A stretch of DNA of 64,000 nucleotides from an uncultured Actinomycetota bacterium (lineage in GTDB: Bacteria > Actinomycetota > Actinomycetes > JAFAQI01 > DASSKL01), in the NCBI GenBank assembly GCA_963728075.1, contig CAVSIP010000005.1, positions 202,151 through 266,150 of the forward strand, in the 5' to 3' direction. The position numbers and the translations under genes were made by a program. Positions 1 through 64,000 of this stretch are shown here, piece after piece. Every line of letters begins with the position of its first letter. Position 1 is the first letter of the stretch. A model generated the notes under the pieces. That model did not search any database and was not told where the DNA came from. It was given only the letters and a program-made list of their open reading frames with translations.

Positions 1-525
1 GAAGCGCCCGTCGAGGCCGGGCAGGGCATCGGCGACGTCGGCAAGGTGCGTGCGCACGCTGGTGCCGAGCGCGTTGCGCGCGAGCCAGGCGTACGCACGC
101 GGGTCGCGCTCGACCAGCTGGACCACCGCGCTGGGATGCTCCTCGGCGATCGCCAGGCCGATCGCCCCGCTGCCGGCGCACAGGTCGGCGACCATGGGGC
201 GGCCCAGGTCCTCCAGCGCCTGCAGGCACCACTCGACGACGACCTCGGTCTCGGGGCGGGGCACGAACACACCCGGCCCGACGGCGAGCTCGAGCCGGCG
301 GAAGCCCACCGTCCCGGTCAGGTGCTGCAGCGGCACCCGGGCGGCCCGCCGCTCCACCAGCTCGTCGAAGCGGCGGCGCTGCTGCGGGTTCCACGCGTCG
401 ACCAGCGGCAGGCGGCCGCGGTCGACCCGCAGCACGTGGGCGGCGAGCTCCTCGGCGTCGTGCCGGGGCGACGGAACGCCCGCGGCGGCAAGCCGCTCGG
501 CGGCGGCGCGGACCTCAGCCGGCAT
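1..525 (-). CDS. prmC: release-factor glutamine methyltransferase PrmC/HemK; 3' end runs off the window
   Basis: Not a closed ORF in the track. My reverse translation from ATG 525-523 reads [43 protein letters not shown]...[18 protein letters not shown]...[14 protein letters not shown] (HemK N-domain plus SAM-binding loop). The start overlaps the prfA stop, matching conserved prfA-prmC synteny. Confidence 0.85.
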
Positions 526-1609
526 CGCGCAGGTTCTCCTCCGCCTCCGCGTCGGCGAGCGCCTGGATCACCGCGTCCAGGTCCCCGTCGAGGACCTGGT
601 CGAGGTTGTAGGCCTTGTAGCCGACCCGGTGGTCGCTGATCCGGTTCTCCGGGAAGTTGTACGTCCGCACCCGCTCCGACCGGTCCACGGTACGGACCTG
701 GCTGCGCCGCTCGGCCGCGGCCGCGGCGTGCGCCTCCTCCTGGGCGGCCGCCAGCAGCCGTGACCGCAGGATGCGCAGTGCCTGCTCCTTGTTCTGCAGC
801 TGGCTCTTCTCGTTCTGGCAGGAGACCACGATGCCGGTGGGCAGGTGGGTGATCCGTACGGCGGAGTCGGTGGTGTTGACGCTCTGGCCGCCGGGGCCGC
901 TGGACCGGTAGACGTCGATGCGCAGGTCGTTCGGCTCGATGGTGACGTCGACGTCCTCGGCCTCGGGCAGGACGAGCACCCCGGCGGCACTGGTGTGGAT
1001 CCGCCCCTGGGACTCGGTCACCGGCACCCGCTGCACGCGGTGGACGCCACCCTCGTACTTCAGCCGGCTCCACGCCCCGCCCTCGCGGGCCCGGACGGCG
1101 ATGGTGATGTCCTTGTAGCCGCCCAGGTCGGACTCGACCGAGTCGAGCACCTCCGTGCGCCAGCCCTGACGCTCGGCAAACCGCAGGTACATCCGCGCCA
1201 GGTCGCCGGCGAACAGGGCCGACTCCTCACCGCCCTCCCCCGCCTTCACCTCGAGGATGACGTCCTTGTCGTCGTTGGGGTCCTTCGGGAGCAGCAGCCG
1301 GCGCAGGTGCTCCTGCAGCTCCTCACCACGCGCTTCCAGCCGGGTGGCCTCCTCCCGGAAGGAGTCGTCCTCCTGCGCCAGCTCGCGCGCGGCGGCGAGA
1401 TCGCCCTGCACCGCGTGCAGCTCGCGAATGGCCTCGACGACAGGGCCCAGCTCGGAGTAGCGGCGGCCCAGGGTGCGCGCCCGCCCGGGGTCGGCGTGGA
1501 CGTCAGGGTCGGCAAGTGCCCGCTCGAGCTCGGCGTGCTCGGCGAGCAGGTCCTCGTACACGGTGTCTCCTGGCGGGTGCCCTGCGCGAGGGCGAGGGGA
1601 GCCGGACAT
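515..1609 (-). CDS. prfA: peptide chain release factor 1
   Basis: Track ORF 515..1609. It has the RF1-type PVT tripeptide ([17 protein letters not shown]) and the GGQ motif ([26 protein letters not shown]). Confidence 0.97.
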
Positions 1610-1616
1610 GACAGCG

Positions 1617-1652
1617 GCGCCGGTGCGGGCTGGAGCCCGGCACCGACGCCGC
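1617..1652 (-). terminator. strong GC hairpin between rpmE stop and prfA start (terminator or attenuator candidate, no U-tract)
   Basis: Minus-strand GGCGUCGGUGCCGGGCU-CC-AGCCCGCACCGGCGCC forms about 16 bp with one bulge. It ends about 7 nt before the prfA ATG. Confidence 0.35.
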
Positions 1653-1659
1653 TAGCCGG

Positions 1660-1878
1660 CTAACGGCCGGCGTTGCCCTTGCCGTAACGCTTCTCGAACT
1701 TGTCGACGCGGCCGCCGACGTCCATGATCTTCTGCTTGCCCGTGTAGAACGGGTGGCAGGCGCTGCAGACCTCGGCGTGGATGACGCCGTTCTCAGCGGT
1801 GCTGCGCGTGGTGAAGGAGTTGCCGCAGGAGCAGACGACCTGCGTCTCCTTGTAGTCCGGGTGGATGTCGGCCTTCAC
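1660..1878 (-). CDS. rpmE: 50S ribosomal protein L31 (Zn-ribbon type A)
   Basis: [22 protein letters not shown]...[15 protein letters not shown] with two CxxC pairs. GTG start is preceded by AAAGGA. Confidence 0.97.
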
Positions 1879-1963
1879 GTGATGTCCTTTCGTCTGACGG
1901 TCGCCGGGTCGCCGATCGGCGGGAACCGGTACCGCGTCCAGTGTCGCACGCGTACGCGCGAGG

Positions 1964-3706
<1,743 letters not shown>

Positions 3707-4123
3707 GTCGGGTCCTTCCCTGACGACGCGCCCGCTGGGTCTGGTGCTCGTGCGGGCCGGGAGAGCGCCGACGGCTTCCCGCCGGGTCTGAACCTGCCGC
3801 GGCAGCGGCAGGCAGCTTGGTTGGGGCACAGTTCCGGGACGGCGGTCGCCGTCGAACCACGGTGCGAGGGCACGTTGCCTTCGGCGGGGTCGTGTTGGCA
3901 CAAGAGAGCCGACGCGGAACCCGGTCGGAGGACCCGGCGCCGACAACGTCGGCTGCACGGTCACGCGCACGCGAACCGAGGGGAACGCGGTGCTGGTCAC
4001 CAGCGTAACGGTCGTATGAGCAGTGGGCAACCGACACGCGTACGTTGCGTGTCCGACTGTTACCTACTCGTCACCATCTCCAGCGATGCCGCTCCACCCC
4101 GCACAACCACCGCCGGCCCGCGC

Positions 4124-5053
4124 TCATTCCCCGCCGGCGGGCCCGCGCAGCGCACGTGCGCCGCGGGCGGAGACGGACAAGGGCAGCACCTGCCAGCCCC
4201 CCGGTGCCAGCCGGCGGACGGTGGGCATGCCGTCGCGACCGACGAGCGCCAGCACGGTCGGCCCGGCGCCGGAGAGCACCGCCGGCACGCCGTCGCCGCG
4301 CAGCCGCGCGACGAGGTCGAGGCTGTCGGGCATGGCCTCGGCGCGGTAGGACTGGTGCAGCCGGTCCTCGGTCGCGGCCATGAGCAGCTCCGGCCGCCGA
4401 CCGAAGGCCTCCACGAGCAGCGCCGCGCGCGCGGCGTTCGCCGCGGCATCCCCGTGCGGCACCTGCGCCGGCAGCAGGCCGCGCGCCGCCTTCGTGAGCG
4501 AGCGCTGCTCCGGAACCAGGGCCACCGGGCGCACCGAACGGTGCACCGGGAGCCGTACGGCCCGCGGGCCCGCGTCGTCGCTCCAGGCGATGGTGAGCCC
4601 GCCGAGCAGGCACGCCGCGACGTTGTCGGGGTGCCCCTCCACGGCCGACGCCTCCGCCAGGAGCGCGTCGTCGGGCAGCCGGCGCACGCCGTCCACCACC
4701 AGCGCCCGCGCCGCCAGCAGGCCACCGACGATGGCGGCCGCGGAGGAGCCGAGGCCCCGGCCGTGCGGGATGCGGTTGCGGCAGGCGAGCCGGACCCCGC
4801 CGGCGTGGACCCCCAAGCGGTCGAAGCCGGTCCGCATGGACCGCAGGACGAGGTGGCTGTCGTCGGTCGGCACCTCTCCGGCACCCTCGCCCTCGACGCT
4901 GACCGACCCGCCGTCCGGGTCGACGGCAGCGACGATCTCGTCGTAGAGCGTCAGTGCCAGCCCGAAGGCGTCGAACCCGGGGCCGAGGTTCGCACTCGTC
5001 GCGGGCACGCGGACGCGGACCGACCCGGTGCGCAGGCCGTTGCGTACGGGCAC
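4124..5053 (-). CDS. thrB: homoserine kinase
   Basis: PATSANLGPGFD and GHMP motif IPHGRGLGSSAAAIVGG. The GTG start at 5053-5051 overlaps the thrC stop by 1 nt. The track ORF extension to 5167 is out of character. Confidence 0.92.
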   Translation of the reverse strand: MPVRNGLRTGSVRVRVPATSANLGPGFDAFGLALTLYDEIVAAVDPDGGSVSVEGEGAGEVPTDDSHLVLRSMRTGFDRLGVHAGGVRLACRNRIPHGRGLGSSAAAIVGGLLAARALVVDGVRRLPDDALLAEASAVEGHPDNVAACLLGGLTIAWSDDAGPRAVRLPVHRSVRPVALVPEQRSLTKAARGLLPAQVPHGDAAANAARAALLVEAFGRRPELLMAATEDRLHQSYRAEAMPDSLDLVARLRGDGVPAVLSGAGPTVLALVGRDGMPTVRRLAPGGWQVLPLSVSARGARALRGPAGGE

Positions 5054-6123
5054 TACAGCCCCAGGGCGGCGGCGGCTGCAGCGGCCTCCGCCGGGATCGT
5101 CGTGGGCCGCGGCGCCCCCGAGATCGCCCACTCCGGGTCCTTGAGCCCGTGGCCGGTGACGGTGCACACGACGCGCAGGCCGGTGCCCAGGCTGCCCTGC
5201 TCGTGGGCCTTGAGCAGCCCGGCGACGCTGGCCGCGCTGGCCGGCTCCACGAAGACGCCCTCCGCACGCGCCAGCGTGCGGTAGGCGTTGAGGATCTCCC
5301 GGTCGGTGACGGCCTCGATCGCCCCACCCGACTCGTCGCGGGCGGCGAGCGCCTGCTGCCAGCTGGCCGGGTTCCCGATCCGGATGGCCGTCGCGATCGT
5401 GGTGGGGCGAGGGACCGGCTTGCCGGTCACGATCGGCGCGGCACCGGCCGCCTGGAACCCGCGCATCACCGGTCGGCGGGTCGCGGGGCCGAAGTGCGCG
5501 TACTCGGTGTAGCCCTTCCAGTAGGCCGTGATGTTGCCCGCGTTGCCGACCGGCAGGCAGTGGACGTCCGGGGCGTCCCCGAGCGCGTCGACGATCTCGA
5601 ACGCGGCGGTCTTCTGGCCCTCGATGCGGTACTGGTTCACCGAGTTGACCAGGCTCACCGGGTAGTGCTCGGCGAGGTCACGGGCGAGGTCGAGACAGTC
5701 GTCGAAGTTGCCGTCGACCTCGAGCAGCTTGGCGCCGTGCACGAGTGCCTGCGCCAGCTTGCCCATCGCGATCTTGCCGGTCGGTACGAGCACCGCGCAG
5801 GTCATCTGCGCCCGTACGGCGTACGCGGCCGCGCTGGCGCTCGTGTTGCCGGTCGAGGCGCAGATGACCGCCTTGGCGCCCTCCTCGGCGGCCTTGCTCA
5901 TCGCCAGCGTCATGCCACGGTCCTTGAACGAACCGGTGGGGTTCGCCCCCTCGACCTTGAGGAAGACCTCGCAGCCGGTGCGCTCGGACAGCCGTGGAGC
6001 CGGGACGAGCGGCGTGCCGCCCTCCCGCAGGGTGACGACGGGCGTCGCGTCGCTGACGGGCAGGCGCTCGCGGTACTCCTCGATGACGCCGCGCCACTGG
6101 TGGGTTCCGGTGGTGGTGGTCAC
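5053..6123 (-). CDS. thrC: threonine synthase
   Basis: PLP-lysine motif [16 protein letters not shown]. Full-length 356 aa ORF whose start overlaps the hom stop. Confidence 0.96.
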
Positions 6124-7415
6124 TGCCCCTCCTCGCCCTCGACCCGCATGACCGACGCGACCGCGCGGACGACGTCGAGCCCGCGCAGCTCCTCCACCGT
6201 CGCACTGAGCGCGGAGTCCGTCGCGACGTGCGTGACGATCGTCAGCGTCGCGTCGTCACCGCGGCCCTCCTGCCGGACGGTCTGGATGGACACGTCCTGC
6301 TGGCTGAACGCCTGCGCGACAGCGGCGAGGACGCCGGCCTTGTCGGCGACGTCGAGCCGTACGTGGTAGCGGGTGACGGTCTCCCCCATCGGCCGGACGC
6401 GCAGCGACGCGTACGCGGACTCGCCGAACCCGCGCGCGCCGGTCAGCCGGTTGCGGGCCACGGTGACCAGGTCGCCGAGGACGGCGCTCGCCGTCGGCGC
6501 GCCGCCGGCACCCGGGCCGTAGAACATCAGCTGCCCCGCGGCGTCCGCCTCCACGAACACCGCGTTGAACGCCTCGCGGACCGCGGCCAGGGGGTGCGAC
6601 CGGGGAATCATCGCCGGGTGGACCCGTACGCCGACGCTGCGGCCGTCCGCCCCCCGCTCCGCGATGGCCAGCAGCTTCACGACGCTGCCCATCTCGCGCG
6701 CGCTGGCGACGTCAGCAGCGGTGACGTCGGTGATGCCCTCGCGGTGGACGTCGGCGGCGGTGACGCGCGTGTGGAACGCAAGCCCGGCGAGGATGGCCGC
6801 CTTCGCGGCGGCGTCGAAGCCCTCCACGTCCGCGCTCGGGTCGGCCTCGGCGTAGCCCAGGGCCTGGGCCTCCTCCAGCGCCTCGGCGAAGCTGGCACCG
6901 GACTCGTCCATCCGCGTGAGGATGTAGTTCGTCGTCCCGTTGACGATGCCGAGCACCCGGTTCACGCGGTCCCCGGCGAGTGACTCACGGATCGGCCGCA
7001 GGATGGGGATGGCGCCGGCGACGCTCGCCTCGAAGTACAGGTCGGCGTTGCCCTTGCGGGCCGCCTCGAACAGCGTCGAGCCGTCGTCGGCGAGCAGGGC
7101 CTTGTTGGCCGTCACCACCGACGCCCCGCGCTCGAAGGCCGCGAGCAGCAGCCCGCGCGCGGGCTCGATCCCACCGATCACCTCGACGACGACGTCGACG
7201 TCGTCACGCGTCACCAACCCGTGGGCGTCGGCGGTGAACAGGCTGGAGTCGACCGGCAGGTCACGGGCACGCTGCGGCCGCCGGACGGCGATGCCGGCCA
7301 GCTCGAGCGGCGCGCCGACCCGGTGGGCCAGGTCGTCGCGGTGCTCGTGGAGCAGGCGCACGACCTCGCCGCCGACCGTGCCGCATCCGAGCAGGGCCAC
7401 TTTCAGGGCGCTCAT
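6120..7415 (-). CDS. hom: homoserine dehydrogenase
   Basis: [25 protein letters not shown]-binding N-terminus and a C-terminal ACT-like domain. ATG 7415-7413 overlaps the lysA stop (ATGA). The track ORF extension to 7886 lies inside lysA. Confidence 0.95.
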
Positions 7416-8740
7416 CCGGCGTCCAGGCGCATGAGGTCGTCCTCGGTCTCGCGGCGCACGATGACCCGTGCGACACCGTCCCGGACCGCGACCACCGGCG
7501 GTCGCGGTACGTGGTTGTAGTTGCCGGCCATGGAGCGGTGGTACGCGCCACTGGCGGGAACGGCGACGAGGTCGCCGGGCGAGAGGTCCTCGGGCAACGA
7601 GACCTCCCTCACCACGATGTCGCCGGACTCGCAGTGCTTGCCGCAGATCGTCACCATCCGCGCCGGGGCGGCGGACACCCGCGAGGCGAGCACGGCCGTG
7701 TAGTGCGCGCCGTACAGTGCGGTCCGGATGTTGTCGCTCATCCCGCCGTCGACGGCGACGTAGGTACGCAGCCCCGGCAGCTCCTTCACCGTGCCGACCT
7801 CGTACACGGTGACCGTGGTCGGCCCCGCGATCGCGCGGCCGGGCTCGACGGCCAGCCGGGGCACGGCCAGGCCGGCTGCCGCACACTCCTTCGCGACCAC
7901 CGCCGTGAGCCGCTCGACGAACTCCTCGACCGGCAGCGGCGCGTCCTGGGAGGTGTAGGCGATCCCCGTGCCGCCGCCGAGGTTGAGCTCGCTCGTCTCC
8001 ATGCCGTGCTCGTCGCGGAGCGCGGCGAGCAGCCCGACCATGCGGTGCGCGGCGAGCGCGAACCCCTGCGTGTCGAAGATCTGCGAGCCGATGTGCATGT
8101 GCAGGCCGGCGAGCTCCAGGCCGGGGAGCAGGAGGATGCGCGCCACCGCCTCCGCCGCCGCGCCGCTGGCGAGGGAGAAGCCGAACTTCTGGTCCTCCTG
8201 GCCGGTGGCGACGTACTCGTGGGTGTGCGCCTCGACGCCCGGCGTGACCCGGACGACGACCCGCTGGCGCACCCCGGCGGCGTCGGCGGCGTGGGCGAGC
8301 CGGGCGATCTCCTCGAAGGAGTCGACGGCGAAGCGGCCGACGCCGTACGCGACGCCGCGGCGGATCTCGGCCAGCGACTTGTTGTTGCCGTGGAAGATGA
8401 TCCGCTCACCCGGGAAGCCGGCGCGCTCCGCGACCGCCAGCTCGCCCCCGGTCGAGACGTCGAGCGACAGCCCCTCCTCGGCCACCCAGCGCGCGACCTC
8501 CGTGCACAGGAACGCCTTGCCCGCGTAGTAGACGTCCCCCGTGCCCGCGAACGCGTCCCGCCAGGCACGCGCCCGGGACCGGAAGTCCTCCTCGTCGAGG
8601 ACGAGCACCGGCGTGCCGAAACGGTCGGCCAGGTCGCGTACGTCCACGCCACCGACGGTCAGCGCGCCGTCGACGCGGCGGGCGGCCGTACGCGGCCAGA
8701 CGTTGGGCTCGAGGTCAGCGACCTCGGGGTGGGAGCTCAC
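7412..8740 (-). CDS. lysA: diaminopimelate decarboxylase
   Basis: DVYYAGKAFLC (PLP Lys), LNLGGGTGIAY and CGKHCESGDIV motifs of the Orn/DAP/Arg decarboxylase fold. Confidence 0.96.
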   Translation of the reverse strand: MSSHPEVADLEPNVWPRTAARRVDGALTVGGVDVRDLADRFGTPVLVLDEEDFRSRARAWRDAFAGTGDVYYAGKAFLCTEVARWVAEEGLSLDVSTGGELAVAERAGFPGERIIFHGNNKSLAEIRRGVAYGVGRFAVDSFEEIARLAHAADAAGVRQRVVVRVTPGVEAHTHEYVATGQEDQKFGFSLASGAAAEAVARILLLPGLELAGLHMHIGSQIFDTQGFALAAHRMVGLLAALRDEHGMETSELNLGGGTGIAYTSQDAPLPVEEFVERLTAVVAKECAAAGLAVPRLAVEPGRAIAGPTTVTVYEVGTVKELPGLRTYVAVDGGMSDNIRTALYGAHYTAVLASRVSAAPARMVTICGKHCESGDIVVREVSLPEDLSPGDLVAVPASGAYHRSMAGNYNHVPRPPVVAVRDGVARVIVRRETEDDLMRLDAG

Positions 8741-8749
8741 GGGCCTTCC

Positions 8750-10411
8750 TCACATCCGCTCCGGGGCCGTGACGCCGAGCAGCGTGAGGCCGTTCGCAAG
8801 CACCGTCCGCGTGGCCTCGCACAGCCACAACCGGGCGCGCGTCAGGTCGGTCGCCTCCTCGTCGCCCATGGGCAGCACCCGGCAGGCGTCGTAGAAGCGG
8901 TGGTACGTCCCGGCCAGGCTCTCCAGGTACCGCGCGACCCGGTGCGGCTCGCGCAGCTCCGCCGCGCTCCCGACGATGCGCGGGAACTCGCCGAGCGCCC
9001 CGAGCAGGTCGCTCTCACGCTCGTGGACGAGCAGGCCCGGCTGGAAGCCGTCCGCCGGGCCCCGGTCGATGCCGAGCTCGGCGGCGTTGCGCAGCAGGGA
9101 GGCGATGCGGGCGTGCGCGTACTGCACGTAGAAGACCGGGTTGTCGTTGACCTGCCGGGAGATCAGGTCCAGGTCGAGGTCGAGCGAGCTGTCCACCGAC
9201 GCGCGGGCCAGCGAGTAGCGCGCCGCGTCCACGCCGACGGCCTCGACGAGGTCCTCGAGGGTGACGATGTTCCCCGCCCGCTTGCTCATCCGGACGGGCT
9301 CGCCGCCGCGGAACAGGTTGACCATCTGGCCGATGAGGAGCTCGAGGTTGGTGTCGGGGTCGTCGCCGAAGCACGCGGCCATGGCCTTCATCCTGCCGAG
9401 GTAGCCGTGGTGGTCGGCCCCGAGCATGATCACCACACGGTCGAAACCGCGCTTGCGCTTGTCGAGGTAGTAGGCCGCGTCGGCGCAGAAGTACGTCGGG
9501 CTGCCGTCGCCCTTGACGAGGACGCGGTCCTTGTCGTCACCGAAGTCGGTGGTCCGCAGCCAGACCGCACCCTCGTGGTCGTACACGTGGCCCATCGCCC
9601 GCAGGCGCTCGACGGCCTCGGCCAGCTCGCCGGCGTCGTGCAGGGTGCGCTCGGAGAAGTAGACGTCGAAGTGCACGCCGAAGTCCGCGAGCGACGCCTT
9701 GATCTCGTCGAACATCAGCTCCAGCCCCTCGCGGCGGAAGACCTCGAGGGCCTTCTCCTCCGGCTGGGCGAGCAGGTCCGGATGGTTCGCCAGGACAGCG
9801 CGGGCGATCTCCCCGACGTACGCGCCGCCGTACCCGTTCTCGGGCGGCGGTTCCCCGCGTGAGGCGGCGAGGAGGGACTCGGTGAACCGGTCGATCTGGG
9901 CGCCGGCGTCGTTGAAGTAGTACTCGCGCGTCACCTCGGCGCCGGACGCCTCGAGCAACCGGCCGAGCGCGTCCCCGACGGCCGCCCACCGCACGTGCCC
10001 GAGGTGCAGCGGGCCGGTCGGGTTGGCGCTGACGAACTCGAGGTTGAGCCGCTGACCCGTGAGGGTGTCGTTCTGGCCGTAGCCGGCGTCATCCCGGACG
10101 ACTGTCCGGGCGACCTCCCCGAGCGCAGCCTCGGCGAGGCGGAAGTTGAGGAAGCCGGGGCCGGCGACCTCCACGCCGGCGACCGCCGGCAGCCCCCGTA
10201 GCCGCGCCGCGAGCAGCTCCGCCACCTCGCGGGGCGGGCGGCCGGCCGGCTTCGCGAGCTGCAGCGCGACGTTCGTCGCGTAGTCGCCGTGCTCCTTGAC
10301 CTTGGGCCGCTCCACGACCGCCGTCGCGGGCACCGGCACGGCGAGCTCGCCGGCGTCGACCGCCGCGCGCACGGCATCGACGACGGCAGCCGAGAGCTCC
10401 GCCGGGGTCAC
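8750..10411 (-). CDS. argS: arginine--tRNA ligase
   Basis: 553 aa with class I motifs [14 protein letters not shown] (HIGH) and MSKRAGN (KMSKS-like), plus a C-terminal anticodon-binding domain ending in M. Confidence 0.97.
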
Positions 10412-10465
10412 CCGATCGAGGCTAGCGCAGCGGCTCGTCCGCCCGACGGGCCGGAAAGGCGGTGG

Positions 10466-11143
10466 TCACTCCCCCGCGGGGAAGTTGTAGCCGGCCGGTG
10501 GCTTCGGCAGCTCCGACGGCTTGCCGTACTGGATGGCGATCTCCATGTGCGACTTGAACACGATCTTGTCGGGGTCGCCTGCGTACGCGACGCCGTTCAC
10601 GTAGAAGCGCAGGTCGTGGGTGGCGTCCTTGCACAGGCCACCGATGCAGGTCTCGCTGAGCGAGACCCCCCACTCGGTGAACAGCTGACCGAGCGTGTAC
10701 GCGGAGTTGTCCGCCGACTCGATGTGCACCACGCCGCTGTCGTCATGGGTGTGCAGGGGCGAGATGCCGGTGGCCTTGTTGTCCTTGACGACGAAGCCGA
10801 TGTACGGCGCGACCGGGACCGCGCTGCCGTTGGCCCAGATGTCGAGGTGCGCGTGGTAGTGCACCTTGACCTTCTCCTGGGCGTAGACCGGGAGCCCGGC
10901 GGCCTCGATGTAGGTCGTGCTGTCCTGCAGCGGGGGCTGCCACGGGGGCGGTGCCTTGCTGAGGTCCACCGAGGCGCCTTGGCCGGTGCCGTTCTGGGCA
11001 GCGCCCTGCTGCACCTTGTCCGCCTGCTTCGGCTCGGACGGCTTGCTGCCTCCGCAGCCGCCGAGCAGCAACGACAGAGCGGCGGTCGCGGCCACCGCAG
11101 ACAGAGGTCGAGTCACACGTCGCACGCTGAGTTCCTTGCCCAC
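10466..11143 (-). CDS. secreted lipoprotein, function unknown
   Basis: N-terminal signal peptide with lipobox ALSLLLGGCGG. Good GC3 bias; lies directly after the receiver gene. Confidence 0.75.
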   Translation of the reverse strand: MGKELSVRRVTRPLSAVAATAALSLLLGGCGGSKPSEPKQADKVQQGAAQNGTGQGASVDLSKAPPPWQPPLQDSTTYIEAAGLPVYAQEKVKVHYHAHLDIWANGSAVPVAPYIGFVVKDNKATGISPLHTHDDSGVVHIESADNSAYTLGQLFTEWGVSLSETCIGGLCKDATHDLRFYVNGVAYAGDPDKIVFKSHMEIAIQYGKPSELPKPPAGYNFPAGE

Positions 11144-11148
11144 GAGAG

Positions 11149-11505
11149 TCAGGAAGACGCCAACCTGCGCACCGTATCGATCAGCTCCTCCGGGTCGAAC
11201 GGCTTGGTGAGGTAGGCGTCGACCCCGATGCTGTCGCCGCGACGCAGGTCGGCCTCCTGCGCACGGGCCGACAGCAGCACGATCCGGATCCCGGCGGTCT
11301 CGGGATCGGCCCGAAGCTGTGCGGCGACGTCCCAGCCGTCCATCTCGGGCATCATCACGTCGAGCGTGACGACGTCGGGTGCGACGTCGCGCACCCGAGC
11401 CAGGCAGTCCCTGCCGTCACTGGCCGTGGACACCTCGAACCCCTCGAGCTCGAGGTTGACGCTGATGAGCTGGCGGATGACGTCGTCGTCGTCGACGACA
11501 AGCAC
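11149..11505 (-). CDS. stand-alone response-regulator receiver (CheY-like) protein
   Basis: LVVDDDD, phospho-acceptor region DVVTLDVMMPEMDG and AYLTKPF. No output domain. Confidence 0.85.
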   Translation of the reverse strand: MLVVDDDDVIRQLISVNLELEGFEVSTASDGRDCLARVRDVAPDVVTLDVMMPEMDGWDVAAQLRADPETAGIRIVLLSARAQEADLRRGDSIGVDAYLTKPFDPEELIDTVRRLASS

Positions 11506-11598
11506 CCGAACCGGCTGGTGACATGGTACGAGGCTACCGGCGGGTCACCGGGCATCCGGGCCGTGAGCAATAATGGGCTCAGTTCCGTCGCATCCCCG

Positions 11599-11670
11599 GC
11601 CCCCGTAGCTCAGGGGATAGAGCACCGCCCTCCGGAGGCGGGTGCGCAGGTTCGAATCCTGCCGGGGGCA
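11599..11670 (+). tRNA. tRNA-Arg (anticodon CCG)
   Basis: Hand-folded cloverleaf: acceptor GCCCCCG/CGGGGGC, D-arm GCTC-AGGGGATA-GAGC, anticodon arm CCGCC-CTCCGGA-GGCGG (CCG), T-arm GCAGG-TTCGAAT-CCTGC, discriminator A. CCA is not encoded. Confidence 0.9.
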
Positions 11671-11990
11671 CAAAGTCGCAGGTCAGCGGCCTGGACAAGG
11701 ATTTGGACAAGGTTGACCTGCGCATTCGCGCCGGGAGGCAGTACTCAGGGTTTGGACCGTTCGGCATCCGTCCGTGAGCGTCGGCAGGCCTCGGTACGCG
11801 ATCTTGCCAACGGTTTGCCAACAGAAGAGCCGAAACTTGTCGGTGGCGCCCCGTAGCCTCGGCCGAGGCGTACCGCGCCCCGTTCCGCCGCTTCGCGTAG
11901 CGGGTGCGGCTGGTCGGTCCGTGGTGTGGTCACGTCTCGAGATGACGCGTGTTCGAGCGCAGTTCGGAAGATGCCGCAGCGGGAGGGCGC

Positions 11991-13478
11991 ATGAGCGACA
12001 TCGCGGGAGAGCTCGCCCGCGTACGCACCGCGTTCGATACACCCACCCTCACGCTGCTGCACCGGCGGCGCGCGCCCGTCGTCACCGCGATCTTCCGCAG
12101 CGCGTTCACCCGCGACCAGCCGACGGTGCCGGCCGCGCGACTGCACGAGCAGGTCGACACGTACCTCGACCAACTCCGCCTCGAAGGCCACCCGGAGCTG
12201 CCGACCGGCAGTGGCCGCGACCTTTGCCTGCGGTGGATGCGCGACCAGTGGCTGGTCCGCAGTATTGAAGACGACGGCGCCGAGGTGTACGCGCTCACCT
12301 CACACGCTCAGGATGCGCTGAGCCTTGTCACGAACCTCACCCGGGAGCGAGTCAGCCTCTCCGAGCATCGGATCGCGACGATCGTCAGCTACGTCCGCCG
12401 GTTCAACGCCGAGGCGAACCCCGACCGCGCCGAACGCGTCCGCATCCTCGATGCTGAGATCGCTCGGCTGGCCGCCGAACGCGGTCGGCTGCTCGATGGT
12501 GAACCGCTCGATGAGGTCTCCCCGGACTACATGCTCGAAGGCTTCGGCGAGCTGCTGCAGTTGATCGCTGCGCTGCCCGGCGACTTCGCTCGGGTCGAGG
12601 AGGCGTTCGTCGCGCTGCGCGGGCACATACTTGCGTCGTTCCAGGCTGAGGGCCTCCACGCCGGAGACGTCATCGACGAGTACCTGCACCGGGCCGACAC
12701 GCTGATGACCGCGACGCCGGAAGGGCGCGCGTTCGAGGGCGCGTTCGCGCTGCTGCGTGATGACGAGCTGCTACTGCAGTTGAAGGAAGACCTCACCGCG
12801 CTGCTTCTGCACCCGCAGGCCGAGGACATCCTCAACGACGGTGACCGCCGCGACCTGCGCGGCACGGTCGCATTGATCAATCGCGGTATCCATAGCGTGC
12901 TCGCGCAGCGTAACCGGGTCACCGCGACGCTGCGGGACTACATCGTCACCCACGACGTCGCTCGCGACCGCGAGCTCGACGCCACCCTGCGCCGTATCGA
13001 CGCTGAACTCGGTGTCTGGATGCGCACCGCCGGACCGCGGCGCACGGTGCCGCTCGACCTGCTGCCGCGCGACGTCGACGTCACGCACCTGCGTGAGCGG
13101 TTCTATGCGCCCGACGACGACGCCACGCCGCCACCGCTGGCGGACGTCAGCGACCACCGGCCCGACGACATCTCGCTCGCCGACCTGCTCGCCTGGGGCG
13201 GCCCGCAGCTCGACGCGCTGCGCAGCGCTCTCGCGGCGCTCGACGAGCCCGGCGCCGTCGCGACCCTCGGGGAGCTATTCGCGACACTCGACCCGACGCT
13301 ACGGCGGCCGGTCGAGATCTTCGGCCTGATGCAGCTGGCGCACAACTCGACGTCGCTGACACCCGCTGGTGGCGTCGAGTCGTACCCGGCCGTACGGCCG
13401 GACGGGACGACCAGGCGGCTGACTGCACCCAGGGTCGTCGCGACCGGCGCCGCCGGCGACGAGGAAACGGCCGGTTAG
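11991..13478 (+). CDS. jetA: Wadjet JetA (DUF3375, MksF-like kleisin)
   Basis: The N-terminal pattern LLHRRRAPVVTAIFRSAFTRDQPTVPAARLHEQVDTYLDQLRLEG...LRWMRDQWLVR resembles DUF3375 proteins. It is first in a 4-gene overlapping operon with DUF4194, an SMC-like ATPase and DUF2220. ATG 11991 follows GGGAGGG. Confidence 0.82.
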   Translation: MSDIAGELARVRTAFDTPTLTLLHRRRAPVVTAIFRSAFTRDQPTVPAARLHEQVDTYLDQLRLEGHPELPTGSGRDLCLRWMRDQWLVRSIEDDGAEVYALTSHAQDALSLVTNLTRERVSLSEHRIATIVSYVRRFNAEANPDRAERVRILDAEIARLAAERGRLLDGEPLDEVSPDYMLEGFGELLQLIAALPGDFARVEEAFVALRGHILASFQAEGLHAGDVIDEYLHRADTLMTATPEGRAFEGAFALLRDDELLLQLKEDLTALLLHPQAEDILNDGDRRDLRGTVALINRGIHSVLAQRNRVTATLRDYIVTHDVARDRELDATLRRIDAELGVWMRTAGPRRTVPLDLLPRDVDVTHLRERFYAPDDDATPPPLADVSDHRPDDISLADLLAWGGPQLDALRSALAALDEPGAVATLGELFATLDPTLRRPVEIFGLMQLAHNSTSLTPAGGVESYPAVRPDGTTRRLTAPRVVATGAAGDEETAG

Positions 13479-13504
13479 CAGTGAGGTACGAAGGAGCGGA
13501 AGCG

Positions 13505-14263
13505 ATGACTCAGGCTGCCGTCGAGTGGGATGAACACGGGGCACCGTCGAGGGCGGACTCCGAGTTCGGGTTCGACGATCCGGACCGCGAGCTGAGTTCG
13601 AGCGTCGCCTTGTTCGAAGGGGACGAGGGCGGCCTGGAGGTGGCGCAGCGTCGCGCGCTGGTCGCGATCGTCAAGCACCGGTTCATCACCGCGGACAGCC
13701 ATCCGAGGGAGTGGCAGGCGCTGCTCGCGAACCCGCGGCTGATCCGCTCGCGGCTCAACGATCTGTTCCTCGACCTGCACGTCGACAGGCAGCGTCAGGT
13801 CGCGTTCAAGCGACAGGCGACCCCGGAGGGCGGCGGCCGGTTCCCCACCCTGCTGCACGACACCGCATGGACCCGCGAGGAGACGATCCTGCTGGTGTAC
13901 CTGCGGGGCCGCAGCCGCGCCGACGAGGCCGCCGGCGCCCCCAAGACGTTCGTCGACCGCATCGACATGCTCGAGCACATCGCGAGCCTGCGACCGCCGC
14001 ACGCGACCGACCAGTCCGGCGATGCCCGCCGCGCGGTGAAGGCAGTGGAGAGCCTGCTGCGCGCCGGCCTGCTGATCGGTGCGAGCACCGCCGACCGGTT
14101 CGAGGTCAGCCGCGCCGTCGACGTCGTGCTGCCGCTGGAGCGGTTGACGGCGCTACTCGACTGGCTGACGAACGAGAACGCCAGCGGCGACGCTGGTGAC
14201 AAGACCGGCGCGGCGGACGACACCGTCGACGAGTTCGCCTTCGACGGTACGGAAAGCTCATGA
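13505..14263 (+). CDS. jetB: Wadjet JetB (DUF4194, MksE-like)
   Basis: LFEGDEGGLEVAQRRALVAIVKHRFITADSHPREWQALLANPRLIRSRLNDLFLDLHVD is typical of DUF4194. ATG 13505 follows GAAGGAG; the stop overlaps the jetC start (ATGA). Confidence 0.82.
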   Translation: MTQAAVEWDEHGAPSRADSEFGFDDPDRELSSSVALFEGDEGGLEVAQRRALVAIVKHRFITADSHPREWQALLANPRLIRSRLNDLFLDLHVDRQRQVAFKRQATPEGGGRFPTLLHDTAWTREETILLVYLRGRSRADEAAGAPKTFVDRIDMLEHIASLRPPHATDQSGDARRAVKAVESLLRAGLLIGASTADRFEVSRAVDVVLPLERLTALLDWLTNENASGDAGDKTGAADDTVDEFAFDGTESS

Positions 14264-17200
14264 CCGCCACCGACGACCGGGACACGCTCGACCTCGGCAA
14301 CCCCCCGGAGACGCCCGCCTCTACTTCGGCGGCCGTGGACGCGCCGCTGTTCTACGTCGGGGGCGCGACCGAGGGCACCACGCAGTGGAAGGCTGAGAAG
14401 TTCCAGCTGGTCAACTGGGGTGGCTTCGAAGGCCGGGTGGAGTTCAACTTCGATCCGGGTGCCACCCTCATCTCCGGCGCGTCGGGCACTGGGAAGAGCA
14501 CGCTGCTCGACGCGTACATCGCGCTGATGATGCCGTCGGACACGCCGTTCAACGGCGCGTCGAACGATGCGGTCGGTGGCCGGGCCCGAGGTGCCGAGCA
14601 GCGGAACCTGCTCAGCTACCTACGTGGGCAGATCGACACCACTGCCGACGACGCCGGCCGTAGCCGCCCGAAGGTGCTCCGTGGTGACGGCCGCGCGACG
14701 TGGGGTGCGGTCGGGATGACGTTCATCGACGACCGCAGCCGCCGGTTCACCGCACTTCGCTTGTACTTCGTGCCCAAGACGGCGACCCGCGCCGGTGACA
14801 TCACGATGCGGATGGCAACCTTCGACGGGTTCCTCGACCTCGCCGATCTCGAGCCGGCCAGCTCGCAGCTGTTCGCGCCCAAGCAGCTGAAGGCGATGTT
14901 CCCGGGACTGCTCACCCACGACACGTACGCGGCGTTCGCGGCGCGCCTGCACACGAAGCTCGGCATCGGTGCCAACGGCGACGGCTCGAAGGCGCTCCGG
15001 CTGCTGGTCCGGATCCAGTCCGGTCACCAGATCCGCACCGTCGACGAGCTGTACAAGGAGATGGTCCTCGAGCGGCCGCCGACGTACGACGCAGCGGACC
15101 GCGCGCTGGGCCACTTCGATGCCCTCGAGGACGCCTACCAAGCGATGCACATCGAGCAGCAGAAGGCCGACCTGCTCGCGCCGATCACCGATCGCCACGA
15201 CGAGCTCGTCGCCGCCCGAGAGCTAATCGGCCGTATCGACACCTATGGGCTGACCCGCGACGGCGACACCCCGATCTCGCTGTGGGCGCTGCGAACTGAG
15301 GCTCGGTTGCTGGACAACGCGGTCGAGGCCAACGCGGAAGCGCGTCGTGACAATCGCGACAGGTTCACCCGCGCGAAGGCCGATGAGGACGAGCTGTCCC
15401 GGCAGCTCGACGCCTACCGCATCGAGCACCGTGAAGCCGGTGGCGCGCAGCTGGAAAGCCTCGCTGCGGACATCGAGTCGGAGAAGGTCCGTCGGGCAGA
15501 CCGGCTGGAGCGCCGCGATGCGCTGGCTGCCAAGACGATGGTGCTTGCCTCACCGCTCGCTACCCGCCACGACTTCGACGCGCTGGTCACCGCAGCCGAC
15601 GACTTCCTCGGCGCCTACGACGAGACCGACGCGCAGCTGCTCACCCGCCGCGACCAGCTTCACCAGGAGCAGTTCCCGCTCCTGCAGCGACGCACCGAGC
15701 TGCGTGAGGAGCGGGAGTCGTTCACCGGCCGTTCCGGTCGGGTGCCGAAGTACCTCGACGACCTGCGCCGACAAGTCTGCGACGCCGTCGGCATGACCGC
15801 CGACGAGCTGCCGTTCCTCGCCGAGCTCATCGACGTCAAGCCCGAGCAGGCGCGGTGGCGCAACGCGATCGAGGTGGTGCTCGCAGCGAGCGCACGGCTG
15901 CTCCTCGTACCGGAGGGCAAGCTGCGTGAGTTCTCCGCACTGATCGACCCGCTGCAGCTTCGCGGGCGCATCTCGTTCGAAGGCGTGCCGCTCAACGTGC
16001 CGGCCGACAGTCGCGAGGCGGATAGCGCGCGGATCGCCGGCAAGGTCGAGTTCAAGGACTCGCCGTTCACCGGGTGGGTGCGAGCACTCGTCGCCGACGC
16101 CGCACACAACGCGCTGTGCGTCGAGACAGCGGCCGACCTCGACGGGCCAGGACTGCGGGTGACGCTCGCCGGGCAGACCCGGCGCGGGACGCGGGGCAGC
16201 CACGGTCGCGCCGAGACCACGAACATCATCGGCTTCTCCAACACCGACACGATCGCGGACATCGACGCTGAGCTCGAGCGGCTGGAAGAGCAGCTGAGCG
16301 AACTGGACCGGCGCCGACGGGCAGTCGACGAGGAGCGCGGCGACCGGGACCGGCGGCGGCGTGCCTACGAGGCGGTGCTGAGCACCCGCTGGGACGACGT
16401 TGACGTCGGCAGCTCCGACACGCGCATGCGCGAGCTGGAGGACGCGCGCAAGCACATCCTCACCGCGGATGACCGGCTGCGGGCTCTCGCCGCACACATC
16501 GAGACGCTCGCCGAGCACCTGGAAGCTGCGCAGGAGAAGCGGTTCGCGCTGCAGCGCGACACGACGAAGCTCAACGACGAGCACTCCCGGCTGTGCGAGC
16601 GGCAGGACGAGGTGGCCGGCGAGCTCGACCGCGTCCACGACGAGCAGCGCGTGCAGCTCGACGATGGTCAGGGCGCGCACCTCGACGCCGAGTTCGTCGC
16701 AGCGGTCGCCCCGGGCGACCCAGGGAACCTGGACGGATTCGGGGAGAACCTGGCCCGGCTGCGTCAGCGGCTGGTCGGCAAGGTGGACACGGCGCGCAGC
16801 GACGCGGCAAAGGCAGAGCAGGCACTCGAGACCATCTTCAGTGCCTACCTCCTGCAGTGGCCCGACCCGAACCTCGGCCGAAACTCGGAGTCGTACCCGG
16901 ACTACGCGGCGATCCTCGAGCGCATCCTGAGCACCGGGCTGCACGAGCGTCGTAACGAGTGGCGTGCCCGGCTGGTCGCATGGAGCGGCGAGGACCTGGT
17001 GCCGCTCGCCGGCGCGCTGCAGGACGCGGTCGATGAGATCGAGGAGCGTCTCGAGCCGATCAACGAGATCCTCTCGACGTTGCCGTTCGGTGCGACCCAG
17101 GACCGGCTGCGGATCCGGATGAGGCGGCTCTCCCCGGCGAACGTCGCGCAGTTCCGCGGCGACCTGCGCCAGCTGTCCAGCACCGCCACGAAGCAGCTGA

Positions 17201-17715
17201 CCGACGACCAGCTTGAGCAGCGGTTCCGTGCCCTGCAGCAGTTCATGGGCCGGATCCGGCGCCGTGACGATCCGCGTGCCAACCCCGGGGTGATTGACCG
17301 CGACAGCCTGCTCGACGTGCGCCGGCACGTGGAGATCACCGCGGAGCGGTACAGCCCGGCCGGTGAGTTGCTGTCGACGCACTCCTCGCTCGGTGGGAAG
17401 AGCGGGGGTGAGAGCCAGGAGCTCATCGCGTTCATCGTCGGTGCCGCGCTGCGGTTCCGGCTCGGTGACGAGCTGCGCGCCCGGCCGCGCTACGCACCCA
17501 TGTTCCTTGACGAGGGGTTCGTGAAGTCTGACGCGGAGTTCACCGGCCGCGCCGTGCAGGCGTGGAAGGCGCTTGGGTTCCAGCTCATCGTCGGTGCCCC
17601 GCTGGACAAGGTCGCGGCGCTCGAGCCGCACATGGACGAGATGCTCGCCATCACGAAGAACACGACGACGAACTACTCGTTCGTCTCCCGGATCGCGGAC
17701 GCGCCGCAGCAGTGA
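14260..17715 (+). CDS. jetC: Wadjet JetC (SMC/MukB-like ATPase)
   Basis: 1151 aa. Walker A ISGASGTGKSTLLDA, a long E/R/L/A-rich coiled-coil middle, signature-like GGKSGGESQEL and Walker B PMFLDEGFVKSD. Confidence 0.9.
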   Translation: MTATDDRDTLDLGNPPETPASTSAAVDAPLFYVGGATEGTTQWKAEKFQLVNWGGFEGRVEFNFDPGATLISGASGTGKSTLLDAYIALMMPSDTPFNGASNDAVGGRARGAEQRNLLSYLRGQIDTTADDAGRSRPKVLRGDGRATWGAVGMTFIDDRSRRFTALRLYFVPKTATRAGDITMRMATFDGFLDLADLEPASSQLFAPKQLKAMFPGLLTHDTYAAFAARLHTKLGIGANGDGSKALRLLVRIQSGHQIRTVDELYKEMVLERPPTYDAADRALGHFDALEDAYQAMHIEQQKADLLAPITDRHDELVAARELIGRIDTYGLTRDGDTPISLWALRTEARLLDNAVEANAEARRDNRDRFTRAKADEDELSRQLDAYRIEHREAGGAQLESLAADIESEKVRRADRLERRDALAAKTMVLASPLATRHDFDALVTAADDFLGAYDETDAQLLTRRDQLHQEQFPLLQRRTELREERESFTGRSGRVPKYLDDLRRQVCDAVGMTADELPFLAELIDVKPEQARWRNAIEVVLAASARLLLVPEGKLREFSALIDPLQLRGRISFEGVPLNVPADSREADSARIAGKVEFKDSPFTGWVRALVADAAHNALCVETAADLDGPGLRVTLAGQTRRGTRGSHGRAETTNIIGFSNTDTIADIDAELERLEEQLSELDRRRRAVDEERGDRDRRRRAYEAVLSTRWDDVDVGSSDTRMRELEDARKHILTADDRLRALAAHIETLAEHLEAAQEKRFALQRDTTKLNDEHSRLCERQDEVAGELDRVHDEQRVQLDDGQGAHLDAEFVAAVAPGDPGNLDGFGENLARLRQRLVGKVDTARSDAAKAEQALETIFSAYLLQWPDPNLGRNSESYPDYAAILERILSTGLHERRNEWRARLVAWSGEDLVPLAGALQDAVDEIEERLEPINEILSTLPFGATQDRLRIRMRRLSPANVAQFRGDLRQLSSTATKQLTDDQLEQRFRALQQFMGRIRRRDDPRANPGVIDRDSLLDVRRHVEITAERYSPAGELLSTHSSLGGKSGGESQELIAFIVGAALRFRLGDELRARPRYAPMFLDEGFVKSDAEFTGRAVQAWKALGFQLIVGAPLDKVAALEPHMDEMLAITKNTTTNYSFVSRIADAPQQ

Positions 17716-18893
17716 AGACCGTCGCCGAAATTCGCGCCGATGTGGCCCGCCGACTCGCCCGCACCTGGGCGGCGGCGTTGACCGCACCACCGGGGGCACC
17801 TGTCGACGGATGGCCGCATGCCTTCGCGCTCGGGCAGCCGACCAGCGCGGAACTGGCCGGCGGGTTCACCAACTTCGTGCGCAACGTCGGTGAGCTGCGT
17901 GCGTGGGCAGACTCCCATCGGCTCGACGTGACGATCCGGGCCCGGCGGGTACACGGGACGGACCAGGAGCTGCCAACGCACGTCACGGTGCCCGACGTCG
18001 ACACGGCCGCCGGGCTCGCCGGCGGTGACTGGCCGGAGCGCCTCGCCCGCGGCCGCCGGCGCGCTGCCGTGCTCGTTGCGGAGTTCCCGGAGCTGCCCGA
18101 CCGCGCTCGGACGCTGGTGGTCGTCGACGGGCTGTCCGACGTCGACTTCGACCTCGCCTGCCGTGCCGGCCACTGGTTCGCCACCAACGACGCGACCGGC
18201 CTGACACCGCGGCAGGTGCCGGTCGAAGGCCTGCACGCGAAGTGGCTGAACACCCGGCACGCGCTCGTCCGCGACCTCGCCGGCGTCGACGACCTGAAGC
18301 TCGCACCGCCGCACCCGTCGCGCCTGCACTTCACCTACCTCGACCCGGAGCACCGCCGAGCCGGGCGCCGCCTGCACGACTCCGCGACCGTCGGTGACGC
18401 GCCCGCGCTCGCATACCGGCCGACCATCGTGGTGGTCAGCGAGAACAAGGACACCGCGCTGCACTTCCCAGAGCTGCCCGGCGGCATCTCCGTCGAGGGC
18501 GTTGGCAAGGGTGGTACAACAGCGGCCGCGTTCGAGTGGCTGGTGAACGCGCCGCTGGTTGTGTACTGGGGCGACATGGACGCCGACGGCCTGGAGATCC
18601 TCGACGGGTTCCGCGCGGCCGGTGTGCCCGCCCGGTCGATCCTGATGGACGTAGACGCGTACGCCAGGTGGGAGCGGTTTGGGACCAACATCGACCCCAA
18701 GGGTCGCCCGCTCGGTAGCCGCGACCCTCGGCCGCTCCCGCACCTCAACGTCGGCGAACTGGCGCTGTACGAGCAGCTGGTGGCGCCGGGCTGGACTCGT
18801 CCACGCCGAATCGAGCAGGAGCGGATCCCGCTGCCTGTCGCGCTCGACCAGGTGCAAAGGCTCGCCTCGGACGCCCAGGCCGTCGGACTGTAG
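17712..18893 (+). CDS. jetD: Wadjet JetD (DUF3322 + DUF2220 Toprim nuclease)
   Basis: GTG 17712 overlaps the jetC TGA. The C-terminal Toprim-like part has VVVSENKDTAL (Glu) and VVYWGDMDADGLEILDGFR (DxD). Confidence 0.85.
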   Translation: MKTVAEIRADVARRLARTWAAALTAPPGAPVDGWPHAFALGQPTSAELAGGFTNFVRNVGELRAWADSHRLDVTIRARRVHGTDQELPTHVTVPDVDTAAGLAGGDWPERLARGRRRAAVLVAEFPELPDRARTLVVVDGLSDVDFDLACRAGHWFATNDATGLTPRQVPVEGLHAKWLNTRHALVRDLAGVDDLKLAPPHPSRLHFTYLDPEHRRAGRRLHDSATVGDAPALAYRPTIVVVSENKDTALHFPELPGGISVEGVGKGGTTAAAFEWLVNAPLVVYWGDMDADGLEILDGFRAAGVPARSILMDVDAYARWERFGTNIDPKGRPLGSRDPRPLPHLNVGELALYEQLVAPGWTRPRRIEQERIPLPVALDQVQRLASDAQAVGL

Positions 18894-18908
18894 GGCTCGC
18901 CCGCCGAC

Positions 18909-18947
18909 GGTACGTACTTGACGTACGTGACGTACCTGGCCCACACT
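18909..18947 (+). promoter_or_regulatory. putative TA promoter with three phased ACGTAC repeats (operator candidate)
   Basis: ACGTAC occurs at 18912, 18921 and 18930, an exact 9-nt phase. TTGACG lies at 18918-18923 and CACACT 18 nt downstream at 18942-18947, just upstream of the antitoxin RBS GGGGGAGG. Confidence 0.35.
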
Positions 18948-18963
18948 GGCGGGGGAGGTACCG

Positions 18964-19380
18964 GTGGACGTTCTGATGTTCGACAGCTACAGCGACGCTC
19001 GGGCTCATTTCAAGGATCTGCTAGACGCCGCTGAGCGCGGCCGACCGGCGGTGGTACGCCGTGACGATGCGCGGGCGGCGGTGGTGAACGCGGACCGGCT
19101 GCGCTACTTCCTGGCCCGGCTGGTCCCGGCCCGCGCCGAGGCGGTGGCGGAGGGCGGCGGTTGGTCGGTGTTCATCCCGGGAGTGCCGATTGCTGCGGAC
19201 GGGGCGAGCTTCGACGAGGCGCTGGACGAGATGGTGGACGCGCTGCGCGAGTACGCCGCGGACTGGCAGGACCACCTGCTCGACGCACCGAACCACCGCA
19301 ACAACTGGGGGCTGGTGCAGCTGATCAGTCTCAGCGACGACGACCAGCTCAAGGCGTGGCTGGCCGGCAGCGAAGGTTGA
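18964..19380 (+). CDS. type II antitoxin: Phd/YefM-like N-terminus fused to a HicB-like domain
   Basis: The N-terminus SYSDARAHFKDLLDAAERGRPAVVRRDDARAAVV is Phd/YefM-like. The C-terminus GGWSVFIPGVPIAADGASFDEALDEMVDALREYAADW is HicB-like. The stop overlaps the next ORF start (TTGA). Confidence 0.65.
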   Translation: MDVLMFDSYSDARAHFKDLLDAAERGRPAVVRRDDARAAVVNADRLRYFLARLVPARAEAVAEGGGWSVFIPGVPIAADGASFDEALDEMVDALREYAADWQDHLLDAPNHRNNWGLVQLISLSDDDQLKAWLAGSEG

Positions 19381-19808
19381 GCCGGGACTGGCCGGAGCCC
19401 ACCCGCGCCGACCACGACCGCTTCTGCCAGCGGGAAGGCTGGCGCAAAGTTCGGGACGCGCGCGGTCGCACCGGCACCCATCACGTCACCTACGAGCTCG
19501 ACCTCCCCGACGGCCGCATCCTGCGCACACGGGTGTCGCACCCTCCGGACCGGACCGGCTACGGGCCGAGCATCTGGGCCCACATCCTGCGCGACCAGCT
19601 CGAAGTGACCGCAGAGCAGTTCTGGGCGTGCGTCCGCGACGGCACGCCGCCCGACCGCGGGATGCCGGCCGTCCCTCCGGAGGCGTTGCCTGCCGAAATG
19701 GTCCACCTGCTGCTGACCCGCGTCGGCCTGACCGAGGCAGAGGTCGCGGCCATGACGAAGGCCGAAGCCGTACAACGGCTCAACGACTACTGGAGCACCG
19801 GGCGATAG
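19377..19808 (+). CDS. HicA/YcfA-like toxin with about 65-aa C-terminal extension
   Basis: DHDRFCQREGWRKVRDARGRTGTHHVTYELDLPDGRILRTRVSHP matches the HicA pattern (G-W..V......G-[ST]-H-H.....g....t..sH). TTG start is coupled to the antitoxin stop. Confidence 0.55.
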   Translation: MSRDWPEPTRADHDRFCQREGWRKVRDARGRTGTHHVTYELDLPDGRILRTRVSHPPDRTGYGPSIWAHILRDQLEVTAEQFWACVRDGTPPDRGMPAVPPEALPAEMVHLLLTRVGLTEAEVAAMTKAEAVQRLNDYWSTGR

Positions 19809-19871
19809 GTGCCGGCGTGCGAAGCCGAGCCGGAGGTCTGCGCCAGACAGCAGCGCCGGACGCCGCCGTCC

Positions 19872-20190
19872 TTACTGGTTGCTCTCCTGCCCCCTGGCAC
19901 GCATCTGGGCCATGTACGCCTCGAGCTTGCCGCGGCCTTCGTCGAACCGTTCGCGCATGAGGTGGGTGTAGACGCGGGCGGTCATGGTGGGGTCCTTGTG
20001 GCCGAGCCGTTGCTGGACCTCGAACAGGGTGAGTCCGGCGTCGAACATCAGCGAGGCCGCGGTGTGCCGCAGGGTGAGCCAGGTGACGCGCCGTCCGGCC
20101 AGCCCGGGCCGTGGGAGGGCGTGGCGCATCTCGCGGGTGCGGTGAACGTGGTCGGGTTGATCTGGTTGACGACCAGCCGGCCGAACGTTG
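19872..20190 (-). pseudogene. tyrosine recombinase/integrase remnant (C-terminal catalytic part only)
   Basis: The 85-aa ORF 19872..20129 contains WLTLRHTAASLMFDAGL...LGHKDPTMTARVYTHL (box II R-H...H...Y). The N-terminal two thirds is absent and upstream frames are broken. Confidence 0.7.
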
Positions 20191-20400
20191 CCTCCCGGCG
20201 GAGCAGGTCGACCCCACCGCCCACCGGCGCGAGCAGCACGAGGGCGGGGTTGTGATGGACCGCGCCCGGCGCGGCCAGGGCGGTGCCGACCCGGTCATGG
20301 AAGACGAGTCGGTGATCAGGCCGATCAGCCGCAGCAGCGCCCAGGCCACGCAGGCACTGATCGCGCCGACCGGAAGTGCGAGCGCGGTGATGGCCGCCAT
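20191..20400 (-). pseudogene. truncated, frameshifted ClC-type channel N-terminal fragment (tentative)
   Basis: MAAITALALPVGAISACVAWALLRLIGLITD continues in another frame as LVFHDRVGTALAAPGAVHHNPALVLLAPVGGG. That implies a 1-nt indel near 20305, after which the fragment ends. Resemblance to ClC N-termini is by eye only. Confidence 0.35.
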
Positions 20401-20499
20401 CCGCGTCGTGGCGGTGAAGTCCCCCGGGGTTTGGCGGGGCGGCGGCGTCGGTGCGGTAGGCAGGGGCCAGCCGTCCCGCGCCCGACCCGGACGGCTCGT

Positions 20500-21174
20500 C
20501 TACGCGCAGTCGTCAGCCTGCCGCCGGCTCACCTGCGCCCGCCACCGCGGCGGACCGATCTCGTCGTGGACCCACACGTAGCCGTCGTGGTCACGGGCGA
20601 ACTGCCGCTGCCACAAGGGATGCAGGTCACGGCTCGACTCGAGGTGGACGACCTCACCGGGGCGCAGCCAGGTGAGCCGTTGCAGGACGAGCCGGTCACG
20701 GTGCTCCGCGGGAAGCGCGTCGAGGGCAATCGGGTCGGTCAGCAGCAGCGGCAGCGCCCATTCCGGTACGACCGGCCCCGACCGAGCGCCGGCGGGCTCG
20801 GCGACCCACACCTGCTCCCGATGGACGTGCCGGTCGAGCCGGTGCACCAGCGCCTGCGTGGCGAGCGTGAGCAGCTGACGGGTTCGACTGGTCTCGAGGG
20901 TGTCGACGTCGTCGCGCAGCCGGTCGTGGTCGGCGATCAGCAGCCAGCGCATGTGCTCGTCACGCAGCCGCTCCGGCGGCAGCTGCCGCTCCTCCTCACC
21001 GAGATAGGGCAGCAGCCGGTAGTGCAGGAACTCGAGCATCGCGTCGTGGGCCTGGACCAGACGGCGGCCCTCGCGGACGGCGTCCGTGAGGTCATCGGCA
21101 TAGGCGCAGGTCTGCCAGAGCAGGACGCTGTGGTCGTCGGAGAGGGCCGGCTCGGGAGCGAGGGTCGTCGTCAT
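20500..21174 (-). CDS. hemerythrin-like / DUF2249 fusion protein
   Basis: The His-rich N-terminal half (HDAMLEFLHYRLL..EEE..DEHMRWLLIADHDRL..HRLDRHVHRE) is hemerythrin-like. The C-terminus LDALPAEHRDRLVLQRLTWLRPGEVVHLESSRDLHPLWQRQFARDHDGYVWVHDEIGPPRWRAQVSRR fits the DUF2249 pattern. Confidence 0.7.
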   Translation of the reverse strand: MTTTLAPEPALSDDHSVLLWQTCAYADDLTDAVREGRRLVQAHDAMLEFLHYRLLPYLGEEERQLPPERLRDEHMRWLLIADHDRLRDDVDTLETSRTRQLLTLATQALVHRLDRHVHREQVWVAEPAGARSGPVVPEWALPLLLTDPIALDALPAEHRDRLVLQRLTWLRPGEVVHLESSRDLHPLWQRQFARDHDGYVWVHDEIGPPRWRAQVSRRQADDCA

Positions 21175-21180
21175 CGCATC

Positions 21181-21750
21181 TCACGCTGCCCGCGTCAGGC
21201 CGGACGTACGGGCGGCGGCAACCGGGTCGCTGGTAGCGGCCTGGCTCACGGCGTCGATCGTTGCCGTCAGGTCGATACCGATGGACTGCGCGACGGCGGC
21301 GCCTGCGAAACCGAGCCCCGCGACGTGCGGCCCGGAGGCGGCGTAGTTGGCGATCTGCACCGCCACAGGGACGTGTACGCCGAGGTCGTCGAGCGTCGTG
21401 CGGCGCAGCCAGATGTCGATCTCTGCGAGCCGGACCAGCTCGACGGACCAGTGGTGGACGGCCGCCGGCACCGTACGGTCGGCCCGGCCACGGCGCAGCT
21501 GGTGCCGCGGTCGGTGTGCGGTGGTGGCGCCCACCGCCTCCAGCGCTCGGGTGGCGGTCGCCGTGGCCTCGCGGAGCGCGACGGCGAGGTCGCGGGCGGC
21601 GTCGCGGGCCTGTGCCGGCGGGTGCGGCGCCACCGCAGCGGCGTGCACCCGCTGGTACGCGCTGTCGACGCGAGCGCGCTGAGGCCGGTAGGCGGCCTCG
21701 ACCGCGGCGGGCACCGACACGTCGGCAGTTCGGGTGCGCATGGGGCTCAT
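21181..21750 (-). CDS. hypothetical protein
   Basis: ATG 21750 follows GGGAG. 189 aa with good GC3 bias. The longer track ORF (to 22038) overlaps the next gene. No family recognised. Confidence 0.5.
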   Translation of the reverse strand: MSPMRTRTADVSVPAAVEAAYRPQRARVDSAYQRVHAAAVAPHPPAQARDAARDLAVALREATATATRALEAVGATTAHRPRHQLRRGRADRTVPAAVHHWSVELVRLAEIDIWLRRTTLDDLGVHVPVAVQIANYAASGPHVAGLGFAGAAVAQSIGIDLTATIDAVSQAATSDPVAAARTSGLTRAA

Positions 21751-21802
21751 CTCCCTGTCACAGCCGCCAGTGCTGCGTTCTCTTTGTTCACTGACTGATT
21801 CG

Positions 21803-21831
21803 TTTATACAGGGAGACTGGAAGAAACACAA
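21803..21831 (-). promoter_or_regulatory. sigma-70-like promoter candidate (TTGTGT-17 nt-TATAAA) in an AT-rich gap
   Basis: Minus strand reads TTGTGTttcttccagtctccctgTATAAA, about 55 nt upstream of ATG 21750. This is the most AT-rich spot in the region. Confidence 0.4.
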
Positions 21832-21866
21832 GGTCGCGGGTTGCGGGCCGCCAGGGGCGAGCGGTG

Positions 21867-22211
21867 TCAGCCGCCCGCCGACGGCCCGTCGCCGAGCGCC
21901 TCCAGCGCGATCGCAGCATGCGCGTAGGCGCCGCCGGCACGCATCTCCGCGGCCACCCAGATCGCCTCCATGATCTGCTCGTCGCTGGCGCCCTTGCGCC
22001 GCGCGAGCTTGGTGTGGCCGCGGATGCAGTACGGGCACTGCGTGGTGTGCGCAACGGCGACCGCGATCAGCTGCTTGGTGACCTCCGGCAGCGCGCCCTC
22101 GGCGAAGACCTGCTCGCTGAACGCCGTGAACGCGTCGTGGGTCTCCGGCGCGAGCGCCTTGCGGTGGGCACTCATCGCAGCGGTTGCCGGCGGGAACACG
22201 TCATGAGCCAT
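21867..22211 (-). CDS. carboxymuconolactone decarboxylase / AhpD-like protein
   Basis: VAVAHTTQCPYCIRGHT CxxC motif typical of the CMD/AhpD family. Confidence 0.85.
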   Translation of the reverse strand: MAHDVFPPATAAMSAHRKALAPETHDAFTAFSEQVFAEGALPEVTKQLIAVAVAHTTQCPYCIRGHTKLARRKGASDEQIMEAIWVAAEMRAGGAYAHAAIALEALGDGPSAGG

Positions 22212-22632
22212 GTCGGCATACTTGTCCTGTAATGCAACCGGTGTCCAACTCGGAGGCGAGGCGTTGGGCGCGATCCGGCTCCACCGTGTCTACGACCACG
22301 AACGGCCCGTACGCGGTAAGGCGTTCCTCGTCGAACGGCTGTGGCCCCGCGGCGCCCGCCGCGACGAGCTCAGCCTCGACGGGTGGTGCAAGGACGCCGC
22401 ACCGAGCACCGAGCTGCGCCGGTGGTTCGCCCACGACCCGCAGAAGTGGACGGAGTTCCGCCGCCGGTACACCGCCGAGCTGGACGCCAACCCCGACGGC
22501 TGGCAGCCGCTGGTGGATGCCGCCACCACGGGGGACATCACCCTCGTGTACAGCTCACGTGACCGCGAGCACAACAACGCCGTCGTGCTGCGCGACTACC
22601 TGCTCACCCATCTGCCCGGAGGCCGACCATGA
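22210..22632 (+). CDS. DUF488 family protein
   Basis: FLVERLWPRG...LDGWCKDAAPSTELRRWFAHDPQKWTEFRRRYTAELDANP...ITLVYSSRDREHNNAVVLRDYL is the DUF488 signature. The true start may be internal. Confidence 0.8.
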   Translation: MSAYLSCNATGVQLGGEALGAIRLHRVYDHERPVRGKAFLVERLWPRGARRDELSLDGWCKDAAPSTELRRWFAHDPQKWTEFRRRYTAELDANPDGWQPLVDAATTGDITLVYSSRDREHNNAVVLRDYLLTHLPGGRP

Positions 22633-22964
22633 ACAAGATCTCCCTCGACGCCCTCGCTCGCGAGCAGCTGGAAAGGGCACGTGCCGCCGACGCGGGGCGT
22701 AGCGCCGAGACCGTGTACGGCGGGCACGAGCGGACGCTGCGCCAGACGCTGATCGCGATCACGGCCGGAACGGAGCTGGCAGACCACGAGAACCCGGGTG
22801 AGGCCACCGCACACGTGCTGAGCGGCCGGATCAGCATCGGTACCGACAGCGACGCGTGGGAGGGCCGCGACGGAGACCTCGTCGTCATCCCTCCGGCGCG
22901 GCACCACCTGCGCGCCATCGAGGACTCCGTCGTCCTGCTGACGGTGGCGAAGCGGGCCGGCTAG
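22629..22964 (+). CDS. cupin domain protein
   Basis: 111 aa; HENPGEATAHVLSGRI...GDLVVIPPARHHL is cupin-like. ATG overlaps the previous stop (ATGA). Confidence 0.7.
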   Translation: MNKISLDALAREQLERARAADAGRSAETVYGGHERTLRQTLIAITAGTELADHENPGEATAHVLSGRISIGTDSDAWEGRDGDLVVIPPARHHLRAIEDSVVLLTVAKRAG

Positions 22965-24118
22965 GACCCGCCCTCGCCCCGCCGACCCGTGGCCCAGCTG
23001 CCGGTGATGTACCAGCCGTCGCCACCGAGTGGCAGCCCGCCGGTCATGCGGGGCAGGTACTGGTCGAAGAACAGCCGGGAGGTCAGCCCGGCGCGGCTGC
23101 GCACGTCCAGCTTGGCGAAGACGGCCTTGAGGTGGTCGCCGACGGTGTGGACGGACACGTGCAGAGTCGCGGCGATCTCCCGGTTGGAGTAACCGGCGAC
23201 CACGAGCCGGGCCACCTGGCGTTCCCGGGCGGACAACCCGTACGCGGCCGCGATGACCTCGGCCAGCTCGTGCGGACGCGTGGGCTCCACCACCAGTGAC
23301 AGCCGCCGGACACGGTCCCCGTCCCCGGCCGGGATGGTCTCGGCGTGCAGGGTGATCCACTGCCCGGAGCGCCCGCGCACCCGGGCGCGCGCGGCCCCAC
23401 CGGGATCCCGGATGGCCTGCTCGGCGAGGGTGGCGACGACCAGGGGCAGGCCGGACGGGCTCAGCCGGCCGTCTTGCACGTCGGCCAGCCAGCGGCGCGC
23501 AGCGGCCGAGGCTGTCTCCACCGCAAGGTGCGCGCCGGCCACCTCGAGCACGGCCATCCCCGGACCGTCGGACAGGTCCCGGTGGGCGGCCTCGGACACG
23601 AGCATGCTGCGGCGCAGCCCCGGCGCCATCTGCTTGCAGGCCCGGGCGAGCAGGCGGCAGTCCGCGTCGCTGAAGTCGGCGTCACCGGCCGGGCGGAAGA
23701 AGGCGAAGGCACCCCAGACGCCGCTCGAGGAGTCGCGGATGACCGCCCGGACCTCCGGGCCGCATCCGGACGGGGTGAGGATGTCGCGGAAGCGCGCGCT
23801 CCGGGTCGGGACCCCGGCCGTGGCCCGCTCCAACGTGGACACACCCGCGGGCAGGCGGGCCAGTTGGGCGAAGCCGTTGACGTCGCCTTCGCCGTACTCG
23901 ATCTCGACGAACCGGGCCAGGTACTCGGCCGGGCACCCCTCGTCGTGGTAGCCGCCGGTGTTGACCAGGGTGGCCGGGTCCAGCAGCAGCCCGCACCACA
24001 GGTCGAAGTGCAGCCGGCCCGCCAGCACCGATGCCACCTCTCGCATGAGCCCGATCGAGTCGGTGGCACTGCGGGAGAGCCGGTCGACCTTGTCGACGAC
24101 CGCGTCCGGTGACCTCAC
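22961..24118 (-). CDS. LuxR-family transcriptional regulator with N-terminal sensor (GAF-like) region
   Basis: C-terminal HTH LSARERQVARLVVAGYSNREIAATLHVSVHTVGDHLKAVFAKLDVRSR. The start is tentatively GTG 24118; the track ORF extends to 24418. Confidence 0.8.
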   Translation of the reverse strand: MRSPDAVVDKVDRLSRSATDSIGLMREVASVLAGRLHFDLWCGLLLDPATLVNTGGYHDEGCPAEYLARFVEIEYGEGDVNGFAQLARLPAGVSTLERATAGVPTRSARFRDILTPSGCGPEVRAVIRDSSSGVWGAFAFFRPAGDADFSDADCRLLARACKQMAPGLRRSMLVSEAAHRDLSDGPGMAVLEVAGAHLAVETASAAARRWLADVQDGRLSPSGLPLVVATLAEQAIRDPGGAARARVRGRSGQWITLHAETIPAGDGDRVRRLSLVVEPTRPHELAEVIAAAYGLSARERQVARLVVAGYSNREIAATLHVSVHTVGDHLKAVFAKLDVRSRAGLTSRLFFDQYLPRMTGGLPLGGDGWYITGSWATGRRGEGGS

Positions 24119-24232
24119 CCGCGCAGTGTCCCGCACCCCGCTGGGAACCGGAATCCCACGAATACGGGATGGCCCGCCGGCATCACCGGGTCGACGATCC
24201 CTGGCACCAGCCCCGAGGAAGGGAACCCAGGG

Positions 24233-24733
24233 ATGACCGAGACCGCGTCTCCGCTGCACACCAGCCCGTTCGTCACCGGCCCGGACGAGGGACAGTCCGT
24301 CTGGTACCTCGACGTCCTGTGCCAGACCAAGGCACCGGCCGCGACCACCGGCGGGCAGCTGTCGGTCAGCGAGCAGCTCCTTCCCCAGGGCTCGTCGCCA
24401 CCGCTGCACGTCCACCACCGCGAGGACGAGTCCTTCTACATCCTCGACGGAGAGCTCACCTGCGCCGCCGGCGAGCAGAGGTTCTCGGCGACGGCCGGGT
24501 CACTCGTGTGGCTGCCCCGGGACATTCCACACGGCTTCCGGGTCGAGTCCCCCACCGCTCGGATCCTGACCCTGTGCGTCCCTGGCGGGTTCGAGGACTT
24601 CTTCGCCGCCATCGGCCGGCCCGCACCCCAGCTGACGCTGCCCCCCGCCCCGGACGCACCGCCCGACATGGCAGCCATGACGAGGCACGCGGCCGCGTTC
24701 GGCGTCGAGATCGTCGGACCACCGATCGACTGA
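24233..24733 (+). CDS. cupin domain protein
   Basis: PPLHVHHREDESFYILDGELT...WLPRDIPHGF cupin motifs. Confidence 0.75.
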   Translation: MTETASPLHTSPFVTGPDEGQSVWYLDVLCQTKAPAATTGGQLSVSEQLLPQGSSPPLHVHHREDESFYILDGELTCAAGEQRFSATAGSLVWLPRDIPHGFRVESPTARILTLCVPGGFEDFFAAIGRPAPQLTLPPAPDAPPDMAAMTRHAAAFGVEIVGPPID

Positions 24734-24746
24734 GGGAGCGGACCGG

Positions 24747-25304
24747 TCACGAGGTACGGCCGAGGTAGGCGAGCAGACGCGCCGCTGCCGGCGCGTCGCT
24801 GGAGGTCGTGACGGCCGGGCCGAACGCGCCACGAGCGCGTGCCTCGTCGAGGGGCACTGCTGCCCAGAAGCCGTCGAGAACCGATGCGACGGTCGCGTCG
24901 ATCGTCCAGCCCTGGCCGGTGGCCCGGGCGAGGTCCCAGGCGTGTACGACCACCTCGGTCAGGTTGACCAGCAGCGCGGCCGCGGCGGGGAACGTGCCGA
25001 ACGGGTACGTCCGCTGACCGTCGAGCCCCCCGGGGTTCCGCCACGACGCCACGTTGTCGGCCGCGATCGTGGTCACGGCACCGACCGGGTTGTCACCGAG
25101 CAGGTCGCCGGCGTCGGGCCCGGCGGCGTGACCGGCGTTGACCAGGGTGAACATCCGGGCCGCACCGAGGACGTGGTTGAGCAGCGCACGCACGTCCCAG
25201 CCCGGGCAGGGCGTCGCGGCGGACAGCGCCGGCGGGCTCAGCTCGGTGACGAGCTTGCCGAGGTGTACGTAGGCGTGGTCCAACTGGTCGACGGGATCCA
25301 TCAC
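24747..25304 (-). CDS. DinB-like / mycothiol maleylpyruvate isomerase N-terminal domain protein
   Basis: TPCPGWDVRALLNHVLGAARMF ... VVHAWDLARATG resembles the actinobacterial DinB/MDMPI family. Confidence 0.72.
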   Translation of the reverse strand: MMDPVDQLDHAYVHLGKLVTELSPPALSAATPCPGWDVRALLNHVLGAARMFTLVNAGHAAGPDAGDLLGDNPVGAVTTIAADNVASWRNPGGLDGQRTYPFGTFPAAAALLVNLTEVVVHAWDLARATGQGWTIDATVASVLDGFWAAVPLDEARARGAFGPAVTTSSDAPAAARLLAYLGRTS

Positions 25305-25343
25305 GTTCTCCTTCGTAGGCGTGGACGAGTCGTTCGGCGCCGG

Positions 25344-26303
25344 TCAGCGCCAGTCGTCGATGACCCAGCTGCCCGGGCGGCTGTAGCCGCCGTCGTCACC
25401 GCGGTGCATGCAGACGCCGACCATCACGGCGCGGTAGCCACGCGCGGCGACGGCGGCGTACGCCTCCAGGCGGGCGGTACTCACGCCGAGCTCCACGTGG
25501 TCTGCGCCGTTGTCGAGCGCGAGTGCCTCGCAGGCGTCCAGCAGGGCCTCGAACCGGGCAGCGGCTCCGGCGCCCGGGCGGACGGCGCCGAACTTGACGT
25601 AACAACCGGACGTTCCGGCCTCCGTGCCAGGGCCGAGGTGGCAGACGGCCATTCCGGCCAATCCGCCGGTGTCACCCAGCAGGACGACGTCACCGAGCTG
25701 CTGCGCTTCCACCGCACGGATCTCCCGGGTGAGGTCCAGCCCGTCGTACACCCCGGCGGTCAGCTCCAGGCACGCGTCGACGGCATGTGCTCGGCCGGCC
25801 GGGTCGAGCCGGCTGTAGCGGTCGAACTCGACCGCGGCCGCCGAGCTGACCGGCCGAACCATCACCGGAGTGAGGAAGCGCGGCCGGAAGCCGTACTTGC
25901 CGTACAGGCCGAGGTGCTTGGCGCTGTGCGGAAACGTGAACAGCCCCGCGTGCTGCACCTGGTAGACGTCGAAGAGCTCCAGCGTGGGCTGCATCAGCCG
26001 GCTGGCCAGGTGCCGGTCCCACAACCGGGGGCGAACCGACAGCGGGCCGAAGAACCCGACCGATCCCCACGTGGTGACGAAGTTCGACCCGGCGAGCTGC
26101 CCGGCCTGGTCGACCGCCAGGGCGGCACGCGGATCGGCACGCCAGCGGGTGCGGGCATAGTCCTTCGCACCGAACAGGTCGGGCACACCGAGGAACGTGT
26201 TGAACGCCGCCCGCAGGATCCGGTCGGCTTCGGGTAGGTCGCTCTCCTGCAGCGGCCGGACGGTCACGTCCGCCGCTGCCGGCGCAAGGAACGTGTCGGT
26301 CAT
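25344..26303 (-). CDS. GNAT family N-acetyltransferase
   Basis: VRPLQESDLPEADRIL...GFFGPLSVRPRLWDRHLASRLMQ...HSAKHLGLYGKYGFRP. The start is set at ATG 26303 (MTDTF). Confidence 0.72.
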   Translation of the reverse strand: MTDTFLAPAAADVTVRPLQESDLPEADRILRAAFNTFLGVPDLFGAKDYARTRWRADPRAALAVDQAGQLAGSNFVTTWGSVGFFGPLSVRPRLWDRHLASRLMQPTLELFDVYQVQHAGLFTFPHSAKHLGLYGKYGFRPRFLTPVMVRPVSSAAAVEFDRYSRLDPAGRAHAVDACLELTAGVYDGLDLTREIRAVEAQQLGDVVLLGDTGGLAGMAVCHLGPGTEAGTSGCYVKFGAVRPGAGAAARFEALLDACEALALDNGADHVELGVSTARLEAYAAVAARGYRAVMVGVCMHRGDDGGYSRPGSWVIDDWR

Positions 26304-26381
26304 GGAGGAGCCTTCCGTCGACGGCAACGGAGCCAGCATCAGCCGCCGTGGCACCCGCCGACATCGGGCGAGCCCCCATGT

Positions 26382-29237
26382 TTAGCGACCCCCGGACCAC
26401 ATCTCCTGGTCCCCGCGCGAGATCCGGCTCGCAGCGAAGGCGATGAGCTCGGCCCGGCCGCGCACCCCGACCTTCGCAGCCAGGTTTGCGACGTGGCGCT
26501 CGACCGTCTTCGGAGACAGGAACAGCCGGGCGGCGATGTCCCGGGTCGGCAGCGCCTGCCCCAGCAGCACGATCACCTCGGTCTCGCGGGGGGTGAGGCC
26601 CAGACCTTCGAAACCTGCTGGTACGCGAGCCGCTGCGCGCCGCTGCCGCGGGACGGGAGCGCCGGCCCCGCGCAGCAGTGCGCGGCACGCGGACGCGACC
26701 CGCGCGTCGCCGCTGCGGTCGAAGAAGTCGAGGGCTCCGGTGAGCCATTCGACCGGGTCCCCCCACCCGTCGGCAAGCGCGGCCTCCGCCACCAGTCGCC
26801 GCGCGTACTCCTGGTACCAACGGCAACGGCCCAGCACCTGGTCAGCTTTGGCGAACGCCGCCGCGGCGTCTGCGGTGCGACCGGCCCGGCCCAGCAGAAC
26901 TGCCCGGGCATGGACCACCCAGCCGTGCACCAGCCAGTACACGGTGAGACCGGACGCCTCCACCTCCGCGACCGCTGCCGCACCGTCCTTGTTCTCCATC
27001 ACCCGGATGAGCGCCCACATGCCGCGGAACGGCGCCGTGACCGGTGTGCGGCGCAGGAGGTCCATCCCCGCGTCGAGATCGGCCAGTGCACGCGCGCGGT
27101 TCTCACGGACGAGCCAGTAGGCCGCCCGGACCTGCAGCGCGGCGACCCCGCGGACTTCCGGGTCTTCACCGGCCAGGCGGAGAGCCGTGGCCAGCGCCAC
27201 GTCCATCGCGGTGCGCCGTCCGGCCAAGGCGTGTGCCCCCGCCTCGAGGACCGCCCCCAGTGCCTCGAGCGTCGGCAGCCGCAGCCGGTGTGCCTCGGCG
27301 GCGAACTCCCGCGCAGCGCGTACGGTCTCGTCGACCTCCGCGTGGTTGAGACGCCAGGCCGCCATCTGCAGGCCCACGGTGGCCGCGGCGCCCATGGCGC
27401 CCGCCGAGAGCGCGGCCGCGCGGGCTGCGGCCAGCCGGTCGATCGGGCCGCCGGCGAGCAGGTCGATGGTGCCGAGCTCATGCATCGCCCGCACCCGCCA
27501 CACCGGCGACGCGGCGCGCTCCGCGATCGCCAGGGACGCGCTGAACGCCTGCTCGGCAGCGACCAGGTCGCGCACCCGCTCCCGGCGGCCGATGACCTCC
27601 AGCGCCTCGCAGGCCAGCGCCCACCGGCCGTGCTGTTCCGCCGCCGACAGCGCGGACCGGGCCAGCCGTACCGCTGCCTCGAGGTCGCCGAGTCCCAGCG
27701 CGACCTGCGCGGCCAGGACGTCGTCCTCGCCGTCGGCGGCCGTGTCATCCGCCGCCGCATCCAGATGCTCCCGGGCTGCGCGCCAGTCAGCCGCGGCCAC
27801 AGCGGCGCGGGCGAGCCGCCGGTGGACTGCAGCCGTACGGGTGCGCGTCGCATCAGCGGCCGTGAGCTCGCCGAGCAGCCGGTCTCCCACCTCCGCCAGC
27901 GTCGCGTTGTCGCCGGCCAACGCCAGCACCGTGCACAAGGCGTCATCGGCCTCTAGGGCAACCGTCGGGTCGTCGGCACCGAGCTGCCGGGCCCGGTCGA
28001 GGAAGCCGCGCGCGGTGACCAGCGCGCCACGACCGAGCGCTCGGCGCCCGGCCTCCAGGAACAGCGCCGCGGCTCGGTCATCCATCCCGGCTCGATCGGC
28101 AAGATCTGCCGCGAGCTCGCACCAGTGTCCCGGTAGCCCTGGGTGCGCCGCCTCGACGGCCGGCAGCGCCACCGCAGCCAGCGCGACATGCTCCCCGGGC
28201 AGCAGATCGGCCAGGACCGTCGCGCGCGTGAGCGCATGTCGGAACCGGCAGCCGCCAGCAGAGTCGAGCTCGATCAGCCGATGTTCTCTCGCGGCACGTA
28301 GGCGCCTCGCGACCTCGGCGCTGGAGAGCCCGGTCATCACCGGCAGGAGGTCCTCGTCGAAGTCGCGCCCGAGGACCGCAGCGGCGCGCAGTACCTCGGC
28401 CACACCCGGCGCCGCCCGCAGTCGGCGGCGCGCCATCTCCGCGAAGGTCTCCGGAACGGGCGTCCGCTGTGGCACGGCCGTCTCGGCGGCAAGCAGCAGC
28501 TCCTCGACGAGAAACGGCAGGCCGTCGGCACCCGACAGCACCAGGTCCCGCAACGGTGCTGGAACCGCGTCCTCCTGCAGGCAGGCCGCTGCCATGTCCT
28601 GCACGCCGGCCGGGTCGAGCCGACGGAGCTCGACGCGGGAGACCGATCGCCGGGCCACGAGCGCGCGCACCCGGCGGACCGGCTCGCCGATCTCGTCATC
28701 GCGGACCGTGGCCACCAGCAGCAATCGCTGGTCGCTGACGTTGTCGGCCAGGTACTCGACCACCGCCATCGTCTCCCGGTCAGCCCAGTGCAGGTCCTCC
28801 AGCGCGAGCAGGCAGGCTCCTGGGCCGGCAACACTCGCCAATAGACGCAGCACCGCCTCGCCCACGACGACCGAGGTGTCACCGGCAGGTACCTCGGTCG
28901 CCCACCCCGGTAGGAGCAGGCCCAGTGCCGACCGGAACGGATCGCCACCCGGCCCGAGAGGTGAGTCGACCCGGCGCAGCTGTGACAGCAGGGCCTCGGA
29001 CAATGGGCGGTACGGCGACGCCGACGACTCGACCGCACGGCCGAACAGCACCGGGACACCACGGCCGGCGGCCCTCCCCACGAGCTCCCGCAACAGCCGC
29101 GACTTGCCTACCCCGGCCTCACCGCTGATGGCCACCGCGCGGCCGTGACCGCGCGAGGCGTCGTCCAGCGCCTGCACGAGCCCTCGGAGCTGTTCGTCAC
29201 GGCCCACCAACCGTGGGCACGGAACGGCCACCACCAC
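26382..29237 (-). CDS. large ATP-binding LuxR-family (LAL/MalT-like) regulator
   Basis: 951 aa. N-terminal P-loop LVGRDEQL...AISGEAGVGKSRLLREL, a long Ala/Leu-rich TPR-like middle and a C-terminal LuxR HTH LTPRETEVIVLLGQALPTRDIAARLFLSPKTVERHVANLAAKVGV. Confidence 0.87.
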   Translation of the reverse strand: MVVAVPCPRLVGRDEQLRGLVQALDDASRGHGRAVAISGEAGVGKSRLLRELVGRAAGRGVPVLFGRAVESSASPYRPLSEALLSQLRRVDSPLGPGGDPFRSALGLLLPGWATEVPAGDTSVVVGEAVLRLLASVAGPGACLLALEDLHWADRETMAVVEYLADNVSDQRLLLVATVRDDEIGEPVRRVRALVARRSVSRVELRRLDPAGVQDMAAACLQEDAVPAPLRDLVLSGADGLPFLVEELLLAAETAVPQRTPVPETFAEMARRRLRAAPGVAEVLRAAAVLGRDFDEDLLPVMTGLSSAEVARRLRAAREHRLIELDSAGGCRFRHALTRATVLADLLPGEHVALAAVALPAVEAAHPGLPGHWCELAADLADRAGMDDRAAALFLEAGRRALGRGALVTARGFLDRARQLGADDPTVALEADDALCTVLALAGDNATLAEVGDRLLGELTAADATRTRTAAVHRRLARAAVAAADWRAAREHLDAAADDTAADGEDDVLAAQVALGLGDLEAAVRLARSALSAAEQHGRWALACEALEVIGRRERVRDLVAAEQAFSASLAIAERAASPVWRVRAMHELGTIDLLAGGPIDRLAAARAAALSAGAMGAAATVGLQMAAWRLNHAEVDETVRAAREFAAEAHRLRLPTLEALGAVLEAGAHALAGRRTAMDVALATALRLAGEDPEVRGVAALQVRAAYWLVRENRARALADLDAGMDLLRRTPVTAPFRGMWALIRVMENKDGAAAVAEVEASGLTVYWLVHGWVVHARAVLLGRAGRTADAAAAFAKADQVLGRCRWYQEYARRLVAEAALADGWGDPVEWLTGALDFFDRSGDARVASACRALLRGAGAPVPRQRRAAARVPAGFEGLGLTPRETEVIVLLGQALPTRDIAARLFLSPKTVERHVANLAAKVGVRGRAELIAFAASRISRGDQEMWSGGR

Positions 29238-30178
29238 GGCAGCATGACATCGGAGCCATGGATCCAGTCAGTCTCGACGGGCGACGACGCGGGTGACGTC
29301 ATCGCTGGCGATGTCCGCGACCGGAGAGTGGTCAACCCCTCTGCACCTCGCTCCAGCGCTGCGCCGGCGTCCGTCGCGATGCCGTCGGTCGAGACGTCCT
29401 GCGGGCCGGTGTCACGGCGACAGCGCGGGAAGAACCGCGGAGTCTCGACGGCATAGGCGGCGTACTCAGGATGGGCTCCGGCCAGGTCGCGCTCTTCGAG
29501 TCGGACCGCCAGGACGATGTAGCCACAGCCGAGCAGCGCGAACAACAGGTGACCGCCGGTCATCACCGGCGTCGCCAGAAACGCCGGGAAGAAGCCGACC
29601 ATCATCGGGTGGCGAACCAGCCGGTAGGGCAGCGGGTTGCGGAACGGAGGCTGTGACGGCGACTGCCCGCGCACGAACCGGTGCACCTGGCGCAGCCCGA
29701 GAAAGTCCAGGTGGTCGATCGCGAAGGTCATCGCGACGACGAGCAGCCAGCCCCCGCCGTACAGCGCCCAGAGCACCCCACGCGCAGCCGGTGCATGCAC
29801 CGCCCACACGATGCCCGGTACGGGGCGCCACTGCCAGAACGTCAACGCCAGCACGGCGCTGGCAGCGAACACGAAGGCGGCCCGGAGCAGATGCGCCGGC
29901 AGGTACGACGTAAGTGCGCGCTTGACCGCCGGCCGGGCCATCACACTGTGCTGAGCAGCGAACAACGTCAGCAGGAGGACGTCGACCACGACCGCCGCTG
30001 CTGTACCCGAGGACGGGCCGCCGCCGTCGACTGTCCGGGGGACGACGACGCCGGCGACGAATGCGACGGCGTACAGGGAAACCGCGAGAAAGGCGACGTA
30101 GGCGACACTCGCGAAGACGACCGACAGAGCCGCCGTCGTCGTCGAGGTACGGGATGTGCCGGTCGTCGTGGTGGTCAT
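29108..30178 (-). CDS. membrane methyltransferase (ICMT / MddA-like family) with unusual about 100-aa C-terminal tail
   Basis: Multi-TM; PYRLVRHPMMVGFFPAFLATPVMTGGHLLFAL...RLEERDL...YAAYAVETPRF is typical of the family. The ORF only stops at 29108, overlapping the next gene by 130 nt. Confidence 0.68.
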   Translation of the reverse strand: MTTTTTGTSRTSTTTAALSVVFASVAYVAFLAVSLYAVAFVAGVVVPRTVDGGGPSSGTAAAVVVDVLLLTLFAAQHSVMARPAVKRALTSYLPAHLLRAAFVFAASAVLALTFWQWRPVPGIVWAVHAPAARGVLWALYGGGWLLVVAMTFAIDHLDFLGLRQVHRFVRGQSPSQPPFRNPLPYRLVRHPMMVGFFPAFLATPVMTGGHLLFALLGCGYIVLAVRLEERDLAGAHPEYAAYAVETPRFFPRCRRDTGPQDVSTDGIATDAGAALERGAEGLTTLRSRTSPAMTSPASSPVETDWIHGSDVMLPWWWPFRAHGWWAVTNSSEGSCRRWTTPRAVTAARWPSAVRPG

Positions 30179-30357
30179 GCTCGTCCTTCCGGTCTGCCGC
30201 GGTCGCTGGGCATGTCGTCATGGTCACGCGTGCCGGTCCCGTCGGTCAGGCGGGGAAATACCTCACTCGGGGCCCGCCGTGCCCGACCGCCGGGTGTGGC
30301 GCCGACCGCAGAAATGCAGGAGGCTGCCGGGAGGACAGGCAACGGCGAAGGAGGCGC

Positions 30358-31434
30358 ATGCAGCAGCGGATCGCCTCGACGCGCCTGCCGGATGGGACAT
30401 CCGTCGCCTACGCGACGGCTGGCTCGGGGCCACCTCTGCTGTTCATCGGTGGGTGGCTCAGCCACCTCGAGCTGAGCTGGGCGCTGCCACCCGAACGGCA
30501 CCTGCTGGAATCGCTGGCAGACGGCCGCACGCTCGTCCGGTACGACCGGCCCGGCTGCGGGTTGTCCGACCGCCGGGCCTTCGGACCGCCGTCACTCGAG
30601 ACGGAGCTGGCGACCGTCGCCGCCGTCATCACGGCAGCCGGTGTCGACCGCGCGGACATCCTCGGCAGCTCGCTCGGCGTCCCCGTGGCCCTCAGCTGGG
30701 CCGCGGAGCACCCGGACACGGTTGGCCGCCTGATCCTCTACGGGGGGTGGGCGCGTGGACGCGACATCGCCCCGCCCCCGGTTCGCGAGCACGTGGTCGG
30801 TCTCGTCGCCAGCCACTGGGGCCTGGGCGCCGCCGTCCTCACCGACATCTTCGCGCCGGACGCGCCGGCAACCACGCGTGCTGCCCTCGGCGCCTACCAG
30901 CGGCAGGCGTCCTCCGCCGCAATGGCCGCGGCCCTGCTGGACCTGTGCTACCGGGTCGACGTCGGCGGGTGTCTGCGTCACGTACAAGCGCCCACGCTCA
31001 TCCTGCACCGTGACGCTGACCGCGCCGCGCCGCTCGACCAGGCCCGGCTGATCGCCGCCGAGCTACCGAACGCTGAACTCCGCATCCTTCCCGGGCGATC
31101 ACACATGCCCTACATCGGCGATGTCGACGAGCTCGTTGCGTCGATCCGTGGCTTCCTGCGCCTGCCGGCGCGACCCGCATCGCCCTCTCCCGTGCTGACG
31201 CCCCGCCAGCGTCAGGTGGCCGAGCTCGTCACCGACGGGCTGACCAACCGGCAGATCGCCGAACGCCTGGGCATCCAGGAGCGCTCCGCCGAAGGGCACA
31301 TCGAGCGCATCCGACTCCGGCTGGGCGTCCGCTCCCGGGCACAGATCGCCGCATGGTGGGTTGCGACACGAGCTCGGCAGGCCTCTGGACCGGTCCTCCC
31401 CGACGTGCCGTCCACCAGCGTCGAGGCCTTGTAG
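30358..31434 (+). CDS. alpha/beta-hydrolase domain fused to LuxR-type HTH
   Basis: ATG 30358 follows GAAGGAGG. The hydrolase part has DRPGCGLSD and nucleophile elbow LGSSLGV. The C-terminus has [45 protein letters not shown]. Confidence 0.8.
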
Positions 31435-34267
31435 CGTCGGTCTGCTGCGCGTTAGCGTTCGGGCCCTGGACAGACAACGAGATCCGGTCTTCGTCGGGCG
31501 CTCGGATGAGCTGAAGCGTTTGACCGCCCTTGCGATGCAGGCTTCCGCGGGTCGTCCGTCGGCTGGTGTCGTGTTCGCCCAGGCGGGTCTGGGCAAGACG
31601 CGCCTGTTGGCCGAGGTCGCTCGTGGCCTGCCGTGGCCCCACGTGGACGTCCACGGCTACGAGCTCGCCCGAGACGTCCCGCTGGGGGCTGCGGCGGGCT
31701 TGCTGCGTGTGTTGTCGGCAGTACCAGCCGCAGGCGAGCGTCTGACCTCGCTGCTGCTCGGCAAGAGCGGACACGTCAGAGGGCTGCAGACCCTCCGGCT
31801 GTTCGAGGCCGCGTTCCGTTGCCTGACGAAGACCGGTCCGTTGTCGGTGATCGTCGACGACACCCAGTGGGCGGACCGCGAGACGTTGTCCCTGCTGCAC
31901 TACCTGCTCGCAGCCGCAACGACGACAGACCTCCCCCTTGTCGTTCTGTGCGCGAGCCGCCCAGCGCCGGGGTCGAGCGTCTTTGCGTCCGACCTGAGAC
32001 GACTGCTGGAGACCGACCGTTTCCTCGAGGTGCTGCTGGGCCCGCTCGACCGCGGCGAGGGCGTCGATCTCGTGCTGCGGCTGGCTCCTGAGCGCGAAGC
32101 AGAGGAGGCGGAGGACCTGTGGCTGCGGGCACAGGGCTCGCCGTTCTGGCTCGAGGCACTGGCCGGGCACGATCACCTCGAGGCGACTCCGGGCCAACTG
32201 GTCCACAACCGCCTGGGTGGTCTGGACGACGATGCCGGCCACCTGTTCGCGTTGCTCGTGGTCGCGGCGCAGCCGCTCGGCCTTCCGGAGGTCCAGGAGC
32301 TGCTCAGCTGGCCCGAGGAGCGCGTGCGCCGCGCCGTCGCCCCCCTGAGTAGTCAGGCCCTGGTCGTACACGACGCCGGGGCGATCCGGATCGCTCACGA
32401 CCTCATCCGGGAGGCGGCCGGCGCCGAGCTGCCCGAGGCAGAGCAGCGGCGCTTGCACCGACTGCTGGCCTCGTGGTTCGAGCAGGATGCCGGCGACGAC
32501 GTCATTCGCCTGTTCCGCGCCCTCGAGCATCGCCGTGCCTCGGGCGGTGCGACGTCTGAGCTGGCGACACGAATCGCCAGTTCGCCACAGCGGCGCCTGC
32601 TGGGGGGTGAGGGGCTGCGGACGCTAGGTGTCATTGCCGACTCGACGCCCCTCGACACCCCCTTGCGCCTCGAGGTCGCGGCCCTGGCGACGGAGCTCGG
32701 GGACTGGCCGGCGGCGCTGGAACGATGGGGCGCTCTCTCCGAGCGGCTCTCCGACCCCGGGGCGCGAGTCCACGCGGCGTTGGCCGCCGCAGCGGCAGCG
32801 TTCCGGCTCGGGCGGGCGGCGAACGTCCACGCACACGTCGCGCGGGCACGGCAGGACGCCGCAGGCCACCCGGTGGCTGCCGTCGAAGCCGACGCCCGTG
32901 AGGCGCAGGCACTTCTCTGGCTGGAGAACGAGGTCGCCCGAGCGCAGCCGGTAGTCGACCGCGCGGTCGACCTGGCGCAGCAGCTGGTGGTGCGAGCAGG
33001 CGGTCTCGGGGCACTGGACGACGAGCAGTGCCACGCCTACGTGGAGGCCGTGCGGGCGAAGCTCGACGCGGCGATACGGCGTGCCGATGCCACTACCGCC
33101 GCGCAGTGCGCGGTCCTCATCCAGACCGTTGCACGTGACCCGGCAGAGGCGCTGGCAGCGGCGTCCGACGGGGTCTTCTCGATGCTGCAGTTCGAGGGTC
33201 GACCACGAGAGGCCGAGCCGCGGGCCCGTCGCCTCCTCGCGGAGTCACGGCAGCTGGTCCTCCCGAACATCGAGGTCGAGGCGACGCACTGGGTCGGTTG
33301 GATCGCGCACCATCTCGGTCGTCTCGACGAGGCCGCCGAGATGCTGGAGCAGGCTGTCGGGCTGGCGGCTCGCGTGGGCGCCCCACGCCGGTTCACCGTC
33401 GCTCAGCTGCGGGCGATGGCGTGCAGTATCGCAGCCAGCCGGGACGACTGGCGTGGCAACGTCGCCGCGATCGAGCGCGCGATAGCGGCCGAGACCGACC
33501 CGCACTTCCGGCTCCTCATCCGACTGCTGCACGTCTGGCTGGTCGGGCGGTTCGCCGCACCGAGCGCGGCTCAGCTCGAGGCGCTGCTGCATGCCATGGC
33601 CGAGGACGCGGACCGCGCTGGATGTGACCGGTGCCGTTGGGAAACCGTCCTGTACGGTGCCGAGGCTCAGGCCCGCACCGGCGATGTCGCGGGAGCACGG
33701 GACGCCCTCGAGCGATGGGACGCCACGCATCACGCTCCGCGGGATGGGCTGAGAGTGCACCGGTCCTACGTGAGGGCGCTGGTCGAGATGCAGCGGGATC
33801 CGGCAGCCAGTCTCCCGATGTTCGCCCTGGCCGCCGCCGACGCGTCGGCAGTGGGGTATGAGCTGATGCGGCTGTGGATCGAACTGGACTCGGCCCTCGC
33901 GACCGCCCGCTTCGACCGAGCACGCGCCGTCGAGGCGCTCCGCCTTGCTGCGCGGAAGGCCGGAAACATCGGCGCATCGAGTGAGCAGCAGCTGGCGACG
34001 CACCAGTTGCGAGCCCTGGGCGTGCGCACGTGGCGCCGCGGAGGCGATGTCGCTCCCCTCACCGCACGAGAGGCGGAGATCGCCGCGCTGGTCGCCGCCG
34101 GGCAGTCCAACCCCGAGATCGCGAGCGCCCTGTTCCTCTCCCGGAAGACGGTGGAACGGCACGTCTCGAACATCCTGACCAAGTGCGGGGTGAGAAACCG
34201 GACCGAGCTCGCGCACCGTCTTCGCTCGCAGATCGACCCCACCATGGATGGGGGAGTTCCCCGATGA
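31361..34267 (+). CDS. large ATP-binding LuxR-family (LAL-type) regulator
   Basis: [11 protein letters not shown]...[18 protein letters not shown]-loop and C-terminal [45 protein letters not shown]. The start is uncertain: TTG 31361 overlaps the upstream gene, and the true start could be up to about 80 nt downstream. Confidence 0.85.
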
Positions 34268-34367
34268 TCGGCCCCCCGCCGCCTCCTAACGTGGCGTAGT
34301 CCGGCATGGACCGGCGCAGTCGGCGACACAGCGTCCCTGCGCTGGGGCCAGGAAGGGACGATTCGCC

Positions 34368-34631
34368 ATGGAGCCGCTTCTCAACCGATACGTACAGCAG
34401 CAACGCATCGACGACTGGCACCGGGATGCCCAACGCTTCGCCCTCACCCGGCTGACGCGCGAGCGCCGCCGGGCCGCCCTTCGACGTCGGCTCGCGGCTC
34501 TGGCACCGCTCCGCCGGCGCACCGCGGTCGCTGCGCCCGCCACGCTGGAGGTCCCCGTCCCCCGCCCCGCGCCGGACGTCGTCATCGACCTCACCGAGCC
34601 GCAGCCCTCGCAGCCGTCCCCCACGAGCTGA
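34368..34631 (+). CDS. hypothetical small Arg-rich protein
   Basis: ATG after GGAAGGGA; 87 aa. The composition becomes low-complexity in the second half. Weak call. Confidence 0.3.
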   Translation: MEPLLNRYVQQQRIDDWHRDAQRFALTRLTRERRRAALRRRLAALAPLRRRTAVAAPATLEVPVPRPAPDVVIDLTEPQPSQPSPTS

Positions 34632-34878
34632 CCGGGGCTTGTCGAGCGCTGCGACCGCGACGGCAGCCCGGATGATCCCGGTGCTCCTGCATCAGCGGCG
34701 GCTCACGGCGCGCGTCAGCACCGGGCACGACGTCGGGCTGGACCGCCGGCATAATCGGGCCTATCGTGCAGTAACGCTTCGTGCTCCAGCCCCCGGCTAC
34801 GGCGGTTCAGTCGGCTGTCGACCGAGGTGGCGAGATGGACAGATCCAAGACGCTCGTGTCCGCACACGGCAGCGTGGG

Positions 34879-35175
34879 ATGAGCACGGCGCCGGCACCTC
34901 GCGGCCCGCGGACTCTCGCCGGCGAGGAGGCCGTCGTGGCGCTCGCCATCAACTCCGATCAGCTGCGCATCGCCGAGGAGCTGGCCGACACGGTCATCCG
35001 CGACCTGTTCGGTGTCGGACTGACGCTGCAGCAGGCGCTCGGCCACGTCAGCGGGTCGGCAGCCGAACCGTTGGTCGAGGCGATCGACGGGCTCGACCGG
35101 ATCATCCGCTCGGTCCGCGATGTTGTCTTCGACCTGTCCCGGCCAGCGCGTCCCGTGCGCCCGCCGCGCGACTAG
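34879..35175 (+). CDS. stand-alone HisKA_3-like dimerisation (DHp) domain protein lacking the phospho-acceptor His
   Basis: LRIAEELADTVIRDLFGVGLTLQQAL...LVEAIDGLDRIIRSVRDVVFDL aligns by eye to DevS/DosT-type RIARDLHDHVIQRLFAxGLxLQ, with His replaced by Ala. No ATPase domain follows. Confidence 0.55.
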   Translation: MSTAPAPRGPRTLAGEEAVVALAINSDQLRIAEELADTVIRDLFGVGLTLQQALGHVSGSAAEPLVEAIDGLDRIIRSVRDVVFDLSRPARPVRPPRD

Positions 35176-35450
35176 TCGCGGCCCCACGACCCGAGCCGCC
35201 GCCTGTTCTCGCGGGCTGTCTCGTCCCGTCGCTGCCGGTCAGCGTCATCAACCGAGATCGCCACCAGCGCGATCGCGGCGATCTGCCGAATCTGCGCGTC
35301 GGAGAACTCGCTCAGACTGCCTATCCGCTGCACGACGCGCTCGATGGCGGAGTCGTCCGCGCCCAGGCGCCGGCGGGCTACGTCGCGCCCCTCGTCGACC
35401 GGGTCCCTCCCGGCGCTCGATGATCGACGTGTCCGGCGCTCCGGCGTCAT
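35172..35450 (-). CDS. hypothetical small protein (92 aa)
   Basis: MTPERRTRR...AIERVVQRIGSLSEFSDAQIRQIAAIALVAISVDD has good GC3. Its ATG overlaps (ATGA) the stop of an upstream mini-ORF that starts inside the conserved element at 35635. Confidence 0.45.
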   Translation of the reverse strand: MTPERRTRRSSSAGRDPVDEGRDVARRRLGADDSAIERVVQRIGSLSEFSDAQIRQIAAIALVAISVDDADRQRRDETARENRRRLGSWGRD

Positions 35451-35626
35451 CGGGGTCCGGTTCTGGCCCTGCCCGGACGCGCGCGCCCCGCCCGCTGGGT
35501 CATCGGATCGCGGGCACCCTCGCGAGGACGGGACCGTCGTGCTCGGCGCCGGAGCTCGTCGAGGTAGGCGCGAACTCGGTCGAGGACACTTCGATTGGCC
35601 GAGGTGCCCGTGCTGACGTTGGCGCT

Positions 35627-35667
35627 GGATCCCATCGGGACCACCGATCTCCACTCAGAAGCGAGTG
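35627..35667 (-). promoter_or_regulatory. conserved leader element, copy B
   Basis: Plus strand GGATCCCATCGGGACCACCGATCTCCACTCAGAAGCGAGTG matches copy A at 38307-38345 at 34 of 41 positions. Two hairpins with compensatory changes, a GGAG, and an ATG at 35635-35633 in the second hairpin. Confidence 0.5.
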
Positions 35668-35769
35668 ACCTACGGTCGGACGGACTGGACCGACATGCGT
35701 GAGCCTACTCGGCAACCGCGACACCGTGAGGCGCTCACGTAACGCGGTCGCGTTCACGGAGGACCTGTG

Positions 35770-35937
35770 ATGAGCAAACACGCGGTCGGGGCGCTCTATG
35801 CGCTGTCGATGGCAGCCGTCGTCGTAGGGGTCGATGTGCTGTTCTTCCGACATCACCTGTGGGAGCGACTCGCAGCGAACGTCGGCATCATCCTGCTCTT
35901 CGCCGCGTTCTACTTCCGGTTCCTGAACCGTTCCTGA
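35770..35937 (+). CDS. small membrane protein (55 aa, below ORF-track cutoff)
   Basis: My translation is MSKHAVGALYALSMAAVVVGVDVLFFRHHLWERLAANVGIILLFAAFYFRFLNRS. It has two hydrophobic helices and GC3-biased codons. Confidence 0.45.
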   Translation: MSKHAVGALYALSMAAVVVGVDVLFFRHHLWERLAANVGIILLFAAFYFRFLNRS

Positions 35938-36106
35938 GTGGGCGACCAGCCGGCCGCCTTGCCCGGGTCAGCGGTCCGGCGTAGCCTCGCCACCAGCCGG
36001 CATCGCATGCAGCTGGTCAGGTTGGGAGGCGACGTCGAGCGGACGTGCTGAGCAGACAGCACCCCGGGGTCCAGACTGTGCGCCCCCAACCGTCCGCTCG
36101 GGCAGG

Positions 36107-36859
36107 TCAGCGTCGACCAAGGTCGAGGTCGCCCCTGACGACCATGTCGGCGACGTCGGTGAGCTTCTGGTTGCGGTCGCGAGCGTGACTGCGCAGGGCC
36201 TCGAACGCCCGCTCCATGTCGACGCTGTGCCGCTCGGCCAGTACGCCCTTGGCCTGCTCGATGAGGACGCGGCTGTTCAGGGCGTGCTGCAGCTGCTCGG
36301 CCAGCAGCTCGCTGCGATGCGCGGAACGACGCTGCAGGATGCCGATGGTCGCCACGTCGGCCAGCGCTTGGGCCAGCCGCTGCCGTTCCGTCCCGATCGA
36401 CTGTGCCTCGGCGTGGAAGAGGTTCAGCCCGCCGATCATCTGCCGCCGCAGCCGTAACGGCACCGCCACCACCGACCGGAACCCGGCGCTCAGTGCTGCC
36501 GGGACGAAGACCGGCCAGCGGTGCGCGTCGTCTGCGAGTGAGGGGCTGACGACGGCGTCACCGCGGCGGAAGCAGTCGAGGCAGGGACCCTCGTCGTTCT
36601 GCAGCTGGAAGATCTCCAGCAGGCGAGTCTCCTCACTGGACGAGGCGACGACCTGCAGGGTGCCACGCTGGTCGTCGAGGAGCAGACCCGCAGCCGTCAC
36701 CCCGAGCAGCGACACGCATGCCTCGACCAGCCGGTCGAGCAGCTCGATGACGTCATAGTCGTCGACGAGGGTGTCGGCCAGGGTGACGAACGTGTCGGCC
36801 AGCGATTGTTCCCTGGTCGTCGGCTGGGCTGCACCGCCGTTGGCCGAGTTGTCGCTCAT
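36107..36859 (-). CDS. GAF-ANTAR RNA-binding antiterminator-type regulator
   Basis: N-terminal GAF (DEGPCLDCFRRGDAV...VVAVPLRLRRQMIGGLNLF). C-terminal ANTAR (ALNSRVLIEQAKGVLAERHSVDMERAFEALRSHARDRNQKLTDVA). Confidence 0.9.
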   Translation of the reverse strand: MSDNSANGGAAQPTTREQSLADTFVTLADTLVDDYDVIELLDRLVEACVSLLGVTAAGLLLDDQRGTLQVVASSSEETRLLEIFQLQNDEGPCLDCFRRGDAVVSPSLADDAHRWPVFVPAALSAGFRSVVAVPLRLRRQMIGGLNLFHAEAQSIGTERQRLAQALADVATIGILQRRSAHRSELLAEQLQHALNSRVLIEQAKGVLAERHSVDMERAFEALRSHARDRNQKLTDVADMVVRGDLDLGRR

Positions 36860-37521
36860 GAGTCCTCCGAGGTAAAGCGTAGACGGCGCGCGACCACGTC
36901 AGCGGCGAGCTCACTCAGGGCACGGCCGGAGGCGAACGCTCGGGCGCGCAGCACGACGAACGCCTGCTCGACCGGGATGCCGAGCTGGACCATGACCATT
37001 CCGGTTGCCTGGTGGACTGCCGGTGTGAACGAGCGGACGGAGCGCGCGCCGGCACCGAAGGCACCATCACTGGGGTCGAGTTCCAGCAGCGCGAGCGCCG
37101 CGGCTTGTGCGGCCGACAGCGCCACGGACATCTGCTCGGCCGCGAGCCCGCCGGGACGGATGCGATACAGGTCGAGCACTCCTACTCCGATAGCGCCGAT
37201 GCGAAGCGGCAAGGCGAAGACCGCCCGCACCCCTGCCGCGTCGGCAGCGGCCATGAACAACGGCCAGCGGTCCACCGCGACGCCATCGGGCTCGGCCAGA
37301 TCTGGTACAAGGACCGGGGCGAAGCCGGCAGCGGCGTCGACGCAGGGTCCCTCGCCCAACGTCAGCTGCGCATCTTCGATCTCTGCCGCCACCTCGTCGG
37401 TCGCGCAGACCATCCCCCGGTTACCCGCGGCGGTCACGATGGAGATACCGGCACCGGTCACGTCCAGCAGCTCCACACACATCTGGCAGATGCGTAGCGG
37501 CTGCTGGTCTGGCTCTGTCAT
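36856..37521 (-). CDS. GAF-ANTAR regulator (second, tandem copy)
   Basis: GEGPCVDAAAGFAPVLVPDL...VFALPLRIGAIGVGVLDLY (GAF) and AVHQATGMVMVQLGIPVEQAFVVLRARAFASGRALSELA (ANTAR). The stop overlaps the next start. The start is set at ATG 37521. Confidence 0.85.
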   Translation of the reverse strand: MTEPDQQPLRICQMCVELLDVTGAGISIVTAAGNRGMVCATDEVAAEIEDAQLTLGEGPCVDAAAGFAPVLVPDLAEPDGVAVDRWPLFMAAADAAGVRAVFALPLRIGAIGVGVLDLYRIRPGGLAAEQMSVALSAAQAAALALLELDPSDGAFGAGARSVRSFTPAVHQATGMVMVQLGIPVEQAFVVLRARAFASGRALSELAADVVARRLRFTSEDS

Positions 37522-37686
37522 GGCCGCGGCCGGCATCCACCCGATGACGAGGATGCCGGCGCCGGGCGGAAAGTCACCGACTCCTTCCTGGTACCCCCGG
37601 ACCCGAGTGGGCATGAACAGGTCGTATGTCGGTACGGTCCGGACGGCCGCCGTAGTCGACCCACCCGCCCCCGAAGGGTCGATGCC

Positions 37687-38106
37687 ATGTCCAGCCCATT
37701 GCGGCAGTCCCCGACCTGCGCGCCGGCCGCGACCGCGACCCAGGTACGTCTGCACCTGGCGCCCCACGGACGGTCCTGCCGTGCGGCCCGGCAGGCGGTA
37801 CAGGCGTTCTGCGCCGACAACGGGATCGCGGCCCTGTCCGAGGACGGCGAGCTGCTCACGTCCGAGCTCGTCGCCAACGCGGTCGAGCATGCGAAGGGCC
37901 AGATCCTGCTGGTCCTGACAGACGGAGACGACATGCTCACCGTCAGCGTCTGCGACCAGTCATCGGCTCCACGCGGACTGCTCGGCCACCTCCCGGACGA
38001 CCTCGCCGAGCGCGGGCGCGGGACGTTCGTGGTCGCCACCCTGGCCGGCGCATGGGGCACCGCACCATGCGCCCACGGCAGGTGCGTCTGGTTCCGACTG
38101 CCCTGA
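37687..38106 (+). CDS. RsbW/SpoIIAB-like anti-sigma factor serine kinase (HATPase_c_2)
   Basis: AARQAVQAFC...ELLTSELVANAVEHA...LTVSVCDQS...ERGRGTFVVATLAGAWG is typical of single-domain anti-sigma kinases. Confidence 0.8.
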   Translation: MSSPLRQSPTCAPAATATQVRLHLAPHGRSCRAARQAVQAFCADNGIAALSEDGELLTSELVANAVEHAKGQILLVLTDGDDMLTVSVCDQSSAPRGLLGHLPDDLAERGRGTFVVATLAGAWGTAPCAHGRCVWFRLP

Positions 38107-38118
38107 CCGTCCGACCCG

Positions 38119-38256
38119 CTACTTGGCGCGCTGATTCGGGTGGACGATCGCGGCGATCTCCGGCGCAGCACTCGGCGGTGTCTGCCCCTTGGTCTTCTTG
38201 TTCCGGTCCGCCTTCGGCTTGCGCACCTCGCGCCCGCCCTTGTTCTTGCTGGCCAT
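38119..38256 (-). CDS. small basic protein (45 aa)
   Basis: MASKNKGGREVRKPKADRNKKTKGQTPPSAAPEIAAIVHPNQRAK. ATG follows AGGAGAA and shares its A with the TGA of a 19-codon upstream ORF. Confidence 0.5.
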   Translation of the reverse strand: MASKNKGGREVRKPKADRNKKTKGQTPPSAAPEIAAIVHPNQRAK

Positions 38257-38306
38257 CACTTCTCCTGACCGACGTCGGAGCGCCTCAGGCGACGACACAC
38301 GCGTTC

Positions 38307-38345
38307 GGGTCCCACCGGGACCGCCAATCTCCACTCGCAAGCGAG
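38307..38345 (-). promoter_or_regulatory. conserved leader element, copy A
   Basis: Plus strand GGGTCCCACCGGGACCGCCAATCTCCACTCGCAAGCGAG(CG). Same architecture as copy B, with GTG at 38315-38313 in the position of copy B's ATG. A TAGGCT -10-like box lies upstream at 38378-38383. Confidence 0.5.
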
Positions 38346-38394
38346 CGGGCGAGAACCCCACGTTGGGGCTGGGACAGAGCCTACCAACGATGTG

Positions 38395-38550
38395 CTATGC
38401 CGCGCGTCTCGTGATGATCCACGTGAGGTCGGCCGGCTCGCGGCGGAAGATGAGCTCCGATCGAGGGCCGGTCTCGTCGAGCAGGTCGATGAGCAAGGTC
38501 AGCGGCATCCGGGTACGCAGCCACTCCATGGGGTCGGGCAGCAGGCTCAT
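38395..38550 (-). CDS. hypothetical small protein (51 aa)
   Basis: MSLLPDPMEWLRTRMPLTLLIDLLDETGPRSELIFRREPADLTWIITRRAA. ATG is preceded by GGGGAGG. Confidence 0.4.
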   Translation of the reverse strand: MSLLPDPMEWLRTRMPLTLLIDLLDETGPRSELIFRREPADLTWIITRRAA

Positions 38551-38686
38551 AGGAACCTCCCCTCGCCCTCTGTGTATCGATCCCGGCAGACCGCCAGCAC
38601 AGACCCGAAAGGGTGACACAGCGCCGCAACCCGGGTATGCGGGCACGAGCAGTCCAGCCGCGCCGACGCACATCTTGGAGGGTCAG

Positions 38687-39391
38687 ATGGAGGTCCACTC
38701 GCAACCGTTGGCATGGATCGAGGCGATCGGCTGGTTCAGCCTCTCGCTCGCGTTCGCCAGCGCGCTCGCGATCCTCTTCGACATCTTCGTGCGCGGCTAC
38801 CGCCAGAAGATGGCGATCATGGACCTCGTCTACCCGATCACCGCCCTGTACTGGGGGCCGGTGGCGGCCTGGTTCTACTTCAAGCACGGCAAGCGCACGT
38901 CGAGGCCGGTCATCGAGAGCCTGGGCGAGCCCGACCCGGACGCGATGCCGCGCTGGAACATCCTCGGCAAGGCGGTGAGCCACTGCGGCGCGGGCTGCAC
39001 GCTCGGCGACATCGCCGGCGAGTGGCTCGTGCACTCCCTCGGGCTGATGGCCTTCGGCACGGCGCTGGTGGCCGACTTCGGCATGGACTTCGCGTGGGCC
39101 TGGACCCTCGGCATCGCCTTCCAGTACTTCACGATCGTGCCGATGCGCGACATCGGCAGGCTGCAGGGCATCTGGGCCGCGATCAAGGTGGACACGCTGT
39201 CGATCGTGGCGTTCCAGGCAGGCCTGTTCGGCGGGATGGCCATCTACCAGGAGCTGATCTGGCAGCCGCCGCTGAGCAAGACCAGCGCCACCTACTGGAT
39301 GATGATGCAGCTGGCGATGATCCTCGGCTTCTTCACCGCGATGCCGGTCAACAACTGGCTGATCAACAAGGGCCTCAAGGAGAAGATGTAG
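38687..39391 (+). CDS. DUF4396 family membrane protein
   Basis: ATG after GGAGGG. Multi-TM; AVSHCGAGCTLGDIAGEW and FQYFTIVPMR motifs recall DUF4396. Confidence 0.78.
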   Translation: MEVHSQPLAWIEAIGWFSLSLAFASALAILFDIFVRGYRQKMAIMDLVYPITALYWGPVAAWFYFKHGKRTSRPVIESLGEPDPDAMPRWNILGKAVSHCGAGCTLGDIAGEWLVHSLGLMAFGTALVADFGMDFAWAWTLGIAFQYFTIVPMRDIGRLQGIWAAIKVDTLSIVAFQAGLFGGMAIYQELIWQPPLSKTSATYWMMMQLAMILGFFTAMPVNNWLINKGLKEKM

Positions 39392-39411
39392 CGCTACCGC
39401 CACGCCGCGCG

Positions 39412-41676
39412 CTACTCCCGGGCGAGCTCTGTCCGGGCCGTCGCCTCGACGTCAGCGGAGTCGGCACGGCGGTGGATGCGGAAGGTGACCCGCTCGATCT
39501 CGCCGGAGAACGGGAACGGGCCTTCGTAGTCGGGCGCCACCGTCGACAGCGCGTCGCGACCGACGTCGAGGCCGGTGGAGCCGGGCATGCGGACGATCCG
39601 CGGGATCGCCGCCGTCGCCAGGTCGACCCCGTCACAGGCGATCGTCAGCTCCCCGCTGCGCGCGTCGGTGCGCGCGAACTGCGCGACGAGGGCGTGCGGT
39701 CCAGGCGCCAGGGTGATCGGCGCGGTCGCGCGGTAGCGCGTCCCGAGCGCGTTGTACTCGAAGTGCAGGGCGCCGTCCTTGACGAAGAACGCGTGGCCGA
39801 CGTTGTGGCTGCCGCGCGCGTAGAGCACGCCCTCGACCGGCTCGTCGCCGACGCGTACGTCGGCGGTCACCGTCCAGGGACGGCCGCCGAGCGGCGGGGC
39901 GGCATCGGCCGGCACGTGCGTCACGGGCGGTCGGTAGACGTACTCGTCCCGCGCGTGCACGGTCCCCGGCCGCGGCGCCCCGCCGAACAGCTCGATGGTC
40001 CGGTCGTCGAGCGGGAGGACGCCGTACGCACCGGCCTCCACCCACCAGGCGTCGACCAGCTGGCGCAGGCGCTCGGGCTCCTGCGCCGCCAGGTCGTGGC
40101 ACTCGGAGAAGTCCTCGTCGAGGTGGTACAGCCCCCACTCGTCGTCATCGAACGGGTGACCCGGCTCGTGGTACGTCGTGATCTTCCAGCCGTCCGCCCA
40201 CAGGCCGCGGTGGCCCATCTGCTCGAAGTACTGGACCCGGCGCGGCGGCGGGGCGTCCGCATCGGTGAACGTCGGCAGCAGCGACGCGCCGTGCAGCGGG
40301 ATCTGCGGTACGCCGGCGTGCGTCTCCGGCAGAGGCGCGCCGGTCACCGCGAGGATCGTCGGTGTGATGTCGACCGCGTGGCAGAACTGGCGGCGCAGGG
40401 CCCCGCCGTCACGGATGCCGGCCGGCCAGTGCACGACCAGCGGGTCCCGGACACCGCCGCCGTAGGTGTTCTGCTTGTACCAGCGCAGCGGGCTGTTGCC
40501 GGCCTGGGCCCAGCCCCAGGGGTAGTTGGAGTGCGAGTGCGGGCCGCCGATGTCATCGAGCCGGGTGGTCGCGATCTCGTCGATGTCCTCCCACATCGCG
40601 TTGAAGAAGCTGAACTCGTCCATCACGCCGTACGGCCCGCCCTCCCGCGAGGCGCCGTTGTCGGACAGGACGAGGAACAGCGTGTCGTCGAGCAGCCCGC
40701 GCTGCTCGAGAAAGGCGGCGAGGCGGCCGATCTGGGCGTCGGTGTGCTCGAGCATGGCCGCGAACGCCTCCTGCAGTCGCGCGGCGAAGCGGCGCTGGTT
40801 GTCCGTCAGGTCAGCCCATGCCGGCACACCGGGGTTCGGCGGGGCGAGGGTCGTGCCCGGCGGGACGACGCCGAGCTCGAGCTGGCGGGCGAACCAGCGC
40901 TCGCGGGCGGCGTCGTACCCGTCGTCGAACCGCCCGCGCCAGCGGTCGAGGTACGCCGCGGGCGCCTGGTGCGGAGCGTGCGTCGCGCCGAAGGCGAGGT
41001 AGAGGAAGAAGGGCCGGTCGGGTCGCAGCGACTGCAGGTCGCCCACCCAGCCCATCGCCCGCTCCACGATGTCCTCGGACACGTGGTAGCCGCCCTCCGG
41101 GCGCCCGGGCGGGTCGACGTGGCCGTTGTCGCTCGTCAGCTCGGGGTGGAACTGGTCGGTCTCGCCCTGCAGGAACCCGTAGAACCGGTCGAAGCCCTTC
41201 TGCAGCGGCCAGTTGTGGTGCGGGCCGGCAGCCGAGCACTCCTCCATCGGCGCGACGTGCCACTTGCCGGCGGCGTACGTCGCGTACCCGTGTGCGCGCA
41301 GCAGCTCCGCCGCCGTCGCCGCCCGCGGAGAGATGCCCCCGCGCATGTGCGGGAAGCCGGTGTTCCAGTTGGACACGGCGCGCATGCCCACGGCGTGCGG
41401 GTTGCGCCCGGTCAACAGTGCCGCACGCGACGGCGAGCACAGGGCCGTGGTGTGAAAGCCCGTGTAACGCAGGCCGTTCGCGGCGAGGCGGTCGATGTGC
41501 GGCGTCGCGAGCTCGGACCCGTAGCAGCCGAAGTGCGCGAAGCCGGTGTCGTCGAGCACCACGAGGACGACGTTCGGGCCACCGAGCCCGGCGGGGGGGT
41601 CCGGCCACCACGGGGTCGACTCGCGGTACGTGCGGCCGATCCGGCCCCGGAACTCCGGCTCGTTGGGAGCGCTCAT
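39412..41676 (-). CDS. arylsulfatase (AtsA-like, formylglycine-dependent)
   Basis: VVLVVLDDTGFAHFGCYG and sulfatase signature TTALCSPSRAALLTGRNPH. The start is set at ATG 41676 (MSAPNEP) because the longer ORF would run into the 19-bp inverted repeat. Confidence 0.9.
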   Translation of the reverse strand: MSAPNEPEFRGRIGRTYRESTPWWPDPPAGLGGPNVVLVVLDDTGFAHFGCYGSELATPHIDRLAANGLRYTGFHTTALCSPSRAALLTGRNPHAVGMRAVSNWNTGFPHMRGGISPRAATAAELLRAHGYATYAAGKWHVAPMEECSAAGPHHNWPLQKGFDRFYGFLQGETDQFHPELTSDNGHVDPPGRPEGGYHVSEDIVERAMGWVGDLQSLRPDRPFFLYLAFGATHAPHQAPAAYLDRWRGRFDDGYDAARERWFARQLELGVVPPGTTLAPPNPGVPAWADLTDNQRRFAARLQEAFAAMLEHTDAQIGRLAAFLEQRGLLDDTLFLVLSDNGASREGGPYGVMDEFSFFNAMWEDIDEIATTRLDDIGGPHSHSNYPWGWAQAGNSPLRWYKQNTYGGGVRDPLVVHWPAGIRDGGALRRQFCHAVDITPTILAVTGAPLPETHAGVPQIPLHGASLLPTFTDADAPPPRRVQYFEQMGHRGLWADGWKITTYHEPGHPFDDDEWGLYHLDEDFSECHDLAAQEPERLRQLVDAWWVEAGAYGVLPLDDRTIELFGGAPRPGTVHARDEYVYRPPVTHVPADAAPPLGGRPWTVTADVRVGDEPVEGVLYARGSHNVGHAFFVKDGALHFEYNALGTRYRATAPITLAPGPHALVAQFARTDARSGELTIACDGVDLATAAIPRIVRMPGSTGLDVGRDALSTVAPDYEGPFPFSGEIERVTFRIHRRADSADVEATARTELARE

Positions 41677-41681
41677 GTCCC

Positions 41682-41728
41682 GGGGACCGTAGTTATTGAC
41701 ATAGGCCACGTCAATAACTACGGTCCCC
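41682..41728. promoter_or_regulatory. perfect 19-bp inverted repeat (TetR operator candidate) in the divergent sulfatase/TetR intergenic region
   Basis: GGGGACCGTAGTTATTGAC-ataggccac-GTCAATAACTACGGTCCCC. The core is AT-rich, in sharp contrast to the surrounding GC-rich sequence. Confidence 0.6.
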
Positions 41729-41732
41729 GATC

Positions 41733-42326
41733 GTGCCAGCGGTGCAGCCGGTGAAGGAGGACGGGCGTCATCGCCGGCGCTCGTCGAACCGCGAGGCGGT
41801 GGTCGACGCCCTGGTCGCGCTGTTCTCGGAGGGCTGCTACGAGCCGAGTGCTGCGGAGATCGCCGAGCGGGCGGGCCTGTCCCCGAGGTCGCTGTTCCGG
41901 TACTTCGACGACGTCGACGACCTGCACCACGCGGCCATCGACCGGCAGCTGGCCACGGCCCGCCCGCTGGTCGAGCCGGGCGTCGGCGTGGACGCCCCGC
42001 TGGCGGTGCGGGTCGAGCGGATCGCCGCCGCCCGGGTACGGCTGTTCGATGCCGTCACCCCGGGCGCGCGGGCGGCCCGGGTGTGCCTGCACCGCCGGCC
42101 GGTCGTGGCGGCGCAGGTACGGGAGGCGCGTGCGTTCCTCCGGCGCCAGCTCGAACGGCTGTTCGCCGGCGAGCTGGCCGGGTCGCGCGCCGCGCTGCTG
42201 CCCGCGGTCGACGCGCTGTGCTCGTTCGAGAGCTACGACCTGATGCGCGACCAGGGGCTGACCTCGGAGCAGGTCGCCGCGGCCCTGCGCGCGGCGCTGT
42301 CCGTGCTGCTGTCCCCGCCCGGCTGA
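41733..42326 (+). CDS. TetR family transcriptional regulator
   Basis: REAVVDALVALFSEGCYEPSAAEIAERAGLSPRSLFRYFDDVDDLHHAAI is a TetR N-terminal HTH. An alternative GTG start lies at 41751. Confidence 0.85.
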   Translation: MPAVQPVKEDGRHRRRSSNREAVVDALVALFSEGCYEPSAAEIAERAGLSPRSLFRYFDDVDDLHHAAIDRQLATARPLVEPGVGVDAPLAVRVERIAAARVRLFDAVTPGARAARVCLHRRPVVAAQVREARAFLRRQLERLFAGELAGSRAALLPAVDALCSFESYDLMRDQGLTSEQVAAALRAALSVLLSPPG

Positions 42327-42418
42327 GCGGCCGGTCGCGGGACGTTCAGCCCTGGCAGGCGGCGACCCGGTCGGGTTGCCTGGCCGTGGGCCCGTCGCCC
42401 CGCGACCGGAGGTCCCAC

Positions 42419-43486
42419 ATGCGGATCGGACTCATCGCCCCTCCCTGGGTTCCCGTGCCACCGCCGGGCTACGGCGGCACGGAGGTCGTCGTCGACAACC
42501 TCGCGCGCGGGCTGCAGGCGCAGGGGCATGACGTACGGCTGTTCACGGTGGGTGAGTCAACCTGCCCGGTGCCCCGGAGCTGGCGGTTCCCGACGGCGGT
42601 GGGCCCCATGGGGGCGGCACTGCCGGAGGCGGCGCACCTGCTCGACGCGTACGAGGCCCTCGCCGACCGGGACGTGATCCACGACCACACCATGCTGGGC
42701 CCGCTGCTGTCGTCCGGCCGCACGCCGCCGGGAACCGTCGTCGTCACCACGGCGCACGGCACGTTCAGCGAGGACGCCCGCCGGCTGTACGCGGCGACCG
42801 CCGACCGGGTCGCGCTGGTCGCCATCTCCGCGGACCAGCGCGCCAGTGCCCCCGAGCTCCCCGTTGCGGCGGTGATCCACCACGGCATCGACCTGCAGCG
42901 GTACCGCGCCGGGCCAGGCGGGGGCGGGTACCTGCTGTTCATCGGCCGGATGTCGGCGGACAAGGGTCCGCACCGGGCGATCGAGGTCGCCCGGCGCACC
43001 GGCCGGCGGCTCGTCATCGTCACCAAGATGAGGGATCCGGGCGAGCACGACTACCACCGGCAGGTGATCCGACCGCTGCTCGGGCCGGATGTCGAGGTGT
43101 ACGGGGAGCTGGACGAGGCGCAGCGCATCGAGCTGCTGCGCCACGCCGACGCGCTGCTCGACCCCATCGAATGGCAGGAGCCGTTCGGGCTCGTGATGGC
43201 CGAGGCGCTCGCCTGCGGCACCCCCGTCCTCGCCTACCCTCGGGGTGCGGCGCCGGAGATCGTGATGCCGGGCCGGACCGGCTTTCTGTGCGCGGACGTG
43301 CCCTCGATGGCCGCCGCGGTCCGGGCGCTGGACCGCATCAGCCGTGACGACTGCCGGCACGCGGCGGAGACGCACTTCTCGCTGGAGCGGATGGTCGCCG
43401 ACCACGTGCGGCTCTACGAGCTGCTGGTGAACGGGCGGCGGCCCGCGGTCATCTCGCTCAGTGGTGCGCCGGCAGCGCTGCACTGA
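42419..43486 (+). CDS. glycosyltransferase family 4 protein
   Basis: MRIGLIAPPWVPVPPPGYGGTEVVVDNLARGLQAQGHDV and the C-terminal EPFGLVMAEALACGTPVLA (E-x7-E region). Confidence 0.88.
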   Translation: MRIGLIAPPWVPVPPPGYGGTEVVVDNLARGLQAQGHDVRLFTVGESTCPVPRSWRFPTAVGPMGAALPEAAHLLDAYEALADRDVIHDHTMLGPLLSSGRTPPGTVVVTTAHGTFSEDARRLYAATADRVALVAISADQRASAPELPVAAVIHHGIDLQRYRAGPGGGGYLLFIGRMSADKGPHRAIEVARRTGRRLVIVTKMRDPGEHDYHRQVIRPLLGPDVEVYGELDEAQRIELLRHADALLDPIEWQEPFGLVMAEALACGTPVLAYPRGAAPEIVMPGRTGFLCADVPSMAAAVRALDRISRDDCRHAAETHFSLERMVADHVRLYELLVNGRRPAVISLSGAPAALH

Positions 43487-45563
43487 GCGGGCGGCGGGGA
43501 GCGGGCACGAGAGCGACGTCGTCCGGTAGGCCCGTGACCGTCAGCCGGCCGTCCACCACGTGAACGTCCACCCGCGCGTGCCCGAGAGGCACGCCGGTGA
43601 GGTGCAGCTGCCGGCAGACGGCGGGCAGCACCGGGTCGAGCCAGACCCGGCCGTGCGACACCCACGGGTCGATCCGCAGCAGCGTGCGCAACAGCTGCAC
43701 GGGTGTCGCCGCGGCCCACGCCTGGGGCGAGCAGCTGGTGGGGTACGGGACGGGCTGCGGGTACGTCGACCGGTCGAACCCGCAGAACAGCTCCGGCAGC
43801 CTCCCGCCGAAGTGCGCGGCCGCCTCGAGGAGCCCGACGGCGATCCGCTGGGCCGCCTCGACGAACCCGTAGCGCATGAGACCGGCGGCCACGAGCGCGC
43901 TGTCGTGCGGCCAGACCGACCCGTTGTGGTAGCTGACCGGGTTGTACGCGCCCATGGTGGACGCGAGCGTGCGCACGCCGAACCCGGTGAACATGGCCGG
44001 TGACATGAGGTGCTCGGCCACGGACGCGGCCTTGTCCTCGTCGACGAGGCCGGTCCAGAGGCAGTGCCCCATGTTCGACGCGAGAGCGTCCACCGGTCGC
44101 TTGTCGCCGTCGAGCGCGACCGCGAAGTAGCCGCGGTCGGCGAGCCAGAACTCGCGGTTGAAGCGCTCCTTGAGCTCCGCAGCACGTCGGGACCAGCGGG
44201 TGAAGCCGTCGGCGTCGTCCTGCTCACGGGCGAAGTGGGCGCGAGCCAGGTACGCGGCGTAGACGTAGCCCTGCACCTCCGCCAGCGCGATCGGCGGCTC
44301 GGCCATGGTGCCGTCGGCGAAGTTGATGCCGTCGAAGCTGTCCTTCCAACCCTGGTGGAGCAGACCGCGGTCGGTCGTCCGCAGGTACTCGACGAACCCG
44401 TCCCCGTCCCGGTCACCGAAGTCCTCCACCCAGGACAGCGCCGCGTCCGCCGCGGGCAGGAGGGCATCGACCTCCTCGCGGGCCAGGCCCCACCGGCGCA
44501 GCTCCCCGAGGAGCACGACGAACAGCGGCGTGGCGTCCGCCGTGCCGTAGTAGACCCGGCCACCGCCGAGCGCCAGGGAGGGGTCCACGCCGAACCGCAT
44601 CTCGTGCAGGATCCGGCCCGGCTCCTCCTCGGTGTCCCGCTGCACGGTGGTGCCCTGGTAGCGGGCCAGCGTCTGCAGCGTCCCGAGCGCAAGCTGCTGG
44701 TTGAACGGCAGGGCCATCCAGCTCGCCAGCAACGAGTCCCGGCCGAACAGCGTCATGAACCAGGGCGCTCCCGCCGCGACCACCGCGACCCCGGGGTGGT
44801 CCGGGTCGGAGATGCGCAGCGCCCCGAGATCGTGGCCGCTGCGCTCCACGGCGGCCGCGAGCGCGGGCCAGTCGGTGTGCAGGACCGGGCTGTCCCGCCG
44901 CCAGCGGCCCAGGTGCCGGGCGGGCTCGGCGTGCTCGGGCGGGTGCTCGAGCGGGAACCGGGGAGCGACCTCGACGCCGTCCACGCTCGTGCGGACCTGC
45001 ACGCCCGTGGACCAGACACCCCCGCGCGCAGGAAGCTGCGCGTGGAAGACGAGCCGTCCGGGCTGCGGCAGCGCACCGGCGGCCGTCACCCGGACGCTGC
45101 GGCTCCCGGCCGGGTGGCGCAGCTCGGCGAGCAGGGCGTCGCCCTCGACCCGCACCGTGCGCTCCCCCCGCTCGACCACCCGGTCGGACTTGACCTCGAA
45201 GAGGTCGGCGAAGTCCGCGCCGACCTCGAGGGTCACGGTGACGTCCACCGGCTCCGGTCCGTGGTTGCGGACGGTGAGGTCCTCGCGCAGCCCGCCGCCG
45301 ACGTAGCGCACCCGCTCGACGAACAGCGGTGCGTCACCGTCCGTGGTGTGGTGGTGGGCCCGGGCGAGGAACGTGGCGGAGTAGGGCGCCGTGCTGAACG
45401 CGGTGAGCGGTTCCGGGTGCCGGCCGTCGATGAGCAGCCGCCACGTGGAGATGATCCGGGTGTCGCGGAAGAAGACACCCTGCGCCAGCTCGGGCTCCAT
45501 GTCCCCGCGCGTTCCGGACACGGCGAAGGACGAGCCCTCGACCACGGTGATCAGGCCGCTCAT
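43458..45563 (-). CDS. amylo-alpha-1,6-glucosidase / glycogen-debranching-like protein
   Basis: The start is set at ATG 45563 (MSGLITVVEGSSFAVS). GAPWFMTLFGRDSLLASWMAL and the (alpha/alpha)6-barrel C-terminal half are typical of the GDE_C family. Confidence 0.87.
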   Translation of the reverse strand: MSGLITVVEGSSFAVSGTRGDMEPELAQGVFFRDTRIISTWRLLIDGRHPEPLTAFSTAPYSATFLARAHHHTTDGDAPLFVERVRYVGGGLREDLTVRNHGPEPVDVTVTLEVGADFADLFEVKSDRVVERGERTVRVEGDALLAELRHPAGSRSVRVTAAGALPQPGRLVFHAQLPARGGVWSTGVQVRTSVDGVEVAPRFPLEHPPEHAEPARHLGRWRRDSPVLHTDWPALAAAVERSGHDLGALRISDPDHPGVAVVAAGAPWFMTLFGRDSLLASWMALPFNQQLALGTLQTLARYQGTTVQRDTEEEPGRILHEMRFGVDPSLALGGGRVYYGTADATPLFVVLLGELRRWGLAREEVDALLPAADAALSWVEDFGDRDGDGFVEYLRTTDRGLLHQGWKDSFDGINFADGTMAEPPIALAEVQGYVYAAYLARAHFAREQDDADGFTRWSRRAAELKERFNREFWLADRGYFAVALDGDKRPVDALASNMGHCLWTGLVDEDKAASVAEHLMSPAMFTGFGVRTLASTMGAYNPVSYHNGSVWPHDSALVAAGLMRYGFVEAAQRIAVGLLEAAAHFGGRLPELFCGFDRSTYPQPVPYPTSCSPQAWAAATPVQLLRTLLRIDPWVSHGRVWLDPVLPAVCRQLHLTGVPLGHARVDVHVVDGRLTVTGLPDDVALVPAPRRPLSAALPAHH

Positions 45564-45600
45564 GCCGCAGCACCGCGCCGGCTGGTGACCACCACGCCGT

Positions 45601-46323
45601 TCAGCGAACGCCGTGCGGACGGGCCTGGCGAGGGTCGAACGTCCTGCCGGCGCCGGGAACGAGCAGCCGGACCGGCACGAGCAGGACCGGCACCCGGGAG
45701 CGCTCCAGCGTCGCGCGGACGGTACGGGCCCGGCCGACGGCGAACCGCCCACTCCAGCCCAGCGCCACGAGGTCCACCTGCTCGTCCTCGGCGAGGTCGT
45801 ACACGTGCTCACCGGCGACCCCCGAACGCAGCGCGAGCCGGGCCTGCGAGCCAGGGGGCTGACGCGCGAGGAACTCCTCCTGCCACGCCTCCGGGGCGTG
45901 CGCCTGCTGGTCCCAGAAGGCCGGCACCGTGGCGGCATCGAAGACGTGCAGCAGCACGATCTCCACGCCGGCCGCGCAGAACAGGTCCAGCGTCTCGGCC
46001 ACCGCGGTGGCCGACTCGGTGCTGCCGTCGAGGGGGACGAGCACCCGTGACACGCGCGTCAGCGGCCGGCACCTCGGCCGGTCGGGAACGCACAGGACCG
46101 CACTCCGGCAGTCCGCCGCGACATGCAACGCCGAGCTGACGGCGGCTCGACCGGTGCGGGACAGGGTCAGCACGACCACGTCGTCCGGGCCGGCGTCCGC
46201 CGTGCTGTCGACGATCCGCACCGGAACCCGCTCGCCGAGCGCCTGCCCGAGCGCGCGCGCCGCCGACAGCACCGGTCCGCTGGGCGGCGACCCCTGACCG
46301 AGGACGAGCACCTTGGCGGTCAT
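45601..46323 (-). CDS. universal stress protein (tandem USP-like)
   Basis: VLVPLDGSTESATAVAETLDL...VDLVALGWSGRFAVGRARTVRATLERSRVPVLLVP. ATG overlaps the GH65 stop (ATGA). Confidence 0.83.
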   Translation of the reverse strand: MTAKVLVLGQGSPPSGPVLSAARALGQALGERVPVRIVDSTADAGPDDVVVLTLSRTGRAAVSSALHVAADCRSAVLCVPDRPRCRPLTRVSRVLVPLDGSTESATAVAETLDLFCAAGVEIVLLHVFDAATVPAFWDQQAHAPEAWQEEFLARQPPGSQARLALRSGVAGEHVYDLAEDEQVDLVALGWSGRFAVGRARTVRATLERSRVPVLLVPVRLLVPGAGRTFDPRQARPHGVR

Positions 46324-48653
46324 GATGCGCGCTCCTTCCCTGCGTCCACGAGGACCGGGAACTCCCGTACGCCGGTGACGACGGTGCGCCGGGCGCCCGC
46401 CACACGGACGGCCAGCGGCGCGGCCGTCTCCACGACCACCCGGTCGTGGCGGGCGAGGACCCGGACCGGGACCCCGAGCACCTGGAACCGCACTCTCACC
46501 TCGTCCCACGCGGACGGCAGGTGCGGGTCGACGAGGAGCCCCCGGCCGTCCACGTCGATCCCGCAGAAGCCGCCGAGCAGGGCCTGCCACACCCCGCCCA
46601 GGGTGGCCAGGTGCAGCCCGGCCCCGGTCATGGCGGTGAGGTCGTCCAGGTCGAGGTGCGCCGCAAGCCGGAACAGGCCGAGCGCGTCGTCCGGCCGGCC
46701 CGCCCGGGCCAGCAGGCCCGCCGTGATGGCCGGCGACAACGACGAGCCGTGCGCCGTCCGGGGCACGTAGTGGTCGAGGTCGGCGACGAGCGACCCCGCC
46801 GGCAGGTCGGGCCCGAGCAGGTGATGGGCCATGAGCACGTCCGGCTGCTTGGTGATCTGGGTGCGGGCGAGCTGCTCCGGCCTGAGGAGCAGGTCGGCGG
46901 CGATCGGCGCCTGCAGCCCCCGGTCGGCCAGCGTGGCCGGGTCGAGGGTGAAGTAACCGGCGAACTGCTCGTGCCGGCCGGTCGCCGGATCGAACCCGTC
47001 GACGAGCGCGGCAGCGAGCCGACGCCACCGGCGCGCCTCCGCCGGGTCGCCGCCCGTCGCCACCAGCACCTCAGCGGCACGCCGGAGGTGCCAGCGGGCG
47101 AGCAGGTTCGTGTACGCGTTGTCGTCGACGTCGGTGTGGTACTCGTCCGGGCCGATCACGCCGTCGATGTGCGCCCGGCCGCTCGCGTCCAGCCGGCACC
47201 GCGCAGCCCAGTAGCGGGCGGTCTCGACGAGCAGCCCCCGCCCGCGCCCGCTGAGGAACGCGTGGTCGCCGGTCCACAGCGCGTAGCGGTGCGCCGCCCA
47301 GGCGACGTCGGAGACGACGTGCTCCTCCAGCTCGCCGGTGCGGATGCGGATCGGGCGGCCGGCCAGCCGCCCCTCGGTCGGCGTCACGTCGGTGCCGTCC
47401 AGCGCGGACTCCCACGGGAACCGCGCTCCGGAGCGGCCGCACGCGGCGGCCAGCCTCCGCGCGGCCGGCAGCCGGCGGACCCGGTACTCGAGCATGGCCC
47501 GGGCCATCGCCGGGGACAGGGTCAGCACCGCGGGCAGCACGAAGACGTCTGCGTCCCAGAACACGTGGCCGGCGTAGCCGGGCCCGGACACCCCGCGCGC
47601 CCCGACGGCCGCCTCCCCTCGGTCGGCGACGTTGGACCACAGCGCGTACAGCGCGTACCGCAGGGCCAGCTGCAGGTCCGGGTCGTTGGGGATGTCAACG
47701 TTCGCGACGGCCCAGCGGCGGCTCCACGTGTGGCGGTGCGCCGCCAGCTCGCGGTCGAAGCCGCCCCGCTGCACCGCCGCGAGCATCCGGCGCGCTCGGG
47801 CGCGGTCGGGGGGCCGGTAGGCGTCGGCGACGACGGCAACCGTGCGCTCGACCGTACGCACGCCGCCATGGGTGCCGACGAGCTGGCGGGCCAGCGCACC
47901 GATCCCCCCGGACGCTGTCGACGGCACGCACAGCCAGTCGGTCGAGGCGCCGCGCCGGAGTGCCGTGCCGGGCGGCGGGAGCAGCGGCGGACCGGGGCGC
48001 AGCTGCGCGGGTACTCCCTCGGCGCGCAGTGCCACGACCCCCGGTCGAGCGGCGGACGCGAACCGTACGGTCCGCACCGGCGGCCCGGCACCGTCCCCCA
48101 CACCGAGGAGAACCCCGCTGCGCAGGTCGAGCACACGGTGCGGACCCACCGAGACCGGCCGCTGCAGGCCGGTCCACTCCGGCCCCGCGAGCAGGTGCTG
48201 CTCGGCGCCGGAGTCGGTGTAGACGCCCGCAGCGAGAACGGACGGCGTGGGCTTCCCGTCCCTGCCGAGGGCCCCTCGCGTGCCGATGCCGCCGGACCCG
48301 ATGGTGAGCAGCGCCTCCTCCACCCGGCGACGCTCCGGCGGCTCCCCCGTCACGACGACGGTCCACGCCGGGTCGAGGTCCACCTCCGGGACCCGCCGGT
48401 GCCGGCGTCGGCGCAGCTGCTCGTCGAGCAGCCGGGCGGTGGTGCGACGTCCCCCGCCGAGCGGTCGGACCCCGGGGACGCCGGAGCCGTCCGGGCCGAC
48501 CGACACCACGGTGGAACGCGAGCCGGCCGGCGGCGGCAGCCCGATGACCAGTACGAGACCGGAACCCACGCCGCCGGCGTCCAGGTCGGCGAGCAGCGCC
48601 TGCACCCGGGCGGCGCTCCCCCGGCGCCCGGTGCCTGCGGCGATCACGCGCAC
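46320..48653 (-). CDS. glycoside hydrolase family 65 (trehalose/maltose/kojibiose phosphorylase-like; OtsB1/Rv2006-like architecture)
   Basis: GYAGHVFWDADVFVLPAVL and IDGVIGPDEYHTDVDDNAYTN are GH65 central-domain motifs. The N-terminal about 130 aa is non-GH65. Confidence 0.87.
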   Translation of the reverse strand: MRVIAAGTGRRGSAARVQALLADLDAGGVGSGLVLVIGLPPPAGSRSTVVSVGPDGSGVPGVRPLGGGRRTTARLLDEQLRRRRHRRVPEVDLDPAWTVVVTGEPPERRRVEEALLTIGSGGIGTRGALGRDGKPTPSVLAAGVYTDSGAEQHLLAGPEWTGLQRPVSVGPHRVLDLRSGVLLGVGDGAGPPVRTVRFASAARPGVVALRAEGVPAQLRPGPPLLPPPGTALRRGASTDWLCVPSTASGGIGALARQLVGTHGGVRTVERTVAVVADAYRPPDRARARRMLAAVQRGGFDRELAAHRHTWSRRWAVANVDIPNDPDLQLALRYALYALWSNVADRGEAAVGARGVSGPGYAGHVFWDADVFVLPAVLTLSPAMARAMLEYRVRRLPAARRLAAACGRSGARFPWESALDGTDVTPTEGRLAGRPIRIRTGELEEHVVSDVAWAAHRYALWTGDHAFLSGRGRGLLVETARYWAARCRLDASGRAHIDGVIGPDEYHTDVDDNAYTNLLARWHLRRAAEVLVATGGDPAEARRWRRLAAALVDGFDPATGRHEQFAGYFTLDPATLADRGLQAPIAADLLLRPEQLARTQITKQPDVLMAHHLLGPDLPAGSLVADLDHYVPRTAHGSSLSPAITAGLLARAGRPDDALGLFRLAAHLDLDDLTAMTGAGLHLATLGGVWQALLGGFCGIDVDGRGLLVDPHLPSAWDEVRVRFQVLGVPVRVLARHDRVVVETAAPLAVRVAGARRTVVTGVREFPVLVDAGKERAS

Positions 48654-48844
48654 GGCGGGCGCCGCCGGACCCAGGAGGGGGCGACGCGGGCGGGCAGGCC
48701 GGTCACCACGGCCACCGTCACGCCGACGTCCGACAGCCGCCGCAGCCGCTCCTGCATCGCCGGACTGGCGCGGCCGTCGGGCCCGGCCGCGACCCCCTCC
48801 CAGCGCAGCAGCACCGCCTCGAACGTCCGGCCGAGGAGCGCCAC
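48644..48844 (-). pseudogene. degenerate HAD-like N-terminal module, out of frame with the GH65 ORF (frameshift, sequencing error or separate mini-ORF)
   Basis: VALLGRTFEAVLLRWEGVAAG...VGVTVAVVTG looks like HAD motifs I and II, with DxDGV replaced by RWEGV. It ends at a TGA 9 nt inside the GH65 ORF. Confidence 0.35.
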
Positions 48845-48849
48845 GGAGA

Positions 48850-49509
48850 TCAGCCGTCCCCGGTGACGGGTGACGGCACGGCGACGCCGCGCAGCAGGGC
48901 CATGACCCGCTCGTCGGTCGTCTGCCGGAAGTCCGCGTACCACTCCCCCACGGCGGCGAATCCAGCAGGGCTGTGCAGGCAGACCACCACGTCGGCGTCC
49001 CCGGTCAGCCGTTCGGCGGCGTCCGGTGGGCCCACGGGGACGGCGAGCGTCACGTGCGACGCGCCGGCCGCGCGGACCACCCGGCAGGCCGCGCGTGCCG
49101 TGGACCCGGTGGCGACCCCGTCGTCGACCACCACGACCGGCCGGCCGCGAACGGCACGTGGCGGGCGGCCGCCCCGGTACAGCGCGGCGCGGCGGTCCAG
49201 CTCGCCCGCCTCCCTGGCCGCGATGTCCTCGATCTCGTGGTCGCCGAGCCGGGCCCGCCGGACCACCTCGTCGTCGAGCACGCGTACGCCGCCCTCGCCG
49301 ATCGCGCCGAAGGCGAGCTCCGGCTGGAACGGGACCCCCAGCTTGCGCACCACCACCACGTCCAGCGGCAACCCCAGCGTCCGGGCCACGGCCGACGCGA
49401 CGGGGACGCCGCCCCGGGGCAGGCCCAGCACGAGCGCATCCGCGGGGACGGTGCCGCGCAGGGGGACGGCCAGCCGCCGTCCGGCGTCCTCCCGGTCGGC
49501 GAACAGCAC
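48850..49509 (-). CDS. phosphoribosyltransferase family protein
   Basis: LVLGLPRGGVPVA and PRPP-binding loop RPVVVVDDGVATGSTARA. Confidence 0.88.
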   Translation of the reverse strand: MLFADREDAGRRLAVPLRGTVPADALVLGLPRGGVPVASAVARTLGLPLDVVVVRKLGVPFQPELAFGAIGEGGVRVLDDEVVRRARLGDHEIEDIAAREAGELDRRAALYRGGRPPRAVRGRPVVVVDDGVATGSTARAACRVVRAAGASHVTLAVPVGPPDAAERLTGDADVVVCLHSPAGFAAVGEWYADFRQTTDERVMALLRGVAVPSPVTGDG

Positions 49510-49527
49510 GTCTCCCCCCTCGGGCTG

Positions 49528-49749
49528 CTAGGCCACCTGCACCAGGGCGGCGAGCTCTTCCCGGGCGACGGCGCTGACCGTCTCGGGCGCCGGCGGGTCG
49601 CCGGCAGGACTGGCCAAGGCCCCTCTGGCCGAGTTGATCGCGCGGACGACGGTGAGCAAGGGCAGCTGCTCGAACTCCTCGAGCAGCTCATCCGCTACGG
49701 CGAGCATGCGTGCGTCGTACGACGGGTGCCGCTGGCGGCTGGAGCGCAT
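49528..49749 (-). CDS. small conserved protein (paralog 1; three-helix-bundle-like)
   Basis: ADELLEEFEQLPLLTVVRAINSARGAL resembles the next ORF. ATG follows GAGAGG, right after the stop of the upstream paralog. Confidence 0.5.
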   Translation of the reverse strand: MRSSRQRHPSYDARMLAVADELLEEFEQLPLLTVVRAINSARGALASPAGDPPAPETVSAVAREELAALVQVA

Positions 49750-49761
49750 GACCTCGGCCTC

Positions 49762-49995
49762 TCAGGCGAACGCGTGGGCGGGGGCGACGTCGGCGAGGCG
49801 CAGCCGCACCGCGTCCTCGATCGCCGCGACCAGGCCGTCGTCCACGCCGGCCAGCCGCAGCTGCTCGTGGCAGCGCGCCACGTAGCGCAGGACGCTGCCC
49901 GCGGGAACCTGTCCGGCGTACTCCGCGACCAGCCGCTCGGACATCGCCAGCACCTCTTCGCGGAAGGACTGACGGTGTACAGAGGGATGCCGCAT
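49762..49995 (-). CDS. small conserved protein (paralog 2; three-helix-bundle-like)
   Basis: SERLVAEYAGQVPAGSVLRYVARCHEQLRLAG. ATG follows GGAGG at 4-nt spacing. Confidence 0.55.
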   Translation of the reverse strand: MRHPSVHRQSFREEVLAMSERLVAEYAGQVPAGSVLRYVARCHEQLRLAGVDDGLVAAIEDAVRLRLADVAPAHAFA

Positions 49996-50094
49996 GACGC
50001 CTCCACGAACGGACGCGGCCCGGAACCGGCCGCGACATCCAGCCTCACGTACGAGGCGGCCGCACCGACAGGGCCCGAGGTCCTCGACGGACCC

Positions 50095-50108
50095 GGGACC
50101 TAGGTCCC
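50095..50108. promoter_or_regulatory. perfect 14-bp palindrome GGGACCTAGGTCCC (DosR/DevR-box-like operator candidate)
   Basis: It matches the GGGAC-N4-GTCCC core of the mycobacterial DosR box. It lies about 100 nt upstream of the first gene of the minus-strand operon and overlaps the stop codon of the PAS gene. Confidence 0.4.
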
Positions 50109-50819
50109 ACGGCGGGCAGCCGCCGACTCCCCCATGCCGAAGATGACCTCGCGCAGGTCACGGATTGTGGTGTCGATCTCACGGACGGCACCGAGGATGC
50201 CCTCCTGCAGGTCCCCGTCCACCTGGGCGGCGATGCCCTGCAGGCGCAGCCCGGCGCCGAACAGGCCACGGATGACGGTGTCCCCCAGGTCCTCGGCGAT
50301 CCGGAGGTTCTCGGTGGTCACGGCGAGCTGCCGCCGCCACTCCTCCGCGGCAAGCCGGTCGGTCACGTCGCGGACCGCCGCCATCACCCAGGTGCCCTCG
50401 GTCGACGGCAGCGGGCTGAGGCTGATCTCCATGGGGAACTCGCTGCCGTCGCCGCGACGCCCGACGAGCGCGAGGTTCGCACCCATCGGGCGGGGCCGCG
50501 GCGACCTCGCGAACCCGGCGCGATGCGTGACGTGCGCGCTCCGCAGCCGCTCGGGCAGCAGCGTCTCGACCGGGGCTCCGAGGAGGTCCGCGCGGGCGAT
50601 GCCGAACATCTCCTCCAGGCGCGAGTTCACGAGCAGGATGCGGCCGGCCTCGTCCGCCATGAGCAACGCGTCCGGTGCCGCCTCGAACAGGTCCCAGGCG
50701 ACCGCGTCGGTGAGCGCGACACCGGCGAGGTGGCGCGGCTCATCGGGCGAGCGCCGGGCAGCCGGGACCGCTCCCGGTGTCGAGGCGCGCGCCCGTGCTG
50801 CGGCCGGCTGCTCCACCAC
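50100..50819 (-). CDS. PAS domain protein with C-terminal histidine-less HisKA_3-like DHp domain, no ATPase domain
   Basis: PAS: APDALLMADEAGRILLVNSRLEEMFG...GRRGDGSEFPMEISLSPL. DHp: LRIAEDLGDTVIRGLFGAGLRLQGIA...REIDTTIRDLREVIFGM, with His replaced by Gly. The start is uncertain: GTG 50819, or up to 50915 overlapping the upstream gene. Confidence 0.72.
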   Translation of the reverse strand: MVEQPAAARARASTPGAVPAARRSPDEPRHLAGVALTDAVAWDLFEAAPDALLMADEAGRILLVNSRLEEMFGIARADLLGAPVETLLPERLRSAHVTHRAGFARSPRPRPMGANLALVGRRGDGSEFPMEISLSPLPSTEGTWVMAAVRDVTDRLAAEEWRRQLAVTTENLRIAEDLGDTVIRGLFGAGLRLQGIAAQVDGDLQEGILGAVREIDTTIRDLREVIFGMGESAAARRGT

Positions 50820-50860
50820 GAGCCGGACAATACGCCCGCCGGTACGGGGCCGCCACCACT

Positions 50861-52462
50861 TCAGCCGTGTCGCAGCGCCCGGTTCGCGGTGGCGAGCGCG
50901 CGCCCGGTGACCCACTGACCCCGCAGCGCGGCACGCGCCGCGTTCGCACCGCAGGCGCCGTGCACCCCGCCCCCCGGGTGCGCGGACGACGACGCCAGGT
51001 AGAGACCGCGCACCGGGGTCTCCGGGCGGCCGAGTCCCGGGGTGGGGCGGAGCAGCAGCTGCTGGTGGGGCTGTGCCGTACCGCCGTTGATGGCGCCGCC
51101 GACGAGGTTGCGGTTGCGCGCCTCGAGGTCGTGCGGGCCCAGGACGTGCCGGCGGGCGATCCGGTCACGGAACCCGGGCGCGTAGGTCTCCACCCGGGCC
51201 TCGATCCGGTCGGCCATCGCGGCGCACTCTGCCTCGTCCCAGCGCCCGGTGAGGGCGCCGCCGGCGTCAGCACGGGTCTCCCGCGGCACGCGGGTGTACG
51301 CCCACAGCACCTCGCTGCCCGCCGGCGAGCGGGTGGGGTCGCTCGTCGTCATCTGGCCCAGCAGCAGGAACGGGTCAGCGGGGATGCGCCCCATCGCCAG
51401 GTCGGCGGCGCACTGGGTGAGCTCGTCCATGCCCGACGCGACGTGCACGGTGCCAGCGGCGCGCGCGGCGGCTGCGGCCCACGGCACCGGTGCGGACAGC
51501 AGCCAGTCCACCTTGACCGTGCTGAGGTCCCACTGGAAGCGGCGCACGTCCTCCCGCAGGGCCGACGGCAGGTGCTCCCAGGCGACCAGGCCGCCGTACA
51601 GGTGGGGAGCGGTCACGTCCGCGAGGACCGCCCGCCGGGCAGGGACCTCCTCGCCGTCGGCCGTCCGGACGGCCACCGCACGTCCGCCGCGGACGACGAC
51701 CTCCGCCACCGGCGTACGGCACCGCACGGCACCGCCACGCGCCTCGAGCCTGCGCACCAGGGCACCGGTCAGCCGGCCGGCGCCGCCCTGGGGCACCGGA
51801 AAGCCGACCCGCTGCCCGAGCATCGCGAGCAGCCACCCGTAGATGCCGCTGCCGGTGCTCTCGGGACTGAGGTCGGCGTGCAGCGCCGAACCGGCCAGCA
51901 GCAGGGCCCCGCCCGGCCCGTGGAACTCCTCGGCCGCCCACCGCCGCACCGGCAGCAGCGCACGGCGCAGGAACCGTACGCTGCCGCCCGCCCGCAGCCG
52001 GGCAGCGAGGCGCGCGCCCGGCAGGAGAGGCGGGAATGGCGTGAACAGCGCGGCCAGCAGGTCGTCGCCGACGGCGTCCCACAGGTCGACCAGCCGCCGC
52101 CACGCGTCCCCGTCCCCTGCCCCCATCTCGTCCAGGCAGGCGGCGGTCGTGTCGAGGTCGCGGCTGAGCACGGCGCACCGGCCGTCCGGCAGCGGGTGGG
52201 CCAGCACCTCCGGTGGGTGCACCCAGCGCAGCCCGTGCTCCTCGAGCCCCAGCGCGCGGATCGCCGGGGAGGCAGCGGCCAGCGGGTAGAAGGCGCTGCA
52301 CACGTCCGCGACGCAGCCCTCGCCCAGGTAGCTCGCACTCTTGACCGCGCCACCCGGCTCGGCCTCGGCTTCGAGCACCTCCACGCTCCACCCGGCGTCG
52401 GCGAGGACGTTGGCGGCGACGAGACCGTTCGGGCCGGCTCCGATGACGACGGCGTCAGGCAT
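50861..52462 (-). CDS. phytoene-desaturase-family NAD(P)/FAD-dependent oxidoreductase
   Basis: MPDAVVIGAGPNGLVAANVLADAGWSVEVLEAEAEPGG Rossmann motif and the C-terminal LYLASSSAHPGGGVHG. Confidence 0.88.
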   Translation of the reverse strand: MPDAVVIGAGPNGLVAANVLADAGWSVEVLEAEAEPGGAVKSASYLGEGCVADVCSAFYPLAAASPAIRALGLEEHGLRWVHPPEVLAHPLPDGRCAVLSRDLDTTAACLDEMGAGDGDAWRRLVDLWDAVGDDLLAALFTPFPPLLPGARLAARLRAGGSVRFLRRALLPVRRWAAEEFHGPGGALLLAGSALHADLSPESTGSGIYGWLLAMLGQRVGFPVPQGGAGRLTGALVRRLEARGGAVRCRTPVAEVVVRGGRAVAVRTADGEEVPARRAVLADVTAPHLYGGLVAWEHLPSALREDVRRFQWDLSTVKVDWLLSAPVPWAAAAARAAGTVHVASGMDELTQCAADLAMGRIPADPFLLLGQMTTSDPTRSPAGSEVLWAYTRVPRETRADAGGALTGRWDEAECAAMADRIEARVETYAPGFRDRIARRHVLGPHDLEARNRNLVGGAINGGTAQPHQQLLLRPTPGLGRPETPVRGLYLASSSAHPGGGVHGACGANAARAALRGQWVTGRALATANRALRHG

Positions 52463-52530
52463 GCGGGCTCCCGGCTCGGGCGGCGGACATGTGCACGGCC
52501 CTACCCTGCCGTGAACCGGTCAACGGCGCG

Positions 52531-53139
52531 CTACCCGACCGCGGCGGTGTACGCCGAGACGACCCCGAAGCCCACCAGCACCAGGCCGGCGACGCGGCGG
52601 ACCAGGCGCACGGGGACGCGGTCGAGCAGCGCCGATCCCGCGGTCACCGCCAGCGCGGCGACCGCCCACAGCGCGGCGACGGCCCCGATCGCGACGGCCA
52701 CCGGCTCGGCGTACCGGGCCGCGTAGTTGGCCGTGGTGATCTGGGTGACGTCACCCCACTCGCCGAGGAAGACCACGCCGAACGACGTCGCCGCCACCCG
52801 GCGGAACCCGGAGGAAGGACCTGCCGTCGGCGGGGACTCGCCCGCGGCGTGCTCGTGGTCGCGGGCCAGCAGGAGGTACCCGGCTCCGGCCAGGAAGAGC
52901 AGGGCGACCAGCGCGTCCACCAGGCGCGGCGACAGCAGCGTCAGCGCCTGCCCTGCGGCCACGGCCAGCACCACGTGGACGAGGAACGCCGCCGCGACAC
53001 CGCTCCACACCCACCAGGCGCGGTAGCGGGTGCCGAGGACGAGCGAGGCGAACAGGCTCTTGTCCGGCAGCTCGGCCACGAAGACCACACCGAAGACGAT
53101 GCCGACGACGGTCAGGGACACTGCTGCCTCTCCGGCCAT
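52531..53139 (-). CDS. UPF0016 / GDT1 (TMEM165) family cation transporter, Mn2+ exporter candidate
   Basis: Two E-x-G-D-[KR]-[ST]-like repeats (AELPDKS, GEWGDVT). An alternative RBS-supported GTG start lies at 53121. It is directly preceded by a Mn2+ riboswitch. Confidence 0.85.
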   Translation of the reverse strand: MAGEAAVSLTVVGIVFGVVFVAELPDKSLFASLVLGTRYRAWWVWSGVAAAFLVHVVLAVAAGQALTLLSPRLVDALVALLFLAGAGYLLLARDHEHAAGESPPTAGPSSGFRRVAATSFGVVFLGEWGDVTQITTANYAARYAEPVAVAIGAVAALWAVAALAVTAGSALLDRVPVRLVRRVAGLVLVGFGVVSAYTAAVG

Positions 53140-53187
53140 GAGCCGGGAGGCGACGGCGGACGCTTCGACCCGGCTCCACGAGGAACC

Positions 53188-53292
53188 TGTCGAAGGTCTC
53201 GCCCACCCGTCCGTAGGACGGGCCCGACGACCGGGCGCCGCAGGCGCCAGCATGTCGACCGCCGGCGAAGGACTACTCCCCTTCGCCGTTCA
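53188..53292 (-). promoter_or_regulatory. yybP-ykoY (Mn2+-sensing) riboswitch
   Basis: The minus-strand leader reads cGAAGGGGAGUAGUCC...GGUCGACAUGC...GGGCGAGACCUUCGac. This gives the three hallmark blocks (GGGGAGUAG, GACAU, GAGACC) and a P1 pairing GAAGG/CCUUC. It lies upstream of a UPF0016 gene, a classic yybP-ykoY context. Confidence 0.75.
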
Positions 53293-53307
53293 TCGTAGCC
53301 GCCGCCG

Positions 53308-54105
53308 TCAGGCCAGGTGCGGGACGGCTCGCGCGAGGGTGTACACCGCGACGCCGATGAGCAGCACGGCGAACGCGCCGGAGAGCCGCGCCGCCGACAC
53401 CCGCGAGGCGATCCGGTTGCCCACCAGGGAGCCGAGGATCGCAGCTGCCGTGAAGGCACCGAGCAGCGGCCAGTCCAGGTGCGAGCCCCCGCCCAGGCGC
53501 GCGCCCAGGGCAGCGGCGCTGTTGATCGTGATCACCAGGAGGGACGTGCCGACGGCGGCGGACATCGGGAAGCCGAGCACGAGGACGAGAGCGGGGACGA
53601 TGACGAAGCCACCGCCCACCCCGAAGAAGCCGGTGGTCAGCCCCACGACCGTGGCCGCGCCGACCACCTTGAGCACCCCGCCGAGGTCGAGGTGCCAGGG
53701 CGCACGCCGCGACCGGTCCGCCGCCGCCGGCTCACCGCCGCCGTCGGCGGTGAGCCGCCGCCGGACCATGCCGACGGCGGCCACCAGCATGAGCACCGCG
53801 AACGCGGTGAGGAGCACGTTGGGTGACACCGAGGACGACAGCCGGGACCCGACGTACGACCCGGCCACCCCGAGGACCCCGAACACCGAGCCCTCGAGAT
53901 AGCGCACCCGGCCCGCCCGCGCGTGCGCGAGCATCCCCGCGACGGCGGTGATCCCCACGATGAGCAGGGAGCCGCTCGTGGCGGCATGCGGAGACTGGTC
54001 GAGCACGTAGACCAGGGCCGGGACGGTGAGGATCGACCCGCCTCCCCCGAGCGCGCCGAGCGACACGCCGATGAGCAGGCCGAGCGGGAGCGCGGCAGCG
54101 AGCAT
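53308..54105 (-). CDS. TauE/SafE family sulfite/anion exporter
   Basis: 265 aa, multi-TM. GALGGGGSILTVPALVYV and the internal repeat GFFGVGGGFVIVPALVLV. Confidence 0.85.
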   Translation of the reverse strand: MLAAALPLGLLIGVSLGALGGGGSILTVPALVYVLDQSPHAATSGSLLIVGITAVAGMLAHARAGRVRYLEGSVFGVLGVAGSYVGSRLSSSVSPNVLLTAFAVLMLVAAVGMVRRRLTADGGGEPAAADRSRRAPWHLDLGGVLKVVGAATVVGLTTGFFGVGGGFVIVPALVLVLGFPMSAAVGTSLLVITINSAAALGARLGGGSHLDWPLLGAFTAAAILGSLVGNRIASRVSAARLSGAFAVLLIGVAVYTLARAVPHLA

Positions 54106-54108
54106 CAG

Positions 54109-54480
54109 TCAGGCCACGCGCCCCGCGCCGCCACCCTTGGCCACGACGGGCAGCCCGGACCGCGACCACGCGTGCATGCCGCCCCGGAGGTTGGACACCG
54201 TCCGACCCTGCCGGGCGAGCGCGGCCGCGGCACGGGCGGACCGGTTGCCCGAGCGGCACACCATGATGAGCGGCCGCCCCTCGGGCAGCTCGCGGGCCCG
54301 CTGCGCCAGCTGGGACAGCGGGATGTGCCGGGCCTTGGGCGCGTGACCGGCCTGCCACTCGTACGGCTCGCGAACGTCCACCAGGACGGCGCCGTCCTCG
54401 ACCAGCCGCGCCGCCTGCGCGGCCGTGACCTTGTCGAAGGGCTTGCCGAACAGCTTCCGCAGCGGGGCAGGGCTACTCAC
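54109..54480 (-). CDS. rhodanese-domain sulfurtransferase
   Basis: VLVDVREPYEWQAGHAP and active-site loop VCRSGNRS. Confidence 0.88.
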   Translation of the reverse strand: MSSPAPLRKLFGKPFDKVTAAQAARLVEDGAVLVDVREPYEWQAGHAPKARHIPLSQLAQRARELPEGRPLIMVCRSGNRSARAAAALARQGRTVSNLRGGMHAWSRSGLPVVAKGGGAGRVA

Positions 54481-55847
54481 GCCGCCTCCTCCACGTCGAC
54501 CAGGTCCACCGACGACGTGCCCGCGTTGTCGAACTCGTCGTCGATGACCACGACGTCGCGACCGGCGCGAGCCAGCAGCGAGCCGGCGATGCTGGCACGG
54601 TACCCCGAGCGGCAGTGCACCCAGACTTGTCCGGCCGGCACCTCCTCGATGCGGTCGAGCAGCTCGTGCAGCGGGATGTGCACCGCGTCGGCAACGTGCC
54701 CCTCACCCCACTCCAGGTGACGGCGGACGTCGAGCACCACGACCGAGCCAGAGCCCTGCACCTCGGCCAGGTCCGCGAACGACGCTCGGCGCAGCGTGGC
54801 AGCCGCGTCGTCGCCGAGCCAGTCCTCGACCGAGCCGGTGGCCGCGGCCGCCGGCCGGTCGATGCCGATGCGGACGAGCTCGCGCTGCGCCTCGGCGACC
54901 TGCTCCGGCGTCTCGCCGAGGAGCGTCACCGCCGTGCCCCACGGGATGAGCCAGCCCAGGTACGTCGCGAACGAGCCGTCGAGGCCGAAGCTCAGCGAGC
55001 CCTGCACGTGGCCCTCCCCGAACGCGGTGCGCGTCCGGAGGTCGACCACCCACTCGCCGGCGTCGATCCGTCGCCGCAGCTCGGCGGCGTCGGCATGGGC
55101 GGGCATGGACAGGTCGGGCGTGGTCGGGCCGGCGAGGTTCGCCGGGCCCATGTGCGCGTAGTACGCGGGGTAGGCGTCCAGCCCGGCCAGCAGCGCGTCG
55201 ACGAACTCCTGCTCGCTCTGCAGCAGCGCGGGGTTGACCCGCCTCTCGACGCCGATCGTCGACGCCGTGCCCTCCGACTGCGTTGCCGAGCAGAAGCTGC
55301 CGAAGCCGTGCGTGGGGAACACGCCGGTCGCGTCCGGCAGCTCGTCCGCCAGCCGGTGCGCCGAGCGGTACTGCGCGACCACCAGGTCACCCGTCGCGTC
55401 CGGCCCCAGCAGGTCGGGTCGGCCGGTGGAGCCGTAGAGGAGCGACCCGCCGGTGAACACACCGACCGCCGCCTCGCCGGAGGTCAGCGCGTACGACAGG
55501 TGCGTGAACGTGTGACCCGGCGTAGCGATGGCCCGCACGGAAAGGGTCGGCGAGACCTCGACCACGTCACCGTCCCGGATCGGCATCCGGTCGTAGGTCA
55601 CCGGGTCGGCGGCGTTCACGTGGTACGCCGCACCGGTTGCCCTCGCCAGGGCGAGGCCACCCGTGACGTAGTCGTTGTGGATGTGCGTCTCGAAGACGTG
55701 GGTGATGCGCACGCGCAGCGAGCCGGCCAGGTCCAGCACCCGGTCGATGTCGCGCTGGGGGTCGATGACGAACGCCACCCGCCCGTCGTGCACGAAGTAG
55801 CTGCGGTCACCCAGTGTCGGGGTGTCGATGGGGATGATCTCGAACAT
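54477..55847 (-). CDS. MBL-fold persulfide-dioxygenase-like domain fused to rhodanese domains (CstB-like)
   Basis: Metallo-beta-lactamase motif VFETHIHNDYVTGG. C-terminal rhodanese with VLDVRRHLEWGEGHV and VHCRSGYRAS. Confidence 0.87.
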   Translation of the reverse strand: MFEIIPIDTPTLGDRSYFVHDGRVAFVIDPQRDIDRVLDLAGSLRVRITHVFETHIHNDYVTGGLALARATGAAYHVNAADPVTYDRMPIRDGDVVEVSPTLSVRAIATPGHTFTHLSYALTSGEAAVGVFTGGSLLYGSTGRPDLLGPDATGDLVVAQYRSAHRLADELPDATGVFPTHGFGSFCSATQSEGTASTIGVERRVNPALLQSEQEFVDALLAGLDAYPAYYAHMGPANLAGPTTPDLSMPAHADAAELRRRIDAGEWVVDLRTRTAFGEGHVQGSLSFGLDGSFATYLGWLIPWGTAVTLLGETPEQVAEAQRELVRIGIDRPAAAATGSVEDWLGDDAAATLRRASFADLAEVQGSGSVVVLDVRRHLEWGEGHVADAVHIPLHELLDRIEEVPAGQVWVHCRSGYRASIAGSLLARAGRDVVVIDDEFDNAGTSSVDLVDVEEAA

Positions 55848-55859
55848 GATCCTCGTCCC

Positions 55860-56192
55860 TCAGGCTGCGGTCTCGTTGGCGTGGGTGCCACGGACGAGCG
55901 GCCGACCCTGACCGGCCCAGCCGCCAGTGCCACCGCTGACCGAGATGGCGTCGATGCCTGCGCTGCGAAGCCAGCCCGCTGCCGTGTAGCTGCGGTTACC
56001 GCTGGCGCAGATGACGTACACGCGCTCGCCCTTCGGCAGGTCGCCGATGCGCGAGTGCACTGTGGACAGGGGAACCAGCACGGCACCGGGCACGTGACCG
56101 GCGACGTACTCGGCAGGCTCGCGGACGTCGATGACGACGCCGCCGTCGGCGTGAGCCGCGGCGAAGGCCTGCAGGTCGATCTCGGGAACCAT
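55860..56192 (-). CDS. rhodanese-domain sulfurtransferase
   Basis: VVIDVREPAEYVAGHVPGAV and ICASGNRS. ATG 56192 follows GGAGG. The track ORF extension to 56342 covers the operator region. Confidence 0.85.
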   Translation of the reverse strand: MVPEIDLQAFAAAHADGGVVIDVREPAEYVAGHVPGAVLVPLSTVHSRIGDLPKGERVYVICASGNRSYTAAGWLRSAGIDAISVSGGTGGWAGQGRPLVRGTHANETAA

Positions 56193-56211
56193 CAGCACCT
56201 CCGGTGGTCCG

Positions 56212-56318
56212 ATACCCCCATGGGTATCCGGTAGTGGCACAACGTAGCCGACGCCTTGACTGTTCCGCAAATACCCGTCGGGGTAGATCGCTACTCGAAC
56301 GGACACCCCCGGGGGTAT
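56212..56318. promoter_or_regulatory. three CsoR/CstR-type operator-like palindromes in the divergent intergenic region
   Basis: ATACCCCCATGGGTAT (56212-56227), ATACCCGTCGGGGTAG (56271-56286) and ACACCCCCGGGGGTAT (56303-56318). Each has a G/C tract flanked by ATAC/GTAT, as in known CsoR-family operators. Confidence 0.6.
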
Positions 56319-56340
56319 GCTCTCAGACGGAGGTGCAGCC

Positions 56341-56628
56341 ATGTCGAACCACGTCGCCGCGGAGGCAGTCGCACCCGTCCTACCCCCCGAGAAGGCTCAG
56401 CTGGTGCGCCGGCTCAAGCGGGTCGAGGGCCAGGTGGCCGGGCTCGCTCGGATGATCGAGGCCGGCCGTGACTGCGCCGATGTCGTCACCCAGCTGTCGG
56501 CCGCGTCCCGCGCCCTGGACCGGGTCGGCTTCCTGCTCGTGGCGGCCGAGCTGCGTCGGTGCGCCGTCGAGAAGGGCAGCGACGCCGAGGTCGCCGCTGC
56601 GGAGAAGCTGTTCCTCACGTTGGCCTAG
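56341..56628 (+). CDS. CsoR/RcnR-family repressor, CstR-like (Cys...Cys without the copper-ligand His)
   Basis: LVRRLKRVEGQVAGLARMIEAGRDCADVVTQLSAASRALDRVGFLLVAAELRRC. Relative to the first Cys, the residue at +25 is Glu (not His) and the residue at +29 is Cys. ATG 56341 follows GGAGG. Confidence 0.85.
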   Translation: MSNHVAAEAVAPVLPPEKAQLVRRLKRVEGQVAGLARMIEAGRDCADVVTQLSAASRALDRVGFLLVAAELRRCAVEKGSDAEVAAAEKLFLTLA

Positions 56629-56635
56629 CACCCCG

Positions 56636-57388
56636 ATGACAACCGGTGCCGACGTGGGCCTCCTCGCCGCGTTCGCGGGCGGGGTGGTCTCGTTCGCCTC
56701 CCCCTGCGTGCTGCCGGTCGTTCCTGCCTACGTCTCCGTGCTCACCGGCGTGCGCGCCGGAGGGGACGCAGCGGGGGCCTCCGTACGGCGCGTGCTGGCC
56801 ACGGCGACCGGCTTCGTGGCCGGGTTCAGCGCGGTCTTCGTCGTGCTGGGCCTGAGCGCGACCGCGGCCGGGCAGCTGCTCGCGGGGCACCGGCTCCTGC
56901 TGACCCGCCTGTCCGGCCTCGTCGTACTCGCCATGGCACTGTTCCTGGCGGGGTCGCTGGTGCTGCGGGCGCCGTGGCTCTACCAGGAGCGTCGCTGGCA
57001 CCCGCGGCTCGAGCGGTTCGGTCCTCTCGCCGCACCCGTAGCCGGCATCGCCTTCGGCCTCGGCTGGACGCCCTGCATCGGCCCGGTGCTCACCAGCGTG
57101 CTGGCCGTCGCGACCACCAGCGAGCAGACCGGCCATGGAGCACTGCTCCTGCTGGCCTACTCCGCGGGCCTGGCCGTGCCGTTCCTCGTGGCGGCTCTCG
57201 CGCTCGACCGGATGGCGGGGACCTTCGGTCTCATCCGCCGTCACGGCACGCTCGTCACCGCCGCGTCGGCGGTGCTGCTCGGTGGGTTCGGCGTGTTGCT
57301 CGCCCTCAACCTGCTTCCCCTCGTCACCACCGCCGTCCAGCAGGCCCTCGAGGCCATCGGGCTCGGCGGACTGCTCCGCCTCGGCTAG
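56636..57388 (+). CDS. ccdA: CcdA/DsbD-family transmembrane thiol-disulfide electron transporter
   Basis: FAGGVVSFASPCVLPVVPAYVSV and FGLGWTPCIGPVL, the two conserved Cys-Pro motifs. Confidence 0.85.
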   Translation: MTTGADVGLLAAFAGGVVSFASPCVLPVVPAYVSVLTGVRAGGDAAGASVRRVLATATGFVAGFSAVFVVLGLSATAAGQLLAGHRLLLTRLSGLVVLAMALFLAGSLVLRAPWLYQERRWHPRLERFGPLAAPVAGIAFGLGWTPCIGPVLTSVLAVATTSEQTGHGALLLLAYSAGLAVPFLVAALALDRMAGTFGLIRRHGTLVTAASAVLLGGFGVLLALNLLPLVTTAVQQALEAIGLGGLLRLG

Positions 57389-57400
57389 GAAGGAACGCCC

Positions 57401-58387
57401 GTGGCCACCAGGAACCCGTCCCGGCCCCGCCCCAAGCCCGCCAACACCCGGCGAGCGCGGGCAGCCGCCCGCGAGCGCGCCCGCCGGCGGTGGACGCTGG
57501 CTGCGACGATCGCCGCCGCCCTGGCCGTCCTCGCGACGGTCGCCGGGCTCGCGTTCAGCTCCGGCTCCGGCGGGACGTCGTCGGCGGCGTACGCGGCGGA
57601 CAAGCAGGCCTTCGACCTCCCCGCGCTGTCCGGCAACGGGCACGTGCGCCTGGCCGACCATCGCGGACGGCCGGTCGTGGTGAACTTCTTCGCCTCGTGG
57701 TGCGTGTACTGCAACGAGGAGCTCCCCGGCTTCGTGCAGGTGGCCAAGGCCACCCACGGCCAGGTCGACTTCATCGGCGTCGACACGAGCGAGACCGGCG
57801 ACGGCGCGGCCATGGCCAAGCGGTTCGACCTGGCCGGCGCGGGCTTCGCCCTCGCCAAGGACATCGGCCCCTCCCCGGCGTCGGAGCTGTGGTCGAGCTT
57901 CGGCGCGCGCGGACTGCCGGTGACCGCGTTCTACGACGCCCAGGGCCGGGTCGTGGACTTCTCCCCCGGCATGCTCACCCAGGCAGAGCTGCAGCAGCGG
58001 CTGCAGCAGAGCTTCGGCGTGCAGGTGCAGGCGCCGGACGCCGCGACGCTGTCCGCGCCGGTCATCCCGCTCATCCCGCGCGGCGCGTACGAGCTGCTGC
58101 GCACGCACGTGGGCGACAGCACGTTCCACGTGCTCGACGTGCGCACCCCGGAGGAGTTCGCCGGTGGCCACGTGGAGGGCGCGAAGAACATCGACTTCTA
58201 CGCGAAGGACTTCGCCAACCGCCTGCGCAGCTTGGACAAGGACGCGTCGTACGTCGTCTACTGCCACACCGGCAACCGCAGCGGCCAGGCGACCACCCTC
58301 ATGCACCAGCTCGGCTTCAAGCACGTGTACGACGTGCAGGGCGGCATCGCCGCCTGGCAGCAGGCCGGCCTGCCGACCGTGCCCTGA
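57401..58387 (+). CDS. membrane-anchored TlpA/ResA-like thioredoxin fused to a rhodanese domain
   Basis: N-terminal TM anchor, VVVNFFASWCVYCNEELP (CxxC), then VLDVRTPEEFAGGHVEGA and YCHTGNRS. Confidence 0.85.
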   Translation: MATRNPSRPRPKPANTRRARAAARERARRRWTLAATIAAALAVLATVAGLAFSSGSGGTSSAAYAADKQAFDLPALSGNGHVRLADHRGRPVVVNFFASWCVYCNEELPGFVQVAKATHGQVDFIGVDTSETGDGAAMAKRFDLAGAGFALAKDIGPSPASELWSSFGARGLPVTAFYDAQGRVVDFSPGMLTQAELQQRLQQSFGVQVQAPDAATLSAPVIPLIPRGAYELLRTHVGDSTFHVLDVRTPEEFAGGHVEGAKNIDFYAKDFANRLRSLDKDASYVVYCHTGNRSGQATTLMHQLGFKHVYDVQGGIAAWQQAGLPTVP

Positions 58388-58462
58388 GGTCTCGGCCGGT
58401 TCCTCGGTACCCGTGGGGGCACGCCAACGGCGTCCGGCACCGTCCCGCGGAAAGGCGCGCCC

Positions 58463-59551
58463 ATGCCCGAGGCCCCGTCGCACACCACCTTCAGCCAGCT
58501 GGTCAAGCCCACCCCGCCGGCATGGTTCGCCGACCGCGGCACCGGGACGGACGTGGAGACCCGGCTGTCACGGCTGGAGGGGTTCCTCACCCCGGCCGCG
58601 CAGTTCTACGTGCGCAGCCACAGCCCCACGCCGCACATCGACGCCGCCACCTGGCGCCTGCGGGTCGAGGGCAGCGGCGTGCGGGCACCGGTCGACCTGT
58701 CCTACGACGACGTCCGCGGCATGCCGCAGGTCTCCGTCGTACGGGCCATCGAGTGCGCGGGGAACGGCCGCCGGTTCTTCCGGGAGGCCCACGGCAGCAT
58801 GGCGGCCGGCGTGCAGTGGCGCACCGGCGCCATGGGGGTGGCCGAGTGGACGGGGGTCCGGCTGCGCGACGTCCTCGGCCGCGCTGAACTGACCGAGGGC
58901 GCGCGCGACGTCATGCCGGAAGGGCTGGACGACCACCGCGTCCGCCGGCCGATGAACCTCGAGAAGGCCTGCCGCGACGACACCCTGCTCGTGCTCGCGA
59001 TGAACGGCGAGCCGCTGCCACCGGACCACGGGTACCCGGCACGGGTGCTGGTTCCGGGCTGGCTGGGCACGGCCAGCATCAAGTGGGTGGGCCGGATCGA
59101 GGTCTCCGAGGAGCCGCTGTACTCCCCGTACAACACCGAAGAGTACGTCCTCATCGGCCCCGACTACCCCGCAGAGGGGGCGGCCGAGGGGCAGATCATC
59201 ACGGAGATGCCGGTGATGAGCGTCATCGACCTGGACTGGCCGGCGACGGTCCCCGCCGGGCCGCGCGTCGTGCGGGGCCGGTCGTTCGCGGGAGAGGGAC
59301 GGGTCCGCGAGGTGGCCTACAGCGTGGACGGCGCGCCCTGGCAGCAGGCCGAGCTGCTGCCGCCCAACATCGCGGCCGCCTGGGTGCGCTGGCAGTTCGC
59401 GTGGGACGCGGCACCCGGCTACCACGAGATCCGCGTGCGGGCCACCGACGAGCGGGGCCGGACCCAGCCGGACACCGTGCCCTGGAACGACAAGGGCTGC
59501 CTGTACAACGCGGTCGTCGCCCACCCGGTCACCGCCGTCGAGGCGCGTTGA
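58463..59551 (+). CDS. sulfite-oxidase-family molybdopterin oxidoreductase
   Basis: FYVRSHSPTP, Mo-ligand Cys motif IECAGNGRRFF and a C-terminal Ig-like dimerisation domain. Confidence 0.85.
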   Translation: MPEAPSHTTFSQLVKPTPPAWFADRGTGTDVETRLSRLEGFLTPAAQFYVRSHSPTPHIDAATWRLRVEGSGVRAPVDLSYDDVRGMPQVSVVRAIECAGNGRRFFREAHGSMAAGVQWRTGAMGVAEWTGVRLRDVLGRAELTEGARDVMPEGLDDHRVRRPMNLEKACRDDTLLVLAMNGEPLPPDHGYPARVLVPGWLGTASIKWVGRIEVSEEPLYSPYNTEEYVLIGPDYPAEGAAEGQIITEMPVMSVIDLDWPATVPAGPRVVRGRSFAGEGRVREVAYSVDGAPWQQAELLPPNIAAAWVRWQFAWDAAPGYHEIRVRATDERGRTQPDTVPWNDKGCLYNAVVAHPVTAVEAR

Positions 59552-59892
59552 GTGGTCGGGACGACGCCCAGGCGCGCACGCGGGCGCGGGACCACCTCGC
59601 GAACGAGCGCACCTACCTGGCGTGGCTGCGGACCGGCGCGAACGTCATGGTGCTGGGGCTGGCCCTGGCGAAGTTCACGTCCGACACCGGCAGCCGCGCC
59701 CTGGCAGCGGGCGTCCTCCTCGTCGCGGTCGGCGGGACGGGGCTGGTGTACGGCACCGTCCGCTACCGTCAGGTGAACGGCGAGATCGAGCGTGGTGAGT
59801 ACGCGACCGGGACCCGCGGCGTCGCGCCCACGGTCGCCAGCGCCGTCCTCATCGCCGCCGTGGTCGCCGCGCTCGTGCTGCTGTTCCTGTGA
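59548..59892 (+). CDS. DUF202 (YidH-like) membrane protein
   Basis: RDHLANERTYLAWLRTGANVMVLGLAL. The TTG start overlaps the previous stop (TTGA). Confidence 0.72.
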   Translation: MSGRDDAQARTRARDHLANERTYLAWLRTGANVMVLGLALAKFTSDTGSRALAAGVLLVAVGGTGLVYGTVRYRQVNGEIERGEYATGTRGVAPTVASAVLIAAVVAALVLLFL

Positions 59893-60025
59893 TGCGGACA
59901 GCCGCGCCGGAGCGCGGGCTCACCGCCGGACTGCCCGTGGTGGCCGACGGCACACGGCCCGGCCGGGTGGCCTGAGCCGCGCGGGGACGTGCGCGGCCGG
60001 GTCCGCTCGGCTACGGTCAGCGACC

Positions 60026-60721
60026 GTGAACCCCCTGCAGGGCGTCCTCGCCGAGGCGTGGCGGACCTACCGCACCCACGCTGCGCACCTGCTGACGATC
60101 GCCTTCGTCGTCTACCTCGGGCTGGCGGCGGTGGACGCGGTGCTCACCCAGCTCGGTCCGGGCGGCGCGGTCCTGTCACTGCTCATCGCCGTCCTGGGCG
60201 TCTACCTGCTGCAGGCGGCGCTGGTGAAGGCGGTCGAGGACGTCCGGGACGGCCGGGTCGACCTCTCCCTCGGTGACACGCTGCGGGCCGCCCGGCCGCG
60301 CCTGCTCGCGGTGACCGGGGCGTCGATCCTCGCCGGCATCGTCATCGTCGTGGGACTCATCCTGCTCATCGTCCCGGGTCTGGTCGCCGCCACGTACCTC
60401 GCAGTGATCGTGCCGGTCGTCGTCCTGGAGGGCGCCGGCGTACTGGAGGCGTTCCGGCGCAGCGCGGACCTCGTTCGCGGCCACGGCATGCAGGTGTTCG
60501 GCGTCCTCGTGCTGACGTTCCTGGTCTACCTCGGCGGTGGGCTCGTGGTCGGGCTGTTCCTGCTCGTGCTGCCCGAGTGGGCACGCACCTTCCTCGGCAA
60601 CATCATCAGCGGCACCGTCCTCGCGCCGTTCGCCGCGGTCACGTACACGCTCATGTACTACCGGCTCGCCGGCGCCACCGGCCCCCGCGAGCCCGAGGAC
60701 ATCTGGGCGCAGCCGACCTGA
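60026..60721 (+). CDS. hypothetical polytopic membrane protein
   Basis: GTG 60026. Several TM helices and good GC3 bias. No specific family recognised. Confidence 0.62.
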   Translation: MNPLQGVLAEAWRTYRTHAAHLLTIAFVVYLGLAAVDAVLTQLGPGGAVLSLLIAVLGVYLLQAALVKAVEDVRDGRVDLSLGDTLRAARPRLLAVTGASILAGIVIVVGLILLIVPGLVAATYLAVIVPVVVLEGAGVLEAFRRSADLVRGHGMQVFGVLVLTFLVYLGGGLVVGLFLLVLPEWARTFLGNIISGTVLAPFAAVTYTLMYYRLAGATGPREPEDIWAQPT

Positions 60722-60731
60722 CCGGAGCCGG

Positions 60732-61511
60732 TCACGTGTTCTGGACGGTCAGCCCGCCGTCGACGGGAAGCACGACCCCGGTGACGTACGCCATCGCCGG
60801 CAGCACCAGCGACAGCGTGGCGTGCGCGACCTCCTCGGGGTCGCCGTAGCGCCGCAGCGGCACCCGGCGACGCGCGAACTTGGTCTTCGCCTCCTCCGGG
60901 ATCCCGGCGGTCATCCCGGTACGGATCGGCCCCGGTGCGATGCAGTTGACGGTCACGCCCTGCCCGCCCAGCTCGACTGCCAGCGCCCGGGTGAGCCCGA
61001 CGACGCCGTGCTTCGAGGCGGTGTACGGGCTGATGTACGCGGTCGCGCCCAGCCCCTCGGTGGAGGCCACGTTGACGATCCGCCCGTCACCGGCGGCGAG
61101 CAGGTGCGGCAGCGCGGCCCGGACGAACCGCGCGTACGCGGTGAGGTTGACGGCCAGCGTCCGTTCCCACGCGGCCTCGTAGCCGTCGCCGTTGATCGGT
61201 GCGGGCAGGGACACCCCGGCGTTGTTGACGAGGATGTCGAGCCGGCCGAACCGTTCCGCAGCCTCGGCCACGACCCGCTCGACCGTGCCCGCCTCCGCCA
61301 CGTCTACTGCCCAGGTCGCGGCCTCTCCCCCGGCGCCGGTGATCTCCGCCGCGACGTCGGCGAGGCCGGCCGGCTCGCGGTCGACGAGCGCGAGCCGGAC
61401 CCCCTCGTCGGCGAACAGCCGGGCGGTCGCGCGACCCATGCCGCTGGCCGCGCCCGTGAGCAGCGCGACCTTTCCCGCGACGGACCGGGACAGCGAGCTC
61501 AGCCGTGCCAC
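60732..61511 (-). CDS. short-chain dehydrogenase/reductase
   Basis: LLTGAASGMGRA (TGxxxGxG), NNAG and YTASKHGVVGLT (YxxxK). Confidence 0.9.
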   Translation of the reverse strand: MARLSSLSRSVAGKVALLTGAASGMGRATARLFADEGVRLALVDREPAGLADVAAEITGAGGEAATWAVDVAEAGTVERVVAEAAERFGRLDILVNNAGVSLPAPINGDGYEAAWERTLAVNLTAYARFVRAALPHLLAAGDGRIVNVASTEGLGATAYISPYTASKHGVVGLTRALAVELGGQGVTVNCIAPGPIRTGMTAGIPEEAKTKFARRRVPLRRYGDPEEVAHATLSLVLPAMAYVTGVVLPVDGGLTVQNT

Positions 61512-61512
61512 G

Positions 61513-62541
61513 TCAGGCCAGCCACTCCTTGACCTTCGCCAGCGCGCCCACCGGGTCCGGCCCGACCGGGGTGAGGTTGAGCATGGTCACCCCGGCCTCG
61601 CGGTAGGCCTGCAGCCGCTCGCGCACCCAGCCCTCCGGCCCGACCAGGTTGGTCAGCTCGAGGAACTCCTTGGGCACGGCCTTCGCGGCCTCGTCCTTCT
61701 TGCCGTCGAGGTACAGGTCCTGGATCTCGGCGGCCTCCTGCTCGAAGCCGTACCGCCGCGCCAGGTCGTTGTAGAAGTTGCGCCCGCGCGCACCCATCCC
61801 GCCGACGTACAGCGCGACCATCGGCCGGGCGAAGTCGCGGATGCCCTCGACGTCGTCGCCGATGGCGAGCATGCCGCCGGCCACCACCTCCAGCGGCGCC
61901 AGGTCGGCCGCGCGGTTGGCCTTGCCCTTCGCGATCGGTTCGCCCCAGACGTCGGAGGCCCGCTCGGGGATGAACAGGATCGGCAGCCAGCCGTCGGCGA
62001 CCTGCGCGGTCATCTCGACGTTCTTCGGGCCGAGCGAGGCGACATAGATCGGGATCCGGTCCCGGACCGGGTGGGTGATCATCTTCAACGGCTTGCCCAG
62101 CCCGGTCCCCTGCCCCTCCGGCAGCGGGATGCGGTAGACGCCGTCGTGCTCGAGCCGCTCGCGCCGCCACACCTGGCGGCAGATCTCGATGATCTCCCGC
62201 GTCCGGGCCAGCGGCTTGTCGTACGGGACGCCGTGCCAGCCCTCGATGACCTGCGGCCCCGACGCGCCGAGACCGAGGATCACGCGGCCGTCGCTGACGT
62301 AGTCCAGCCCCGCGGCGGTCTGCGCGATCAGGGCCGGCGTGCGGGAGTAGATCGGCAGGATGCCGGCCGCGATCTGCACCTTCTCGGTGCGGGCGGCGAG
62401 GTAGCCCATGTGCGAGGGGGCGTCGAAGCCGTACGCCTCGGCCACCCAGACCGCGTCCAGCCCGGCCTGCTCCAGCGCGACGACCTGGTCCACCGCTTCT
62501 TTGAACCCGCCGGCGTACGACAGCGGCATGCTGACCTTCAT
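61513..62541 (-). CDS. LLM-class F420-dependent oxidoreductase
   Basis: ATG 62541 follows GAGGAGGG. The luciferase-like fold pattern is AVWVAEAYGFDA...LGLGASGPQVIEGWHG. Confidence 0.87.
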   Translation of the reverse strand: MKVSMPLSYAGGFKEAVDQVVALEQAGLDAVWVAEAYGFDAPSHMGYLAARTEKVQIAAGILPIYSRTPALIAQTAAGLDYVSDGRVILGLGASGPQVIEGWHGVPYDKPLARTREIIEICRQVWRRERLEHDGVYRIPLPEGQGTGLGKPLKMITHPVRDRIPIYVASLGPKNVEMTAQVADGWLPILFIPERASDVWGEPIAKGKANRAADLAPLEVVAGGMLAIGDDVEGIRDFARPMVALYVGGMGARGRNFYNDLARRYGFEQEAAEIQDLYLDGKKDEAAKAVPKEFLELTNLVGPEGWVRERLQAYREAGVTMLNLTPVGPDPVGALAKVKEWLA

Positions 62542-62681
62542 CTGCCCTCCTCGGGCGCACCCGACCGGCCGGGGCGCCTGCGCGTGGGGCATTGATACCT
62601 CAGCCGCGCACCTCGCGGCGCAGCGGGTACGGCGGCTTGGGGGAACTGGCGTGCCCACGCGCCACCCGGTAGGAAGGCGCG

Positions 62682-63905
62682 GTGAGCGACTCCGTACGGG
62701 ACTTTCCCGAAGCCTTCCTCTGGGGCAGCAGCACCGCAGCGCACCAGGTCGAGGGCGGCAACGTCAACAACGACTTCTGGGACTGGGAGCACGCTCCCGA
62801 CACCAGCTGCGCCGAGCCGTCGGGCGACGCGATCGACCAGTACCACCGGTACGACGCCGACTTCGCGCTGCTCGCCTCGCTGGGCCAGAACGCCCACCGG
62901 CTGTCGGTCGAGTGGTCCCGCATCGAACCGGCCGAGGGCGAGTTCTCCACCGCGGCGCTGGACCACTACGCGCGCGTCCTGGACAGCGTCGCCGCGCACG
63001 GGCTCACCGCGTTCGTCACGCTCTACCACTTCACGCTGCCGCGCTGGTTCGCCCGGCGTGGTGGGTGGCTCGCCGACGACGCGCTGGACCTCTTCGGCCG
63101 CTTCGTCCGGACAGTGGGGACGCGGCTGGGCGAGCGGATGCCGTACGCCTGCACGGTCAACGAGCCGCAGGTGGTCGCGAGCCTGCACTACCTGCTCGGT
63201 GAGCGCCCGCCCCATCACAAGGACATGGACGAGGCCATGCAGGTCAACCGCCGGCTCATGGAGGCGCACCGTACGGCCGTCGCTGCGCTGCGCGAGACCT
63301 CGCCGGCGACCAGGGTGGGCACCTGCCTGCAGACCCCCTACGTGGAGCCGGTCGAGGAGACCGACGCGGCCCGCGAGCTGGCGGCACTCGTCCGGCACGA
63401 GCTCTGCGACGCCCACATCGACGACCTGCTGGCGGCCGACGACCCGGGCGACTACGTCGGCCTGCAGTACTACACCCGGATGCGGGTGGACCCGGCGTAC
63501 GGGCTGAACGAGCCGCCACCGCCGGACGGCGTGGAGCTGACCCTCATGGGCTGGGAGGTCTACCCGGACGGCCTGCGCCAGCAGCTGCACGCCGTCGCAC
63601 GCAGCGGCCTGCCGGTCGTGATCACCGAGAACGGGATCGCAACCGGCGACGACCGCCAGCGCCTGCGCTACCTGCAGACCCACCTCGGCGCGGTCAAGCA
63701 GGCGATGGACGAGGGTGTGGACGTCCGCGGCTACCTGTACTGGTCGTCGTTCGACAACTTCGAGTGGGACTACGGCTACCGGCCGACGTTCGGCCTGGTC
63801 GGGATCGACCGGACCGATGGGCTCAGGCGGGTCGTGCGGCCCAGCGCGGTCGCGTACGGGAACCTCGCGCGCAGCGGGCGACTCGCCGAGCTGTCCCGCG
63901 ATTAG
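62682..63905 (+). CDS. GH1 beta-glucosidase
   Basis: FLWGSSTAAHQVEGG, the acid/base region VNEP and the nucleophile motif VVITENGIA. Confidence 0.9.
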   Translation: MSDSVRDFPEAFLWGSSTAAHQVEGGNVNNDFWDWEHAPDTSCAEPSGDAIDQYHRYDADFALLASLGQNAHRLSVEWSRIEPAEGEFSTAALDHYARVLDSVAAHGLTAFVTLYHFTLPRWFARRGGWLADDALDLFGRFVRTVGTRLGERMPYACTVNEPQVVASLHYLLGERPPHHKDMDEAMQVNRRLMEAHRTAVAALRETSPATRVGTCLQTPYVEPVEETDAARELAALVRHELCDAHIDDLLAADDPGDYVGLQYYTRMRVDPAYGLNEPPPPDGVELTLMGWEVYPDGLRQQLHAVARSGLPVVITENGIATGDDRQRLRYLQTHLGAVKQAMDEGVDVRGYLYWSSFDNFEWDYGYRPTFGLVGIDRTDGLRRVVRPSAVAYGNLARSGRLAELSRD

Positions 63906-63967
63906 TCCGGAATCTGCCCCGACGTCACATAGTCTTCTCGACGTACCCGGAACGAAGGAGTCACTTC

Positions 63968-64000
63968 GTGCGGCTGAGCCGGCTGCTGCTGTGTACGGCG
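63968..64000 (+). CDS. start of an unidentified (possibly secreted) protein, truncated by the window end
   Basis: GAAGGAG, then 8 nt, then GTG; reads VRLSRLLLCTA. Too short to classify. Confidence 0.25.
   Translation, partial: MRLSRLLLCTA

What the first reader, a model, noticed from the sequence alone, without database searches (positions are those of the whole stretch)
38256..38384. Copy A: element-embedded GTG opens a 19-codon uORF whose TGA shares a base with the ATG of a 45-aa basic protein
From GTG 38315 the frame reads GPERVCRRLRRSDVGQEK-stop. The stop (38258-38256) overlaps the ATG (38256-38254) of MASKNKGGREVRKPKADRNKK... In copy B, the ATG at 35635 opens a 62-codon ORF whose TGA overlaps, as ATGA, the ATG of the 92-aa ORF 35172..35450. 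The same stop-start coupling behind the same conserved element in two loci argues for uORF-mediated coupling rather than chance. All four ORFs are small and would be missed by standard annotation.
Basis: partly seen in the sequence, partly recalled or inferred. Interest (0 to 1): 0.6.

Follow-up and report, generated by a model that had tools for sequence, protein, structure and literature searches.

The report
Start codon inside a conserved leader RNA
The GTG sits in a conserved, undescribed actinobacterial mRNA leader that holds the ribosome-binding site and start codon in hairpins; here it opens a short unconserved reading frame ending on the ATG of a conserved 45-residue basic protein, which may pass the leader's control on to that protein.

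Summary
On the minus strand, GTG 38315-38313 opens 19 codons. Its TGA (38258-38256) shares a base with the ATG of a 45-aa basic protein (SBP). In copy B, ATG 35635 opens 62 codons that end in ATGA on the 92-aa ORF.

The shared element is a roughly 70-nt leader RNA with three hairpins. P1 is variable, P2 pairs an anti-SD with the SD, and P3 carries the AUG or GUG at its loop. I found 33 distinct copies in Actinomycetota. All have ATG or GTG at that position. In 11 independent lineages that codon is in frame with a full protein (DoxX, ABC ATPase, VOC, LapA-like, STAS), so it is a real start codon.

SBP, ORF1 and ORF3 are under purifying selection. Copy B is therefore an operon of small genes rather than a regulatory uORF. 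ORF1 reads through a deleted SBP remnant to an ATGA junction with ORF3, which has no SD. That is good evidence for coupling there.

Coupling is weaker in copy A. The 19-codon peptide is not conserved, SBP has its own strong SD, and the same GTGATG occurs in a leaderless SBP locus that has no uORF.

GAF-ANTAR genes lie beside the leader in at least five loci, which makes them the likely regulators. No Rfam family matches the leader. An earlier agent of this scan had already described it on this same window.

The parts
38378..38383 (-). -10-like box TAGGCT of copy A. The predicted transcript start lies about 7-10 nt downstream.
   Evidence: A TAnnnT / G.GTA..CT box sits at the same distance from P1 in all window-type leaders. 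Inferred, not mapped.
38356..38368 (-). P1 hairpin of leader copy A (CCCC-AACGU-GGGG)
   Evidence: All four P1 pairs show double changes across 33 leaders. The loop is 5 nt, with A at position 1 in 27 of 30.
38331..38348 (-). P2 hairpin of copy A (CCGCUCG-CUUG-CGAGUGG). Its 3' arm runs into the purine-rich SD-like GGAGAU.
   Evidence: 96.5% of P2 cells are paired, and 4 of 7 pairs have compensatory changes.
38323..38330 (-). Conserved unpaired linker AGAUUGGC (consensus AGAUnGGn)
   Evidence: AGAU.GG. is invariant in all 33 leaders, though partly fixed by the search pattern.
38308..38322 (-). P3 hairpin GGUCCC-GGU-GGGACC. The start codon straddles the loop and the 3' arm.
   Evidence: P3 is invariant in the set, but that is largely ascertainment because it was part of the search pattern.
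38313..38315 (-). GTG start codon embedded in P3
   Evidence: The homologous position is ATG in 31 and GTG in 2 of 33 leaders. Two DoxX genes start with GTG in frame (L041, L081).
38256..38315 (-). 19-codon short ORF (V/M-GPERVCRRLRRSDVGQEK) plus its TGA
   Evidence: The peptide body is not similar to ORF1 in winB or L023, nor to the 46-codon ORF of L004; the one nominal hit, to L003, is not corroborated.
38261..38266 (-). SBP's own Shine-Dalgarno AGGAGA, 4 nt before the ATG
   Evidence: A strong SD precedes SBP in all seven homologous loci.
38119..38256 (-). SBP: 45-aa basic mini-protein MASKNKGGREVRKPK...
   Evidence: Seven homologues give dN/dS 0.12-0.45, with one pair at 0.63. Database relatives P0002-P0005. 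Atlas clusters of 44-47-aa hypothetical proteins. No Pfam family above cut-off.
35628..35694 (-). Leader copy B: P1 35675-35694, P2 35651-35668, linker 35643-35650, P3 35628-35642, with ATG at 35635-35633
   Evidence: 57 bits against model R1.
35447..35635 (-). ORF1 (62 codons): a conserved mini-protein core followed by read-through of a deleted SBP remnant. It ends in ATGA.
   Evidence: Homologues in L003 and L023 give dN/dS 0.19-0.36. The alignment shows two deletions that removed the SBP start and its 3' half.
35172..35450 (-). ORF3 (92 aa): conserved mini-protein with no SD, coupled by ATGA
   Evidence: dN/dS 0.12-0.32. There is no GGAG-like SD within 25 nt upstream in winB, L003 or L023.
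36107..37890 (-). Two tandem GAF-ANTAR regulator genes between the two leader copies (36856-37890 and 36107-36859). These are the candidate trans-acting partners.
   Evidence: Pfam GAF and ANTAR domains. Orthologues lie next to leaders in G001, G093 and G420, and a more distant GAF-ANTAR relative (about 33% identity) lies next to the leader in L042.
37687..38106 (+). RsbW-like anti-sigma serine kinase, convergent on SBP
   Evidence: Pfam HATPase_c_2. Homologues lie near the leader and SBP in G093, G001 and L071.

Best explanation
The element is the translation-initiation region of a conserved, roughly 70-nt actinobacterial 5' leader RNA. P1 is a variable hairpin. P2 pairs a CCUCC-like anti-SD with the SD. 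An invariant linker AGAUnGGn follows. P3 (GGUCCC-GAU-GGGACC) presents the AUG or GUG at its loop. Ribosomes initiate at that codon (shown comparatively). The leader behaves as a portable cassette fused in frame to different stress-type genes. Initiation is probably gated by an RNA-binding regulator, most likely the GAF-ANTAR proteins encoded next to it (inferred from gene neighbourhood). In copy A, the ORF that starts in the leader has shrunk to 19 unconserved codons. Its UGA overlaps the AUG of SBP, so ribosomes admitted by the leader terminate on SBP's start and can reinitiate or open the SD region. This would pass the leader's control to SBP (inferred). In copy B, the leader's ORF is the conserved mini-protein ORF1. 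After deletion of SBP, it reads through the remnant to an ATGA junction that feeds the SD-less ORF3, which is classical translational coupling within a mini-protein operon.
For: The leader is real and structured. There are 33 distinct copies, 96% of cells are paired, and 8 pairs have compensatory changes against 3.9 in shuffles (0 of 500 shuffles reach the observed value). The slid controls fall to 42-57% paired. The start codon is real. The N before TG was left free in the search pattern, yet it is A or G in every true leader and C or T in four of the six chance hits of the metagenome scan. The ORF from that codon is a full DoxX, ABC_tran, Glyoxalase, LapA_dom or STAS protein in 11 independent lineages with N-terminal linkers of different lengths. 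The ABC ATPase begins MGPRTTSSGQ-KIEVRNLTKRYG, which leaves no alternative start. SBP, ORF1 and ORF3 are under purifying selection. Five of the six cistron junctions in these mini-operons overlap or lie within 2 nt; the ORF1-SBP junction of L003 has a 22-nt gap. ORF3 never has an SD. In copy B the ATGA junction was kept after two deletions removed SBP. The copy A architecture (leader, unrelated short ORF, TGATG, SBP) recurs in another family, with 46 codons and the same frame (L004/L015). For the ANTAR link: GAF-ANTAR genes lie 0.2-6 kb from the leader in G000, G001, G093, G420 (VOC context) and L042/L061 (DoxX context), in genomes with only 3-13 ANTAR genes per 3-5 Mb. A partial GAF hit at the contig end of L049, a second DoxX context, may be a sixth case.
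Against: In copy A, SBP has a strong SD of its own and exists elsewhere as a stand-alone gene without the leader (L068-L071). The same aGTGATGg junction in L070 closes a frame with no start codon. The predicted SD-masking hairpin inside the copy A short ORF is no more stable than shuffles (z = +0.46) and is not conserved in L004. Only two independent loci share the copy A architecture, and chance gives roughly 0.2 per locus for the right frame with no stop (my estimate). The leader does not meet the defining loop features of ANTAR targets. No ANTAR gene is near the leader in the four Acidimicrobiia genomes or in G089.
Confidence: 0.55

Rival explanations
1. In copy A the short ORF is an evolutionary relic. 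The leader supplies only a promoter and 5' end, SBP is translated independently from its own strong SD, and the TGATG overlap is inherited spacer sequence with no coupling role.
For: There is a strong AGGAGA 4 nt before the ATG. SBP works as a leaderless-of-element gene in L068-L071. L070 has the same GTGATG without any uORF. The uORF peptides are not conserved, and no conserved SD-masking structure was found.
Against: The complete leader, with SD, start codon and both flanking hairpins, is kept intact upstream of SBP in two different families. The spacers differ by 81 nt (a multiple of 3) and are otherwise unrelated, and both frames end exactly on the ATG. If the leader's start were irrelevant to SBP there would be no reason to keep it.
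Confidence: 0.33
2. The leader is gated by something other than an ANTAR protein. It could be a small riboswitch for a stress metabolite or second messenger, or a structure opened by temperature or by the ribosome itself.
For: The unpaired linker AGAUnGGn and the P2 loop CU are invariant across two classes of Actinomycetota, as in ligand pockets. ANTAR hexaloops are absent. There is no ANTAR gene near the Acidimicrobiia copies. The controlled genes are diverse stress-type genes, often behind SigF/SigB-like promoters.
Against: The architecture is three simple hairpins with no multi-helix junction. P2 and P3 are GC-rich and too stable for a typical thermosensor (inference). GAF-ANTAR genes are strongly enriched next to the leader in four different gene contexts.
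Confidence: 0.2
3. The conserved core is a DNA site. The perfect palindrome GGTCCC-N3-GGGACC would be an operator for a transcription factor, and the start codon and hairpins would be incidental.
For: P3 is a perfect inverted repeat that never varies in the set.
Against: Its invariance is largely due to the search pattern. It always has one orientation relative to the gene, lies about 60 nt downstream of the -10 box, always contains ATG or GTG in frame with the protein, and is flanked by two hairpins with compensatory changes.
Confidence: 0.05
4. Everything is chance: random open frames in GC-rich DNA.
For: Open frames of 19-62 codons are common at about 70% G+C. The RNA folds of the single sequences are no more stable than shuffles.
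Against: There are 33 conserved leaders with covariation, dN/dS below 1 for all three mini-proteins, and in-frame fusion to 11 protein lineages.
Confidence: 0.02

Closest known systems
ANTAR-target RNAs of Actinobacteria (Mehta and Ramesh 2021, PMC8164766; mycobacterial PdtaR/Rv1626 targets)
   Same: Both have tandem hairpins separated by a short linker in the 5' leader, overlapping the RBS and start codon, and both would repress or gate translation. ANTAR-domain genes lie next to the leader in at least five loci. The P1 loop starts with A in 27 of 30 copies and has G at position 4 in 16 of 30.
   Different: The loops are 5 nt (P1), 4 nt (P2, CUNN) and 3 nt (P3), not hexaloops. P2 and P3 lack A1/G4. 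There is a third hairpin holding the start codon and an invariant linker. The neighbouring regulators are GAF-ANTAR rather than REC-ANTAR. Binding is untested.
Translational coupling at overlapping stop/start codons (termination-reinitiation at AUGA/UGAUG; from my knowledge of the bacterial literature)
   Same: There are UGAUG (copy A) and AUGA (copy B) junctions. The downstream cistron ORF3 lacks an SD, and the overlap is conserved in three genomes.
   Different: In copy A the downstream gene has a strong SD, so coupling is not required. The upstream ORF there is unconserved and only 19 codons long.
Regulatory leader peptides / uORFs (e.g. attenuation or arrest peptides)
   Same: A short ORF lies in a structured 5' leader upstream of the regulated gene.
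   Different: There is no conserved peptide, no diagnostic codon run, and no terminator or antiterminator alternative. In most loci the 'uORF' is simply the N-terminus of the regulated protein.
ANTAR-linked ~165-nt leader of Gaiellales noted earlier in this scan (e1-3939850)
   Same: It is an undescribed SD-hiding leader in soil Actinomycetota, duplicated around an ANTAR gene.
   Different: The sequence and length differ, and it was not checked here.

Membership tests
ANTAR-target RNA | Two stem-loops in tandem separated by a 2-25-nt linker | tested here: met
   P1 and P2 are separated by about 6 nt, and P2 and P3 by 8 nt. Pairing is supported by covariation. Definition taken from PMC8164766.
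ANTAR-target RNA | Hexanucleotide loops on both stems (one point variation allowed) | tested here: not met
   P1 loop is 5 nt, P2 loop is 4 nt (6 only if the closing G-C pair is opened), and P3 loop is 3 nt.
ANTAR-target RNA | A at loop position 1 and G at position 4 in each loop | tested here: not met
   P1 has A1 in 27 of 30 and G4 in 16 of 30 (U in 13). The P2 loop is CUNN and the P3 loop is GAU.
ANTAR-target RNA | Overlaps RBS or start codon, or a terminator | tested here: met
   The P2 3' arm contains the SD, and P3 contains the AUG or GUG.
ANTAR-target RNA | Bound by an ANTAR-domain protein | not testable with these tools
   Only neighbourhood evidence is available: GAF-ANTAR genes lie within 0.2-6 kb in G000, G001, G093, G420 and L042.
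Termination-reinitiation coupled cistrons | Stop of the upstream ORF overlaps or abuts the start of the downstream ORF | tested here: met
   TGATG at 38258-38254 and ATGA at 35450-35447. The same is seen in L004, L003 and L023.
Termination-reinitiation coupled cistrons | The upstream ORF is translated | tested here: inconclusive
   The start codon is conserved and used by full-length proteins elsewhere.
Termination-reinitiation coupled cistrons | The downstream start depends on upstream translation (weak or no SD) | tested here: inconclusive
   Met for ORF3 in copy B, which has no SD in three genomes. Not met for SBP in copy A, which has a strong AGGAGA.
Regulatory leader peptide / uORF | Conserved peptide or codon content of the short ORF | tested here: not met
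   The copy A and L004 short-ORF bodies are unrelated to each other and to ORF1 of winB and L023; one nominal hit (winA versus L003) is not corroborated.
Any Rfam 15 family | Covariance-model match | tested here: not met
   No hit at gathering score in the window, and none on the leaders at E up to 10 in 35100-38700.

The most novel reading that the evidence does not exclude
The leader is the cognate RNA target of a subfamily of GAF-ANTAR regulators. It would be a non-canonical, three-hairpin ANTAR site that carries its own SD and start codon. As a portable cassette (N-terminal tag MGP...), it would place unrelated stress genes, often behind SigF/SigB-type promoters, under one translational switch. 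Where the fused ORF has decayed (copy A), control would be relayed to the next gene by stop-start overlap.
Probability: 0.35. Interest if true: 0.7.

Novelty: new variant of a known kind. Interest (0 to 1): 0.5.

Why it matters
If the leader is a true translational switch, it defines a new RNA family that Rfam lacks, in poorly studied soil Actinomycetota. It would widen the known sequence rules for ANTAR-type recognition. It would also show that one start-codon-bearing cassette is reused on many genes. For annotation, it fixes the true start codons (MGP...) of DoxX, ABC, VOC, LapA-like and STAS proteins, and it reveals three conserved mini-proteins (SBP, ORF1, ORF3) that gene callers usually miss. 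The specific stop-start overlaps are ordinary operon features.

Tried and rejected
- Rfam gave nothing on the element at gathering score or at E up to 10.
- An SD-masking hairpin inside the copy A short ORF is predicted at -21 kcal/mol, but it is no better than shuffles and is not conserved in L004. I dropped it as evidence.
- The copy A short ORF does not look like a decayed ORF1. Local alignments are not above shuffles for winB or L023, and one nominal hit to L003 is not corroborated.
- A pseudoknot between the P1 or P2 loops and the linker GAGAU shows no covariation by inspection.
- The linker AUyGG pairing with CCGAU of P3 is broken in L010 and L014.
- The CM hit L080 is antisense to the 3' end of a tRNA-Asp gene. 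A complementarity search in the window's own genome matched its control counts, so this is chance.
- The weak CM hits L024-L031 have mismatched stems and score far below the true leaders, so I treat them as false.
- I looked for more copy A-type loci in G093's family (18 genomes) and found none. Only 5 SBP relatives exist in the protein collection.
- P3 covariation cannot be judged, because P3 was part of every search pattern.
- Complex prediction was not used, because it does not take RNA.

Full report
**Observation.** On the minus strand, GTG 38315-38313 opens a frame that reads GPERVCRRLRRSDVGQEK and stops at TGA 38258-38256. The final A of that stop is the first base of ATG 38256-38254, which opens a 45-aa basic ORF, MASKNKGGREVRKPKADRNKK... 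(38256-38119). A strong AGGAGA sits at 38266-38261. In copy B, ATG 35635 opens 62 codons. Its TGA overlaps, as ATGA, the ATG (35450) of a 92-aa ORF. The shared 27-nt core occurs twice in the window, with 0 expected in shuffles, and twice in the 3.4-Mb genome. The description is correct.

**What the element is.**
- Exact-pattern scans of one genome per species and of metagenome contigs, plus genome searches, gave 33 distinct true copies. They come from Actinomycetes and Acidimicrobiia, mostly soil and peat MAGs. A 34th was found later in G416.
- The copies align into a roughly 70-nt unit that begins about 8 nt after a -10-like box. P1 is a variable hairpin. P2 has a 5' arm that is CCUCC-like and a 3' arm that is the SD region. 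An invariant linker AGAUnGGn follows. P3 is GGUCCC-GAU-GGGACC.
- On the 33-sequence alignment, 96% of cells are paired. Eight pairs carry compensatory changes against 3.9 in shuffles (0 of 500 shuffles reach the observed value). Sliding the partners drops pairing to 42-57%.
- P1 and P2 carry the covariation. P3 never varies, but it was part of every search pattern, so that says little.
- No Rfam family matches.

**The embedded start codon is real.**
- The base before TG was left free in the patterns. It is A (31) or G (2) in every true leader, whereas four of the six chance hits of the metagenome scan carry C or T there. The second G416 copy has loop CGU, which again gives GUG.
- The ORF from that codon begins MGP or MGS (MGR in L043). 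It runs in frame into full proteins: DoxX-like, an ABC ATPase, a VOC/glyoxalase, LapA-domain membrane proteins and a STAS protein.
- The N-terminal linkers differ in length between 11 lineages yet always keep the frame. The chance of that is roughly (1/3)^11 (my estimate).
- The ABC ATPase reads MGPRTTSSGQ-KIEVRNLTKRYG, which leaves no other plausible start.
- The exceptions look like assembly frameshifts (L013, with several inside the DoxX gene itself) or decayed loci (L011, L012, L037).

**The small ORFs.**
- The ancestral arrangement is seen in L003 (same family as the window) and L023 (same order). It runs leader, ORF1 (43-50 aa, core L.DRVRAYLDELRRRA), SBP (44-45 aa), then ORF3 (83-92 aa).
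- All three are under purifying selection. dN/dS is 0.12-0.45 for SBP (one pair at 0.63), 0.19-0.36 for ORF1 and 0.12-0.32 for ORF3.
- SBP always has a strong SD. ORF3 never has one and always overlaps its upstream cistron by ATGA or GTGA.
- Window copy B is this operon after two deletions removed the SBP start and its 3' half. ORF1 now reads through the remnant and still ends in ATGA on ORF3. That is good comparative evidence that ORF3 needs ribosomes delivered from upstream.
- Copy B is therefore an operon of mini-protein genes with classical coupling, not a regulatory uORF.

**Copy A.**
- Here the leader's ORF is 19 codons with no detectable relation to ORF1.
- The same layout exists in one other genome, from a different family (L004 = L015). 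It runs leader, 46 unrelated codons, cagTGAtgg, then an SBP that is the closest relative (76%) of the window's SBP.
- Both short ORFs keep the frame that ends on the ATG although the spacers differ by 81 nt. I estimate the chance at about 0.2 per locus, so this is suggestive only.
- Several points argue against a dedicated coupling device. SBP has its own SD. SBP occurs elsewhere with a roughly 100-nt UTR and no leader (L068-L071). L070 has the same aGTGATGg junction, but the frame closed by that TGA contains no start codon in 40 open codons. The hairpin that could mask SBP's SD in the window is no more stable than shuffles and is absent in L004.
- I therefore rate functional coupling in copy A at a little under even odds.
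- The argument for coupling is indirect. The intact leader, with SD, start codon and hairpins, is retained upstream of SBP in two families. That is hard to explain if initiation at the leader did nothing for SBP.

**Who gates the leader.**
- Two GAF-ANTAR genes lie between the two window copies.
- Their orthologues (50-68% identity) lie near the leader in three other genomes: 5-6 kb away in G001; 2-4.5 kb away in G093, together with two further GAF-ANTAR paralogues and an RsbW-like kinase; and 0.3 kb beyond the leader-fused VOC gene in G420. A more distant GAF-ANTAR gene (about 33% identity) lies divergently upstream of a leader-DoxX gene in L042/L061. A partial GAF hit at the contig end of L049, a second DoxX locus, may be a sixth case.
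- These genomes have 3-13 ANTAR genes in 3-5 Mb, so each such proximity has a chance of about 0.002-0.01 (my estimate).
- No ANTAR gene is near the leader in four Acidimicrobiia genomes or in G089.
- The defining features of ANTAR targets are hexaloops with A1 and G4 (PMC8164766), and the leader does not meet them. The P1 loop has 5 nt (A1 in 27 of 30, G4 in 16 of 30), the P2 loop is CUNN and the P3 loop is GAU.
- I therefore do not file the leader as an ANTAR-target RNA. I propose that it works like one: protein binding to the tandem hairpins would control access to the SD and start codon. This is inference from gene neighbourhood only.

**Context.** Many leaders sit behind GTTTC-N15/16-GGG(T/C)AT, the SigF/SigB-type promoter consensus as I know it from the literature. 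The fused genes, and the nearby RsbW-like and STAS genes, fit a general-stress regulon. The window's own copies have only a G.GTA..CT -10-like box.

**Relation to earlier notes.**
- An earlier agent of this scan (e1-3632403) had already described, on this same window, the two repeats as the conserved start region of a split mini-protein operon, with ANTAR targets as the closest known system. My independent work agrees.
- It adds four things: the fusion to full-length proteins in 11 lineages, the deletion history of copy B, the leaderless SBP loci that weaken the copy A coupling argument, and the recurrent GAF-ANTAR neighbourhood.
- A different ANTAR-linked leader was noted in another genome (e1-3939850). 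I did not check it.

**Limits.** P3 conservation is ascertainment-biased. Only two loci have the copy A layout. Regulator binding is untested.

Noticed in passing
L037, L038, L041-L043, L047, L050, L053, L057, L011 (about 30-50 nt upstream of P1): Many leaders are preceded by GTTTC-N15/16-GGGTAT or GGGCAT, which is the SigF/SigB-type promoter consensus. The window's two copies have only a G.GTA..CT -10-like box and no GTTT.
   Followed up: partly
window 36107-37890; G001:C66:88085-89607; G093:C6:103683-107554; G420:C58:28221-28589; L042:1815-3182: GAF-ANTAR genes recur within 0.2-6 kb of the leader in four different gene contexts (SBP operon, SBP alone, VOC, DoxX). An RsbW-like kinase often lies nearby.
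   Followed up: partly
window 35447-35520 (-): The C-terminal 20 or so codons of ORF1 in copy B are the out-of-frame remnant of a deleted SBP gene. Two deletions are seen relative to L003 and L023.
   Followed up: yes
L013 (G416:C3) 6834-7600 of the oriented locus: The DoxX gene behind this leader carries several frameshifts. This is probably long-read assembly error rather than a pseudogene, because sister MAGs are intact.
   Followed up: no
G416:C2:170400-170470 (L081): One Acidimicrobiaceae genome carries two leader-DoxX paralogues. The second has P3 loop CGU, which gives a GUG start in frame.
   Followed up: yes
window 38395-38550 (-): A 51-aa ORF (MSLLPDPMEWLRTRMPLTLLIDLLDE...) ends 8-12 nt before the -10-like box of copy A. 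It has no Pfam family, and its conservation was not checked.
   Followed up: no
window 1899-1935 (-) and 11599-11670 (+): Rfam hits at gathering score: an L31-Actinobacteria ribosomal protein leader and a tRNA.
   Followed up: no
L071-L073 (Logan contigs): A leaderless SBP is followed by an RsbW-like HATPase_c_2 gene and faces Rdx and ferritin/Dps-like genes, which gives the locus a stress-regulon flavour.
   Followed up: no
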